Positions 1 to 64,000 of a DNA stretch of 64,000 nucleotides are shown one piece after another. Position numbers and translations under genes: made by a program. The stretch is from a virus. The notes below the pieces were generated by a model that had not been told where the DNA came from, made no database searches, and was given only the letters and a program-made list of their open reading frames with translations. The first letter of the stretch is position 1, and the number at the start of each line of letters is the position of its first letter. Where the stretch lies: positions 43,437 through 107,436 of IMG/VR virus record IMGVR_UViG_3300032087_005453, one strand, 5' to 3'.

Positions 1-176
1 AAAAACATTCTGTAGTTAACTTTTAAAGACTAAGGAATACTTACTTGTTGGTTAGTTTAAGATTTAAGATCAGTAAAGGGAAGGAAATCCCAAGGATAAT
101 ATGATTATCACCTCCCTTTAATGAACATGGTCTATGTGGTTAGTTATTTCTAATAATATAAAAAGGACAAAAAAAC

Positions 177-527
177 ATGATGACAGAAAAGGCAAAGGTC
201 GTAGAAAAACGATGGGGTCGAGAAATCTGGTTTGCTAATAATGAGGAGAAAGATTATTGTGGTAAGATTCTCGAAATCAAACCAGACAGCCGGTTAAGTC
301 TACACTTCCACATGATTAAAGAAGAACATCTTTTCAACTTGGAAGGAGATTGTCAGGTCACTTATCTAACAAGAAGTGGAGACACAATAAAATTTGACCT
401 TCAGGTTGGTTGTTCTTTTCACATTAGACCTGGACTTGTTCATCGATTTTCTACAAAGAATGGTTGTAGACTTTTAGAGGCTAGTACTTTTCATCGTGAT
501 AGTGATAGTTATAGAGTGCAACGATGA
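177..527 (+). CDS. Cupin-fold sugar isomerase-like protein (mannose-6-phosphate isomerase / D-lyxose isomerase-like)
   Basis: KRWGREIW...YCGKIL...LSLHFH..KEE...HIRPGLVHRF...EAST cupin metal-binding pattern; first gene of the sugar cluster. Confidence 0.75.
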   Translation: MMTEKAKVVEKRWGREIWFANNEEKDYCGKILEIKPDSRLSLHFHMIKEEHLFNLEGDCQVTYLTRSGDTIKFDLQVGCSFHIRPGLVHRFSTKNGCRLLEASTFHRDSDSYRVQR

Positions 528-616
528 GCCTATCAATAGAAGATATTTCGTGTTGTGCAAGGACCGATTGAAGATAGTACATTTCATCTTGACTCAGATA
601 GTTATAGGGTATTTAT

Positions 617-1309
617 ATGACATGCTTTAGTATAGTTTTGGTTTCTAGATCCAGACCGTTAATGATGTTAGACTTATACAAGTCAATAAAAAATACATCA
701 AAACTTGATAACGAAATACTTATAGGTTTAGACAACGATGATGATCACTTAAATGATTATATAAAAATATTCTCAGAAATTGAAAATGTACAGTTGTTCA
801 TAGAGGAAAGAAACTCAAATCTGCACACTAGGATAAATCAATTATTACCTCATGTTAAAGGTAAATATATATTTGTATTAAATGACGATTGTAAATTGAT
901 TGAAAATTCTTGGGATAAATACTCTATAGAATTGTTAGATTCTTTTGGTGATATAGTATATGGTAAAACATACGACAATAGTATTGATAGAGTTAGCAAT
1001 ACCTATGCCGCATTTCCTATTGTTTCAAAGACGGCTGCTAAAAAACTAGGCTTCATAATGGATGAAACTTTTGGCAATCATGGCTCGGACGTTATGACCT
1101 ATAGAGTTTACGAGGGTGCAAATAAAATCGTTGATTTGCCCGGAGTTAGGATTGATCACGTTCTACACAATTCAGTAGATGCTTTGCAAGATAGGAAAAG
1201 AGATAAAACAGCAGTCGATATGATTAATAGAACTTTTTCTGATGATAAATTTTCAGTTGATAGTCTTTTTAGTATTGATACCTCAAAAAAATCGGAGATG
1301 CTTAAATGA
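617..1309 (+). CDS. Glycosyltransferase, GT2/GT-A fold
   Basis: N-terminal FSIVLVSRSR, EILIGLDNDD, and a DxD-like LNDD after GKYIFV. Confidence 0.75.
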   Translation: MTCFSIVLVSRSRPLMMLDLYKSIKNTSKLDNEILIGLDNDDDHLNDYIKIFSEIENVQLFIEERNSNLHTRINQLLPHVKGKYIFVLNDDCKLIENSWDKYSIELLDSFGDIVYGKTYDNSIDRVSNTYAAFPIVSKTAAKKLGFIMDETFGNHGSDVMTYRVYEGANKIVDLPGVRIDHVLHNSVDALQDRKRDKTAVDMINRTFSDDKFSVDSLFSIDTSKKSEMLK

Positions 1310-2241
1310 AATTATTAACAGTATATAATACTTGTGGTATAAAAGGTGTTGAAAATGTATATTATTATATTGCTGCATTGGAAAGTATTTTTAAACAAGA
1401 AGGTGTTGATCATGATATTGTGGTTTCTGCGTGTTTAAATAAAATTTCTACATTACAAAAAATAAAAAACAAATTTAAAGACATAAGAATAAATTTAATA
1501 AATGATGCAGTTCCTGTTAATGTGAGCTTTAATCATACTTGCGAAATGTTTAATGATTCACATGATGCATTTTTGTATATTGATTCCGGCATAATTATGC
1601 CTGATAAATTCACTATAAAAAAAATGATTGACAGGCTTGAATCTGGACCATATTCTATGGTTTGTTCTAATGTTAATAATGATGTCGGCCAGGCTGTTGA
1701 AGATACACCCAATTACGATAAAGGTGATGGTATACTGACTGATGATGTTGGTTCGTTTGTGTCAGTAGGTTCGTCTTTAAACTTGCATTGTCAAATATTT
1801 TCAAAGCAGCTAAAAGAATTTTATAATAGAATTATTCCCGACATCTTTGCTGGACATTGTACTGAGTCAGTACTATCTTTCCTTTGTGCGGCATTAAAGA
1901 CAAGATGGGCTTTTTGTGATGACGTTTTAGTTTTTCATGCGATAAATATGGATGGGCAAAGTTCCGGTTTCGACCCTTTAAAATGGATGTATGAAAAAAA
2001 GAGACAAACCTATGATCATCCATTTGTTATAGAGAGCTATTTGGATAGATTCACAAATCAATATGCAAAAAGTATAGGGTTAGGATTTGAGGAGTGTCGT
2101 AATGTTGTTATGCACGACAAGGAACAATTTGACGACAATTCATTTTGCATAAATGATGATCTTAAATCTTATATAAAACAAAATCTATTCCTCAAGAATA
2201 GTGAATTTAATTATTCCAACATAAGGAGTACAGTGATATGA
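1306..2241 (+). CDS. Putative glycosyltransferase (GT-A fold)
   Basis: ALESIFKQ...DIVVS...SFN...FLYIDSG pattern resembles GT2; ATGA-coupled to GT neighbours. Confidence 0.55.
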   Translation: MKLLTVYNTCGIKGVENVYYYIAALESIFKQEGVDHDIVVSACLNKISTLQKIKNKFKDIRINLINDAVPVNVSFNHTCEMFNDSHDAFLYIDSGIIMPDKFTIKKMIDRLESGPYSMVCSNVNNDVGQAVEDTPNYDKGDGILTDDVGSFVSVGSSLNLHCQIFSKQLKEFYNRIIPDIFAGHCTESVLSFLCAALKTRWAFCDDVLVFHAINMDGQSSGFDPLKWMYEKKRQTYDHPFVIESYLDRFTNQYAKSIGLGFEECRNVVMHDKEQFDDNSFCINDDLKSYIKQNLFLKNSEFNYSNIRSTVI

Positions 2242-3077
2242 CGCAGACTTGGCTTCGAAACGAACATGTACGCTATATGCGTATTACAGATAAAAATAAA
2301 TGGTGTTGGGATTATAAGATTTCAATAGTTATACCAACGAGAGGAAGGGTTGAGCTTCTTAAAAATTGCTTACTTTCTATTTTAGATAAATCTTTTAAAT
2401 CTAATAGGTTATTTGAGATTATACTGGTTATAGATTATGATGATGATGAAACCTTAAAGTTTGTTAAACAATTTTCAGATATTTTTAAATTTAACTGCCC
2501 AAAGACAAAGATGCAGCTAAACAGTCTTTCGGTTATACTAACTGAGAGATCTGAATATATGCAGCGTGATTATAACAATGTTGGTGCCAATGCCGCAAAA
2601 GGCGATTTGATATTCATTTTAAATGATGATTGTGTTATAACAACAACTAATTGGGATAAAAAACTTATAGATTATTATATTGAAAACAAACCTGATGATG
2701 ATATTATGTTGATAGCATGTAGTGATAATACACATGACGGTGAAAGTTTAGATATCAAAGGTCAAGTAAGAGATAATGAGACTCATGGAGCATGTTTTCC
2801 AATTTTTACAAAGACTTTTTGCGATATATTTAACGGCGTGTTTCCTCCAGAATTCAAGATGTGGTGTGTTGATACGGCCATGAATTCATTATTTAAATCA
2901 TTTGACAGAAAGTATTCTTTTAAAGAATTACATATAGACCATATTAGTTATCATACAAAAACTAGAGAGCCGGATTCTATCAACTATCATGTAGCAAATG
3001 TCAGTAACTCTGCGGTGCCACCAGCTAACATGCAGTATTATTTAAATACTGTGTCTAAATATATAAAAAATGATTAA
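2238..3077 (+). CDS. Glycosyltransferase family 2
   Basis: ISIVIPTRGR..LLKNCLLSI, EIILVIDYDD, NVGANAAKGDLIFILNDD motifs. Confidence 0.85.
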   Translation: MTQTWLRNEHVRYMRITDKNKWCWDYKISIVIPTRGRVELLKNCLLSILDKSFKSNRLFEIILVIDYDDDETLKFVKQFSDIFKFNCPKTKMQLNSLSVILTERSEYMQRDYNNVGANAAKGDLIFILNDDCVITTTNWDKKLIDYYIENKPDDDIMLIACSDNTHDGESLDIKGQVRDNETHGACFPIFTKTFCDIFNGVFPPEFKMWCVDTAMNSLFKSFDRKYSFKELHIDHISYHTKTREPDSINYHVANVSNSAVPPANMQYYLNTVSKYIKND

Positions 3078-3088
3078 GGATCTTTAAA

Positions 3089-3715
3089 ATGCATAAACAA
3101 GAAATAGTCAATTTTGAAAAAGAAATACAAAATCTATATGAGGATGGAGCTATTCGTGGACCTGTCCATCTTAGAGATGGAAACGAACAGCAGTTAATTG
3201 ATATTTTCAAAGATGTTAAAAATGGTGACTATGTCTTTAGCACATGGGCTAATCATATTCATGCATTATTGAAAGGCGTGCCTCCAGAAGCTATCAAGAA
3301 TAGAATTCTAGAAAGTCAGTCTATGGCTATGAATTTTCCACAACATAGATTTTTCACATCAGCGATTGTTGCTGGAATACCGCCGATTGCTATAGGTACT
3401 GCACTATCATTAAAGAGAAGTGGATCAGAAGATAAGGTGTGGTGTTTTGTTGGAGATATGGCTTTTAGGACTGGTATATGTCATGAATCAATTATGTATG
3501 CTATTTCTCACGACCTACCAATTACTTTTGTAGTAGAAGACAATGGAAAATCTGTCGGGACTCCTACACAAGATAGTTGGGGTGAAGTAAAATTGGACAA
3601 ACTGCTTGAATTTTACAATAGCTTGATTGGTAAAGAGTCTAGTGCCGATATAATATACTACCAGTACCTTCTTTCCTATCCGCATTCTGGAACTGGAACT
3701 TTCGTGTCTTTTTGA
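3089..3715 (+). CDS. TPP-dependent E1 alpha-like subunit (short), probably a sugar C-branching enzyme
   Basis: IRGPVHL..GNE and the TPP motif GDMAF...FVVEDN; only 208 aa. Confidence 0.8.
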   Translation: MHKQEIVNFEKEIQNLYEDGAIRGPVHLRDGNEQQLIDIFKDVKNGDYVFSTWANHIHALLKGVPPEAIKNRILESQSMAMNFPQHRFFTSAIVAGIPPIAIGTALSLKRSGSEDKVWCFVGDMAFRTGICHESIMYAISHDLPITFVVEDNGKSVGTPTQDSWGEVKLDKLLEFYNSLIGKESSADIIYYQYLLSYPHSGTGTFVSF

Positions 3716-3723
3716 GGGTTGCG

Positions 3724-4236
3724 ATGAATTATTTAGAAGAAGTAGATAAAGGTATGAAACTGCTTGCCAAGAGTGAAACCACAATTATTGGCCAAGCCGT
3801 TAGCTATAAGGGACATGCAATCACAAGGCAGGCCGCATTTTGGCCTGAAGATAAACGTATTGAACTACCTGTGGCAGAAGAGATGCAAACAGGTATGGCT
3901 TTAGGTATAGCTATTGCAGGTGATATTCCCGTGTCAATATATCCAAGAATGAACTTTCTAATTTGTGCCGCTAATCAATTACTGAACCATTTAGATAAAT
4001 GGGAATTGATGGGTGGTGGAATTCCACATGTTATACTTAAGGCTGTTGTTGGTAGCGAATATCCATTAGATCCTGGACATCAACATAAAGCCAATTGGTC
4101 TTCTGAGATTAGTAATATGTGTGATAAGGTCAAAGTTCACAATCTTATTTATGGACATCAAGTGTTTGATGCCTATAATGATGCAATCAACAAAAAAGGA
4201 GTGCATCTAATTATAGAGCATGGTGATTTGTATTAG
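3724..4236 (+). CDS. TPP-dependent E1 beta-like subunit (pyrimidine-binding domain only)
   Basis: IELPVAEEMQTGMALG...YPRMNFL...NQLLNH...GHQH; ATG 3724 follows GAGG; no transketolase C-terminal domain. Confidence 0.75.
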   Translation: MNYLEEVDKGMKLLAKSETTIIGQAVSYKGHAITRQAAFWPEDKRIELPVAEEMQTGMALGIAIAGDIPVSIYPRMNFLICAANQLLNHLDKWELMGGGIPHVILKAVVGSEYPLDPGHQHKANWSSEISNMCDKVKVHNLIYGHQVFDAYNDAINKKGVHLIIEHGDLY

Positions 4237-4246
4237 AGGTTGCTAG

Positions 4247-4747
4247 ATGACAATAAAAATAATAACAGAAACCAAGCATATCGATAATAGAGGTTCTCTT
4301 TACACTACATTTACAGATTACGATTATGATATTCAGTTTGTTCAGGATAAAATCTCTCAATCTAGATATGGAGCAATTCGTGGATTTCATGGAGATAATA
4401 AAACCTACAAACTCGTCACCTGTATCTACGGAGTAATGCAGTTTGTGACTTTTGACATAGAAACAGAAAAAACCACCCGTTATTTACTAGATGCTAATAA
4501 TAAAGAAGTTGATTCTATTCTTGTTGAACCGGGACAGTTAAATGCTCATCAATGTCTGTCAGATCAATGTATAATGAGCTATAAATGGAGTGAGTATTAT
4601 ACTTCTCCAGAAGATCAATGGACTGTAAAATACGATGACCCAACTATAGATGCTGACTGGTGTGATACCAACTATGTGATTTTGTCTCATAGAGATTCTA
4701 CGGCACAAGACTTTTTGTCACAAAAAGAAGAAGGTGTATTCTCATGA
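4247..4747 (+). CDS. rmlC: NDP-4-keto-6-deoxyhexose 3,5-epimerase (RmlC-like)
   Basis: DNRG, FVQDKISQS..GAIRGFHG, KLVTCIYG, NAHQCLSD, YDDPTI..DW. Confidence 0.85.
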   Translation: MTIKIITETKHIDNRGSLYTTFTDYDYDIQFVQDKISQSRYGAIRGFHGDNKTYKLVTCIYGVMQFVTFDIETEKTTRYLLDANNKEVDSILVEPGQLNAHQCLSDQCIMSYKWSEYYTSPEDQWTVKYDDPTIDADWCDTNYVILSHRDSTAQDFLSQKEEGVFS

Positions 4748-6225
4748 ATTTACTGGTTGTATGTCCAAGTTCAGCCGGATTATACCAAGATCTTCAAACT
4801 GACTTTTCAGCTAAAGAAACAAATATATGGGCGGGACTTTTAGCAAATGCTGTTAGAAAAGAACATGATGTAGTCATCTATGATATGGAGATCGAAAGAC
4901 CTTCTGAGTCTAAATTCATTGATGACGTGAATCAAATAGATCCTGATCTTGTATTATTTGTTGTTACAGGTCAAAACCCTAATGCATCTACGGCAGCAAT
5001 GGATGGTGCTACAAAAGCATCATCTGTGTTATCGGGTCAATTTAAGATAGCATTTGTTGGACCGCATGTTAATGCTTTGCCTGTTGAGACCCTCCAAAAG
5101 CATCCGGAAATAGATATTGTCTTTACTAACGAAGGTGTTTATGCTCTTAAGAATCTTTTAAAAACAGATTTGAAAGACATCACTGGAGTTAATGGAATAG
5201 CCTATAGAGATAATGGAGAAATAAAGCTCAATTCACCAGAAAAAATTGTGCCTCAAAATCTATTAGAACAAGATCTTCCGGGCGTAGCATACGACCTCAT
5301 GCCAAAGCTTGATAACTATAGAACATCGCATTGGCACGCCAACTATCAAGATGATAGATCTCCATTTGCCAGCATCTATACTAGCCTCGGATGTAGTTTT
5401 AAATGTAACTTCTGTATGATCAATATTATCAACAGGACAGAAAATGGTAGTGATAAATATGCTGGAATGTTTAACAAGTTTAGGTATTGGTCTCCAGAAT
5501 TCACCATAAAGCAACTGGACTACTTAGCGGATAAAGGTGTCAAGCACATAAAAATAGCTGATGAATTATTCCTAAATAATCCAAACAAACATGCTATGCC
5601 ATTGTGTGATTTAATTATTGATCGTGGTTACAAATTTAATATATGGGCTTATACTCGCGTCAATACAGTCCGTGAGCACCATCTTGATAAACTTAAAAAA
5701 GCTGGAGTTAATTGGCTTGCAATAGGTATCGAGAACGTCCGTCAAAATGTTAGACAGGAAATAGAAAAAGGTGTCTTTAAAGATGCAGATATTGGTAGTG
5801 TTGTAAAGATGATCGAATCTGCTGGTATACATGTAATTCAAAACTATATTGTAGGACTTCCCGGTGAATCTGCTGATGATGCTCGTGCCAATCTGGAATT
5901 TGCTTTAGATTTAAAATGTGCCGCATATAACGTCTATCCATCTATGGCATTACCGGGATCACAATTGTACACAGATGCTTTTGCTAACAATCAAGAGTTA
6001 CCAAAGGAGTATTCAGAGTTTGGATTTCTTAGCTATGATTGTTTTCCTCTTAGTAATGGAATAATGACCCGCGAAGAAATGTTAAAAATTCGTGATGAAA
6101 ATTGGATGCTGTATCATAAAAATGACCAATTCTTGCTTGCGACTCAAAATCGTTTTGGTAAAATGGCTGTTGACAATATAAGAAATATGGCATCCGTAAA
6201 TATTAAAAGAAAACTATTGGATTAA
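4744..6225 (+). CDS. Cobalamin-binding radical SAM protein (class B methyltransferase-like)
   Basis: CSFKCNFC (CxxxCxxC) after TSLG; N-terminal B12-binding-like region (VGPHVNALP...EG); IADELF, GIE, YIVGLPGE. Confidence 0.85.
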   Translation: MNLLVVCPSSAGLYQDLQTDFSAKETNIWAGLLANAVRKEHDVVIYDMEIERPSESKFIDDVNQIDPDLVLFVVTGQNPNASTAAMDGATKASSVLSGQFKIAFVGPHVNALPVETLQKHPEIDIVFTNEGVYALKNLLKTDLKDITGVNGIAYRDNGEIKLNSPEKIVPQNLLEQDLPGVAYDLMPKLDNYRTSHWHANYQDDRSPFASIYTSLGCSFKCNFCMINIINRTENGSDKYAGMFNKFRYWSPEFTIKQLDYLADKGVKHIKIADELFLNNPNKHAMPLCDLIIDRGYKFNIWAYTRVNTVREHHLDKLKKAGVNWLAIGIENVRQNVRQEIEKGVFKDADIGSVVKMIESAGIHVIQNYIVGLPGESADDARANLEFALDLKCAAYNVYPSMALPGSQLYTDAFANNQELPKEYSEFGFLSYDCFPLSNGIMTREEMLKIRDENWMLYHKNDQFLLATQNRFGKMAVDNIRNMASVNIKRKLLD

Positions 6226-6239
6226 ATAAGGACTATGTA

Positions 6240-7376
6240 ATGGACAGAATAGAATTTGGTGAATTGAGAATCGGACAAAATGCTCGAAGAAATCTTCTTC
6301 ATGTGTGTGATACTAATTGGGCTAGTGGTGGTCCAAAAGTAAAAGACCTTGAAGACAGATGGAGTAAACTATTTGGCTATAAAAGAAGTGTTGCCATGAG
6401 TTCTGGAACTGATGGTGTGACAAATGCCTGTTTGGCACTATATGACCTTAAGGGTGCAACTAGAGGTGTCAGCGAGGTTATTGTTCCAGCATGTTCATTT
6501 ATAGCGACATCAAATGGTGTTCGTGCCGCTGGTCTTATTCCAAGATTTGTTGATGTAAAGAAAGAAACACTAAATATTGATGAATCTAAAATTGAAGAGG
6601 CAATTAATGACAACACAGTAGCAATCATGCCCGTTCACACTATGGGTCGCATGGCCGACATGCACACTATTTGTAACCTTGGTAAGCGATATGACCTGAC
6701 AATTATTGAAGATGCTTGTGAAGCTCATGGTGCCGTATTCAACAATGGAAATGTTTCGGAATATGTTGGTAACTGGGGTGATATGTCCATCTATAGTTAT
6801 TATATTGCACACTTGGTTTGCTGTGGTGAAGGAGGTATGGTATCTACTAATGACGACAATATTGCGGATGTTTTGTCCTCAACAAGATCTCACGGCAGAC
6901 CTTTCAATTCGATTTACTTTGACCACCAACGAACTGGTTTAAATTCTAAAATGAATGACTTGGAGGCATCAATTGGCCTTGAAGCCGTTAGTGTCTTTTG
7001 GGATACTTTTTGGACAAGACACAAGTTTATGAAGACGATGCGTGCGGCAGCAGAAGGATTTGAGGATGTTGCTTGGTTTTCTGAAGAAGATGATGAGTGT
7101 ATAAATTGCCCGCATGGATTCAGTATTACTTGTAAAGAAGAAGGTAAGATAGATAAGGTTAAAGAAACCTTTGACAAATATAATATTCACCACAAAAGGA
7201 ACTTTGGATGTATTCCAACACAGCATCGTGCTTTTGAAGATATGGGGTATTATCTTGGTGATTTCCCAAATGCTGAGTGGATTGGAGATAATGGGGTGCA
7301 TATTGGATGCCATCAGTATCTAACTGAAGAAAATCTTGATAGAATTTGCACCGCGATTAAGGAAGGATTGTCATGA
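6240..7376 (+). CDS. DegT-family PLP/PMP enzyme with His in place of the catalytic Lys: probable NDP-4-keto-6-deoxyhexose 3-dehydratase (ColD/E1-like)
   Basis: SSGT, EVIVPA.SFIAT.N, IIEDACEAHGA; SYYIAHLVCCGEGG has H where aminotransferases have K. Confidence 0.75.
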   Translation: MDRIEFGELRIGQNARRNLLHVCDTNWASGGPKVKDLEDRWSKLFGYKRSVAMSSGTDGVTNACLALYDLKGATRGVSEVIVPACSFIATSNGVRAAGLIPRFVDVKKETLNIDESKIEEAINDNTVAIMPVHTMGRMADMHTICNLGKRYDLTIIEDACEAHGAVFNNGNVSEYVGNWGDMSIYSYYIAHLVCCGEGGMVSTNDDNIADVLSSTRSHGRPFNSIYFDHQRTGLNSKMNDLEASIGLEAVSVFWDTFWTRHKFMKTMRAAAEGFEDVAWFSEEDDECINCPHGFSITCKEEGKIDKVKETFDKYNIHHKRNFGCIPTQHRAFEDMGYYLGDFPNAEWIGDNGVHIGCHQYLTEENLDRICTAIKEGLS

Positions 7377-8329
7377 ATATTTTAATAACTGGTGCGGGAG
7401 GGTATATTGGAGCTAAGCTAACACAGTTCCTTGCCTGGAAGCAACACAATGTCGTTTGTTTTGACAACTTTTTCTTTAATCACAAAACCTTGGTTGAGGA
7501 TGTATTTGATAGACCAAACTGTAAATTATATGAAGAGGATGTTACTGAATGGTCTGACAATCTAAAAAGAGAAATCAAAAATGCAGATGTAATATTTCCA
7601 CTAGCTGCACTTGTTGGAGCACCTTTGTGTGACAAGTTTCCAGAAGAGACTTTGGATTTAAACCAAAATTGGTTCAACAAACTGCTTGACTATGTCGATA
7701 ATCAAGTTATCATCTATCCAAACACTAATTCTGGATACGGAAGCACAGGAACTGACATCTGTACAGAAGAAACACCATGCAACCCCCTTTCTTTATATGG
7801 AAAAACTAAAGGAGAGGCAGAGCGGATTCTTCTGGAAGATTATGACAATGCTGTTTGTTTTAGACTGGCGACGGTTTATGGTCGTAGTCATAGACAACGG
7901 ATGGACCTGCTCGTGAACAACCTAGTGTATTCTTCAATGATCAATAGAAGATTAGAAGTATTTGATGGGCATTTTCGGAGGAACTATATTCATGTAGATG
8001 ATATTGTTTCTGCTTTTACTCATGCTCTAGATAATTTTGAATCTATGCGTGGAGAAGTTTACAATCTTGGTAATGATTCTGTTAACATGTCTAAGCTTGA
8101 TCTTGTAAAAAAGATATGCCATGAAACACGGGCTGTATGGGTTGAGGTTCAAGATAAAACTGATCCAGATAAAAGAGATTACATTGTTAGTAGTCAAAAA
8201 CTATACGACACGGGTTTTAAACCAAAATACAATTTAGACTATGGAATTAAACAAATGATGATGGTTTGTTCTGAAAATTGGAAGAACTTTGCCGATGTCG
8301 ATTACATGAGTATGTGTAAAAATTATTAA
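7373..8329 (+). CDS. NAD-dependent epimerase/dehydratase/reductase (extended SDR)
   Basis: GAGGYIG Rossmann motif, YGKTK (YxxxK), RLATVYG, RNYIHVDD. Confidence 0.9.
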   Translation: MNILITGAGGYIGAKLTQFLAWKQHNVVCFDNFFFNHKTLVEDVFDRPNCKLYEEDVTEWSDNLKREIKNADVIFPLAALVGAPLCDKFPEETLDLNQNWFNKLLDYVDNQVIIYPNTNSGYGSTGTDICTEETPCNPLSLYGKTKGEAERILLEDYDNAVCFRLATVYGRSHRQRMDLLVNNLVYSSMINRRLEVFDGHFRRNYIHVDDIVSAFTHALDNFESMRGEVYNLGNDSVNMSKLDLVKKICHETRAVWVEVQDKTDPDKRDYIVSSQKLYDTGFKPKYNLDYGIKQMMMVCSENWKNFADVDYMSMCKNY

Positions 8330-8343
8330 TATTTGGAGAAGTT

Positions 8344-8577
8344 ATGGTATATTATAGACTTGTTATTAAAAAAGATGAAAATGGAATATCAGCCTCGGAG
8401 ATCGTAAAGCAGTTTGTGGATGAGCAGTCATACAATGACATGGTTTGGGATAAGCCGATTATATCTCATGAGTTTGATGGAATGCTCCACTTTATAGCAT
8501 TAGATCCTTCGTATCTTGAGGCATTCTTAGCAGGAATGCAAACATATGTAGAGTTAACCAATGAAGCGGTATCTTGA
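8344..8577 (+). CDS. Hypothetical protein
   Basis: GGAG RBS upstream, fills the operon gap. Confidence 0.6.
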   Translation: MVYYRLVIKKDENGISASEIVKQFVDEQSYNDMVWDKPIISHEFDGMLHFIALDPSYLEAFLAGMQTYVELTNEAVS

Positions 8578-9490
8578 GTGTGAATGTATTTTTAGTGACT
8601 TCTGCGAAAGACATGTTGAATCAAAAACCATTCACGAGTATAGGAGATGTAAATCTTCTGACTTTTACAGAAGACAAAAAGATATTATGATTTATGGGTT
8701 TACACTAGATAATCTCTCTACAGAAGAAGGCATATTTGTAAAAAATATTCAATCAAATCTAAAAAGATTATATGATCTTAAACAGAATTTAAGCAAAGAA
8801 TATACAATATCTCAAGATGATTTATCAAATACAAAGTTGTACGTATTAGGTCATAGTCAAGCAAAATTAGATTCGCTACCTAAGCTTGAATATACTCAAA
8901 AAATTAATCTTGAAACACTAGATTATGGAAAGTATTCAAAATATGCTGTTCCAGAACTGTGTGAAAACAGATTCTACTTTTATGACTTTGAATGTCCAGA
9001 AACAGTTGGGACAGTAACTTCATCATGGAGAGAAAAGTACGTAATACCTAATGTGCAAATTGAGAACTTCTTCGACTGGGAAGAATCAAAGGTGTTGTTC
9101 AGCAATCCAGATGAGAATATTGTGCTGTGTGCTTTTTATGCACATTTACAAAAATACGAAAATCAGAATAAATACTTTGAGGATTTATTGTATGATTTAG
9201 GACTGCAAGATTTACGCAATGTAGGCGTATGGGCGAATCAAATCATCTGTAAAAGGGAGATATTCCAAGAGTTAAAAGAATTCATGATAGAGGCAATTAT
9301 CAAGCTCTTGGATCTACACAAAAAGTGTGATCTATTTTCAGGCCCACAACACCCCAAATTTAATCTAGTAAGATACAACAATAGAGGTTTGGGGTTGCTT
9401 GCTGAAGAGATATCGGCACGATGGTTTTGTAGCCGCGAGGATATTACTACCATAGAGGTCCAAAAAATTAACTCTAGTTGGTATCACTAG
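8561..9490 (+). CDS. Hypothetical protein with N-terminal Cys/His motif; body weakly resembles glycosyltransferase-associated proteins
   Basis: CECIFSDFCERH...H...C at the N-terminus; ELCE.RF, WANQIICKREIF, R.LGLLAEE patterns. Confidence 0.5.
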   Translation: MKRYLECECIFSDFCERHVESKTIHEYRRCKSSDFYRRQKDIMIYGFTLDNLSTEEGIFVKNIQSNLKRLYDLKQNLSKEYTISQDDLSNTKLYVLGHSQAKLDSLPKLEYTQKINLETLDYGKYSKYAVPELCENRFYFYDFECPETVGTVTSSWREKYVIPNVQIENFFDWEESKVLFSNPDENIVLCAFYAHLQKYENQNKYFEDLLYDLGLQDLRNVGVWANQIICKREIFQELKEFMIEAIIKLLDLHKKCDLFSGPQHPKFNLVRYNNRGLGLLAEEISARWFCSREDITTIEVQKINSSWYH

Positions 9491-9929
9491 GCCACTTGCC
9501 AATTGGGCATGATGAACTCCTCCATTTAGCTTTTTTATCTAAAAAGCATCCGCATTTAGCACATCTTCTATCAGTACGCATATACTCACAGCCTTCGCAT
9601 ATTTTGAGTCTTTCTAAGTACTGATCATCAGAGACAACATTTAACCCATCCTTTACATGTGCTGCTGTTGCCGAGGCAAGATTTTTAGCCTGCGTCATCA
9701 TACTTGGAAGAGGTTTATCTTCTTTCTTTTCAGGTGTTTGTGGCTCTTCCTTCTTCTTTTTGCCTTTTATGCAATTTACAAAACTCTGTAGCGGCCCTTT
9801 ACACTTCTCCCAAAGATTAAAGTATTTTATATTTGTTTGACATAATTTATGTAAATGTGCATTCTTATTAACTTCATGTCTATTACAATATCCGGCCAGA
9901 GGACATTCACATGGTGTTTTTTTGTCCAT
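9474..9929 (-). CDS. Small Cys-rich protein (two putative metal-binding domains)
   Basis: N-terminal CECPLAGYCNRH...C; C-terminal RLKICEGC...CAKCGC..K....CPIGKW; ATG 9929 after GGAG. Confidence 0.75.
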   Translation of the reverse strand: MDKKTPCECPLAGYCNRHEVNKNAHLHKLCQTNIKYFNLWEKCKGPLQSFVNCIKGKKKKEEPQTPEKKEDKPLPSMMTQAKNLASATAAHVKDGLNVVSDDQYLERLKICEGCEYMRTDRRCAKCGCFLDKKAKWRSSSCPIGKWPSDTN

Positions 9930-10017
9930 CAATATCTCCAATCACTTTATAAAAGCTTTCCTGTTTCTATCTATATTATAGAACAAATCGTAATCTTATT
10001 TATACATAAAATTAATT

Positions 10018-13000
10018 TTAACTCTGTGTTAAGTTTATCAACAGATTACTATCACTACAAGTTTGGTATCTGATCGCAGCAGAACATCCGCATTCTGGAT
10101 TTAAATGTACTGCACCATTAGCTTCAAGCTGATAGTTTTTATAGTCCGATGTGCCAACAGCCGCTGAGTGTCCAACACCACTCCAGGCATATCCACTACT
10201 TAAAATATTACATATAGTTGTTGTTCCTTGACAGCATCCACTATCGTCGAATTTATCATACCCACAGCCTTTATTGGCAAAACAGCAGTCAGTTGCGGGA
10301 TCTAGTTCCAAAAAGTTTGTTCCTAAATATGTGACACCATCACACTCCCATGCCCATCCAGTAGATGCTAGTTCTGTGATATATAGTGTTCCGCCAACGT
10401 CAACAATATTATTAAACTCAGAAATTTCATCTGCCAAGGTTGTTGTTCCATCACAACAACTCCACGGAACACACGTACCGAAAAAGCAGGGTTCGCAATT
10501 TGGAATATAATGATTAAAGTCGGGACTTACTTGTGCTGATCCACCAACTATAAACATATCATCAACAAGTTCATCGATAACATAGGCACCAGTTGTGCCT
10601 GTCTGTACGTCACAGTTGCCTCCTGAGTCCACAGGGAATTCTCCAGTAGCAATAACTTGTGCTACTGTTTTGTATACTTCAACACAGGTGAAAGAATCTG
10701 GTTGATCTTGTCTTGGACTAGCATATCCGCAAACTGTATCTTCACAGTCTTGACACACAACTGGCTTAGTCATCCCTCCGCAGAATTCAGAAGGAATATC
10801 TGTGAGAATATAGTCAAGATTAGTTGGATCATCGTTTGTGTTTTTTCTTCTAATGTTTGAGGTACAGCAATCAACATCGACCATAATCTTAAACGGATTA
10901 AGTAAACACTCGTCTACACCACTAGCAACTGATCTTTGTAGATAATAAGTAAAGCTGGTTTCTTTGTTGTTAGCCCATGTTTTTGGTGCGTGTAGTCCAG
11001 CCGCTATACTTTGATCAGAATGCGTCCATACTGGAATACATCCAGTTGTTGGCACAATACAACTCTTCACATCGTTCAATTGCCTAAAATTATTTCTGTC
11101 AATACCCATTAAAGGAAGAACGTCCTGAACAATAAGTTCTGTATCATCAATACCAATACCGCCCATCAACTGCTGTTGAATATCTGTATCGCAAGTATCA
11201 ATGAATGGAGCTATATTTTCAGTTTCCAATTCAAGATCTGTTCCGCTTAAGTCTTGATACCCATCATGCCAAGGAGAAAAAGTTCTCGTTGCATTTGCGG
11301 TACAAATTTGCATAGAACCAAATCTTGTAACGATAGTTCCAGAAGCGTGAGTTCTTCTTGGAAAGAACATTTTATTACAATAAAGTTCGGCACCACACGA
11401 TGTTTGATCTTGTAAACAACTATGCCGAGCATTTACTGCTAATGTTCCAGATGTACCAACTGGGCTAAAAAATTCACCACTAGAAAAAATTCCAATATTT
11501 GTAGAACCGTCTTCAGTTGTTGGACATTGAGGTTGATATCCTCCAGCGGCATCACTTAACGCAAGATTGTAGATATATGTACCATTTCCGGTAGTGAATC
11601 CAGACTCATAAAACAAATTATAATAATTCCATAGTACATCACCACTTGGATCAACCGGTTGATTTGTGAATAGAAAATCTTGACCAGCATGTAAACCTGT
11701 AGGCTGACTAACTAGACATGGTAAACCTGAATTCCATGCTGGAGTTACGCTATCGGCAGGGTTAGCATAAGCAATAGATTCACAGCCACTTTGTGCTGGA
11801 TCACCTTCGTAGTATTGATATCCGCCATACGCCTTAGTAAAACACTGTAATGGACCTCCTCCATCAGGTGTTTTTAATTCCTGCCAAGTTCTATCATGGG
11901 TATGATATTCTCTGGATACATGTAACCTATATCCATCACCTAAATATCCACTAGATAAACACTCTACTTTACTGACCAACATTATCTCAGGATAGCAACT
12001 TCTTCTATTAACTTGTATCCCAGAAGCTTCTTTTTGTGATCCACTTGGGAAAGGTATTGGATAACTACAAAGACCAGCACCAACATTAGCATTGTCAGCA
12101 CAATCTTGTAGCTCACAATCATCAGGAGTTAAACCACAGCCTTCCGGTGCGTTTTTCTTTTCCGGCTTGTTGATATAGTGTAAAACTCCAGATTCAAATT
12201 GATTAATACCCTCGCTTTTCCATCTACAAGCTGATTCAGAAGTAGCCGAGTATGGACCATATCCAATAAAATCATAATCTTCAATTCCATAGATGATTGG
12301 ACCAACAACCCCAAAATCTCCAGAAAAGGAAACAGATTTTATTAGAGGATTAACACATCCACTACTAGTATTATCTGTTGATATGGTTCCACTGGCGGCA
12401 CAAGCATCCCAATCGATAATTCTGGCTAGCTGTTCATTACAGTCGCATGTACACGCACCTAAATAAGACCTGGGTATTTCACTGATATCGTAATCTCCAC
12501 AATTACAGCATACATCTGGACATTCGCAAAAAGATCTACCGGCTGGTTGGCCGGAAGCACACTGAAAACCACCTGGACAGCCAACAAAACCACTCGCACC
12601 ATATGCATCCGGACCTATACAGCCATATTCTATCACGGAAAAATTACATCCAAATGCGTTATTCGCTAAAAGCACATCATTAACATAATCAAATCTTATA
12701 TAATCTTCTAGTTTTGCTTGAGTAACGCCATCTGTTCTTATTGCATGTTCTGGAGTTATTTCAAACAGGTCAGCATACTGATCATGTACTAAAACAAAAG
12801 AAGTATCTAATTGTAAATCAGTATCTGCGGATGGATAGTGATGTTGACAACCTATTCCGTCAGCATCAGGATTAAATATCTTATAAATAGGGTTGTTGTC
12901 TGTGCCTTGATCTATATAATTAGCGATATCAATATATCCACTTGGATAAGGTTTAAATAGAAACTCTAGCATTTCTGGACAAGCTAATCTCATCGAAACA

Positions 13001-15876
13001 TAAGTCGTATAAGGAAGTCCATCTCTAGTTCCAGCAGTGATATTACCATCAGTTTCTATAAAATTATCTTCCCAATTCCAACCAGTAAGTTTTACAAAAG
13101 AGTTAGCGGTATTCCATGTGGAATAACCAAGTAATAAACTTTGAGTTCCAGTTCCATATGCAAATATTGGTTCTAGAGTAACCGAATTACCAGTTGCTAA
13201 CTGACAGGTATTACCCGTATATGGATTTTGTAAATTTTCTACATAATCATCAAAGTTGTCAAAAATTCCACCACTGCCCTTGGCTTCGCATGGTCCTGGC
13301 CATCCACTCGCACAAGTGTAGTTTATAGGAGCTTCTCTTATGCCTTTGTATAAGCAATAATTAAAACCATGCTCTCCAGTAATTGTGTTGTAGCTATATT
13401 TGGTATCCAAACCTTGTAGTGTAGCAGTTATTGCTGTTTCCTCCATTTGAGGAGTAACACATTGAAGGCAAGAATCGTCGTGGTCAATTTCAATTAAAAA
13501 GGGAACATTGTCAGTGGGCCATCCACTTTGTGCGGTTCCACATCTATCAAATGACAGATAATTAAAACTTTGAGACCCTCCGCAGTCGGTGTAAGAACCA
13601 CTGGTCAATGTATTCCTAAAATATGGTGCTACCAACCTTCCTGATTCGTCGGCCACACCCCAGAAAGGATAATTACCAGTTCCGATAAAAGGGGGATCTC
13701 CTCCATCAGCTTGACCGCTAAACATGACATCTGGATTTGAGAATTCCCAATATACTGGTTCGTTGTTTCCAGACCCCGGTGTTGTATTTCTAGCATCTCC
13801 TTGTTGAATGAGCTGACTAAATCCATTACTGATAACAGACATTCTGTCATCTTTTTGCTGGCCGCATAAACTTCTCATGTATCCATAAGTTGTGTATGGT
13901 TGCTTGATATTACAAACCCAGTCAAATGTATCAAATCCACAGCATGGAGGATCTGCTATACCGCACTCATTAAATGCTTGGTCTTTTTGGAACTTAGGTT
14001 CTTGACACCCATACTCATCTGGATATAAATCCCATTTAGGAAAGCTTGGGAAGGTTATTGGTGATGTAATATATTCCCACTGAGGAGAGTTTACACGTCC
14101 GTCAATGCTGTCGCAATCACAAGGAACTTCCGGTTTGATCATCGCACCCCTGGCATCGTCCAGATTGATGAACATATTAATCTCAAGACCAGCAAGTCCA
14201 CTTCTTAGTTGATCTATATTAGTTGGTAGTGAATTATTCCAATCAGCAAAAGGTAGACCACTTGAATCAAAGTTACATGTATCATAAAAATTAGCACCAC
14301 GATAAACAAAAGACATTCTTGGAATTCGTTGGGTATTCCATTCTGTTCCGCCACCACATCCGTTAAAAGAGTAAGTTTGAGTGATACAGCCCGGAAACAT
14401 ATCCAGAGTATTACGCTTCGTAGCACATGTGAAATTTCTACCTATTTCAAAGTTTCTTTTTTGATCACGTCGTGTATTTAGGTCGTATAAATCCACTTCA
14501 AAGAATGGACCGTTGTATGGCATTTTTCTTTCATATACCGGAACATCACCATCCAACAACACTGTTCCATCAGTATCAACTGAAGGATATGATTTATCTG
14601 TTCTTACTGTGCCACTTGCCACAGTCGGAGTAATAGAATCAAATGGTGCTATAAATCTATTTTCCGGAAACCTATTAGATTGCCTTAGATTCTTCGCGTT
14701 GTTGAACGCTCTACCAAAATCGTTGTGGTAGTTGGTATCAAGATTTGCTCTTTTATAGGTATTGTCTACCCCGTAAGCAAAATTACTACAGCATGTTGAT
14801 GGGTCATAGCTGTTGCCCATAACCCATGTGCCGGATTCGTTGATTGGTGTGGTGAAGTTTTCCTGACCAAAAGTTCCGGCAAGAAAAACTCTTGTGCTAC
14901 TGCCTTGATCAGAAACATCAACAATCTTAAAGTGGTTGCTATAAGTATCATCTAAACCATTAAGATCAAGATGTATTGATCCTCCACGAAACAAAGCATC
15001 AGCAGAAGTGCCATTGTAAGAAACATCAGCATATGCTAAATTATTAACAGCGGTGTTTCTGACGATTTCGTTAACTACACCTTTGTATCTATCTACAACA
15101 CTGCCATCAGGTAAACATGAAGGATAATCACCTAACGCTCTATATCTGAACGGATCGTAGTTTGAAAGGAAATTTCTATGTCTAATTAATGATTGTTTTG
15201 CTCCAGTTGGTGCAACTCCTGTTGGTGGAGTGCCAGAAGTACAAACCGATGCCACGGTAATAAACTCGCCAAAGTTTCCAGAGTTTGGAGTTTCTACGTC
15301 TACGAGCCTCCATGCACCAGTAGCATTTTTATAAATACCATCGGCAAATAAGATCTTGTTTCCAAGACCAAAGTTTTCTGGGTATTTCTTGAAGATCTGA
15401 GTGGGATCATTGTCGTCGCAGGACGCTCCATCGCTAGTTGGTCTGCCGCCATCTGCACTTTGACCAGCCTGTTGGTCTACCAAATAAATCTCTGCTCCAC
15501 CACGTTCTATGCCATCTTCATAACCATCAGAACCATAATGTATAACACCAGTGGGTGTATAAACAGATCTATAAAATACATCTGGTCGTTGCTCATTAGC
15601 ATATGGACCCTGAGTGACCATTCCGCATGTTTTTGTGGCAAAATGGTTTTCATCATATCCATCAAAGAAATCAAAGTGACCATCATTAAAAAATGCCCAC
15701 CCAGAAATCAGCACGTTTGTTTCATTCGATCCAAAACCCCAAAAGGTTGGGTTGGCAATTAATTTCACGTTCAGATGTTTAGGAAGACCAACATTTGCAG
15801 TTTCCTCTAAACAGAACTGTGTTTGTATACAATCTGAGCCGCACGAATAGCAGCCTTCGTAAATGTCTCCAGCCAT
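10018..15876 (-). CDS. Very large Cys-rich, acidic virion protein (tail tip / receptor-binding candidate)
   Basis: 1952-aa ORF at the distal end of the tail module; many CC, CxC and CxxC clusters; rich in G/S/T/D. Confidence 0.55.
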   Translation of the reverse strand: MAGDIYEGCYSCGSDCIQTQFCLEETANVGLPKHLNVKLIANPTFWGFGSNETNVLISGWAFFNDGHFDFFDGYDENHFATKTCGMVTQGPYANEQRPDVFYRSVYTPTGVIHYGSDGYEDGIERGGAEIYLVDQQAGQSADGGRPTSDGASCDDNDPTQIFKKYPENFGLGNKILFADGIYKNATGAWRLVDVETPNSGNFGEFITVASVCTSGTPPTGVAPTGAKQSLIRHRNFLSNYDPFRYRALGDYPSCLPDGSVVDRYKGVVNEIVRNTAVNNLAYADVSYNGTSADALFRGGSIHLDLNGLDDTYSNHFKIVDVSDQGSSTRVFLAGTFGQENFTTPINESGTWVMGNSYDPSTCCSNFAYGVDNTYKRANLDTNYHNDFGRAFNNAKNLRQSNRFPENRFIAPFDSITPTVASGTVRTDKSYPSVDTDGTVLLDGDVPVYERKMPYNGPFFEVDLYDLNTRRDQKRNFEIGRNFTCATKRNTLDMFPGCITQTYSFNGCGGGTEWNTQRIPRMSFVYRGANFYDTCNFDSSGLPFADWNNSLPTNIDQLRSGLAGLEINMFINLDDARGAMIKPEVPCDCDSIDGRVNSPQWEYITSPITFPSFPKWDLYPDEYGCQEPKFQKDQAFNECGIADPPCCGFDTFDWVCNIKQPYTTYGYMRSLCGQQKDDRMSVISNGFSQLIQQGDARNTTPGSGNNEPVYWEFSNPDVMFSGQADGGDPPFIGTGNYPFWGVADESGRLVAPYFRNTLTSGSYTDCGGSQSFNYLSFDRCGTAQSGWPTDNVPFLIEIDHDDSCLQCVTPQMEETAITATLQGLDTKYSYNTITGEHGFNYCLYKGIREAPINYTCASGWPGPCEAKGSGGIFDNFDDYVENLQNPYTGNTCQLATGNSVTLEPIFAYGTGTQSLLLGYSTWNTANSFVKLTGWNWEDNFIETDGNITAGTRDGLPYTTYVSMRLACPEMLEFLFKPYPSGYIDIANYIDQGTDNNPIYKIFNPDADGIGCQHHYPSADTDLQLDTSFVLVHDQYADLFEITPEHAIRTDGVTQAKLEDYIRFDYVNDVLLANNAFGCNFSVIEYGCIGPDAYGASGFVGCPGGFQCASGQPAGRSFCECPDVCCNCGDYDISEIPRSYLGACTCDCNEQLARIIDWDACAASGTISTDNTSSGCVNPLIKSVSFSGDFGVVGPIIYGIEDYDFIGYGPYSATSESACRWKSEGINQFESGVLHYINKPEKKNAPEGCGLTPDDCELQDCADNANVGAGLCSYPIPFPSGSQKEASGIQVNRRSCYPEIMLVSKVECLSSGYLGDGYRLHVSREYHTHDRTWQELKTPDGGGPLQCFTKAYGGYQYYEGDPAQSGCESIAYANPADSVTPAWNSGLPCLVSQPTGLHAGQDFLFTNQPVDPSGDVLWNYYNLFYESGFTTGNGTYIYNLALSDAAGGYQPQCPTTEDGSTNIGIFSSGEFFSPVGTSGTLAVNARHSCLQDQTSCGAELYCNKMFFPRRTHASGTIVTRFGSMQICTANATRTFSPWHDGYQDLSGTDLELETENIAPFIDTCDTDIQQQLMGGIGIDDTELIVQDVLPLMGIDRNNFRQLNDVKSCIVPTTGCIPVWTHSDQSIAAGLHAPKTWANNKETSFTYYLQRSVASGVDECLLNPFKIMVDVDCCTSNIRRKNTNDDPTNLDYILTDIPSEFCGGMTKPVVCQDCEDTVCGYASPRQDQPDSFTCVEVYKTVAQVIATGEFPVDSGGNCDVQTGTTGAYVIDELVDDMFIVGGSAQVSPDFNHYIPNCEPCFFGTCVPWSCCDGTTTLADEISEFNNIVDVGGTLYITELASTGWAWECDGVTYLGTNFLELDPATDCCFANKGCGYDKFDDSGCCQGTTTICNILSSGYAWSGVGHSAAVGTSDYKNYQLEANGAVHLNPECGCSAAIRYQTCSDSNLLINLTQS

Positions 15877-15894
15877 TATATCCTATTTCCTATT

Positions 15895-17667
15895 TTAGAA
15901 TGAATTGATGAGAGTAGTATCTTCACCACACCATTCACAAGTTTTAAAACCTTGAGTTTGTATTTTCATACTACATGTTTGTAATAGTCCAGCATCACAT
16001 TCCACATGTGTAACAAATTGTTGTGATTTAAATTCAGCTTGTAAAATCCAATGTATTGGTAAGGATTCTGTTTGTACCGTAGCATCGTTAGGATATACAT
16101 CTACTGAACATGATGCATTGTTTGGAAATCCAGCAGATGGGGTAAGTGTTCCACCAGTTATTTCACCCCCAACAACTGTTAAGGCAATATCAGTACATAT
16201 GTTACATCCACCAACTGGAACAGCAAAGGCACCAAAAGTATACCCAGTTCCACCATCTACAACGTTAATACTAGCATTGCCACTGGCGTCAGTAGTTAAT
16301 GTAACAACGCCATCTTGTCCAGTACCTCCAGTAAAACTACCAGTATTGATCTTCTTCTTTCTTCCGGTATTGACTGTAAAGGCTAGATCTCCAACATCCA
16401 AATTTTGCCTTAATGGGTTTTCGATGAGAATCTTTTTGTTTTCTATAATTGTTCCGCTGCTCTCGTGTCTAGGAAAAGTTCCCGAAGGACATGGGTTAGA
16501 AACATGTCCACAGTCATGACAGTCTTCTGACCAACTATTATAATAGTCCCCGGCACCAACAGCATCTCTAGTATCTCTAATCACAAATGCTTCGTAATAA
16601 GGAAACTCTAGTCCAGCAAAATCTAATTGTTCATATACGCCAGTATTGTCTGGATTTCCAGTATAAGCAACATATTCCGCATCATAGATTGGATCATCAG
16701 CGACAAATGTTCTTTGTACACTTGGTGAATTTCTTGAGAATTGAGATCTGTTATAACTTCTATCTACTTCATATGAAAAGTTTGGAGGATTGTATGTATT
16801 TGTGACCTTGACGAGTGAAATAATTGTTGTATTACCACCAGTCCAAACACCTCTTGCTTCATCCCATCTTAAATCAACTGGGCCAGATTTCCATACGGCA
16901 GGGTTCCACATAGCTTCTGGATGAATGTTGGATATTCCATTGATAGTAGCATCACCAGTTGGAACCGGATCTCCATCCGTATTGTATCCCCAACCAGTCA
17001 TCACAAGCGGTGCTCTTAACCCAACACCTCTAATGCCAGAAATTTCTGCTGTGTGTCTAGCAAAGTGATCTCTTTCGAAAGAATATGAAACCGGAGCACC
17101 TTTACCAGATGGATAAATACCTGTAACTTCTGGATCGTAAGGATTGTGATTCAAAGCAAACGATATGCTGTGACCACCACTTGTCCAAGGATCATCTTCA
17201 ACAAAATCCGAAGTACCTGACACATCTATATAGGTTGTCAGATTATCGAATGGGTTAAATGGATTTAAAGTTTTGCTATTAGGATCAGAAGTGTTTGTAG
17301 GATTTGTCCAAGTTGGCAAGAATGGACCCGCTCGACCAGAATCAGAATGTGTAGAGTATGGTGCAAAGATACCATCCAGACCTATTGCACCCATACTGTT
17401 CCAGGGGTGAAAATCAGAATTATTGCCAGTAACATCTATAAAATCCCTTGAACTTTCCAAGAAGGAATCGTGATCAAGAATACCAATTGATACAGACGGA
17501 ATAGCACTATACACTCCGGACATAATTGGAGAATCGACGCCGGTTCCAATAATTGTACCCGTAGCCTCAATATTTCCTTGTGCCCGAAGCGTAGTAGCGA
17601 TTTCACCAACAATTAGAGAATTATTTCTTCTAATATTGTTATAATCAGGTTCTTTATTTGTAGGCAT
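15895..17667 (-). CDS. Putative tail/baseplate protein
   Basis: 590 aa downstream of the tape measure; LRAPLVMTGWGY...WKSGPVDLRWD; Cys pairs in the C-terminal half. Confidence 0.55.
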   Translation of the reverse strand: MPTNKEPDYNNIRRNNSLIVGEIATTLRAQGNIEATGTIIGTGVDSPIMSGVYSAIPSVSIGILDHDSFLESSRDFIDVTGNNSDFHPWNSMGAIGLDGIFAPYSTHSDSGRAGPFLPTWTNPTNTSDPNSKTLNPFNPFDNLTTYIDVSGTSDFVEDDPWTSGGHSISFALNHNPYDPEVTGIYPSGKGAPVSYSFERDHFARHTAEISGIRGVGLRAPLVMTGWGYNTDGDPVPTGDATINGISNIHPEAMWNPAVWKSGPVDLRWDEARGVWTGGNTTIISLVKVTNTYNPPNFSYEVDRSYNRSQFSRNSPSVQRTFVADDPIYDAEYVAYTGNPDNTGVYEQLDFAGLEFPYYEAFVIRDTRDAVGAGDYYNSWSEDCHDCGHVSNPCPSGTFPRHESSGTIIENKKILIENPLRQNLDVGDLAFTVNTGRKKKINTGSFTGGTGQDGVVTLTTDASGNASINVVDGGTGYTFGAFAVPVGGCNICTDIALTVVGGEITGGTLTPSAGFPNNASCSVDVYPNDATVQTESLPIHWILQAEFKSQQFVTHVECDAGLLQTCSMKIQTQGFKTCEWCGEDTTLINSF

Positions 17668-17674
17668 AATGTCC

Positions 17675-20600
17675 TTACCTAAATTTAATTTTCTTGATCT
17701 TATTAGATATTTTAGACAAAGTTTTTTCTATATCTCTATTATTTTTATTAAATCTAGGAGAAATAGTTTTAAAACTGTAAGACGTATCTATGTTTGAATT
17801 GCTAACATTGACACTGATATCAGTAACTTGAGGTAAACCATAAAGAGAGTCGCCAATCCTCTTTATGGCAGGTGCTCCAGGTATTTTTATACTTCCTTCT
17901 TCTACAGCAAATAAAGTGAAGTCATCTATTGCGTTTGCTCTACCCTGTGCAGCTAGATTTAAACCTTCTAGTCCACTTGTTTGTGATAGCGTGAAATCTC
18001 CAAATTGGCCAAAGTTTGTTGGAATTAGGAAGTTTTCTGGCACCAAAGAATCATCCTGCTCGTATTCAATTTTGCCCCTAAATGCAACAGCATCTACGGC
18101 GGTAATCCAAGGTCCATAAACATGTCTATTGGATATTTGTGCATAACTTATAGATTTTGGAGTTATTGCTATTGGGGTAGGATATAAATTTGTACTAATT
18201 TTATTTTCATTAATTCGAGGTTGCTGTGTAAGTCCTGAACCTGGACCACTTACCGGACCTTTTGATGTAGTCATATGGGAGGAGCTAAGTATACCCTTTA
18301 AATCTTCCTTTCCTATAATTCCAGTATCCTTTACGGGCGGTAAAAATACTTTTCCTGTTGAGCATTTAACATATGCAAATTGAAACCTACCATTGTCTTC
18401 ATAATCGAGACTATATAGACCACTTATTGTAGTCTCTAAATGTCCAGTGGCTGTGTGTATTGGTAATAACAATGGGTTTTTGAGTCCTGGCTTTGGACTT
18501 CCAAAACCATCAAGAAATGATTCGCTATAATTATATACACCAATTCCTCTTGGTATGCCACTTGTTTCAACTTGGGTTGGTCTTTCTTCAAATCCAGGAC
18601 TTATATTTTGTGTGGGTAATTTTGGCACTCCGCTAGCATCCCACTCAAAAATAGGAAATCCAGCAGTTCCGCTTTCCCAAGTGATTTGATTTTCATATTG
18701 ACCAACGGTTATAGGGCCTAACTGCTCGCTTTTATAGGCTTGACCGGAATTGGCAGCATAATATGTAGGAATCCCGCTTTCATAATAATAAAAAGGTAGT
18801 AAAGTTCTATCGTAATAATAATCATAAGCATACGGAAGAAAAGAATACTCATTTCCTATAGATTGAGGTGCTGCATGAATAATAGAAACACCAGAGTATT
18901 GCGTAGTACACAATTGATCTAAAGAATATTCTGAAAAGTTAAACACCTCTTTGGTCTTATTATCTATAAGGCTGTTTAATTGTTGGATATAAGCCTCATC
19001 ATATGTTCCGCTATTTGCATTACCTGTATCAAAAACAAAATTAAAATCATAGTTAACAAATGGTGATACTGTGCCTCCATTTATAAACTGATTAGATTGC
19101 GGAATTTTTCTCGGATAATAACTCGAAGGTTCAACATAAGCAGAATCAACTAATTCCCAAGAACGCTCAAAGTTTCCAACAAGATTATTCCCATCTAAAT
19201 CTTCTTTGGTTTTAAAGTAAGGAACTGGAAGATACCAGCTTTTACCATAATGAGTATCTCCAATCGCTTTTATTTTTTCGTGAATTTTAGGAAGCAAATC
19301 TCTAACCATATTGCTTTCTGCTACGCCACAACTTAAAAGAGTTTCTGAACCATCTTCACCTGGTTCTGATACTGGCGATCCATCAGCATTTTTGCTAGGT
19401 ATTTGGTCATATGGTCCAATTTGCTGTTGTGAGTGCGTAAAATATCCCAACTGAGATATACATTCCCCAAATGCTGAACCACCAGCAGAATTATACTTAC
19501 CAGCAGCTCGCTTTCTTTTATTTTGTAATTCACTTGTTTGTTCCACCTCCGCACCTGGTGATGTGTTTAATTTAGTATCAAATACTTCGTAACAGTCAGG
19601 ATAATAGTATTCTCTTAATAAATCTAATTTAGCATATTTATAGGCTTTCATAAACTCCAGCCATTTATCAAATGCATTTGCATTAGTTGACCCTATAGCT
19701 ATTCTTATTTCATACATAGATGCGGCATATACACCTCTATGAAAAACCCCTTGCACGTTTATATCCCCAACAATATCTTTCATATCTATAAAAATGAAAT
19801 CATCCATGTCAGAGGGGTCTAATTGAGTTGTAACTACTGGAACTTTTCTTAAAGAAGTTTGTTGTATCCCAAGAGGATCAGTTTCAGTATCGATAGTTGT
19901 TGGGTCTATAGCATTCGGCAGTATGATATCCCCCCAGTAACACTTTAAGTGTTTTTTGGGGACTGTAACTAGCCTACTTTGTTTACCACCGGTAATAACC
20001 TTCATTATTGTAAGATCATTTAGTTTGATGGATATATCAGAACTAGCAATTTTTAAATCATCCAGTTTGTCGGAATCCCAATACTCTGTAGCTACTGGAA
20101 ATTTTCCACCATTGGCGATGGATTGAGTTCCCACATCTGTAAATCCCTCATTGGCAAAATCCAATCCTTTAGAATCTAATGGATCTGAATATATACCGCT
20201 GAGTTCGGGTGTTGCTAATCCATAATCGGAATTACTGATGGGGCGTTTACCTGGGTGAATACCAGTATCATCTACGCCAGTCCAATATACATCTTTTAAA
20301 TCTGGAACTTCTAAACCTATTAAGCTATAGGCAATATTGCTAAAAGGTTTATATTGATTTATAAATGAGTTCTTGTCAACAGTCTGAATTCTAATTGTTC
20401 CACCATATTTTCCACCGGTGGTGCTAAATTTATTAGTGTTTAATCCAGTCCAGTTACAAATGGCAGGTTGGGTCCAATTAGGGTCATCCTCTTGTAATGT
20501 TGGGTCTCCGATACTTGTATCAGTATATAAATCGATATAGCAATAGTATTCTAGATTAGCCTCGCCACATATATCTGCAATTATTTCATTCAAGCTCTTT

Positions 20601-21451
20601 GATGATCCACCAACTCTATATTGCGGACCCAACCTATCCTTTACTTGATTATAAAAACCAAGAGCGTCAAAGTGATAATAATAAGGTATAGCTTCATCAT
20701 CTCTATTGATATTGTAATTATGTCTACCAAAAAGAAGATTACCACCCTGAGTTTGTTGTCTTTGACTATCGCTAATAACTGGCAGGTGATTTATACCTAC
20801 ATGCAAAGCATACATTAATTTAATTAAAGGTATTCCATCTTCACTTCTGCCGGAAAAACCATAATCCCCGTACAATACTGGATCACCAAAGATATTATAT
20901 TGAAAAGGAACTCTATATAGAGGATCTTCATTTTCCAATAATCCAAAAGTATTGATAAGGTTTGAAACATTCCACCAACCACTTGCACTTGGTGTATTAT
21001 CAGTAAGGATATTAGAATTTCTACTGCCAAATTCATAAATACCAGTTCCGCTAAAATCTGACAATCCTTCAATGGAGCCTCCAAAACCTAAAAATCCATC
21101 TAATATAACTTGCGTTGCAGAAAGAATAGTCAAAGGACTTGTGAGCTGTACAGAATATGTTTTAGAGGTGCTTGATGACCTACTAAAGGAATCAACCAAT
21201 CCAATGTACTGAAACAGAACATTATCGCTGGTATCCTTTAGTTCAAACAAATGGGGTGATCCAAGAACTGGTATAACCAGCCTGTCACCATCAGCTTCAT
21301 CTTCTATGATTTTAAAACTGAGGCTACCAGCTTGTGATGACCAATCAGCAGATACACTAAAATCTATAACGGTACAACCAAAAGCCTTAATAACGGCCAA
21401 ATCTGGTTGTGCTCCGTCTGTAGAAGTTCCAAAAGGTTGTATGTCAGACAT
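17675..21451 (-). CDS. Putative tail hub / baseplate protein
   Basis: 1258 aa, second gene after the tape measure; beta-rich N-terminus typical of hub proteins. Confidence 0.55.
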   Translation of the reverse strand: MSDIQPFGTSTDGAQPDLAVIKAFGCTVIDFSVSADWSSQAGSLSFKIIEDEADGDRLVIPVLGSPHLFELKDTSDNVLFQYIGLVDSFSRSSSTSKTYSVQLTSPLTILSATQVILDGFLGFGGSIEGLSDFSGTGIYEFGSRNSNILTDNTPSASGWWNVSNLINTFGLLENEDPLYRVPFQYNIFGDPVLYGDYGFSGRSEDGIPLIKLMYALHVGINHLPVISDSQRQQTQGGNLLFGRHNYNINRDDEAIPYYYHFDALGFYNQVKDRLGPQYRVGGSSKSLNEIIADICGEANLEYYCYIDLYTDTSIGDPTLQEDDPNWTQPAICNWTGLNTNKFSTTGGKYGGTIRIQTVDKNSFINQYKPFSNIAYSLIGLEVPDLKDVYWTGVDDTGIHPGKRPISNSDYGLATPELSGIYSDPLDSKGLDFANEGFTDVGTQSIANGGKFPVATEYWDSDKLDDLKIASSDISIKLNDLTIMKVITGGKQSRLVTVPKKHLKCYWGDIILPNAIDPTTIDTETDPLGIQQTSLRKVPVVTTQLDPSDMDDFIFIDMKDIVGDINVQGVFHRGVYAASMYEIRIAIGSTNANAFDKWLEFMKAYKYAKLDLLREYYYPDCYEVFDTKLNTSPGAEVEQTSELQNKRKRAAGKYNSAGGSAFGECISQLGYFTHSQQQIGPYDQIPSKNADGSPVSEPGEDGSETLLSCGVAESNMVRDLLPKIHEKIKAIGDTHYGKSWYLPVPYFKTKEDLDGNNLVGNFERSWELVDSAYVEPSSYYPRKIPQSNQFINGGTVSPFVNYDFNFVFDTGNANSGTYDEAYIQQLNSLIDNKTKEVFNFSEYSLDQLCTTQYSGVSIIHAAPQSIGNEYSFLPYAYDYYYDRTLLPFYYYESGIPTYYAANSGQAYKSEQLGPITVGQYENQITWESGTAGFPIFEWDASGVPKLPTQNISPGFEERPTQVETSGIPRGIGVYNYSESFLDGFGSPKPGLKNPLLLPIHTATGHLETTISGLYSLDYEDNGRFQFAYVKCSTGKVFLPPVKDTGIIGKEDLKGILSSSHMTTSKGPVSGPGSGLTQQPRINENKISTNLYPTPIAITPKSISYAQISNRHVYGPWITAVDAVAFRGKIEYEQDDSLVPENFLIPTNFGQFGDFTLSQTSGLEGLNLAAQGRANAIDDFTLFAVEEGSIKIPGAPAIKRIGDSLYGLPQVTDISVNVSNSNIDTSYSFKTISPRFNKNNRDIEKTLSKISNKIKKIKFR

Positions 21452-23136
21452 TAATCAGCCCTCTCATAGGTCCATTCAACATTGTAAGAATAAGATCTTG
21501 ATCTTGCATCCCAATCCTCAGTTGGTGCTGAGTGGAAACATTTCCCATTTACTACACTAAAGTTAGGATCATTAACTGGATTTGCAGCTTGGTAAATCAA
21601 GTTGAATTCACCGCTATTTGTTATACTTGGTTTTTGAGTTATAAACAAACTTTGTATTGTAGATTCTGCTAGTCCAGAACTTAACGTTCCGCTAGTATTA
21701 ACATCGGTTCCAATAGTTGTATTCCACGTAGGAGTCTGAGTACCCATAGTCACATTGATAGAAAGGCTTCTTTTGTACTCACTTCGAGAATTTAAGTACT
21801 GAAGAATTGGTTGACTTCTACCAATAACTGGAGTAACAGAAAATATTTCACCCGGATATGTATCGTTTATTGTGATTGTTTCCGAAACACTACCCGGAAT
21901 AATGTTTGGTGGACGATCATCAAAAGTAAAGCTGTAGTTGATAGATCCACCAGCAAAATCTCTTGCTACAGATTGAGATAATGGTTTTGGGTGTAACCAT
22001 CCACCAGAAGCAAGAACTGCTTGGGCATAATAATATGCGTCTGGCGGAACCCCTGTTGAAATAGATTCCCAATACGTCTCAGCATTATTAAAAGCATTTC
22101 CGCTAGAAGCAAAACCATCAATAGTGTTTAACCCATTGATAGTGCCATTGACTGTTATACTGTTGATTTCTGCTTCTGCTAAACTTTTATCAACATTTAT
22201 TGTTTCGATAACTGGACTAACACCGCTATAAGCAATGTATACTTCTGTTAAACCATAAGAACCAGCTTCTGCATCAACATTTTCATTGTATACGGTATTT
22301 GCTATATTGTATCCATCACCAAGTAAATTAGAAAATGTAGTTCTGATGTCAGGTAATTGACCAGACCCCAAACCAAGATATTCATAAATGTATCCGCTGG
22401 CTTGTTGCCAAGGAGCAAGGCCACTAACATAATCTCCGTTTTCATCATAAACTGGAGACCCAACAGCATTGATGGATCTGTTGATGGTATAAACTTTATT
22501 GTTTTTGGTGAAGTTATAATTATTGTCAAAAGTTAATGTTTGCTGTCCTTCTTCAGAAACATCAAAGGTCTCAGACAAACTGGTTATATTGTATGTACTT
22601 TGAGTTTCATTTTGATAGGCACTAAACTCTCCAGAATTAGCACTTGACAAAAATGTAGCATTTCTTAAATTGACGGTATAACTATTAGGTGATGCCCAAT
22701 TACCGTCAGCATCGAAAGAAACATCGTCAACAAAAGCCATAAAGGAAAGGCCAGATCCTTCAAGACCAGTATCCCACCCTTGAATACTCACTTTTATTGG
22801 TTGTGCTACTCCGTTTACTACAGGGTTGGTAAACAAAGATCGAATCTTCTCTTGTTTCTTTATCGTAGCATCTAATCGGTCATTATTGCCAACTGCTGTA
22901 ATTTCAGCAGATTCAACTTCTGGTGTTGTTGTCCAAGTTTCAGTGCTTAGATCTACAGTACCACCACTATAATATGGATTACCGTGCGTTTGAATTAATG
23001 TTCCTTGCAACGAAGCGGTAAAATCGGCACCAAATCCGGGCCTACCAATATTATTATAGTTCTGCTTATTAAATGACACCAGCGGGGCCGGAACCAGATA
23101 ATAATCTACTGAGTCTTTTGTTATTATAATTGGCAT
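21451..23136 (-). CDS. Putative distal tail protein
   Basis: Directly follows the tape measure; T/S/N-rich beta composition. Confidence 0.5.
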   Translation of the reverse strand: MPIIITKDSVDYYLVPAPLVSFNKQNYNNIGRPGFGADFTASLQGTLIQTHGNPYYSGGTVDLSTETWTTTPEVESAEITAVGNNDRLDATIKKQEKIRSLFTNPVVNGVAQPIKVSIQGWDTGLEGSGLSFMAFVDDVSFDADGNWASPNSYTVNLRNATFLSSANSGEFSAYQNETQSTYNITSLSETFDVSEEGQQTLTFDNNYNFTKNNKVYTINRSINAVGSPVYDENGDYVSGLAPWQQASGYIYEYLGLGSGQLPDIRTTFSNLLGDGYNIANTVYNENVDAEAGSYGLTEVYIAYSGVSPVIETINVDKSLAEAEINSITVNGTINGLNTIDGFASSGNAFNNAETYWESISTGVPPDAYYYAQAVLASGGWLHPKPLSQSVARDFAGGSINYSFTFDDRPPNIIPGSVSETITINDTYPGEIFSVTPVIGRSQPILQYLNSRSEYKRSLSINVTMGTQTPTWNTTIGTDVNTSGTLSSGLAESTIQSLFITQKPSITNSGEFNLIYQAANPVNDPNFSVVNGKCFHSAPTEDWDARSRSYSYNVEWTYERAD

Positions 23137-23145
23137 AATAAAACC

Positions 23146-26100
23146 TTATGGTGTTGGTTGAGGAGGAAGATTACCAGCCGCATTATCAAAAGCGTTGGCT
23201 TGATCGTCTGGTGTATTACTGTCTCTAAAGGCCCTAGCTAATTCTGTAAATCTTTGTGATATTGTTGTGTAAACTTGTGATACAACGGCGTTTAATACTG
23301 TTCCATTGAGGTTGACATTAACTTGTGTTGTTCCTGTGATTTCAACTTTCTGTGGAGGTCCAGGAACCGGAACTTGTACTCCTGCCGCTCCCGCTCCAGC
23401 AGCAGGTATACCAGTAGGTGCTCCACCTCGTACTGGTGCTGGCCCCGCCCCAGCGGGTACGCCACCAGCGGGTACGCCACCAGCGGGTACGCCACCAGCG
23501 GGTACGCCACCAGCCGGTACGCCACCAGCCGGTACGCCACCAGCGGGTACACCACCGGGGAGTCCTGCTGCTGCTGGCTTTTGTAGGCCCGACTTTAGGG
23601 TTTCAACTTCACCCTCAAGTTTATTTCTAAGTTCAAGAAGTTTGCGAACCGCTTTTCCTTGTTTTTCAAGACGATCAGCTTCCTCGTTTTTACCCCTTTT
23701 CTTAAGATCTATAACCTGCAATTTTCTCACTGCCTCGTCACCACGAATCGTTGCCCGTTCGTCGCCGGGCCTTGCAAACACCCTCGTGTCTCTTATTTTA
23801 TCTTGGACTCGATCCAACTCGGCCCTTTTTTGAGCCAACTGTATTTCTTGAGACTCACGTTTCTTTTTGTCTTCTTCTGATAAAGCAAAAGCATCAACGG
23901 CGGCGGCAAAAGTATTCGCAGCAGCTTGTTGTGTTTTAATAGCATTTAGAGTAGCCGCCTCCTGTCTATCGAAACTAGCTTCAGCCTTTTTGCGTTCTGC
24001 TTCAAATGCTTCACCGAGTCTTTGCTCTACGGGTTTGCCTTGTTGCTCAATAGCCTTGACAAAGGACTCTCTTTCATCAGCACCAATCAAACCTTTTCTA
24101 ATTGCTTCGTCCGCAGCAAATTCTCCTTTTACTCTAGCCGCAGTTTTCCCGCCTAGTGTATCAAGAGCTAAATTTTGAGGTAATCTATCCAAGAACGACT
24201 TAACGGCACCTCTATCTTCAGAGGCAATATTTTGTATGCCGCCCTGTTGAATAGCCTGTGCTGTAAGTGCGGCAGATCTGCCAAGATCACGTCTTTGCTC
24301 ATCGGTTCCAAATGCAAACTCTTCAACCAATCCACCTTTGAAATCTTCCAACGCGGCTATTGATTCCATTCGTGCCTTGATTTCTTGTCTAGCTGCTTCT
24401 TCTTGAGCTTTTGTACTAGAAACAAGAATGTCTTGTGCTTGTGTTAGCTTTTTCGATCTATCTTGTGCTTCGGTAAGAGCTGCACTTAATCGTTTGATTT
24501 CTTCTTCATCACCACTAAATGCTGCTTGTTCAAGACCAGTCTTGATGCCTACAATAGCACTACTGGTTGCTAGTAACTCTTGATTAACCTGCTGAAGATT
24601 TGTAGGTGCTCCCTGTCCTGAACCAACCAAAGCCTGTACTCTCCTAGCATCTCTAGCCGACCGTCCAGCTTGCTGATCCGCAGTGCTGGTGCCCAAGAAA
24701 GATGCCCTTTGTTGAGCTATTTGTTCTTCAGTGTCGATAGCCTTAAGGGTGAGTTTTATTCTTTGTTCTTCAATCTTGAGTCGTTGCTGTTGTAGCTTCT
24801 GTGCCTGTTTAAGATCCTTCTCTAAGTCTTCACTTATAAATTCACCAAATATATCCAAGGCGTTAATAGCTTCACCCGCTGACAACCTAAGTAGTTGAAA
24901 TTCAGAATTAGTAGCATCGAAATTTTTCTTTTGTACCCTCACGGTATTAGCCAGGCTTGATGTGTCGTTTCTAAGATCTTCCAAAGCCGCTTTAGCACCC
25001 CTAGATTTTAAAGTGGACTCAAGAGCTTTAAATGCTCTGTTTAGGTTTTTTGACGACCGTAACACTTCCTCGCGACTACCCCCTCCTATAGATTTAGCTT
25101 GTGCTTCAAATTGACTTATAAAAGCACTGAAGTTACGAAGATTTTCTGTCTCTAAATCCTTTTTCTCAAAAGACGCTCTTGCTCGTCTGCCTGAAAACCT
25201 TGGATCAATGCCGCTTCTTTCTAATGCTGCTTTTTCTTTTCTTATTTCGAGATCGAGCTTGGCGGCTTCTTTTTCTGCTGAAGAAGCAACAATAGATTGC
25301 TGTTCCGACGTTGATGCTCCACGGCTTCTTGCTCTTTCAAGTTGTCGAGATGTAGATTTATTTAAGTTTCGTGTCCATACTTCAAGAGCTTTATTAGCTG
25401 CTTCAATTCTTGCCTTTCTGGCTTCTTCTTTGGAGTTGGTTATTCCAAGCAAATCGGTTAGGAATTGAAACCCTTTAACAACGCCTGGTATAAAGGTAAG
25501 AAGTTTTCCAAATGCTGAACCGATGGCGGCTCCGACAGGTCCAAAAATTCCACCGATAGCAGTTCCCAAGCCGCTAAGAGCAGCCGCAGCTTGAACTTGA
25601 CTTGCCGCCTGTGCTCTCTTACTAGCTGCCTCTTCAGCCTTGGCTGATGCCTCTTGTACATCTCCAGCCTGCACGGCTTTGTCTGCAAGCTTATCCGCTG
25701 CTTGAGCGGCAGCATTTAGACTAGCTGAAAAAGCAGCCACGGCAACACTTGCAAGAGCATCGGCACCTTGTGCTATTTGTTGCCCACTAGCTTTTAGTTT
25801 ACCAAGTTTGCCACGTTTTAGTTCTTCAGTTCGTTCTTTTTCAGCTTTAATTTGTTTTTTTAAACTGTCATTATGTTCTTGTTCGGACTTTGTGGTTGCC
25901 TCTAAAAGATTAACGTATTTTCCTACGGCGGTCGCTTGAGCAACAACATCGCCTTTAAATTTAGCCTGTACCTTATTCAAGGCATCAAGTTCTTTTGAGC
26001 CTCTTCCGTATTTTTGTGTGGCAAAGCCAATTTCATTAGCTAGTTTAAGCTGTGCTTTTTTAATCTGAGCTTCATCTTCAATTCCAGCCCCGAATCTATC

Positions 26101-28644
26101 AAACTTCTTTTGACCAAGTGATGTTGCTCTGGATGCAGCAGATTCAACGCCTTTTTCTCTGGTAGCTTTTATGCGTTCGTCTGATTTTTGGACTGATACA
26201 GATAAATCCTTAAGACTTTTAGCACTCTCTTTAATTTGCTGTGCGTTTTCTTTTCTTGCTTGAATTGTCTGCTTTATACTACCAGCAGCCTCTTGTAATG
26301 TGCTGCTTACAGTTGTGGATGCAACTTGAAGAGTTAAAAAACTACTACCCAAAGATGCTGTAAATCCACCAAGTTCAGAAGCAAAACCACCAAACCCGCC
26401 TCCACCAAGAAGTGCTCCAGCTATTCCACCACCAAGTCCACCAACAAGACCACCAGCTTGGAATTTTTGTACAACCCCACCTTTAGCATATCTGTTGACC
26501 TCTTTGAGGTTTCCGTATCCAAATGCTTGGGCAGATTTTTTGTTGACAACAAATTCACCAGGAGTTAAAAGTGCAGGAACAGTATCAGTGCCTACACCAG
26601 GAATTGAGCCTCCAGCATTTCTTCTTTTTCGACCTGATGGTTTCCTACCCTTACCCCCTTGTCCCGTTGGGGTTAAACCAAGTTCCGCTAAAGACCATGT
26701 GGATGTTGTGTCTGGACCTTGCTCCATAATAGCAACACCAAAATCTTTCTTTCCAGGCCTCCGCTTTCGTCCATCCCCCGATAAAAATCTTGCAATTTTT
26801 GCTTTTATTTTGCTATCAATTGGTTTAGTTTTTTTGGCATCGGTTGTCATAGCACCTCTACCAACTAAATTAAAATAGCTATTTTTAAGACCGGTAGGAA
26901 AATCAAATGGTTTTAATGGATCATCATTGTCGGTAAATTTACCACCAGAAGCTCTTGATAAAGCCGCTTCAAATAAGACCCCAACAACTGATTCATATTG
27001 AGGTATATTTTTAATAGTTCCTCTAACTTGTTTTGAATCCTTGTTCATAGACTTTGCTAAATCATTTACTGCTTTAGCCATACCAGCGTTTAATGTATCT
27101 TCTGCAATACCGTCCCTCTGTGGTCTATCATATATAATTCTTCCGCCGTCGGCGTACTTGTTTATAGCCTGTAAATTCTCAGCACCAAATGCCTGTGCCG
27201 CACTTTTACGGATTACAAATTCACCGGGAGTAAGCATTGCTGGAACTGTGTCGCTATTTCCGCTACCCGGAACAAAACCGCCGGAGTTTAACCCAATTAA
27301 ACCTTTCGCTCCACCCGCCAGTCTACCCAAACCTCCACCACCAATAAACGATCCCAATTTTATACCAGCTAAAGTAGTAAATAATGGAATAAGAGGTGTT
27401 AATGCTTTACCAACTTCAACTAAAGCATTTGCTATACCAATAATAGCTTTTGATAAGGTTTGAAAGGCGGGAGAAGAAATAACATCGTCAATAAATGATG
27501 CAAAGTTTTTCTGAAGACTTCCAAGCTGGAAAGCTACGGTCTGTTGAGCTTTCGCCACGTCGGCAGCACTTTCTGCCGTGCCATTATTGGCAACACCAAG
27601 TGCTTCTGTAATTTTTGTGGTTTGCGTAAGAAGTGGAACCACCCTAGAAAGTTGTCTAATTCCACCAATCTGCTCAACAACTTCAGCAAATTTAGTACTT
27701 CCAACGGAAATATTTAGTTTATCAAGACCTTGACTAATATTTTGAATAGCTTGTAGAGGACCAACAAATTGACCCTCAGCGGTTTCAAGCTGAATACCAA
27801 GTTCTTTGAAGAACTCAATTGTTTTAGGACGTTGCAAACGACCAAAAATAGTACGGAAACCAGTAGCAATAGTTTCGGCACTTTCACGAGAAGTAGATCT
27901 TACTGCTGTGAATAATGCTATAAGTTCGTTGATATTACCACCGGCTGCGTTAAATGCACCACCAGTTCTTCTAATAGCCTCTACAATGTCTGAAGACTCT
28001 ACAGCAAATCTTTTAGACACAGCGTTTATTGCCTCAAGAGATTGACCAGCTTGATCTACACTTAAACTAAACGAACTTAATGTAGCAATAAACCCTTCAG
28101 TTGTTGACTGTAAACTATCAAAGGTTGCTAAAAGACTGGTGCGTGCTAATACTTCAGCAGCCTTAGCGGCTTGTTGAAACGACAAACCAGTTTGAGCTAA
28201 AGTTCTGGTTAATTGAGCAACTTTAGAAGAAGCAATATTGTATTCAACAGAAACTTTTTTGAGTAAATTAGATTGATCTAATACCTCTTTATTGCTACTA
28301 TTTGTAACTTGAGCAATTTTAGCCAATTCAGTCTGTAATTTTAAACTCTCTCTAGTAGCATTACTAATCGCACCAGTTAGTTTAAGAACTGCTGTGCTAG
28401 CAAGTGTATATGCGGCAAAGTTAACGGCTTTCAAACTTACAGCATCACCAAATTGCTTGGCTACGGATGTAGTCTTGCTTAAGGTTCCCTGTAATTTTTT
28501 TATTTCACCTTGTGCTTTAGCAATGTTTTTAGCGTCAAGATTCAGACTAACCTTATTCAAGGATTTCTGAATATCTTTATTAACTTTGCTTAAGTTGGCG
28601 GGATTTGTTTGAATGTTTAATGCTGCGGTAAAGTCGAAAGCCAT
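23146..28644 (-). CDS. Tail tape measure protein
   Basis: 1832 aa, A/G/K/Q-rich helical; TP901-like core (LAQTG...TSRESAETIATGFRTIFGRL); two DTVPAxLTPGEFV repeats. Confidence 0.92.
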   Translation of the reverse strand: MAFDFTAALNIQTNPANLSKVNKDIQKSLNKVSLNLDAKNIAKAQGEIKKLQGTLSKTTSVAKQFGDAVSLKAVNFAAYTLASTAVLKLTGAISNATRESLKLQTELAKIAQVTNSSNKEVLDQSNLLKKVSVEYNIASSKVAQLTRTLAQTGLSFQQAAKAAEVLARTSLLATFDSLQSTTEGFIATLSSFSLSVDQAGQSLEAINAVSKRFAVESSDIVEAIRRTGGAFNAAGGNINELIALFTAVRSTSRESAETIATGFRTIFGRLQRPKTIEFFKELGIQLETAEGQFVGPLQAIQNISQGLDKLNISVGSTKFAEVVEQIGGIRQLSRVVPLLTQTTKITEALGVANNGTAESAADVAKAQQTVAFQLGSLQKNFASFIDDVISSPAFQTLSKAIIGIANALVEVGKALTPLIPLFTTLAGIKLGSFIGGGGLGRLAGGAKGLIGLNSGGFVPGSGNSDTVPAMLTPGEFVIRKSAAQAFGAENLQAINKYADGGRIIYDRPQRDGIAEDTLNAGMAKAVNDLAKSMNKDSKQVRGTIKNIPQYESVVGVLFEAALSRASGGKFTDNDDPLKPFDFPTGLKNSYFNLVGRGAMTTDAKKTKPIDSKIKAKIARFLSGDGRKRRPGKKDFGVAIMEQGPDTTSTWSLAELGLTPTGQGGKGRKPSGRKRRNAGGSIPGVGTDTVPALLTPGEFVVNKKSAQAFGYGNLKEVNRYAKGGVVQKFQAGGLVGGLGGGIAGALLGGGGFGGFASELGGFTASLGSSFLTLQVASTTVSSTLQEAAGSIKQTIQARKENAQQIKESAKSLKDLSVSVQKSDERIKATREKGVESAASRATSLGQKKFDRFGAGIEDEAQIKKAQLKLANEIGFATQKYGRGSKELDALNKVQAKFKGDVVAQATAVGKYVNLLEATTKSEQEHNDSLKKQIKAEKERTEELKRGKLGKLKASGQQIAQGADALASVAVAAFSASLNAAAQAADKLADKAVQAGDVQEASAKAEEAASKRAQAASQVQAAAALSGLGTAIGGIFGPVGAAIGSAFGKLLTFIPGVVKGFQFLTDLLGITNSKEEARKARIEAANKALEVWTRNLNKSTSRQLERARSRGASTSEQQSIVASSAEKEAAKLDLEIRKEKAALERSGIDPRFSGRRARASFEKKDLETENLRNFSAFISQFEAQAKSIGGGSREEVLRSSKNLNRAFKALESTLKSRGAKAALEDLRNDTSSLANTVRVQKKNFDATNSEFQLLRLSAGEAINALDIFGEFISEDLEKDLKQAQKLQQQRLKIEEQRIKLTLKAIDTEEQIAQQRASFLGTSTADQQAGRSARDARRVQALVGSGQGAPTNLQQVNQELLATSSAIVGIKTGLEQAAFSGDEEEIKRLSAALTEAQDRSKKLTQAQDILVSSTKAQEEAARQEIKARMESIAALEDFKGGLVEEFAFGTDEQRRDLGRSAALTAQAIQQGGIQNIASEDRGAVKSFLDRLPQNLALDTLGGKTAARVKGEFAADEAIRKGLIGADERESFVKAIEQQGKPVEQRLGEAFEAERKKAEASFDRQEAATLNAIKTQQAAANTFAAAVDAFALSEEDKKKRESQEIQLAQKRAELDRVQDKIRDTRVFARPGDERATIRGDEAVRKLQVIDLKKRGKNEEADRLEKQGKAVRKLLELRNKLEGEVETLKSGLQKPAAAGLPGGVPAGGVPAGGVPAGGVPAGGVPAGGVPAGGVPAGAGPAPVRGGAPTGIPAAGAGAAGVQVPVPGPPQKVEITGTTQVNVNLNGTVLNAVVSQVYTTISQRFTELARAFRDSNTPDDQANAFDNAAGNLPPQPTP
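23451..23555. repeat. 15-bp tandem repeat x7 (CAGCSGGTACGCCAC) encoding (GGVPA)7 in the tape measure C-terminus
   Basis: Seven near-identical units read directly. Confidence 0.95.
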
Positions 28645-28658
28645 TTAATCACCTATCA

Positions 28659-29507
28659 TTATGTGGCTTCAGCTACTTTCTTTTTTGCTGATGCACGGGT
28701 TTTTCTCTTAGGTTTTTCTTCCTTTTCGGTATCCTCAGCTAGATCGTCTTCAAAATCAAGTTCGTCAACTACACTATCATCCAATAATGGATTGTTGTTG
28801 ATATCTATTCTATTGCCATCAGCATCAATTCTTGAACCTTCATCGTCAAGAAGATTGCCATTGATGTCTACTCGCTGACCCTTTCTATTGATAAGCTGAC
28901 CTTTATCATTTAATAGATTAAGTCTCTTCAGAAGTTTATTTTCAACAAAAGCATCTTGGTAGTTTTCATCTAAGCCATAAGCAACATTGGCATATTCGCT
29001 AGCACATTTAACGGCTAATTCAGAATCTGCCTGATCTTTGTAATCTTGTAAAGAGGAGAAAACTGGCTTTTGTGTTAGATAGTCATAAACACACACAGAC
29101 ACAAGATAGAAAAATCTTTCATTATCGGCAAGACCTTCTGCGGTAACAGAATCCATAGAGTTTCGAACAGAAAGCAATGCCGTCAGTTCGTTTCTAATTT
29201 TCTTAAGTTCAAATGCCTTGTCTCTTAATTCTGATGCCTTTTTATAAGCTCCACTTTTAATCTTGTATTCTAGATCAGCACTTTGTTTAACAAGGTCTGT
29301 ATACTTTTCCGCCATTTCATCATCCCACAAACCTTGATCACGCATGTGTTCTTCCAAGCTTTGTTTTAGGATAGCACCGTTTTCAACGGCTTTTTTAAAT
29401 TCTTTTGTATAAACACGTTGAGCTTCAATTGTTTGATCGGCAGTCAATTCCTTGATAAGGTATTGCTTGTCTTCGTATTCGAATTTCTTTTCTTCTTTCT
29501 TGCTCAT
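28659..29507 (-). CDS. Putative tail assembly chaperone
   Basis: Acidic/charged protein immediately upstream of the tape measure. Confidence 0.5.
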   Translation of the reverse strand: MSKKEEKKFEYEDKQYLIKELTADQTIEAQRVYTKEFKKAVENGAILKQSLEEHMRDQGLWDDEMAEKYTDLVKQSADLEYKIKSGAYKKASELRDKAFELKKIRNELTALLSVRNSMDSVTAEGLADNERFFYLVSVCVYDYLTQKPVFSSLQDYKDQADSELAVKCASEYANVAYGLDENYQDAFVENKLLKRLNLLNDKGQLINRKGQRVDINGNLLDDEGSRIDADGNRIDINNNPLLDDSVVDELDFEDDLAEDTEKEEKPKRKTRASAKKKVAEAT

Positions 29508-29524
29508 TTTCTTCTCCTAGTTCC

Positions 29525-29839
29525 TTATCCGTTGAATGGTTTTAGTGGTAGACTGTAGTGATATTTGTTCCACACAATATCGTAAGTCTCGATTTCTGAA
29601 TCTATGTTTCGAATTTGGTTGTTTCCCTTGTCAAGAATCTCAGTTCTTAATTCTTCAAAAACTTCCTTCATTACTGCTTGTTCTGGTGTGGGATTGTCAG
29701 TATCGTCCCCCCACAAAGAACCAAGGTGTTTTTCTATACTGGAAAGTGCTCCGATCATTGTTGTCTGAATTCTTTTTTTAACTTCTTTCTTTAGTCTGGT
29801 TTTAGACCTTTCCTTTAATAGTTCCTCTTTGCCGTCCAT
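29525..29839 (-). CDS. Hypothetical protein (tail assembly region)
   Basis: GGAG RBS, coupled to the upstream gene. Confidence 0.6.
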   Translation of the reverse strand: MDGKEELLKERSKTRLKKEVKKRIQTTMIGALSSIEKHLGSLWGDDTDNPTPEQAVMKEVFEELRTEILDKGNNQIRNIDSEIETYDIVWNKYHYSLPLKPFNG

Positions 29840-30861
29840 TATCTTCTCCTGTTTTGTGAAGCCATTTGATTTGATTTCATTTGTAATTCTCTTCTTGTGC
29901 TTGACAAATCCGACTCATTAACTGAACCATGTTTTTTCAAGTCACTTTTCAAAGATTTTATTTTCGCTTTTGCTTGAGCGTTGTTTAGATTATATATATC
30001 CTCTACTTCTTTTTTATTTCTAGCGGGAATAAATACTTCACCAGCATCTCCAATATTGTCTGGCAGCATGTCTTCAGCCTGCTTTTTCTTTTCTTCCTCT
30101 TGTCTTTTCCTTTTTTGTTTTTCACTCCAACCATCTAGAGCTATATCGTCTTGAATAATTTCTTCGCTTGGTCTATCCAAAGACTCATTGATATTGTCAT
30201 AATAATAAGACCAAGATATTATATTGTGTTGTAAATCAGTAAAAGCAGAAGGACTGTTTTCGAATAACTTTTCTTTAACCCCAAACCACATATTTCTCCA
30301 TTCTGAAGATTTTGCTACCTCTCTAAGTCTTGCGTTTATATCCCAATATCTTGAGTAGAATTTATTGATTATATTGTTAAAGGAAAATAGATCAGTCGCC
30401 AATCTACCATCTTTTAGAAATACATTGTTCTCTAAATATTTAGCTTTACGAGCATAGTCCGCCACATATTCACAAGTCTTATCAGAAAACAATGACTTCT
30501 TTTTGTATAATTCCGATACTCTCTTTTCTTGTTTTTCAAGATTCTTTTGGATATATTCTTTAGTTGTTGAATTGTAAAAACTGTTAAAATAGTCAAGTCT
30601 CATTTGCTGCATGTTTTTTTGTATTTGTTCCATCAGCTCAGATTCTTCTTTTGACCAAAAACCATTTTCAATCAAAAACTCTTCAACCTCTTCTTCTTTG
30701 AGCATTCCTTCTAGTAAACAATCTTCATAAACTTCATATGAAAAAAAATCCGCAAAAGTTTTATCTTCTGCGGACGGAGGATTAACAAATATATATTCCC
30801 GTCCTATTTTTAATATAATGACCCCAGAAATAAGGGTATTTATTAAGTCCTGTTTCTTCAT
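29839..30861 (-). CDS. Putative tail assembly chaperone-like protein
   Basis: Between tail tube and tape measure; PSEEIIQDDIALDGW motif. Confidence 0.45.
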   Translation of the reverse strand: MKKQDLINTLISGVIILKIGREYIFVNPPSAEDKTFADFFSYEVYEDCLLEGMLKEEEVEEFLIENGFWSKEESELMEQIQKNMQQMRLDYFNSFYNSTTKEYIQKNLEKQEKRVSELYKKKSLFSDKTCEYVADYARKAKYLENNVFLKDGRLATDLFSFNNIINKFYSRYWDINARLREVAKSSEWRNMWFGVKEKLFENSPSAFTDLQHNIISWSYYYDNINESLDRPSEEIIQDDIALDGWSEKQKRKRQEEEKKKQAEDMLPDNIGDAGEVFIPARNKKEVEDIYNLNNAQAKAKIKSLKSDLKKHGSVNESDLSSTRRELQMKSNQMASQNRRR

Positions 30862-30877
30862 ATCAAGTCCGAGTGCC

Positions 30878-30900
30878 GGGGAGACACCTATTGTCTCCCC
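30878..30900 (-). terminator. Perfect 9-bp hairpin after the tail tube gene (no U-tract; attenuator or stabiliser)
   Basis: GGGGAGACA-cctat-TGTCTCCCC. Confidence 0.45.
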
Positions 30901-30922
30901 AGCGAAAATCCAAAGTTATCTA

Positions 30923-32146
30923 TCAAGCAAACCAGTCTTTGAAGTATTCTGCAGACGCCAAGTCATTCATTGGGTCGCCAGAATGCATAACAGAAAGGTC
31001 GTTGGAGTTTGTCATACTGTAGGTAATAGTTGCGTTACCACCACCAGCATCTCCTCCACCATAACTAACACTTGTTACCTTATTTTTATTACCAAGCTGA
31101 ATTACAGTACTGTCATCCAGAACAAACTGAATAGAGTGATTAGAAAGGTTATTTGCTTCTTCAGCGGCATCAATATTGTCACCACCAACAGCAGTTACTT
31201 CGATATCGCAAGTTACATCTACTGGGAAACTAACATAACGGAAGTAAGGAGCCTTTTTACCAAGCTGCTGAATGTTTTCACGACCCAAGTCTACACTGAT
31301 ACTAACAGAGTTTAGGTAAGGACCAGCATCTGTAGAAATATAAGAAGCATTAGTACTTAGGCCGGTTCCACCATATCCAGCGACACCAGTTCCAACGGTA
31401 TCAGCACCTTCGATAAAGTTAGGTATTACGGTTCGGAAGGTTGTACCACTTGCACCCAAGTCTTTACCAGTAGATCCAATAACCACATTTTGACGACGCA
31501 AAACACTGTTGTCATCAGAAACAGGAGCATCGTTACCAAATACTGTACTTGCAAATGCTGCATCAATCTCCCCATTCGCATCTGCTAAAAGACCTCCAGT
31601 ATCACTACCTGTCAGCCATTGTTTGTCGTTACCAACAAATGTGGTGGATTCTGTGAAAGTTCCATCCGTAGATAGATTGTAGGCTACAGAACTAATATAC
31701 ATTCCAGAACAATACAGTTCCGCAACACCAGAGTTTGCTCCACCCTCCTGAATGCTCGTTTCTGTATCATAACCAACTACCATTCTAACGTCTGCACGAG
31801 CATTTGCTCGTCCAGTAAGTGTTGGATTGGTGGCATCTACAGTTCCAAGATGGTAAACTAGGGAATAACCGTCAAGAAGCTTTTCGAAGGTAACTTCAAT
31901 ATCTGGTACTTCTTCTAGGTTTTCATACAAGGAAAGTTGTCCAAGTTCGAAAATCTGCTCAAGGTTAAAGTTTGTGGTGATACCAATAGACTGTAAACCG
32001 TGAGCGATCATGACGTTGCCGTCGCCATTGATAGGAACTCCATCGCCAACATAGCTATCAATAACGCCAGTAGCACCTATATCTCCAACTGCTACCCCCT
32101 GAGTAGCATAAAATACTCTATTATTAGGATTATTGGGATATGCCAT
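30923..32146 (-). CDS. Major tail (tube) protein
   Basis: NNRVFYA...GLQSIGITTNFNLEQIFELGQL; follows the neck genes; has its own promoter motif, GGAG RBS and downstream hairpin. Confidence 0.7.
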   Translation of the reverse strand: MAYPNNPNNRVFYATQGVAVGDIGATGVIDSYVGDGVPINGDGNVMIAHGLQSIGITTNFNLEQIFELGQLSLYENLEEVPDIEVTFEKLLDGYSLVYHLGTVDATNPTLTGRANARADVRMVVGYDTETSIQEGGANSGVAELYCSGMYISSVAYNLSTDGTFTESTTFVGNDKQWLTGSDTGGLLADANGEIDAAFASTVFGNDAPVSDDNSVLRRQNVVIGSTGKDLGASGTTFRTVIPNFIEGADTVGTGVAGYGGTGLSTNASYISTDAGPYLNSVSISVDLGRENIQQLGKKAPYFRYVSFPVDVTCDIEVTAVGGDNIDAAEEANNLSNHSIQFVLDDSTVIQLGNKNKVTSVSYGGGDAGGGNATITYSMTNSNDLSVMHSGDPMNDLASAEYFKDWFA

Positions 32147-32186
32147 ATCTAACTCCAATTAAAAGAAAACATGTTTATCTAATTTT

Positions 32187-33140
32187 TTATACACCAAATA
32201 GGATTAATTCAGTAGTAAATTTGACGGTTCCGACGTGAATATTCGGATTTAAAGAGTATACTGAATCTAAACTGGTATTAACCAGTCTAATTTTTACACC
32301 AGGATATTGTGAGATCAATTCTGAATACAAAAGTGCCCCAGAAGCTGGAACACCTCTATAATCCAGAGGGAAAGCACCACTGGAAGAAATAGTATCTAAA
32401 TCATAACTTTTGAAGATTTTTTGGTTTTGTAGTGTAACTATGTCCATTAAATGATCTCTAGTGTACACATCTTCAGCAACACAATGAAACAGAAAATCAG
32501 TAAATAAGTTTTGCCCGCCGCCGAGTGCAAAAGGAGTCATTTTACGAGAGTTTACAGGCTCAATACCAATTGCTGGTAGTTGATACCTATTGTCTCCCAA
32601 AATTCCCCATTCTCCACTATTGCCAACAAAATTGGAATTTTCTGATCTTTCTGATCTTTTTTGAACTTGCTGAAACCAATTTAATCCATCCACTTTTGAT
32701 ACATTCACATATTTGTAACTGTATTCACAAGTTACAGTTGATGAAGTATCAATAGCGGAATCAAAAACTACTCTTCCTAATGGGTGATTAATATGATGGG
32801 CATATACGCCTGTAGCAGATGTTGAATAAAAGTCGCCATCAACATAAACTCCAGAAACCCCAGGGTTTGCATCGTCAGTACTTGTTAAGGCACCAAGTCC
32901 GCTTTCCCACACCCAATTTTGTCTAAATCCTTCCCAAACTTGACCATATGTATATCTCGGATCGTCTACGACTCTCAATTGATGTTCAATACCGCCATAA
33001 TAACCCGTAGAAGGAATCTCAACATTTATAAAGGCTGATTTTTCAAGCAGCCCGTAATCAAAGAACGAAATTAAGTTTTCTGTAATGTCGTTCGTAACAG
33101 TTGAATCACCAAAAGTATCAAAACCTTTTAAGTTTGTCAT
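32187..33140 (-). CDS. Putative tail terminator / completion protein
   Basis: Immediately upstream of the tail tube gene; QLPAIGIE motif. Confidence 0.5.
   Translation of the reverse strand: MTNLKGFDTFGDSTVTNDITENLISFFDYGLLEKSAFINVEIPSTGYYGGIEHQLRVVDDPRYTYGQVWEGFRQNWVWESGLGALTSTDDANPGVSGVYVDGDFYSTSATGVYAHHINHPLGRVVFDSAIDTSSTVTCEYSYKYVNVSKVDGLNWFQQVQKRSERSENSNFVGNSGEWGILGDNRYQLPAIGIEPVNSRKMTPFALGGGQNLFTDFLFHCVAEDVYTRDHLMDIVTLQNQKIFKSYDLDTISSSGAFPLDYRGVPASGALLYSELISQYPGVKIRLVNTSLDSVYSLNPNIHVGTVKFTTELILFGV
32188..32195 (-). promoter_or_regulatory. Putative late promoter GGTGTATA (tail tube gene)
   Basis: Motif recurs upstream of several - strand genes. Confidence 0.55.
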
Positions 33141-33787
33141 TTGATACTCCTCTGCATTTCATTTATAATTAATTTGCCTATTTCATCTTTAGCAGGATCT
33201 AATGCCCGACTAATAAAGTTATCCGCTATAGTTCCAGCATGTTCTGGATCTACTCTAAAAGCTGGTTTGTTAACTTGTGGAATCATGACCTTTGATCCAC
33301 CAGATCTTGTTTTACCTTTAGCCCCATCAAATAAAGCGTAATCAGCAATTACCACTTGTGTGCCTCTTGTCAACAACCATTCCAGCCAGTTTACTTCTCC
33401 ATTCGTGCTTTGATAAGACCCGCCCGGAACAGACAAAATATCATCAAATCCTCCTGGCAGAAAATTGAGGTTAATTTGTATTCCGTTTCTTATTCCTAGT
33501 GCTTGAGCGGTGACATTCTTGGATAAAAATGCTATGATATTAGTTATTGCTGCACCAGCTTCTCCGGGTCTCAAACCAAAGTCATCTTTTAAAGTTCCTC
33601 CCAATAATGAACGGACTGTTGGAGAGGCATTAAGTGTGCTACCAACTATAACAGCCATTTGTGTGGACAGATTAGTATTGATTTGATTCGACTTTTTGTT
33701 AAACTGTACCAAGAATTCATCAACCATAGCTTTACCAATATCTGATGATTTCGATAATAGTTGTATATTGGAAGTTACTATCGTCAT
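33137..33787 (-). CDS. Putative neck / tail-completion protein
   Basis: Gene order; NWLEWLL.RG, AGT..DNFISRA; ATGA overlap at 33784-33787. Confidence 0.5.
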   Translation of the reverse strand: MTIVTSNIQLLSKSSDIGKAMVDEFLVQFNKKSNQINTNLSTQMAVIVGSTLNASPTVRSLLGGTLKDDFGLRPGEAGAAITNIIAFLSKNVTAQALGIRNGIQINLNFLPGGFDDILSVPGGSYQSTNGEVNWLEWLLTRGTQVVIADYALFDGAKGKTRSGGSKVMIPQVNKPAFRVDPEHAGTIADNFISRALDPAKDEIGKLIINEMQRSIK

Positions 33788-34260
33788 GCTCTTTCCCAAA
33801 CACACATAAAATACTTGTTATTTAAACCATGCATTGTTGGTTCAGAAGTTCTAGTGAATCTCCATTCAACATGACCAGATTTATCTGTATTTATCAATAA
33901 AGCTTTTGCTCTACTAACTTTTGGCAAGTCAGAATAAGCACCTATAGTCATTACGGAGCCATCAGCAACTTCAACATTTCCGAATTTCTTGAAATCTTTC
34001 TTGTCCCAATAAACTCGTAGCACAATATCTTCAGTGGTTTCTACAGTCTTAAATTCCTTATTAGCACGAGAAAATCCAGAACTTGGGGAAATACCCTGTA
34101 AGTTCATGACTTTTTTCTGCTTGATGTTTGGAACTGGGTCTGTTATGACCTGTATTTTGTCTGTATAAACTAATTGACATTGTGTGCCGAACCCGCTTAG
34201 TGATAACATAGTATCAGCGACTTCAGCATACTTTGTGAATACACCCGATGGAATAGCCAT
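33784..34260 (-). CDS. Putative head-closure (stopper) protein
   Basis: 158 aa, beta-rich, in the head-tail joining block. Confidence 0.5.
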   Translation of the reverse strand: MAIPSGVFTKYAEVADTMLSLSGFGTQCQLVYTDKIQVITDPVPNIKQKKVMNLQGISPSSGFSRANKEFKTVETTEDIVLRVYWDKKDFKKFGNVEVADGSVMTIGAYSDLPKVSRAKALLINTDKSGHVEWRFTRTSEPTMHGLNNKYFMCVWERA

Positions 34261-34273
34261 ATATCACCTTATT

Positions 34274-34480
34274 TTAAGCAGTTCCACTACCACCAAGATA
34301 GTAACCAATATCATCAAATCTACTGTCGAGTATACCGCTTTGGTCAATTACTGTACCAGTTTTATTGATTTTTGGGTCTATAACATGATTGGTAATGGTT
34401 CCAAATTTATTTGTGGAAACCAATAAGCTGCCATTTTTCAGGTCATTTGATGTAATAACCTTTTTAAGAACATCTGCCAT
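34274..34480 (-). CDS. Small virion protein; paralog of the N-terminal domain of 34525..35919
   Basis: MADVLKKVITSNDLKNGSLLVSTNKFGTIT aligns without gaps to MTDVFQKIITGNDLKNGSLVVSVNKFGTIT. Confidence 0.75.
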   Translation of the reverse strand: MADVLKKVITSNDLKNGSLLVSTNKFGTITNHVIDPKINKTGTVIDQSGILDSRFDDIGYYLGGSGTA

Positions 34481-34524
34481 AATAAAACCTTTTATGTAAA
34501 ATAAGCTGTGTTAATTAAGTTTGT

Positions 34525-35919
34525 TTATCCAGCGTAAACTCTCACATGGCCAGCGTTACTGGCTGTGCCATCATTGTAAATTGCTCCAATTGCCACAGTC
34601 CTTCCGTCATTACTCAATGACACACTATGTCCACTGTAGTCGCTCGCAGCTTCTCCGTCTATATCACTACCCTTTTGAACCCATGCACTTCCGTTCCACT
34701 CGTGAACTCTTACATGACCAGCATTGCTACCTGCACCGTCATTTTTAATCGCACCAACTGCTACAATACTTCCATCACTACTTAATGATACACTCCATCC
34801 GCTTTCGTCGAACTCCGCTTCACCATCAATATCGCTACCCTTTTGACTCCAACTACTACCGCTGTACTCATACACTTGCACATAGCCAGCATTGGCACCT
34901 GTACCATCATCATAGTAATGTGATCCAATTGCCAAAATACTTCCGTCGCTACTCAACGATACACTACGCCCAAATTGATCACCCGACGCTTCGCCGTCTA
35001 TATCACTACCTTTTTGAACCCATGCACTTCCGTTATACTCATACACTCTGACGTGACCAACAGTAGTAAATGCAGCGTCAGCAAATATTGCCCCAATAGC
35101 CACGATATCACCATCATCACTCAACGACACGCTATATCCGCTATAATCATTTGAATCCTCACCGTCTATATCACTACCCTTTTGAATCCACGCACTTCCG
35201 TTCCACTCATACACTCTCGTGTGCCCAGCATTGCTACCTGCACCGTCATTAAAAATGGCTCCAATTGCCACAATACTTCCATCACTACTCAACGATACAC
35301 TATATCCACTTTGATCAGAGACCGCTTCAGCATCAATGTCACTACCCCTCTGAACCCATGCACTCCCGCTGTACTCGTACACTCTCGTGTGGCCAGCATT
35401 ACTGCCTGTGCCATCATTAAATCTCGCCCCAATTGCCAAAATACTTCCATCATTACTAAGTGATATGCTATACCCACTGCGGTCGTCAGCCGCCTCGCCA
35501 TCAATATCGCCACCCTTTTGGCTCCAACTACTACCGCTGTACTCGTATACCCTCACATGACCAGCATCAGTACCCGTACCATCATTTTTATTTGCTCCAA
35601 TTGCTACAATATTGCCGTTACCACTCAGTGATACACTCCATCCACTTTGGTCATCCGCCGCTTCACCATCAATATCACCCCCTTTTTGACTCCACTCCTC
35701 GAATGCTGCTTGAACAGCAGCAATAGTTCGGGCAATGTAATATTTAACATCATCAAACCTAGTATCTAACAACCCGCTTTGAGTAGTTATAGTGTCATCA
35801 TTATTAATTTTAGGATTGATAATATGTTTGGTGATGGTTCCAAATTTATTTACAGATACCACCAAGCTGCCATTTTTAAGGTCATTACCTGTAATGATTT
35901 TTTGAAAAACATCCGTCAT
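34525..35919 (-). CDS. Seven-bladed FG-GAP/integrin-alpha-like beta-propeller fused to a small anchor domain
   Basis: Seven repeats of W.QKG.DIDGE...D.SG.SVSLS.DG.IVAIGA...AGHVRVYE. Confidence 0.85.
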   Translation of the reverse strand: MTDVFQKIITGNDLKNGSLVVSVNKFGTITKHIINPKINNDDTITTQSGLLDTRFDDVKYYIARTIAAVQAAFEEWSQKGGDIDGEAADDQSGWSVSLSGNGNIVAIGANKNDGTGTDAGHVRVYEYSGSSWSQKGGDIDGEAADDRSGYSISLSNDGSILAIGARFNDGTGSNAGHTRVYEYSGSAWVQRGSDIDAEAVSDQSGYSVSLSSDGSIVAIGAIFNDGAGSNAGHTRVYEWNGSAWIQKGSDIDGEDSNDYSGYSVSLSDDGDIVAIGAIFADAAFTTVGHVRVYEYNGSAWVQKGSDIDGEASGDQFGRSVSLSSDGSILAIGSHYYDDGTGANAGYVQVYEYSGSSWSQKGSDIDGEAEFDESGWSVSLSSDGSIVAVGAIKNDGAGSNAGHVRVHEWNGSAWVQKGSDIDGEAASDYSGHSVSLSNDGRTVAIGAIYNDGTASNAGHVRVYAG

Positions 35920-35930
35920 GATAAAAATCT

Positions 35931-36458
35931 TTATCTAAAGTATGAACGACGATCATTAGTATATCTAGTTACAACATCACTACCCGGAGAATATGGACTG
36001 AGGATTGCTTTTCCTACAGCGTTATTACCTGCGGCATAATTAAACTTATATTCTTCGTATTTTTTACAAGAGTATTCGTATAAGAATTTAATATTTGCAG
36101 CAATTGCCGTATAGTCTATACTACTTGGTCCGTCACTAACTCTAACTGCACTTAGGCTCTGAGTCTTCATCTCGCTACCCATAATGTTACAAGCAGTCTT
36201 TAAAGAGACGAGATTAATAAACGCATCATCTTTATCTGCTGTAGCTAATCCCGTTGCGGGATCAGTAGGATCAGGGCTTAAATAACATTGCTCTACATCA
36301 ATTACATATGTATTCTCAAAATCAACCTCAGTCTGAACCAACTGAGCTGCAACAAGAATTGCTGTTTCTAATCTTAAATCGCTATACGAGTAATTACTAG
36401 AGTCAGTGTCACTAATCAACTCGCGAACGATAGTGGTTATTTCACCTTGCCAGCTCAT
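35931..36458 (-). CDS. Head-tail adaptor protein
   Basis: IVRELISDTD...YSDLRL helical adaptor-like N-terminus; gene order. Confidence 0.6.
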   Translation of the reverse strand: MSWQGEITTIVRELISDTDSSNYSYSDLRLETAILVAAQLVQTEVDFENTYVIDVEQCYLSPDPTDPATGLATADKDDAFINLVSLKTACNIMGSEMKTQSLSAVRVSDGPSSIDYTAIAANIKFLYEYSCKKYEEYKFNYAAGNNAVGKAILSPYSPGSDVVTRYTNDRRSYFR

Positions 36459-36469
36459 TACTCACCCCT

Positions 36470-36775
36470 TTACAGATTACAATGGACTTTAAAAGCTCCG
36501 ACACTTGAAGAATAATTTCCGCTACTTAAATTAACTTTTCCTTGAATTCTATAATTTCCAGATTGGTCAAAATCTCCTGCAATAGAAACATATTGCATTT
36601 TTCCATCTGTACCATCTGTTGTAAATACGCCTGTTTTTGTTAAAGTTGTTGCGTCTGGTTTTTTTATGATTATCTGTAAAGATGAAGCACTAGAAATATC
36701 TACAACAGATCCATCTTCAAGGATAGTCACTATTAATGTAGTTCCAATATCTCCTACATGAATTTGACTTGCCAT
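36470..36775 (-). CDS. Ig-like BppU N-terminal-type domain protein
   Basis: HVGDIGT.L.VTI....VDISSA....IIKKPD...DGTDGKMQY....GDFDQSG.Y.IQ. Confidence 0.65.
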   Translation of the reverse strand: MASQIHVGDIGTTLIVTILEDGSVVDISSASSLQIIIKKPDATTLTKTGVFTTDGTDGKMQYVSIAGDFDQSGNYRIQGKVNLSSGNYSSSVGAFKVHCNL

Positions 36776-36799
36776 GAATCACCCCGTTATGTAAAATTA

Positions 36800-36991
36800 T
36801 TATTGATTAAGGTTAAATTCGTAATTTGTTTCAACCTCAAGTTGACTGAATTCGTAATTTGTTTCAATTTCAAGTTGAAATGTTATTTCTTGATCAACTT
36901 CTTGACTAAAAGAAATTATTTCCCCATTTGAGCTAATGAATGCGAATTCTTCACAAAACGATGTTTCGCAAAATGAACTATCACAAAACAT
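36800..36991 (-). CDS. Small acidic protein with FCxxS repeats and an internal 11-aa duplication
   Basis: GGAG RBS, upstream promoter motif, 33-bp-period direct repeat at 36816-36878. Confidence 0.6.
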   Translation of the reverse strand: MFCDSSFCETSFCEEFAFISSNGEIISFSQEVDQEITFQLEIETNYEFSQLEVETNYEFNLNQ

Positions 36992-37015
36992 ATTTATCTC
37001 CTAGTCTATATTTAG

Positions 37016-37023
37016 TATACTCC
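37016..37023 (-). promoter_or_regulatory. Putative late promoter GGAGTATA
   Basis: Intergenic, about 25 nt upstream of ATG 36991. Confidence 0.5.
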
Positions 37024-37080
37024 ACCAAGCACAAATTTGCAATTTTAAACTAGAAATTCACAAAAATCGAGAATAGTAGC

Positions 37081-37380
37081 TTATACTTGAGGATCAGTAA
37101 TATTTACGTTGGTATTAAGAGCATCAGCAGCCTGTTGTTTAGCAAGTTTAACTTCGTAAGCGGCTACATGATCTGATAAAAACTTTCTTACCATTCTATT
37201 GGCAAATACTGATTTAGACTCAGGATTATCAATTTGAAGTGGATTAGAAACCGGATCTTCATCCAATTCTGGATTAAAATCTGGATTATCTATTTGGTCT
37301 GATCGACCGTAATTTGCGGCTACAGCGTCTAAAACTCTAGCAACATCTGCATCATCAATTTGAATTGAAAAAACCGCCAT
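37081..37380 (-). CDS. Hypothetical protein (virion-associated region)
   Basis: GGAG RBS, upstream promoter motif. Confidence 0.7.
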   Translation of the reverse strand: MAVFSIQIDDADVARVLDAVAANYGRSDQIDNPDFNPELDEDPVSNPLQIDNPESKSVFANRMVRKFLSDHVAAYEVKLAKQQAADALNTNVNITDPQV

Positions 37381-37413
37381 TTAATTATCTCCTAAAAACA
37401 TGGTATGTTATAA

Positions 37414-37421
37414 TATACACG
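37414..37421 (-). promoter_or_regulatory. Putative late promoter CGTGTATA
   Basis: Intergenic, upstream of ATG 37380. Confidence 0.5.
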
Positions 37422-37447
37422 ATTTATTGAATTATTTAATTTTTGTA

Positions 37448-37978
37448 CTAACTGCTGTTTAAGTGAGGTAGCTCACATCTAGGTATTTGACATTTATCAC
37501 ATATTTCATGCCATCTATTTGGTAAATCTTCAAAATTGTACACCTCTACACCAAGATCTTCACCGTAGAGTCCTTGTGTGAAAAACTGCGTAGTGTGATC
37601 CATCCAGTTGTCTTCAAAGAATTTCATGTGGTCTTCAATCGCTAAAAAGTCTTTTATCTCATCTGCTACCGGCTCCAGAATCTTATTCTGGTCTTTTTTT
37701 AATTTTTGAACCCAATTATTCATACTTGTGAATCTATCTTGTATAGGTCTATGAACAGCAAACCTGTATATGTCGTTCCATTCTCTAATGTAGCCTTTCA
37801 GTACTGCGGCTGTCTGATGACCTTGGCATCTTTCAAATTCTCTGACAAACATGGGTACTGTGCTAACCAGAGAGGGTATGCCGTGACCAACACAAGTGGA
37901 TGCAATGGCATTTTTTATAGAGTTTCCTCCAGTTCTTGGTATATGTATAAAAACAGCTCTTTTGGGTAAATATATCAT
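37448..37978 (-). CDS. Sulfotransferase family protein
   Basis: VFIHIPRTGGNSI (5'-PAPS-binding loop) and FAVHRPIQDRFTS (3'-PB-like); ATGA overlap. Confidence 0.75.
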   Translation of the reverse strand: MIYLPKRAVFIHIPRTGGNSIKNAIASTCVGHGIPSLVSTVPMFVREFERCQGHQTAAVLKGYIREWNDIYRFAVHRPIQDRFTSMNNWVQKLKKDQNKILEPVADEIKDFLAIEDHMKFFEDNWMDHTTQFFTQGLYGEDLGVEVYNFEDLPNRWHEICDKCQIPRCELPHLNSS

Positions 37979-38535
37979 AGTACCTCGCATATATAACTTG
38001 GGTATTTTTCTATGCTAATACCTACCATTTTGATTTTACCAGCTTGAATATGTTCATTAACAGCTCTTATTACACCGGCTTTCCAAACCTGACAATTGGT
38101 AACATAGTCATGACCCATTATAAAACCGCCCTTTTTAACTTTATACAAAGCGTTCTCTAATTCTATGGAGACAGACTTGTAGTCATGACATGCGTCTATG
38201 TATATCCAGTCTAGGTAGTCATTCTCTAGACCATATAAAAAGTTGCCACCATATTCTCTGTGCAACTCTACTGTTCCTTGCTCTATCTCTCTTTTGAATA
38301 ACCTGCCCACCAACTCCCTGTGGTCATCCTCCCAGAGACACGGGTACTCAATTAGGCAAGCATTGGGGTGTCTTTCTCTCCATATGTCACATAGATGTAG
38401 TTTTTTTGGCTTAGTTATATGATACAAAGATATTGCATTGACACCCTTACAGACTCCAATCTCAGCACCTATACCATCTTTAGGTACGTCTAGGTACATT
38501 TCATTTGATGTTTCGTATTCTTTTATTTTATCCAT
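37975..38535 (-). CDS. Class I SAM-dependent O-methyltransferase (Methyltransf_24-like)
   Basis: GAEIGVCKG, LDWIYIDACHDY, KVKKGGFIMGHDY. Confidence 0.85.
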   Translation of the reverse strand: MDKIKEYETSNEMYLDVPKDGIGAEIGVCKGVNAISLYHITKPKKLHLCDIWRERHPNACLIEYPCLWEDDHRELVGRLFKREIEQGTVELHREYGGNFLYGLENDYLDWIYIDACHDYKSVSIELENALYKVKKGGFIMGHDYVTNCQVWKAGVIRAVNEHIQAGKIKMVGISIEKYPSYICEVL

Positions 38536-39544
38536 ATCGTTCCTCCGGGCAGATTACAAGTTTGCCACTTTTCCTTCTAATTTTAATGGCCTCTGATATT
38601 TCGCTCTCTATGAAAAAATGGGCGTTAGACTCAGAAAATATTCTAGCTTTAAATGTAGAAACTTCTTCTACATGATTCTTGTTTCTTTCTTCTTCCATTT
38701 CAGTCGGAAACATTTTTAAAAAACCATATTTTATATTGTATCTATCTAACCATTCTTCTGTTATATCTCTATATTTTTCTAACCTACCTGTTACGATTCC
38801 CGCACAATGTGTTTTGGGTATTCTGTGAGGAAATGGTTTTACGTTTTTAATAAAGTCAATATATCTTGATTCGTCTTCACACACGTCTATAGGAACATTC
38901 GGAGAGAATATACCATCAAAATCCAATAATGCTTTCTCTATATAAGTACAGTTAAAAAGATTCCATTCCAGCAAGTGTGGTGGAGACAATTCTCTAGCAA
39001 AAAAATCTGGTTTGTGCTCACAGTCTGGTTTAAAATAAACTGTAGCAAAATAAACATCTTCTAGTAGTCTAGATTTAATGTTCTTCATTGCTGTACCAGC
39101 ATACATCGTATCATCCACGACCAAGATTCTACCCTCTCTGTCGTCAAAGTCTTTCATTCTGATCCCACCAAAACCGGTAGCACCAGATAAAATCTTGGCA
39201 TTATTATTTTCATCTAGGTAGTAGAGCGGTAGATTTAACCACATGGCAATCATACTTGCTGGTAACATACCCGAACGAGGCACGCCAAGAACACCTCTTA
39301 ATTTAAGATTATGTACTTGTGGTAATAATAAATTTTTACAGTCCTCTATCATCTTTGCATTGGTAATATATTCTCCGGCAAGATAAGATTGTCTGCGTTC
39401 GTGTTTCTTGTCGCAATCTATCTTGTACTTTTTCCTTTCTTCAGCGGTAGCATTTTGACACCATTGCCAATTAGGAGGACTTGCTGTCATCTCTTGGTTA
39501 TAGTATTTACAATATCCATGTTTTTCACAAATGCATTTTTCCAT
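38528..39544 (-). CDS. Phosphoribosyltransferase plus HAD-like phosphatase fusion with N-terminal Cys motif
   Basis: GVPRSG and the PRPP-binding motif ILVVDDTMYAGTAM; LLDFDGI and IVTGR (HAD motifs I and II). Confidence 0.75.
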   Translation of the reverse strand: MEKCICEKHGYCKYYNQEMTASPPNWQWCQNATAEERKKYKIDCDKKHERRQSYLAGEYITNAKMIEDCKNLLLPQVHNLKLRGVLGVPRSGMLPASMIAMWLNLPLYYLDENNNAKILSGATGFGGIRMKDFDDREGRILVVDDTMYAGTAMKNIKSRLLEDVYFATVYFKPDCEHKPDFFARELSPPHLLEWNLFNCTYIEKALLDFDGIFSPNVPIDVCEDESRYIDFIKNVKPFPHRIPKTHCAGIVTGRLEKYRDITEEWLDRYNIKYGFLKMFPTEMEEERNKNHVEEVSTFKARIFSESNAHFFIESEISEAIKIRRKSGKLVICPEERYG

Positions 39545-39546
39545 AA

Positions 39547-39924
39547 TTAATCCACAAATAAAATAGAGGGGGCAGTTAGCCTACCAATTAAGTGTGGGGC
39601 TGTCTCAGGACTACCAGAAGATCCGCCCCCGGAATAAAGATCAGCGGGTGAGTCATCACCAAGTCCTCCCGTATCATATTCATATTTAATAGTCAGCTCA
39701 TTGGCTTCCTCGTCAACACTGGTAACAATATAGGTATATGTAGACAATATAGTACTTTCGGTTCCTGCACCAGCTTCGCGTGACTCTACAATTACCTTAT
39801 CGCCAATCCTAGCGTCGTATATGCTATCTATATAAGTTACAGTATAACTAGGTCCAGAACCAGTAACAGAGTCCACCGACACAGAAGATATGACTGTATA
39901 ATATGGCTGAAAAGAGTTAGACAT
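39547..39924 (-). CDS. Hypothetical protein (fibre-associated)
   Basis: Coupled to the fibre gene; S/T/Y/V-rich. Confidence 0.6.
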   Translation of the reverse strand: MSNSFQPYYTVISSVSVDSVTGSGPSYTVTYIDSIYDARIGDKVIVESREAGAGTESTILSTYTYIVTSVDEEANELTIKYEYDTGGLGDDSPADLYSGGGSSGSPETAPHLIGRLTAPSILFVD

Positions 39925-42900
39925 TATAAGTTGTATCCTACTACGAAACCGTCATAATTATTAGCAGAGGTGCAGATAAATCCGAACACATCCGTTTTAT
40001 TAGGAGTGGTTGTTAATGTTGGCGTAACACCTCCGGCCCATTTGATTGTATTAAACCAAGTCACAGTTCTGCTACCCGTTCCGTCTTGGGTAAGTCTAAT
40101 AATAAATTTTTGTCCAGCATCAGAATTTGAAAGAGCTAGAGTTCTATTTCCACCAAGAACAACAGTATGTGTGTTTGCTTCGTCTAGATCAAACGTAACG
40201 GTGGCACCATCCGTATTAGATTGTATTGGTGTTTTTATAGCTTTAGAAAATGTAGACCTTTGTGACATTGTAACTTCACCGTCACTAGCAATTGCTATAG
40301 CATCTGTGTCACTAGCAGAACCAATGTTTCCGGCATCTCCAACTATGAGATTAGCCATAGTAACGGTGCCAGTAGTTGTGTCATCAGCATTATTGACTAA
40401 GAAGGCATCGTCTACATTAACTGTAAGAGTATCCCCAGCCATTGCGGTGGTTGCGTTTGTGCCTCCAGCAATAGTAAGCGTGTCTCCGGGCGTTATACCT
40501 GTAGAACCACTATCTCCAGCAACCGTTGTGTCAGAAACAACAAAGTCTAGCGTTCCATCGCCGTCTTGATAAGTTACAGAAATACCAGTTTCAGTATTTC
40601 CTGTGACCATACCTCCAACAAAGTCTTCAACCTGTTCTTCGGTAAGTTGAGTGTTTGTGTCTGTAGCCGCAATCGTTATGGTATCGGTACTAGCGTTAGT
40701 TGTAATAGTTACGTTTGAACCGGCAGCAAAAGTCAAAGTATCGGTAGTAGTATCCGCTACAACATCTGATTGTCCAGCAACCGATATAGTCTTAAACGAA
40801 AACTCATTAGCCTCTCCACCACCACCACCACCGTTTACACCTGATCCATTGAAATATAAAACCCCACCAACATTGTACAAAGTATTAGTAGTAGAAGCTG
40901 GCGTTAAACTAGGAATAGTAACACCGCTGACAACAGTAATAGAGCCGCTTACAGAAACATCACCATTAACTGTTACGCCAGTAGCCGTTATAGTACCATC
41001 TACAGCAAGATGATCATGAACGCCTAAAGTATCAGCGGCAGCTCGATAAATGTATGTGTTTAAGGCTGCACCTTTTGTAGAGGTTGACTTAAATCCTATT
41101 TTTCCATCCTGCATCGCCGCAATGAGACCGGTTTTAGGATATATATCCAAATACCGACTATCATGCGTCATATGCATTAAAGCACAGCGATTAAATTCAA
41201 ATACACCATTACTATTGGTTGCTGTATTCTCTAAATACGGTAAATCACTAATAGATAAGTCATTTGAACTTCCAAAATAAAATCTATCAGCTTGTACGTA
41301 CCCACTAGAATAGATATTGCCTTCTGAATCAACATGAGCTAATCCACTACCGGTAGCATCTTGCCATTCTTGAAGATTAGCACTTTGTGCGGCAGCACCT
41401 TTAATTGTAATGCCAGCATCTGTTGCGGTTAATATCTTGACGCCTAATTGACCGTCCAAGTCAGCATTGCCACCACCAAATATAGACTTCTCTTCAACAG
41501 AATCCATAAAGAAGATTGGATTGGTTGACCCTGCATCTGGATAAAACACAAAGTCCATATCCTGATAAGACGGATTGAACTTTAATGCTCCGGTATCTCT
41601 TTTGGAGATTACATTTTCTCCAAGTATTTGAAGACCGCCTTCTGGTGCTCCATTACTTAAATACAGGTTGACGGTTTGAGATCCGGTAGTGTTTGAAACT
41701 CCTATATTTGATCCTGTACTACTATTTGCGTGTGTTACATATAGGTAAGTAGTAGAGGCTCCTTCATTGATATTGCTAATTATTCCATAGCTTGTACTTT
41801 CAGTAGCAAATCCTCCAGCTACAATTATATCGCCACTTGTTGTAAAGTTAGAAGTAGCCACGCTACCTCGCCCAATCACTGTTTCAAGGGTATCACTTTC
41901 TGCCGTCAAGTATCCAGAATCATTGTTAAGAAGACTAATATTGTCTCCAGATTGGATAACGGTAGCATCTATGTTGAATTCAGTACCGTCTAAAGATAAT
42001 CCAGTTCCGGCAGTATATGTAGTGTCTGTGTTTACCACAGTTTCCGTGGCGGTAGCGATTCCAGTAACGTGACCATTGCTGTCCAGAATAATGTCCTGGA
42101 TGTATGTCCGCCCAGAGTTATCTGAGGACGAAGCGGCAGAAATAGCTGGGTGTGCGGTCAGGTAGCCAGCATCGTTCGTTAAAATAGAGACATTGTCTCC
42201 AGACTGAACAACTGTGTTATCTACGTTGAATTCTGTGCCGTCTAGCAGAAGGCCAGTTCCGGCAGTATATGTAGTGTCAGTAACTGTTTCCGTTGCCGTG
42301 GCAATACCTGTGACATGACCATTGGAATCCAAGATAATGTCTTGAATATATGTTCTACCACTATTGTCTGAAGATGAAGCAGCACTAATTGTTGGATGAG
42401 CTGTTAAATATCCAGAATCATTCGATAAAAGAGAGACATTGTCGCCGGATTGGATAACAGTCTCGTCAACATTAAATTCAGTACCGTCAAGAGACAATCC
42501 CGTCCCTGCGGTATATGTGGTATCCGTAACTGTTTCAGTAGCTGTGGCAATACCCGTGACATGGCCGTTGGAGTCCAGAATAATATCCTGAATATAGGTT
42601 CTTCCAGAATTATCACTACTACCCGCCGCAGAAATTACAGGGTGTGCCGTAAGATACCCAGCGTCATTTACTGCTTTAGGTGTTAAAGCTTTATCTTGAT
42701 CTGAATTAATCGTGTTGGTCAGAATAGTAATACCAGACGCGGCAGTAGTTGCCGTCAAAGCGTTGAGAGTGACATCTCCGGTTACTCCACCACCAGATAA
42801 CCCACTTCCAGCATTTACGGCAGTAATATCACCACCGCCACCGCCACCGCCACCACTCCAAGGAACATTAACAACAAGATTGTCGCTAGCATCTACTTGA

Positions 42901-44777
42901 ACAGCATATGTTCTACTTGCTGTTGACGTTACACTTTCGGGAGCAGTTGTTTGAGTTGTAGCATTGACATTGGCATCAAATGTTGTACCGTTTAAAGTTA
43001 TACCAGTTCCAGCAGTATATGTAGTATCCGTAACTGTCTCCGTTGCCGTAGCAATACCAGTGACGTGACCATTAGAGTCCAAGATGATGTCCTGGATGTA
43101 TGTTCTACCACTATTGTCTGAAGACGAGGCGGCGGAAATAACCGGGTGTGCTGTTAGATAGCCAGCATCATTCGATAAAAAGGAGACATTATCACCAGAC
43201 TGAATAACAGTCTCGTCAATATTAAATTCAGTACCAGCGAGAGACAGTCCCGTCCCTGCGGTATATGTCGTATCTGTATTTACCACAGTTTCCGTGGCAA
43301 CCGCTATTCCGGTAACGTGCCCGTTGCTGTCCAGAATAATGTCCTGGATATAAGTACGACCAGAATTATCACTACTGCTAGCGGCAGAAATGACGGGGTG
43401 TACCGTTAAATACCCGGCATCATTGGCAAAATTACTTACATTATCACCAGAAACCTGAACTTCACTACCATTTATCAGCAGTGTTTGATTTCCACTATCA
43501 TACACAAAATTGCTAGTGGTTTGCATACCGCCAGCACTTGTGTCGGCAACGCTAGTAACAAAAGGAACCCCACTTACCGTAACAGCGGCTTCGGATTTCA
43601 GATCGCCGCCACCTAATTTTGTATTACCAACTTGTACTAAAACCATTCCATTATTTGGATGACTAATAATAACATGTCCAACTGTTACTTTGTAATTAGG
43701 TATTGTTGGAGCTGTTTCAGTAAAGGCACCGGATGTAGAAGCGTCAAGAAATATTTCAGCCCCTTCTGTTATGCCCGAAGTAGCTATACCTCTAACCAAA
43801 CCATAGGTTGTAACATATCCAAAGGAATTATCTTCAATATCATGTGTAGCTAAACCAATTATTTGAGCATTTGCATTTGAATCAGCAATGGCTAAGCAGA
43901 CAGTTGGTGCTTGACCTTGTGATCCATTGATTTTTACAACTTGACCGTTTGTAATGGTGCTACCAGTATTATTTCTTACTCTTAAAAATTCCTCTTGACC
44001 AAGTTGTAATGTTACGTCAGCTTCATCGTTGTATAAACTTAAAGTATGATTGTCTGAGTCATAAAACACAAGCCCTTCTGAATGTGCGGGCTGATCTCCA
44101 TTGGCAATTAAAGTAAAATCTAATATATCAAAAATGCCAGTAGTAGCAGTAATATTTCCGCTAGTGGTGATAGAATTTGTTGTGTTAGATCCGCGATCTG
44201 TTACTGTTTGTAAAGTATCACTTTCTGATGTAAGATATCCGGCGTCATTATTTAATAAGCTTATATTATCGCCAGACTGTACAACTGGGTCCGTGACATT
44301 AAATTCAGCTCCATCTAGAACGAGACCTGTTCCAGCGGTATATGTTAAACCTCCAATAGCAGACCCATTAAAGTAGAGAGATCCTCCTATGTTATACAAA
44401 GTATTAGAAGTTGAAGAAGGACTTCCAGTTGCCAGTATAACCCCAGAAGATCCAGCAACTACTTGATCATTTTCATCTTTATAGACAGACTTTTCTGATG
44501 GATATGCTATAAAGACATTGGAATTTCCAGATAAGCTGATCTTTGATCCGCCACTGCTACTGGATAAAACTGTATCTCTTGATAGACTATCAGAGCCATA
44601 TGTTCCAATACCAACTTCCCATCTTGGAGAGTTTTCTATTGTGTAAAATGTTTTTTGCCCGCTAGAAAGAACATTAGAAAATGCCTGAAAACCAGTTGCT
44701 GCACCGGCTAGCGTAACTGTTCCACTACCACTGGTTATACTGGTTTCTTTTACTCTGTTGTGTAAGAAAATCGTCAT
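39924..44777 (-). CDS. Long fibre protein (tail or head fibre) with internal repeats
   Basis: N-terminal RVKETSIT.G.GTVTL.GA..GFQ.F; five ~82-aa repeats; Gly hinges; C-terminal QDGTGSRTVTW...KWAGG..PTLT. Confidence 0.85.
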   Translation of the reverse strand: MTIFLHNRVKETSITSGSGTVTLAGAATGFQAFSNVLSSGQKTFYTIENSPRWEVGIGTYGSDSLSRDTVLSSSSGGSKISLSGNSNVFIAYPSEKSVYKDENDQVVAGSSGVILATGSPSSTSNTLYNIGGSLYFNGSAIGGLTYTAGTGLVLDGAEFNVTDPVVQSGDNISLLNNDAGYLTSESDTLQTVTDRGSNTTNSITTSGNITATTGIFDILDFTLIANGDQPAHSEGLVFYDSDNHTLSLYNDEADVTLQLGQEEFLRVRNNTGSTITNGQVVKINGSQGQAPTVCLAIADSNANAQIIGLATHDIEDNSFGYVTTYGLVRGIATSGITEGAEIFLDASTSGAFTETAPTIPNYKVTVGHVIISHPNNGMVLVQVGNTKLGGGDLKSEAAVTVSGVPFVTSVADTSAGGMQTTSNFVYDSGNQTLLINGSEVQVSGDNVSNFANDAGYLTVHPVISAASSSDNSGRTYIQDIILDSNGHVTGIAVATETVVNTDTTYTAGTGLSLAGTEFNIDETVIQSGDNVSFLSNDAGYLTAHPVISAASSSDNSGRTYIQDIILDSNGHVTGIATATETVTDTTYTAGTGITLNGTTFDANVNATTQTTAPESVTSTASRTYAVQVDASDNLVVNVPWSGGGGGGGGDITAVNAGSGLSGGGVTGDVTLNALTATTAASGITILTNTINSDQDKALTPKAVNDAGYLTAHPVISAAGSSDNSGRTYIQDIILDSNGHVTGIATATETVTDTTYTAGTGLSLDGTEFNVDETVIQSGDNVSLLSNDSGYLTAHPTISAASSSDNSGRTYIQDIILDSNGHVTGIATATETVTDTTYTAGTGLLLDGTEFNVDNTVVQSGDNVSILTNDAGYLTAHPAISAASSSDNSGRTYIQDIILDSNGHVTGIATATETVVNTDTTYTAGTGLSLDGTEFNIDATVIQSGDNISLLNNDSGYLTAESDTLETVIGRGSVATSNFTTSGDIIVAGGFATESTSYGIISNINEGASTTYLYVTHANSSTGSNIGVSNTTGSQTVNLYLSNGAPEGGLQILGENVISKRDTGALKFNPSYQDMDFVFYPDAGSTNPIFFMDSVEEKSIFGGGNADLDGQLGVKILTATDAGITIKGAAAQSANLQEWQDATGSGLAHVDSEGNIYSSGYVQADRFYFGSSNDLSISDLPYLENTATNSNGVFEFNRCALMHMTHDSRYLDIYPKTGLIAAMQDGKIGFKSTSTKGAALNTYIYRAAADTLGVHDHLAVDGTITATGVTVNGDVSVSGSITVVSGVTIPSLTPASTTNTLYNVGGVLYFNGSGVNGGGGGGEANEFSFKTISVAGQSDVVADTTTDTLTFAAGSNVTITTNASTDTITIAATDTNTQLTEEQVEDFVGGMVTGNTETGISVTYQDGDGTLDFVVSDTTVAGDSGSTGITPGDTLTIAGGTNATTAMAGDTLTVNVDDAFLVNNADDTTTGTVTMANLIVGDAGNIGSASDTDAIAIASDGEVTMSQRSTFSKAIKTPIQSNTDGATVTFDLDEANTHTVVLGGNRTLALSNSDAGQKFIIRLTQDGTGSRTVTWFNTIKWAGGVTPTLTTTPNKTDVFGFICTSANNYDGFVVGYNL
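41900..43445. repeat. Five ~246-bp coding repeats in the fibre gene (HP.ISAASSSDNSGRTYIQDIILDSNGHVTGIATATETV...TYTAGTG)
   Basis: Near-identical protein repeats with synonymous divergence; boundaries approximate. Confidence 0.85.
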
Positions 44778-44821
44778 ATTTCATCCCGCATATTGTTTTT
44801 TGGGTTTTTTGGTCTTTAGTA

Positions 44822-44829
44822 TATACTCC
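44822..44829 (-). promoter_or_regulatory. Putative late promoter GGAGTATA (fibre gene)
   Basis: Between the capsid terminator and the fibre ATG, where a new promoter is required. Confidence 0.6.
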
Positions 44830-44847
44830 TTATGGAGACTTTCTTGT

Positions 44848-44885
44848 AAAAAAATAAAAAAGGGGAGTGGAAAATCCACCCCCCT
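44848..44885 (-). terminator. Rho-independent terminator after the major capsid gene
   Basis: Minus strand AGGGGGGTGG-atttt-CCACTCCCCT followed by a long T-run. Confidence 0.85.
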
Positions 44886-44910
44886 CTCTACACTAGCTCT
44901 AATATAGTTC

Positions 44911-45921
44911 TTAGAAGCTACCCAGCAGAACACGACGATTATCCAGAACGCCAAATCCAACTTCAGCGAAACCGTACAGACCGGATCGTTGCTGACGATG
45001 AAGACCTGGATCTTCGAAAATAGTAACTTCTTGCTTGACTGGCATAACGAAGCTGTCGTTAGCAGACAGGTCAAGACCAACAACAAGTTCAACATCAGAA
45101 CTTGGACCAAAAGTACCACTCAGGCTATCTGTGTAGTAAGTTTGGTATTCTTGACCTTCGCCCAGTTCATCAAGAGCATGGATATTAACACCAAATACTC
45201 TTGAAACAGCACCAGCACCATCACCAGCAACATAGATTTCTCTACGACTGGTTTCGTCAAGCTGATCAATGCCCCAGTTTCTCATGTCTTCAACACCTTC
45301 TGGAGACATGTAAAGATCTGTAAGAGCACCACGCTTAACTGACGCACTGTTACCACCAGCATTACGACGCATTACAACCTTCAGCAGGCTAACAAGACGC
45401 TTGGTGAATTGACCAGCAGCAGCATCGGCATCGTAAACAAGAATGTTACGGTCAACACCCGCAGCAAGCAGTGTGTGCCACCCATCATCATTCATCTTCT
45501 TAACGAAACCGGCTTCAAGAACCTGAGTCGCACGGGCTACAACATCCCAGCGAGCTTCACGAGCATAACGAAGCAGCCAATCAATTGCGTTAGCAACTGT
45601 GTAGGTTGGAACCATCACATAGTCGCCCTCAACGGTACGCTCAGGAATACGACCGTGAGCAGGAGCAACATATGCGACGTGATCATTTTCCTCACCAGGA
45701 GAAAGAAGATCAAGTGGGAACTCAGTAGAGCTACCGGCTGGCATGGCAATTCTTTCATAAATGCTACCAGCAATATCTCCGACAAGAATACCTTCGCGGA
45801 GTGGAAGTTCGATGGCTTTGGCTAGTTCAGCCATAGCAGCACCTCTAATATTGCTATCATCAGAAGAAGTTCTGTGAAGCAATTCGATAAAATCTTCATC
45901 AGGTTTTGTTAAATATGACAT
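44911..45921 (-). CDS. Major capsid protein (HK97 fold)
   Basis: 336 aa after protease/scaffold and decoration genes; strong terminator; C-terminal G.YGFAEVGFGVLD.R. Confidence 0.85.
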   Translation of the reverse strand: MSYLTKPDEDFIELLHRTSSDDSNIRGAAMAELAKAIELPLREGILVGDIAGSIYERIAMPAGSSTEFPLDLLSPGEENDHVAYVAPAHGRIPERTVEGDYVMVPTYTVANAIDWLLRYAREARWDVVARATQVLEAGFVKKMNDDGWHTLLAAGVDRNILVYDADAAAGQFTKRLVSLLKVVMRRNAGGNSASVKRGALTDLYMSPEGVEDMRNWGIDQLDETSRREIYVAGDGAGAVSRVFGVNIHALDELGEGQEYQTYYTDSLSGTFGPSSDVELVVGLDLSANDSFVMPVKQEVTIFEDPGLHRQQRSGLYGFAEVGFGVLDNRRVLLGSF

Positions 45922-45951
45922 ATTATAGTTCTCCTATTTTTCTAGTCTTGA

Positions 45952-46404
45952 TTAAGGAAGGTTAATAGAAACTTTGGCGTAACCATCAGCATCCTTTGTA
46001 GAAAGGAAGCGACCAACGGCTGGAGCAGTACCATCTTGAGATCCAGAAATCTTACCAGAGTCTGCAAGATATGCAGTATCACCAGCAGATGGACTACCAC
46101 TAATTTGGTCAGTTACAACAAAACCTTTAGATAGAATAGTAACTTTACTACCCTGCTGAACTTCATCTTTGTGCCAGTTCAAGTGTTGACGAGTCTGATC
46201 GATATTAACAACATCGTTCAGAAGAACACCAAGAGCGACAGCACCAGAAGCTTCAGCGGCAACAGTGGCAACAGCAGAAGAGTTGTCCATCGCAGCACCA
46301 GAACCCTGAGTACTAACAGATACGACAACACCACGACTGGCTGTCTCATTCATAAAATAAGAAATGTCAGTGTCTAATTCGTGACGATCACCTTTAAGAG
46401 CCAT
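45952..46404 (-). CDS. Capsid decoration / cement protein
   Basis: 150 aa between scaffold and capsid; GVLLNDVV...G.VVTD.I.G.P.AGD.AYL...G. Confidence 0.65.
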   Translation of the reverse strand: MALKGDRHELDTDISYFMNETASRGVVVSVSTQGSGAAMDNSSAVATVAAEASGAVALGVLLNDVVNIDQTRQHLNWHKDEVQQGSKVTILSKGFVVTDQISGSPSAGDTAYLADSGKISGSQDGTAPAVGRFLSTKDADGYAKVSINLP

Positions 46405-46417
46405 TTTTCACCTCTAC

Positions 46418-47887
46418 TTATTTAAGATTTTTAGTTGACTTTAAAACAGACTTACGAAGCCATTGAGCCGCAGACGCAATAGCTGTATTCTCTACTTCTT
46501 CTTCAGGATTAGCCAAAGTAGCTTCGGAAACTTCCTCTACTTCATCTAGCTCAGAGGCATCAGCTTCTTCTTCTTCTTCTTCAACAACCTCTTCTTCTTT
46601 TTCTTGTGCTTTTGGGGCAGGAGCAGGAGCGGGAGCAGGAGCAGGCTTGTCTTTGTCTGCCATCAAAGCAACAACAGATTCGAACATTTCGTCAGAAGCT
46701 TCGGCGAAGTCAACAAGAATAGAATCGATTTCTTCAGCAGCTTTGCCTTTTTCTTTCAGCATAGCGGCACGTTTCATAGCTTTCATTTCTTTCATCATGG
46801 CAGAGTACTTTTCTTTCATGCCTTTTAGTTCTTCCTCTTTTTTCTCCATGTCGTGCTTAAAAGCTTCAGCTTCTTTTTGCATCTTTTCCTTGTCACCATG
46901 CATAGTCGCAGCAGAATCTTCCAATTCTTTGACTTTGACTTCAAGATCAGCTTTTTCGCTAAGAAGAGACTCATTAGCTGAAGTAAGTTCAGCAATCTGA
47001 GACTCGAAATTTTCTGTGATTTCAGATTTAGCCGCCTCAAACTCAGCAGTTAAATCTTCAATCTGCTTGGTATTATCACTCATTTCATGATTCTCCGTAG
47101 CAGTTAAAAAATTAACAAATTGTACAGATGCACTCGCATCAAAAGGATTGGTATCCTTGCTAAGAATAATACTTCTTGGATTAGCTGGCTTGGCGACTAA
47201 ACCTTTTCCGGAGAAGTAAAAACCCTTAAGAAGTCTTCCAATTTTATAACCTTGGTATTTGCCTTCACCACCATACGCACGTAGATGTTTTGTCAAGAAA
47301 GATGATTCTTCCGTTCGGGCCAATACTCTATTTTCATCATCTGGTCCAAGAATCGCATAATCAAAATCGCTAAAAATGCATTCCATAGATACGGACCATT
47401 CGCCAGCATCTATTCCATCACAGAGTTCTTGAACTCTTTCTCGCATTTGCGGATCAGACCAGGTTTTGTATATAACAGCACTTGTGACGATATCAATTTT
47501 TTCTGGCAGTGTGTCTTTTTCTTTGATCACATTACCTTCTTGATCCATGACCATAGAGGCGGTCATGTGGCCAATAATATCAGTATCATCATGCATATAA
47601 TTGAACTGTTTGTTTACAGGAGTGTTTCGAGCATCCCATAATTGATCAACAGCAAAAACGTCATCATTCTTATTCCATCCAGCAGATACTAACACAGAAT
47701 TCAGATAAAAGAGATCTTTCTGCTTTTCTGCATCTACGCCAACAAATGCTAAAGACTTTTTGATATTTTCTTCGTCTATATTCAACGCAGGATCTAAATC
47801 GATAATCTCACAATCAAAAGCGATAGAATTATCGTTTTCGATTTTTTCTTTTAAATTGTCATTGATTTCATATTCGTATATATGCAT
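46418..47887 (-). CDS. Prohead protease with C-terminal scaffold domain
   Basis: NKNDDVF, NYMH...IIGH, VSMEC, GLVAKPAN; acidic coiled-coil C-terminal half with (PA)n linker. Confidence 0.8.
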   Translation of the reverse strand: MHIYEYEINDNLKEKIENDNSIAFDCEIIDLDPALNIDEENIKKSLAFVGVDAEKQKDLFYLNSVLVSAGWNKNDDVFAVDQLWDARNTPVNKQFNYMHDDTDIIGHMTASMVMDQEGNVIKEKDTLPEKIDIVTSAVIYKTWSDPQMRERVQELCDGIDAGEWSVSMECIFSDFDYAILGPDDENRVLARTEESSFLTKHLRAYGGEGKYQGYKIGRLLKGFYFSGKGLVAKPANPRSIILSKDTNPFDASASVQFVNFLTATENHEMSDNTKQIEDLTAEFEAAKSEITENFESQIAELTSANESLLSEKADLEVKVKELEDSAATMHGDKEKMQKEAEAFKHDMEKKEEELKGMKEKYSAMMKEMKAMKRAAMLKEKGKAAEEIDSILVDFAEASDEMFESVVALMADKDKPAPAPAPAPAPKAQEKEEEVVEEEEEEADASELDEVEEVSEATLANPEEEVENTAIASAAQWLRKSVLKSTKNLK

Positions 47888-47907
47888 TTTTCTACCTTTC
47901 TAACAGG

Positions 47908-47916
47908 TACTACACC
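47908..47916 (-). promoter_or_regulatory. Putative late promoter GGTGTAGTA (protease-capsid operon)
   Basis: Intergenic variant of the motif. Confidence 0.45.
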
Positions 47917-47934
47917 ATAAACTAATTATTTATG

Positions 47935-50007
47935 TTATTTTTCGTTCAAAAAATTTAAAGAATATGATAGATTATTGATATGACGAAGTTCATCTATGTT
48001 TGGTTCACGACCAGACTGATCCATAAAGTCAGTAAAAATGCTGGCTTTTGTGGTCTTTTGGACTTCATTCGCCGTTGGATTTTCTTCCAAAACTTTTAGT
48101 ATTTTTTCTTCGTTTATTTTTTCGTGTGGAGACAAATTACACAGAACTCTAAACTTAATATCCTCTAGTTCTCTTAACTGAGCCTTGCTTAACTCTCTTA
48201 AATTTTTCTTGCCGTAATGAGCAAGTAGACCCGGATTGAGTATGTTAGAGATCTTCTTCTGTGCTTCTTGTGACCAAATCATAACTGAAGCTTTAGGTGT
48301 GGTCTTCGGCAAAACCCGCCGTTGCTTTCTTGGCTCGCTATCTTTTGTGAAAAGAGGACGACCACCTTGCGGATCTGGAGTTTGTTTAGTTTCTTCTTGC
48401 CGTTGAGGTTTTGGGGTTGTTTCCGGTTGGCTTACAACCTTTGTCTCAAGGTCAGTTACATCATCAATTCCAATATCACCTTTTTGTAAAGCAATCTTCT
48501 TGTATTCAGTATCAACATTGCCATTATGAAATGGATCAGCCTTGTATTGAGGCATTTGACCTCTTTCTCTTTTACGAGCTTCTGTTTTAACTCTTGACTC
48601 TTCGATTTCGTTGAGTTCACCAAATCTATCTCTTAGTGTTTCAACAGAGATGATGTCTCTATCGGCAAGTTGAATAAGTAAGTTTTTCTCAGAAGCTTCA
48701 TCAGACAGAATCATATTCTCAAAGTGCAAAGTAGCTGGAGAAGAAAACCCCATAGACTTTTGAATATACTCGATTTCTTTCTTCCAGAACTGCTCAAGCA
48801 ATGCACGCCCGTATTCCAGACGTTCAATCAAAGTCTTTAAAGAGATGAAGTTATTTGTAAATCCACCACTTTGTCCAGCTAATCCAGTTAGAGTCGGAGG
48901 AATACCAAGTCCAGCATAAATACTATTTAGAACAGGCTGGTATTTTTCTGTACCCAAGAATTTGTAGATCTGAGTATTGCTTTCTTTAAAATCGATTTCC
49001 GGACCCCATACAAGATCCATCGTTCCACCACCAACATTACTAGCGAGAATATTTCTCAGCTTGTCAATCGCACCTTTGTTTGGTAGAATCTTATGTTCAA
49101 GATTACCTAATCTCCATAATCTAATATTGGAGATAGCACCATCAAGAGCTGACATATCGGCCAATTTCATCTTTTCAAGCATAGTCACATCATCAATAAT
49201 GGCATTGATCATCGGACTTGCCCAAATATTCCAGTCGTCTTTCTTGTAGTAGAAGATTTCCAGAGAGTCAGAATCCAGAACAACCTTATTATCTCCAGTC
49301 TTTAATGCTTGCTTAACAGAGGTGGGAAGATTCTTTGAAAACTTAGGGTTCTTCTTGAACGAATCGCACAGGGTTTTAGCAAGACGCATTTTGTAGATCT
49401 TTTCTCCACTAAATGCACCAGCGTATCCACCTTCTACTTCAATAGATAAAGGATTGAGAAAATCATACCTAAAAGGCAGAGTCTTCTTTGTAACAGGCAT
49501 TTTCTTGATGTCCATCATATCCTGGGCTTTGGACATTTCCTGTTTTTGCTTCTTAGTGATCTTGCCGTATCTTTTGTATACGACTACGTTTCCGCAACGA
49601 TAGAGCATATTGAGGAATCGCTCAGATCGCTCAACGCCGTTGATTTTCGCCCACCATCTACGATAGAATCTTTGAATGCTTTTATTTTTGTGGTTGAGGC
49701 TAATACCTTGAGAAGCAAAGTCGCCCATCAAATCGATAATGTTCTTGATTATGCCAACTTTATCATATGCCTTCATACACATAGAAATAGACTGCTTGAA
49801 GCTACTTGCTGGCTCCTCGTGCGGTCTAAATCTATAATAATCATCCTTGACAAAATCAGTTCTTACTGATATATTAGGCTCAATATCTATGTACGAGCGA
49901 CGACTAGCTGTGGCACTCATAATACCATCATAGCTGTCGATATTTTTAGCGGCTTTGTCTAAATCTTCCGCAGTAGACCAATGAATGAAAGGAGATTTTT
50001 CTGACAT
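47935..50007 (-). CDS. Portal protein
   Basis: 690 aa between TerL and protease; IIKNIIDLMGDF...GNVVVY...I.AGLGIP..L. Confidence 0.85.
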   Translation of the reverse strand: MSEKSPFIHWSTAEDLDKAAKNIDSYDGIMSATASRRSYIDIEPNISVRTDFVKDDYYRFRPHEEPASSFKQSISMCMKAYDKVGIIKNIIDLMGDFASQGISLNHKNKSIQRFYRRWWAKINGVERSERFLNMLYRCGNVVVYKRYGKITKKQKQEMSKAQDMMDIKKMPVTKKTLPFRYDFLNPLSIEVEGGYAGAFSGEKIYKMRLAKTLCDSFKKNPKFSKNLPTSVKQALKTGDNKVVLDSDSLEIFYYKKDDWNIWASPMINAIIDDVTMLEKMKLADMSALDGAISNIRLWRLGNLEHKILPNKGAIDKLRNILASNVGGGTMDLVWGPEIDFKESNTQIYKFLGTEKYQPVLNSIYAGLGIPPTLTGLAGQSGGFTNNFISLKTLIERLEYGRALLEQFWKKEIEYIQKSMGFSSPATLHFENMILSDEASEKNLLIQLADRDIISVETLRDRFGELNEIEESRVKTEARKRERGQMPQYKADPFHNGNVDTEYKKIALQKGDIGIDDVTDLETKVVSQPETTPKPQRQEETKQTPDPQGGRPLFTKDSEPRKQRRVLPKTTPKASVMIWSQEAQKKISNILNPGLLAHYGKKNLRELSKAQLRELEDIKFRVLCNLSPHEKINEEKILKVLEENPTANEVQKTTKASIFTDFMDQSGREPNIDELRHINNLSYSLNFLNEK

Positions 50008-50060
50008 GGTTTTTCCTCAATTGGAATGTAATTGAATTGACAATCTAACTGTTACCAATC

Positions 50061-50068
50061 TATACACC
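50061..50068 (-). promoter_or_regulatory. Putative late promoter GGTGTATA (portal)
   Basis: Intergenic, upstream of portal ATG 50007. Confidence 0.55.
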
Positions 50069-50094
50069 ATAACAAGAGAAAAATAGTTTTTTAT

Positions 50095-52101
50095 TTAGTA
50101 TAATCCATTCATAGCTTGAGTAAACCAGTTAGGACCACTAAATGTAGCGTCTTCTTTGTTTTTACCACTTCCATATTGTGCTGCGAACCCACCATAAGAA
50201 TTATAACCAGGAGTTTCTTCCGTCTTGAGATTTCTGGCCGCCATATTTGCCATTAAAAGGGATGAATAGCGGTCCTTTCTCATTCGAGATTTTTTACCAA
50301 CCCCAATTTTAACTTCAGGAGTATCCCATCTTAATCTACCATTAGCACTTTCAGTAACTTCGATTAGAGATAGTTCGTTTTTTAACTCTTCTATTTCCAT
50401 AACACAATCTTCAAGTGTGTCATATAATCTATCGTTTGCTTTATCTTGCTCAATAGAAAGTCCGATAGTAATGGGGTCAAACCTTGGGAATAAAAGGATC
50501 TTATCTTCAAAGTCTTTTCTCAAACCATGATTAGCGTCGGAGTACCAATCATATCTAGCGAATTGACACATCTCTAAAATGTGAAGACCTTGTTCGTCAT
50601 CTGTTGGTTGTGATTTTTCTGGATTGATTATAGGCCAAATAGCGACTTCACCAGCTTGAATTTGGTTAGAATCATGTAGTGCTTCAGCAACAGCATATCC
50701 ACCACCCTGAGCGTCCATAGCGATGTGTACTATATTAAACAATCCCATTAACTCCCGGATCTTACGAGCACAATAGCTATAGAAGTTATTCTCCTTGGTC
50801 AAACCTTTCTTTACTCGCTCGGTATGGTCTTTTCTTGTTGTTGTCCAGCAATGAACAATCCTTCTGTGATCAGCATGAAGCTCAAGTACCACAATACTAA
50901 AATTATCCACCTCAGAAGCAGGGTCAATAGCCATGAGATACTTTTCATTCTTATTTCCCTTTAAAATAGGATCAAAATATACCTCCCCACTTGCTATCTT
51001 AACTGGTTTTAAATCAGTACCCACACAAGCTTCGATCAAGCTTCTTTTAAAAAACCCCTGACTATCTTTAGTGAATACAGCCCCAAATTCCATTAGATAA
51101 ATACCATTATGAACAGTTGCTTTGGATCTTGCAATTTGTCCTTCATCCATGAACCCTTTAGGAACCATGTCCACCGGAATTCTAATTATGGAGTAATCAT
51201 CCCATTTAAAAGATGGAGGTACATCCTCACCGTTGAAGACATTGTTCGATATAGCCTTTTTATCACCTTTGGTCTCTATCGTCGTCTTCCATTTTTTCCA
51301 ATATTCCGCGAAATGGTTAAAGTCATAATAGGCAGTACCCGATAGAATAATCTGGTTGGACCTGCCTTGCTCCATTGCATCTGTTTTGAATAGTTCAGAC
51401 ACATCCACACCTAATTCTTCCGCTTTTTTCTCGGCGGCTAGTCTACGAACATTATCAATAGGAGAAGATGAAACTGCTGCGAAACCTGCAATGACATTTT
51501 CAAAGATTTCTCTGGACATACTCGCAAATTCGTCTGCGATAATATCATTTGCTCGCTGTCCACGAATCTTTTGACCATCACCGATGGGGAGTGCAGAAAT
51601 GGTACTTCCATTCAAGGTTAGTCTACACATATCCACATCGCGTCTAGGACCGCTACTGCTGTCGCACATGTCTCTTAAAATCGGAGCATTCTTCCAAATA
51701 TTCTCCATATAATCATACAGATACTTCGACTGTCGGAATGCGGCACCAACGACGACTATCTTTCGATTAGGCATCAATATGGCTCGTAACATACAGTACA
51801 ATGAAAGGATAAATGTTTTTCCTAAACCGCGAGATCCAACAAGCATCGGAAACTTCTTGTTCCACATTTCTTTGAGAATAAGTGCCTGCATGGGCAACAA
51901 ATCGACATTGAGAACGTGCTTACAAATAAACGAAAAATAATCCGGGTTGATAAACAAGCAAGTTAGTCGTTTATAAAACTCATCTGGGTCATCGGTCACA
52001 AGCCGCTCAAATGGATTGATAACATATCTATCGTCAACACTAATATTGAGCCAAGCATTATTTAGCTCTTGTATTAACTCTTTACTTAATTTGCCGCTCA
52101 T
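50095..52101 (-). CDS. terL: Terminase large subunit
   Basis: Walker A GSRGLGKT, Walker B IIADEF, RNase H-like AIDPAS...MDAQGGG...KDRYSS. Confidence 0.92.
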   Translation of the reverse strand: MSGKLSKELIQELNNAWLNISVDDRYVINPFERLVTDDPDEFYKRLTCLFINPDYFSFICKHVLNVDLLPMQALILKEMWNKKFPMLVGSRGLGKTFILSLYCMLRAILMPNRKIVVVGAAFRQSKYLYDYMENIWKNAPILRDMCDSSSGPRRDVDMCRLTLNGSTISALPIGDGQKIRGQRANDIIADEFASMSREIFENVIAGFAAVSSSPIDNVRRLAAEKKAEELGVDVSELFKTDAMEQGRSNQIILSGTAYYDFNHFAEYWKKWKTTIETKGDKKAISNNVFNGEDVPPSFKWDDYSIIRIPVDMVPKGFMDEGQIARSKATVHNGIYLMEFGAVFTKDSQGFFKRSLIEACVGTDLKPVKIASGEVYFDPILKGNKNEKYLMAIDPASEVDNFSIVVLELHADHRRIVHCWTTTRKDHTERVKKGLTKENNFYSYCARKIRELMGLFNIVHIAMDAQGGGYAVAEALHDSNQIQAGEVAIWPIINPEKSQPTDDEQGLHILEMCQFARYDWYSDANHGLRKDFEDKILLFPRFDPITIGLSIEQDKANDRLYDTLEDCVMEIEELKNELSLIEVTESANGRLRWDTPEVKIGVGKKSRMRKDRYSSLLMANMAARNLKTEETPGYNSYGGFAAQYGSGKNKEDATFSGPNWFTQAMNGLY

Positions 52102-52709
52102 GCTACTTCATCCATAAAACCATAATAAACAGCTTCGTAAGCATCCATCCACCAATCAACTTTTTGCTTCATTTTATCTTCAATAAAATTCCGAATACCT
52201 TGCCAATCTAATCCTTTCTCTTTACAGAAATTAGATCCATTACAGCGGTTGGCATAAATATCAAGCATTACATCAGCAGATCTCTTTCCATACTCCATCG
52301 CACTTATTACTGCGGTATATTCACCAGCATCTGAATAGTTTCCGTTATGAATCATAAAGTCTGCGTGTTTGTAGATGATTCTTTTGTCGGCAGATTGTGG
52401 AACAATAGATGACATAGATCTAGCATGACCCATAGAATGAAACTCAATATATTGTGGACAATCTACGATAGCATCGTACATAGCCATTCCATAGTTCCAA
52501 TCTCCACCGCACGATATCATGTACACCTTGATAACTTCATCGGCAGGAATACGGCTTGACAAATGATTTAGGTTTTTTATAAATCTTGATGCCATTTCAA
52601 AGTCAACACCATATTCTCCTTCTTCGTCTCTACCTTCTGATCCTATATAGATTGTATTTGTTGATAAGTCTATTCCAAGGTTATGAATATGTTCAAGATT
52701 TGGTTCCAC
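52098..52709 (-). CDS. clpP: ClpP-like serine protease
   Basis: ISCGG...GMAMYDAI, ARSM (Ser), FMIH (His), DWWMDAYEAVYYGFMDEV (Asp). Confidence 0.85.
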   Translation of the reverse strand: MEPNLEHIHNLGIDLSTNTIYIGSEGRDEEGEYGVDFEMASRFIKNLNHLSSRIPADEVIKVYMISCGGDWNYGMAMYDAIVDCPQYIEFHSMGHARSMSSIVPQSADKRIIYKHADFMIHNGNYSDAGEYTAVISAMEYGKRSADVMLDIYANRCNGSNFCKEKGLDWQGIRNFIEDKMKQKVDWWMDAYEAVYYGFMDEVA

Positions 52710-53169
52710 TGTTCTTCTCCCAAAAACTTAAAGTATCATAAGTAAATTTTTCAGCAGCATCTCTGTTGCCGCAAAAAACTACCTCTATATTTGGGCAGTC
52801 GTCTTCGATTTGATGAATTAGCTTTCTAAGGTATCTACCATTCATTCTGACTCTTGAAAGTTGTGCTTTGGACATTCCAGAATTTTGCGGAAATTCATAA
52901 ACATCAGACTCAGAAAACTCACAAACAATATAGGCTTTTGTCAAAGATTCCATGCGTTCAAATTCACGATAGAACCTAGCTTTAGCTGTTTTCTTTCCAA
53001 GGTTGTTTGCTATTTCTGTAGCAGAGGCTTTTCGTTCAATAACAACTATATCTTTAAGACTTTCTGTAGTATAATCACCACAGTCAAGTTTCTGATCGAC
53101 AATGTCGATATTGTCGTAAAAAATAAAATCCCAACCTTGTTTTTCCCGTGTGTCTCTAATTACTTTCAT
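52693..53169 (-). CDS. ERCC4/XPF-type nuclease domain protein
   Basis: VIRDTREK...LDCGDY...VIERKAS. Confidence 0.85.
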   Translation of the reverse strand: MKVIRDTREKQGWDFIFYDNIDIVDQKLDCGDYTTESLKDIVVIERKASATEIANNLGKKTAKARFYREFERMESLTKAYIVCEFSESDVYEFPQNSGMSKAQLSRVRMNGRYLRKLIHQIEDDCPNIEVVFCGNRDAAEKFTYDTLSFWEKNSGTKS

Positions 53170-53425
53170 TGTCGTAAGCTATCTGTAAAAATAATGATTC
53201 ATAAATATGCTCCTGCCCGGTTACAGATTCATGGCAGGAGCGGCATAGTGTAATCAAGTTGTAGGTATCAAACCTCAAAGATGATGCGGCAGACCAGGGT
53301 CTAATGTGATGAACCTGGAGATGTTTTTTAGTAACGCATCCAGGCATTTGACAACATCTTTTGTCTCTTTTGAGAACCCTTCTTCTTACTTCCTTATAAA
53401 CTGGGTCGTCATAATTTCTTCTCAT
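53156..53425 (-). CDS. HNH endonuclease (possible packaging cofactor)
   Basis: RDKRCCQMPGC...LQVHHI.PW...NLITLCRSCH. Confidence 0.9.
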   Translation of the reverse strand: MRRNYDDPVYKEVRRRVLKRDKRCCQMPGCVTKKHLQVHHIRPWSAASSLRFDTYNLITLCRSCHESVTGQEHIYESLFLQIAYDNESN

Positions 53426-53669
53426 GAGATTCTAACTTTAATACTCTGATGTCATATTTAAGTTCTTTTAGCCACTTTTTTGTTTCTATTGAGTCGTCTT
53501 GATCTAGTATAGTGTCCATAAGTTTCTTTACCGCCATAAAACAAGCGTCATCAGGATCATCAGCCTTGACGGTTACAAATGGAAATCTACGATTTAGTGA
53601 GCCAAGGTCATACTTCTTGGATAGATCGGTCACTACCAACGACAGATCGAGTTGTGCTATGTATATCAT
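53409..53669 (-). CDS. Hypothetical protein
   Basis: Fills the operon gap; ADDPDDACF motif. Confidence 0.55.
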   Translation of the reverse strand: MIYIAQLDLSLVVTDLSKKYDLGSLNRRFPFVTVKADDPDDACFMAVKKLMDTILDQDDSIETKKWLKELKYDIRVLKLESHEKKL

Positions 53670-54747
53670 GATCTACCATCATTTCTACTAGATCTTTAAA
53701 TGAATGTTTCGGGGTCCATCCCAATTTGTTCAATGCCTTGGAAGCATCACCACGAAGGTAATCTACCTCGGCGGGGCGGTAAAACTCGGGGTCTTGAACG
53801 ACTAAGTTGGACCAATCTGCAATATCAATATAAGAAAACGCTACGTCTAGGAACTCGCGAATAGTATGAGTTTCGCCGGTGCAAATGACAAAGTCCTCCG
53901 CAAGGTTCTGCTGAAGCATCATCCACATCGCTTCCACGTAATCTCCAGCGTACCCCCAATCTCTAAATGCTTCTAAGTTACCTAGACGCAGCTTTGGAAA
54001 CCTACCTAATTCTTCATCGTTTTCAGTAGACCTGAAAATAATATTGTCTTCATCGGATGTAGTATCTTTGAGTGCAAATTCTAATTTAATGTTTTTCTTG
54101 AATGCCGCAAATTCGCCAATCCACTTTGTAATCTTTCTTGTTACGAAATTTTCGCCTCTTCGCGGTCCTTCGTGATTAAACAGAATGCCTGCGGAAGCGT
54201 GCATATCATACGCTTCACGGTAGAGTCTCACAGTTTCATGAGCCGCACACTTGGCAATAGCATAAGGGCTTTGCGGCATAAACTTAGTGGCTTCGTTTTG
54301 AAACTTTTCCGTATGTCTTTTGTGTCTAAAGCGAGTATCGTAATTCTTGCCGAACATTTCGCTTGAGCTGGCCTGATAGAATCTAACCTTGGACTGCAAA
54401 TCCAAGTCAACAATAGCCTGAAGAATATTCAAACAGCCTTTCGCGGTAACATCCCAAGTAAGTGCAGGTTGCTTGAAAGAAACAGCTACGTGGCTTTGTG
54501 CTGCTAGATTGTAAAACTCAGTAGCGTCTTCATGATCTTTGAGCAAATTGAGCATGCTGGAGTAATCTGTGATATCCCCCTCATATAGCACAAAATTCTC
54601 ATTCTTTAGTGCGTGCTGGATTCTTGATGTGGTGTTGGTAGAAGATCGTCGTGTTACACCAATAACGGTATAATTTTTCTTTAAAAGAAGGTCTACTAGG
54701 TGAGAGCCATCTTGACCTGTTACGCCAGTTACAATCGCTTTTTTCAT
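53608..54747 (-). CDS. gmd: GDP-mannose 4,6-dehydratase
   Basis: GVTGQDGS, YNLAAQSHV, FYQASSSEMFG, PQSPYAIAK, GILFNHE.PRRG..FVTRKI, LGNL.A.RDWG. Confidence 0.95.
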   Translation of the reverse strand: MKKAIVTGVTGQDGSHLVDLLLKKNYTVIGVTRRSSTNTTSRIQHALKNENFVLYEGDITDYSSMLNLLKDHEDATEFYNLAAQSHVAVSFKQPALTWDVTAKGCLNILQAIVDLDLQSKVRFYQASSSEMFGKNYDTRFRHKRHTEKFQNEATKFMPQSPYAIAKCAAHETVRLYREAYDMHASAGILFNHEGPRRGENFVTRKITKWIGEFAAFKKNIKLEFALKDTTSDEDNIIFRSTENDEELGRFPKLRLGNLEAFRDWGYAGDYVEAMWMMLQQNLAEDFVICTGETHTIREFLDVAFSYIDIADWSNLVVQDPEFYRPAEVDYLRGDASKALNKLGWTPKHSFKDLVEMMVDHDIHSTTRSVVGSDRSIQEV

Positions 54748-55559
54748 TTATCCTTGTCCTCTTGTTCGTAAAATACGGTTTCTGAATTTAAGAAGGGACG
54801 GTCCACAGCCCCATCTTCGTAAGTATGATAATCTGACAATCGTTTCTTTTCCTCTTCCATTGCCAGACGCATTTTTTCTAAGTATTTACCTTCTGTTTCA
54901 AAGAACTCCGGATCGCGGAGAATTTGCTGAATCAGAGAGGATAGTGTTTTCTTGTTGCTTTCCAGCTTTTGTACACGCTGTTCACGAGTAGCTTTTAGGT
55001 CTTTGTACAATCCGGCTTTTTTTGTTTGCAAGTCTTTGAATTCTCTGGATAGAGATTCTTTGGCTGCACGAAGGCTGGCAATTTGCCGCTCAAGATTAAA
55101 GATCAACTCTTTATCCTGTTGGTCACTGTCGTGTGCCTTTTCAAGCTGGATTTCTGCCTCAAGAATTCTAACGCGATTCATAGATTCTTGTTGTTCCCTC
55201 AAAGCCCGGTTCATCAATACTTCAAGCTTGATAACATCCACAATTTGCAACTCTTCAGTCGCGAGGACATCTTTTCTAAATTGGGCAACAATTTGCTTCC
55301 AGTGATACAAAAATAATTCTAGTTCTTCCTCGCTAAATTGGAGTTTTAACTCCTTCCAATATGGGCGGGATTTGATATCATATTCAGCTTGAACGGTAAA
55401 TGATTCGTGCTTGTTAACGGCTTTTCCGATTTTTTTGAGGTACTTTTCGATAGAGGCTAATGAGCGATCAAGATTTTCCGCAATCTTTTCAGCAGGCAAT
55501 CTGTCGGCATTAGCTTCGATGTACTCCCAATCGGCTTTTGATAGTCTACCAGTCTTCAC
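54744..55559 (-). CDS. Coiled-coil protein, possible terminase small subunit
   Basis: HTH-like N-terminus (AEKIAENLDRSLASIEKYL), long coiled coil, upstream of TerL. Confidence 0.4.
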   Translation of the reverse strand: MKTGRLSKADWEYIEANADRLPAEKIAENLDRSLASIEKYLKKIGKAVNKHESFTVQAEYDIKSRPYWKELKLQFSEEELELFLYHWKQIVAQFRKDVLATEELQIVDVIKLEVLMNRALREQQESMNRVRILEAEIQLEKAHDSDQQDKELIFNLERQIASLRAAKESLSREFKDLQTKKAGLYKDLKATREQRVQKLESNKKTLSSLIQQILRDPEFFETEGKYLEKMRLAMEEEKKRLSDYHTYEDGAVDRPFLNSETVFYEQEDKDK

Positions 55560-56031
55560 CTAAAATACTCCTTACTTTTTCAAACAATGCCTGCTTTTTT
55601 ACAGTTTGAATGCTGACGCCATTAGCAACGCGAAAGAAATCATTTCTCATAGAAGGAGTAAGATTCTCCATCACCAGATCCAAAGCTTCTTGAGTGGTGA
55701 TATTCTGAAAATAATCTTCTGTAAAAGAGAGGTCTCCATCATAAGAATACAAATCCATCAGGTTTTTCTTGGACTCGTTGAGCCTGGCGTGATTCTCGGA
55801 CTCGACGTTGCTGCGAGAATAGTTGTTTCTGATGAATGTTTTTAGCCGCCTGGACAGATGTTTTGAAAGAAAGTTCTCAAGTGGGCGAGATTCGTCGTAT
55901 TTTTCCAGGGCTTCACAGCATATAATATATGCCTCTTGTTTGATGTCATCCGCATCATAATAGCCAAATGTGTATTTAGGGGCGATTCTATCGATTACTT
56001 GAAGAATCGTTTCTAGTTGCTGGTCCGTCAT
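55546..56031 (-). CDS. Phage sigma70-family factor (region 2), probable late sigma
   Basis: DADDIKQEAYIICCEALEKYD..RPLENFL..HL..RL..F.R; start placed at MTDQQ. Confidence 0.75.
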   Translation of the reverse strand: MTDQQLETILQVIDRIAPKYTFGYYDADDIKQEAYIICCEALEKYDESRPLENFLSKHLSRRLKTFIRNNYSRSNVESENHARLNESKKNLMDLYSYDGDLSFTEDYFQNITTQEALDLVMENLTPSMRNDFFRVANGVSIQTVKKQALFEKVRSILGEDW

Positions 56032-56185
56032 CTTTTTGTTCCTGTAGAATATCGGCAAGAGTTACACCTGAAGGATCAGGCTGGTTCAATTCGCGAGCAA
56101 CTGCTTGCTCAAGATCTGTTGTTGCTTTTGCTTTCACGGTTGTCTCCGTTTTTTTAGGTATGTTTACATACCCTATTATACTCAT
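55988..56185 (-). CDS. Hypothetical protein
   Basis: ORF upstream of and overlapping the sigma gene; start uncertain. Confidence 0.35.
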   Translation of the reverse strand: MSIIGYVNIPKKTETTVKAKATTDLEQAVARELNQPDPSGVTLADILQEQKDDGPATRNDSSSNR

Positions 56186-56199
56186 AAAAGAGGAAGAAA

Positions 56200-56646
56200 A
56201 TGTTAGAAATTAAGTTAAATGGCATAAATGGAGCTGGAAAGTTTGCAAAAGTATCGGCTGAAGACTACCCAGTAGTGGCACGACACAGTTGGTATTACCG
56301 CGAGGGATATGCAATTGCCCAAGTCGATGGCCGCGAAGTAAGAATGCACAGGTTTATTATGAAACCTGAATTGGACGCAACGATGTATTCTGATCAGTAT
56401 GTGGTAGACCACAAAGATCGTGACCGCCTCAACAACACCCGCGAAAATTTGCGTCTTCTGTCGCACGTCCAAAACGCCAATAACCGCGAAGATAATGTTT
56501 TTGTGGAATGCTTTGGAGAATCAAAAACAGTAGCTCAATGGAGCCGTGACGAGCGTTGTACGGTGCCTTATGCAGTTCTGCGTGGACGACTGCGAAAAGG
56601 AATAGCTGCTTGGGAGGCAATTTTGGCTCCTGCTGATGCTGAGTAG
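56200..56646 (+). CDS. HNH homing-endonuclease-like protein
   Basis: GAGG RBS; MHRFIM...VVDHKDRDRLNNTRENLR...QNA.NR. Confidence 0.85.
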   Translation: MLEIKLNGINGAGKFAKVSAEDYPVVARHSWYYREGYAIAQVDGREVRMHRFIMKPELDATMYSDQYVVDHKDRDRLNNTRENLRLLSHVQNANNREDNVFVECFGESKTVAQWSRDERCTVPYAVLRGRLRKGIAAWEAILAPADAE

Positions 56647-56780
56647 GTGAGTATAGCCAATACATTTTATGTTTGAGTTGATGATCGTGGATGAACCTCC
56701 CCCGCAAAATTCTCACAAATAGTAAACCCTTCTCTTTCAAGATAAAACCCCACCCGTTGCTTATTTCCTAAAGATTATCC

Positions 56781-56808
56781 TGTACAACGTCGATAATTAT
56801 GGTACAAT
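56781..56808 (+). promoter_or_regulatory. Early sigma70-like promoter P1
   Basis: TGTACA-N16 (acGTCGATA...)-TACAAT. Confidence 0.7.
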
Positions 56809-56840
56809 ACCAGTATCTGACAACCACAAGGAAATAAACA

Positions 56841-57002
56841 ATGTTCGCGACCTACACCAAATCTCAATCGCTCGTCTTCAAAGAACTTTCAGATCGTGGC
56901 GAAGATCTGTACATTGATGGTGACGGATTTCATTTCAACGCAATAGTTTTCGATAATTTCCGCGAATTCTTCTCATTCTGTAAAGACCAGCTTGACAAAT
57001 AG
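56841..57002 (+). CDS. Small hypothetical protein (53 aa, MFATYTKSQS...)
   Basis: AAGGA RBS after P1; below the ORF-track cutoff; translated by hand. Confidence 0.6.
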   Translation: MFATYTKSQSLVFKELSDRGEDLYIDGDGFHFNAIVFDNFREFFSFCKDQLDK

Positions 57003-57021
57003 CCGATAAATATAGTACAAT
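56992..57021 (+). promoter_or_regulatory. Early promoter P2
   Basis: TTGACA-N18 (GCCGATA)-TACAAT. Confidence 0.65.
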
Positions 57022-57057
57022 ACCCGTATGACAGTCAACAACCCAAAAGGAAATACA

Positions 57058-57249
57058 ATGTCAGCTTTTACTGCTCAGATCACAACTATCGTTGATGGTG
57101 TCGTTACCGATGTCTCTGAGGCTCCTTTTGCGAACAAACAGAATGCCATCAGCTTTGTGTATCCATTTTACAAAAGAAGTCACAATCAATACCGCACCTA
57201 TAAGGTTCGCGTGATTCGAAATTCCGATGGTGTTGTGGTATTCGCGTAA
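57058..57249 (+). CDS. Small hypothetical protein (MSAFTAQ...)
   Basis: AAGGA RBS; start reassigned to 57058. Confidence 0.7.
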   Translation: MSAFTAQITTIVDGVVTDVSEAPFANKQNAISFVYPFYKRSHNQYRTYKVRVIRNSDGVVVFA

Positions 57250-57269
57250 TCAGAGAGCAAACACTGTAG

Positions 57270-57302
57270 GGACCGCGACAAAGCGGTCTTACAGGACCGC
57301 TT
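57270..57302 (+). repeat. Cassette-boundary double-hairpin element E1 (family A)
   Basis: GGACCGCGACAAAGCGGTCTTACAGGACCGCTT. Confidence 0.9.
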
Positions 57303-57361
57303 GTGTTTATGACTACCCTAAGAAATGTCCAGAAACTTTCCAGAAACTATGGAGAATAATC

Positions 57362-57389
57362 TGGACACGGTCGATGTATACACTATACT
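57362..57389 (+). promoter_or_regulatory. Early promoter P3
   Basis: TGGACA-N16 (cgGTCGATG...)-TATACT. Confidence 0.7.
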
Positions 57390-57441
57390 TCCCGTGTGAC
57401 ATGTGAGTCACGTTTCTTCCCTCTCTCTCAGGAGTGTTCAG

Positions 57442-57618
57442 ATGGATGACTTTTCTTCTCAGCTTCAGTGTGAAGATGTTTGTGGCGAAGCGGAATACTA
57501 TGCTGCTCAGGAATGGGCGGCAGAGTGTGAGCGTGAGCGACAGCGAGGACTTCAGGATCAGGAAGATCTCGGATGGCCAGAGTTCTGGCAAATGATTCGC
57601 GATCAGGCTACCAAGTAG
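57442..57618 (+). CDS. Small acidic protein, paralog 1 (MDDFSSQLQCED...)
   Basis: AGGAG RBS; paralog at 58550. Confidence 0.75.
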   Translation: MDDFSSQLQCEDVCGEAEYYAAQEWAAECERERQRGLQDQEDLGWPEFWQMIRDQATK

Positions 57619-57634
57619 CTCACCCATCAAGGCC

Positions 57635-57672
57635 ACCCGGAGCCTACAATCCGGGTCTCTTTCCCTCTCTTT
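57635..57672 (+). terminator. Hairpin followed by a pyrimidine tract
   Basis: ACCCGGA-gcctacaa-TCCGGGT then CTCTTTCCCTCTCTTTT. Confidence 0.4.
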
Positions 57673-57684
57673 TAAGGCTTTCAA

Positions 57685-57900
57685 ATGTTTGTAAAAACCT
57701 CAACTTTTGATGCGGCTCAGGCTTTCCCCGTTGATTCCGTGTGGCGGGATATGAACAACGACACCCTGAGAGTTCTGGCTGTTGATGAAAATAAAGTTTG
57801 GTTTTTCATGATGATCGAAGGAGTATGGGCTGACGTTTCCCCACAAGCGGTTGATGTTCAACAAGCGGTTGCCGATTGGATTCCAGTCAGGGGGGTTTGA
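57685..57900 (+). CDS. Small hypothetical protein
   Basis: AAGG RBS; ends just before E2. Confidence 0.65.
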   Translation: MFVKTSTFDAAQAFPVDSVWRDMNNDTLRVLAVDENKVWFFMMIEGVWADVSPQAVDVQQAVADWIPVRGV

Positions 57901-57919
57901 TTGCAAGGTGTTCCATAAG

Positions 57920-57952
57920 GGACCGCGACGAAGCGGTCCTACGGGACCGCTT
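57920..57952 (+). repeat. Element E2 (family A) with C(UACG)G tetraloop
   Basis: GGACCGCGACGAAGCGGTCCTACGGGACCGCTT. Confidence 0.9.
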
Positions 57953-58012
57953 GCGTTTGTGCTGTTCTTGGTAAATGTCCGAAAACTTTCCCATAAAGTT
58001 GGAGGAATAGTA

Positions 58013-58040
58013 TGGACATAGTCGATACTTATGATATAAT
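58013..58040 (+). promoter_or_regulatory. Early promoter P4
   Basis: TGGACA-N16 (taGTCGATA...)-TATAAT. Confidence 0.75.
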
Positions 58041-58084
58041 TCAAAGCCGTGTGACACCTCTCCCTCTTTCTTAGGAAATCTGAA

Positions 58085-58453
58085 ATGCGTATCTTCTTCA
58101 AAATTTTCGGCCTGTTCATCGCTGTTGGTCGCCAGTTTGGCAACTGCTTCGCACCCGCGTTGGTGCTGGAGTGGTACGGCGTTCGCCGTCGTGTTTCCTC
58201 TCATTCCCTCACTCGTCGGCCTGAGGCTCTTGATCGGCCTGAGGTGTTTTATCACCCCGCGTGGGCAAAATTCACCATCCGCACCAGCGGTCATGCGGAA
58301 ACCGTCATCTACTGGCGTGGGTGGTTCCGGTTTGGCTGGAATTCTGAGCACATTGCTCAGCGTTTCGGCAAGTGTGAAGACCATTCCAATTATGGTGGTC
58401 CGGTTGAATTTTATAGTTATCGGGGAATTCTTGGCACCCACCAAGCACTTTAG
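58085..58453 (+). CDS. Hypothetical basic/aromatic protein
   Basis: AGGA RBS after P4. Confidence 0.6.
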   Translation: MRIFFKIFGLFIAVGRQFGNCFAPALVLEWYGVRRRVSSHSLTRRPEALDRPEVFYHPAWAKFTIRTSGHAETVIYWRGWFRFGWNSEHIAQRFGKCEDHSNYGGPVEFYSYRGILGTHQAL

Positions 58454-58478
58454 GGGCCAAATAATTAAAGGGTTGGCC

Positions 58479-58506
58479 TGGACATGGTCGATATATATGG
58501 TATACT
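58479..58506 (+). promoter_or_regulatory. Early promoter P5
   Basis: TGGACA-N16 (tgGTCGATA...)-TATACT. Confidence 0.7.
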
Positions 58507-58549
58507 TCACTATCTGAAGTTGAGTTTCTTTTTGTTCGGGAGTTTTGAG

Positions 58550-58732
58550 ATGGATGACTTTTCTTGCCAGATTCAGTGTGATGAGATGGATGCTCAGGAA
58601 TACCACATGGCTCAGGAATGGGCCGCTGAGTGCGAGCGTGAACGGTGGGAACTTTGGGCGTGCGTTGACGCAGAATATCAGCGTGAGGAAGATTGGCAAG
58701 AATTTTGGGCGGAGGTGCGAGCTAATGCGTGA
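58550..58732 (+). CDS. Small acidic protein, paralog 2 (MDDFSCQIQCDE...)
   Basis: GGGAG RBS; shares AQEWAAECERER with 57442. Confidence 0.75.
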   Translation: MDDFSCQIQCDEMDAQEYHMAQEWAAECERERWELWACVDAEYQREEDWQEFWAEVRANA

Positions 58733-58829
58733 TCGAACTACGGAAACCCTGATTGCCCTAGTTATGGGGCTTTTAGGGTTTGGCGGCTGGTATTATCTTT
58801 TGATCTGTTTTCAGAATATGGGAGTTTGA
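58725..58829 (+). CDS. 34-aa single-TM membrane peptide, paralog 1
   Basis: GGAGGT RBS; hydrophobic; paralog at 59914. Confidence 0.65.
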   Translation: MRDRTTETLIALVMGLLGFGGWYYLLICFQNMGV

Positions 58830-58831
58830 GT

Positions 58832-58972
58832 ATGTTCTACATTGCTTTTGATGGCTTCGATCTTTTCAAGCTGCACTTTGCAACCCGCGAAGCTGCACAG
58901 AAGCACCTCGATGATAACTACATGAAGCTGGCACGCCATTGCCAGTATCAGGTAGCGGTGTATGAGAAGTGA
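58832..58972 (+). CDS. Small hypothetical protein (46 aa, MFYIAFDG...)
   Basis: GGGAG RBS; translated by hand; ends before E3. Confidence 0.6.
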   Translation: MFYIAFDGFDLFKLHFATREAAQKHLDDNYMKLARHCQYQVAVYEK

Positions 58973-58989
58973 GCCGGGCTGGCACATTA

Positions 58990-59022
58990 GGACCGCGACG
59001 AAGCGGTCTTGCAGGACCGCTT
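58990..59022 (+). repeat. Element E3 (family A)
   Basis: GGACCGCGACGAAGCGGTCTTGCAGGACCGCTT. Confidence 0.9.
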
Positions 59023-59083
59023 ATGTTTGTGCAGTTCCTTGGGAATATTTCCCGAAATCTCTGGAATACTTTGGGGATTGATC

Positions 59084-64000: not shown

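What the first reader, a model, noticed from the sequence alone, without database searches (positions are those of the whole stretch)
57920..57960. The element has mutually exclusive hairpins and a compensatory base change
Seen: in family A the central GCGGTC can pair with the upstream GACCGC or with a downstream GACCGC. The downstream hairpin has a C(UACG)G tetraloop in E2 and a T-rich tail. Between families AAGCGG/CCGCTT becomes GAGCGG/CCGCTC, a compensatory change supporting the downstream stem. The 5' GACCGCGAC stays invariant even though its pairing shrinks to 4 bp in family B. Inference: a terminator with an overlapping antiterminator or protein-binding box, allowing controlled read-through.
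Basis: partly seen in the sequence, partly recalled or inferred. Interest (0 to 1): 0.7.

Follow-up and report, generated by a model that had tools for sequence, protein, structure and literature searches.

The report
Boxed hairpin punctuating phage early operons
A GC-rich RNA hairpin, always preceded by a short sequence box, ends each small early-gene group in an uncultured aquatic phage and its relatives; the hairpin is real, but comparison with relatives does not support the proposed switch between two competing hairpins.

Summary
The sequence observation is correct. Six co-oriented intergenic copies of GACCGCGAC, each followed by a 9-bp hairpin, lie at 57271-62428 (0.07 copies expected by chance). 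In family A the central arm can pair upstream or downstream.

I found 21 homologous elements in six related phage genomes, plus more in metagenomes.

- **Downstream hairpin:** it shows strong covariation (94% of cells paired, 6 of 9 pairs compensated, 0 of 500 shuffles as good).
- **Upstream alternative hairpin:** it does no better than shuffles. It cannot form in five 'flipped' elements that still keep the box.
- **Box:** across genomes it reduces to R-R-CCGC-NN-C. Every hairpin of this type found without asking for the box still had it.
- **U tail:** it is weak here (4-5 U of 8, interrupted) and absent in relatives. Canonical terminators with long U runs exist elsewhere in this genome.

Best reading: this is the stem-loop half of PeSL-like stem-loop/promoter cassettes in a hyperplastic early region. 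The RNA hairpin marks or protects early transcript 3' ends and terminates only leakily. The box is kept for its sequence, not for antiterminator pairing.

A factor-controlled read-through or processing site is not excluded. The finding is a new variant of a known kind, of moderate interest.

The parts
57271..57302 (+). Element A1: box 57271-57279, hairpin 57281-57302 (9 bp, top pair U.G, loop UACA). The alternative upstream pairing uses 57270-57276 with 57283-57289.
57921..57952 (+). Element A2, the finding itself: box 57921-57929, hairpin 57931-57952 (9 bp, C(UACG)G loop). The alternative upstream pairing uses 57920-57926 with 57933-57939.
58991..59022 (+). Element A3: box 58991-58999, hairpin 59001-59022.
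60105..60136 (+). Element B1: box 60105-60113, hairpin 60115-60136 (7 bp, then a bulged G, then 2 bp).
61437..61468 (+). Element B2: box 61437-61445, hairpin 61447-61468.
62397..62428 (+). Element B3: box 62397-62405, hairpin 62407-62428. The stop codon of the upstream ORF ends at 62395.
57362..57389 (+). Sigma-70-like promoter of cassette A1 (TGGACA, 16-nt spacer, TATACT; GTCGAT in the spacer).
58013..58040 (+). Promoter of cassette A2 (TGGACA, 16-nt spacer, TATAAT; GTCGAT in the spacer).
59084..59111 (+). Promoter of cassette A3 (TGGACA, 16-nt spacer, TACAAT).
60187..60214 (+). Promoter of cassette B1 (TTGACA, 16-nt spacer, TACAAT; GTCGAT four bases nearer the -10 than in family A).
61519..61546 (+). 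Promoter of cassette B2 (TTGACA, 16-nt spacer, TATAAT).
62479..62506 (+). Promoter of cassette B3 (TTGACA, 16-nt spacer, TACAAT).

Best explanation
Each element is one unit: a 9-nt box followed, one or two bases later, by a 9-bp GC-rich hairpin. It sits on the sense strand at the end of a small early transcription unit. Together with the sigma-70-like promoter 80-90 nt downstream it forms a ~130-nt stem-loop/promoter cassette, repeated six times. This is the same design as the PeSL cassettes of T4-like phages.

Shown: the hairpin is a selected structure, and the box always goes with it.

Inferred:
- The hairpin forms in the early RNA and marks or protects transcript 3' ends.
- In this phage a short interrupted U stretch may give leaky termination. 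In relatives without U it would act as a stabilising or processing hairpin.
- The box and the conserved stem base are kept for their sequence and are probably read together by RNA polymerase or a factor.
- The competing upstream hairpin of family A exists because the box is a copy of the 3' arm. At most it makes those three copies leakier. It is not a conserved switch.
For: Position: all six copies follow the last ORF of a gene group and precede a promoter. In relatives two copies directly follow tRNA 3' ends.

Hairpin covariation in 22 elements: 94.4% of cells paired, 6 of 9 pairs with changes on both sides, score 0.387 vs 0.118 in shuffles, 0 of 500 shuffles as good. RNAalifold on 27 elements returns only this helix.

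The box accompanies every hairpin of this type found without asking for the box (metagenome scan).

Between genomes the early regions share only the HNH-like gene, a few scattered ORF-sized stretches and short matches at the elements. This fits conserved cassettes in a hyperplastic region, as described for PeSLs (PMC4122927, PMC2839356).
Against: There is no transcript data. The U tail is poor here and absent in relatives, so termination is unproven. The role of the box is unexplained by this model. G.U against A.C counts do not tell the strands apart: there are 3 U.G and 3 A.C cells at the end pairs. An RNA rather than a DNA hairpin is inferred only from position and orientation.
Confidence: 0.45

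Rival explanations
1. First reader's model. This is a terminator/antiterminator switch. The box pairs with the 5' arm in the nascent RNA and blocks the terminator hairpin, and a signal or protein shifts the balance to control read-through.
For: In family A the two hairpins are nearly isoenergetic, and the nascent RNA would fold the upstream one first (-14.5 to -16.5 kcal/mol). At least a 4-bp CCGC/GCGG pairing is possible in 20 of the 22 aligned elements.
Against: There is no covariation above shuffles. The extension beyond 4 bp is lineage-specific. When pair 20-33 of the hairpin flips, the box does not follow. Five flipped elements, including all three in L347, cannot form the upstream hairpin yet keep the box. 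In the box-free metagenome set four box variants allow only 3 bp. The U tail needed for a terminator is not conserved.
Confidence: 0.12
2. The box plus the stem base is the binding site of a trans-acting phage or host factor. That factor would control read-through, termination or RNA cleavage at each operon end, working like nut/N, RAT/BglG or a hairpin-specific endoribonuclease.
For: The box always co-occurs with the hairpin at fixed spacing. The stem base is conserved while the top and loop vary. A 49-aa ORF with an arginine-rich C-terminal half lies at 63514-63663, with a weak homologue in G001.
Against: No candidate binding protein was identified by family searches. Positions 7-8 of the box vary within single genomes. 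The loops are not conserved, unlike boxB.
Confidence: 0.2
3. This is a DNA-level signal. It could be a recombination hot spot that shuffles cassettes, or a site for a strand-specific nick or hairpin-binding enzyme such as the conserved HNH-like protein at 56200-56646.
For: The cassettes are the main sequence shared between otherwise unrelated early regions, and they look homogenised within each genome. The HNH-like gene is syntenic in all element-bearing relatives. The 5-mer GCSGC occurs three times about one helical turn apart.
Against: Covariation of the stem top requires a folded single strand. No tyrosine recombinase or Y1 transposase is present in the held 68%-complete contig. Recombination at cassettes could be a consequence rather than the function.
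Confidence: 0.13

Closest known systems
PeSL (promoter-early stem-loop) cassettes of T4-like phages (PMC2839356, PMC4122927)
   Same: Both are a composite of a stem-loop followed by a near-consensus sigma-70 promoter. Both are repeated in a variable early region between small ORFans, and are conserved while the genes between them differ.
   Different: This is an unrelated, uncultured phage clade (terminase about 26% identical to Bacillus phage Basilisk). There is an obligatory 5' box. The stem base is conserved across genomes. No U/T run follows the stem in most relatives.
Canonical intrinsic (Rho-independent) terminator
   Same: A GC-rich 7-9-bp hairpin with a short loop at the end of a transcription unit, in the sense orientation.
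   Different: The U tract is interrupted here and absent in relatives. True hairpin plus U-run terminators occur elsewhere in this genome.
Terminator/antiterminator attenuators (for example RAT/BglG-type)
   Same: In family A three arms allow 1:2 or 2:3 pairing, which overlaps the terminator's 5' arm.
   Different: The 1:2 helix is not conserved, does not covary, and is impossible in flipped elements. The element lies at the operon end, not in a leader.
Lambdoid nut sites (boxA plus boxB)
   Same: A linear box followed closely by a short hairpin on the transcript, lying between genes. This comparison is from my own knowledge.
   Different: The loop is not conserved. There are six copies, one per operon end. 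No N-like family hit was found.
REP elements of enterobacteria
   Same: Extragenic GC-rich palindromes after stop codons, with a conserved short 5' motif and no U tail. They are known to stabilise upstream mRNA (from my own knowledge).
   Different: The elements here are single and all in one orientation. No RAYT/Y1 transposase was found. They lie in a phage genome and are linked to promoters.
Stoperators of cluster A mycobacteriophages (PMC9283540)
   Same: Short asymmetric sites in intergenic regions, all oriented with transcription.
   Different: Stoperators are duplex DNA repressor sites without a hairpin. Here a covarying hairpin is part of the unit, and no repressor or integrase was found.

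Membership tests
Intrinsic terminator | Stable GC-rich hairpin at the 3' end of a transcription unit, in the sense orientation | tested here: met
   -14 to -20.6 kcal/mol in 13 elements. The elements lie after the last ORFs or after tRNA genes.
Intrinsic terminator | Run of U immediately 3' of the stem | tested here: not met
   In the window there are 4-5 U of 8, with only one U in the first three bases. Relatives have 0-4 of 8 and are often A-rich. Canonical terminators in the same genome have 6-8.
PeSL-type stem-loop/promoter cassette | Stem-loop followed by an early sigma-70-type promoter, repeated many times | tested here: met
   Six copies, with the promoter 82-92 nt after the box. The same layout occurs in relatives.
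PeSL-type stem-loop/promoter cassette | Located in hyperplastic regions and flanking genes that differ between related phages | tested here: met
   Early regions share only the HNH-like gene, a few scattered ORF-sized stretches and the cassettes.
PeSL-type stem-loop/promoter cassette | Insertions and deletions between very close relatives have their breakpoints at the cassettes | not tested
Terminator/antiterminator attenuator | Two mutually exclusive helices sharing one arm | tested here: met
   Met in family A only in a meaningful way. Family B has 4 bp.
Terminator/antiterminator attenuator | The antiterminator helix is conserved and covaries among homologues | tested here: not met
   79.2% paired vs 77.9% in shuffles, 146 of 500 as good. 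Five flipped elements cannot form it.
Lambdoid nut site | Hairpin with a conserved purine-rich loop bound by an N-type arginine-rich peptide | tested here: not met
   The loops differ freely. There is no N-like family hit for the Arg-rich ORF.
Integron attC / REP-RAYT mobile hairpins | A cognate tyrosine recombinase or Y1 transposase in the genome | tested here: not met
   PF00589 and PF01797 give no match in the contig. The contig is estimated 68% complete, so absence is not proven.
Known RNA families (Rfam 15) | Match to a curated covariance model | tested here: not met
   No relevant hit in 55500-64000 at E up to 1.

The most novel reading that the evidence does not exclude
The box plus the conserved stem base is a dedicated recognition site for an unknown phage or host factor. 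That factor would decide, at each early operon end, whether the transcript is ended, cut or read through. This would be a distributed per-operon control system, common to a very large uncultured aquatic phage clade (more than 3,800 terminase relatives).
Probability: 0.25. Interest if true: 0.55.

Novelty: new variant of a known kind. Interest (0 to 1): 0.33.

Why it matters
It gives a defined, covariation-backed RNA element and a search model for the early regions of an abundant but uncultured phage clade. It extends the 'mobile regulatory cassette' idea from T4-like myoviruses to an unrelated group. It also isolates a short box whose strict association with the hairpin calls for a binding partner. 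For the specific claim of a riboswitch-like hairpin switch, the comparative data are negative.

Tried and rejected
- **Pattern scans of IMG/VR for the exact box:** these gave only chance hits in GC-rich contigs. Two false leads came up. L119 is an unrelated low-GC contig where the upstream-type hairpin plus a T run is a plain terminator. L227 is a weak, coding-like match.
- **Megablast against GenBank phages:** no match.
- **Rfam:** nothing.
- **Integron-like or REP-like mobility:** no integrase or Y1 transposase.
- **Chi-like reading of AGCGG:** the 5-mer is common on both strands genome-wide (63 and 90 copies), so it was dropped.
- **N4-type DNA hairpin promoter and primase-site readings:** rejected on anatomy, since sigma-70 promoters lie downstream and the GAC of the box is not conserved across genomes.
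- **Lower-stem extension pairing the box with the tail:** seen in the fold of the 57921 copy, but not conserved.

Full report
**Context.** The window is the last 64 kb of a 107,436-bp linear phage contig with 38% G+C, estimated 68% complete.
- The large terminase is only about 26% identical to those of Bacillus phages.
- It has thousands of unnamed relatives in aquatic metagenomes.
- The region 56-64 kb is richer in G+C (45-46%). It holds many small + strand ORFs without family matches, apart from an HNH-like protein and an L5 gp82-like protein.

**The observation.** GACCGCGAC occurs six times, all on the + strand, against 0.07 expected. These are the only copies in the contig.
- Each copy is followed, after one base, by a hairpin of 9 positions.
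- Family A (57271, 57921, 58991) has a perfect 9-bp stem with a tetraloop. The 57921 copy has C(UACG)G.
- Family B (60105, 61437, 62397) has 7 bp, a bulged G and 2 more pairs.
- In family A the central arm pairs equally well with the box. Energies are -12.9 to -14.9 kcal/mol upstream against -14.0 to -17.9 downstream. The upstream form wins the minimum-energy fold in two copies.
- In family B only CCGC/GCGG (4 bp, -7.6 kcal/mol) is left.
- The A-U to G-C exchange at the stem base between families is real.
Only the 'T-rich tail' is overstated: it has 4-5 T of 8, interrupted, with one T in the first three positions.

**Surroundings.** Every element follows the last ORF of a small gene group. Each lies 82-92 nt upstream of a sigma-70-like promoter with a 16-nt spacer and a GTCGAT box in the spacer. 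That box sits in one register in family A and four bases nearer the -10 in family B. The whole ~130 nt is repeated. Other promoters of the same types occur without an element.

**Relatives.** Exact-box scans of IMG/VR gave only chance hits. A looser pattern and a covariance model built from the first 13 elements found homologous elements in six other phage records:
- six in G001, a 130-kb contig with 81% terminase identity;
- six in G006;
- three in the contig of L234;
- one in G005;
- two in G008;
- three in L347.

In each genome the elements cluster in one 5-11-kb stretch, downstream of the conserved HNH-like gene, and are co-oriented with the genes. Most are followed by a promoter. Two sit directly behind tRNA 3' ends. 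Between genomes the early regions share little beyond the HNH-like gene, a few scattered ORF-sized stretches and short matches at the elements.

**Test of the two helices.**
- *Downstream hairpin, 22 ungapped elements:* 94.4% of cells paired, six of nine pairs with changes on both sides, covariation score 0.387 against 0.118 in shuffles (0 of 500 as good). It collapses when the partner columns are slid. RNAalifold on 27 elements with flanks predicts this helix and nothing else. At least eight different compensated stem tops exist.
- *Upstream alternative helix:* 79.2% paired against 77.9% in shuffles (146 of 500 as good), with a covariation score no better than the controls. Its four inner pairs hardly vary and so carry no information. 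Its outer pairs are present in some lineages (window family A, most of G001 and G006) and absent in others (window family B, two L234 elements).
- *Flipped elements:* in five elements the hairpin pair 20-33 is flipped from G-C to C-G or otherwise rearranged. The 5' arm then reads like the box instead of complementing it, and the upstream helix cannot form. The box is kept all the same, including in all three elements of L347.

**The box.**
- Across genomes only R-R-CCGC-NN-C is conserved. The GAC of the window is one of several variants, and positions 7-8 of the box vary even within single genomes. The strict invariance of all nine bases in the window therefore partly reflects homogenisation of copies within one genome.
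- The box is nonetheless obligatory. A regular-expression search for the hairpin alone in all held relatives found 22 elements, and all 22 had the box on the sense side.
- A metagenome scan anchored only on one hairpin type and its first tail bases returned about 27 distinct phage-context elements. All of them have a box of this form, a few with a degenerate CCGC that leaves only 3 bp of possible upstream pairing. The roughly dozen GC-rich chance hits had no box.

**Is it a terminator?** The hairpins are strong, but the tail is poor in the window and lacks U in relatives (0-4 of 8, A-rich in G001, G005 and L347). The same genome has classical terminators with runs of 6-8 T after the stem in its other regions. 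In G006, G001 and G005 a second hairpin follows the element. Efficient intrinsic termination is therefore not the conserved function. A 3'-end hairpin (leaky terminator here, stabilising or processing hairpin generally) fits the position better. No transcript data exist to show it.

**Comparison with known systems.**
- The closest known design is the PeSL cassette of T4-like phages. It is a stem-loop plus a near-consensus early promoter, repeated in hyperplastic regions and thought to mediate modular shuffling (PMC2839356, PMC4122927).
- The present elements share that design and genomic behaviour. They occur in an unrelated phage clade, carry an obligatory 5' box and a stem base conserved across genomes, and mostly lack the T run.
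- Attenuators, nut sites, REP elements and stoperators each share one or two features but fail a defining one (see the membership table).
- No Rfam family matches.

**Verdict.** The structure-level observation is right, and the compensatory change is one of many. The mechanism offered, a terminator with an overlapping antiterminator, is not supported by comparison. The 'protein-binding box' half of the inference remains open and is the most interesting residue. I rate this a new variant of a known kind, of moderate interest.

**Limits.**
- The host is unknown and there are no expression data.
- Elements within a genome are not independent.
- The covariance-model hits were selected with the box in the model. 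The two box-free searches address this.

Noticed in passing
window 56781-62506: At least ten sigma-70-like promoters with 16-nt spacers carry GTCGAT in the spacer. It sits in two registers that track element families A and B. Relatives have (GT)CGAT at the same places.
   Followed up: partly
window 63514-63663: A 49-aa ORF whose C-terminal half is arginine-rich. It has a weak homologue (47% identity over 38 aa) in the early region of G001 (L215 1923-2033). No PHROG match; Pfam was not run on it.
   Followed up: partly
window 56200-56646: An HNH-like protein (Pfam HNH_3) is the one early-region gene found in every element-bearing relative with that stretch held (60-67% identity). It always lies just upstream of the element cluster, so it is probably not a mobile homing endonuclease.
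   Followed up: partly
window 57330-57367 and 57978-58018: Inverted repeats between the hairpin and the promoter. In A1 the arms are GTCCAG and CTGGAC; in A2 they are ATGTCC and GGACAT. The right arm overlaps the -35 hexamer. There is also an inner TCCA-N7-TGGA palindrome in A1. These are possible operators.
   Followed up: no
L215 (G001) and L142/L345 (G005); metagenome loci L361-L406: In these relatives the hairpin is followed at a fixed distance by RTGCCAAA. Palindromes of the type TGCCAAAATGGCA are scattered through the early region, one abutting the box. This looks like a second conserved, operator-like motif.
   Followed up: no
window 61385-61425: A strong 12-bp hairpin about 12 nt upstream of element B2, with no T run after it. 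Relatives also often have a strong hairpin just upstream of the box.
   Followed up: no
In relatives G006 and G008 ordinary tRNA 3' ends lie directly upstream of elements.
   Followed up: no
window 57442-57618 vs 58550-58732; 58725-58829 vs 59839-60021: Two pairs of paralogous small early ORFs: an acidic Trp-rich pair and a pair with a shared C-terminal membrane helix. This shows duplication of cassette contents.
   Followed up: no
relatives of window 50095-52101; L152: Many terminase homologues in the clade are about 1,000 aa long and carry intein or homing-endonuclease domains (PF14528, PF14890). The G001 terminase match begins only at residue 96.
   Followed up: no
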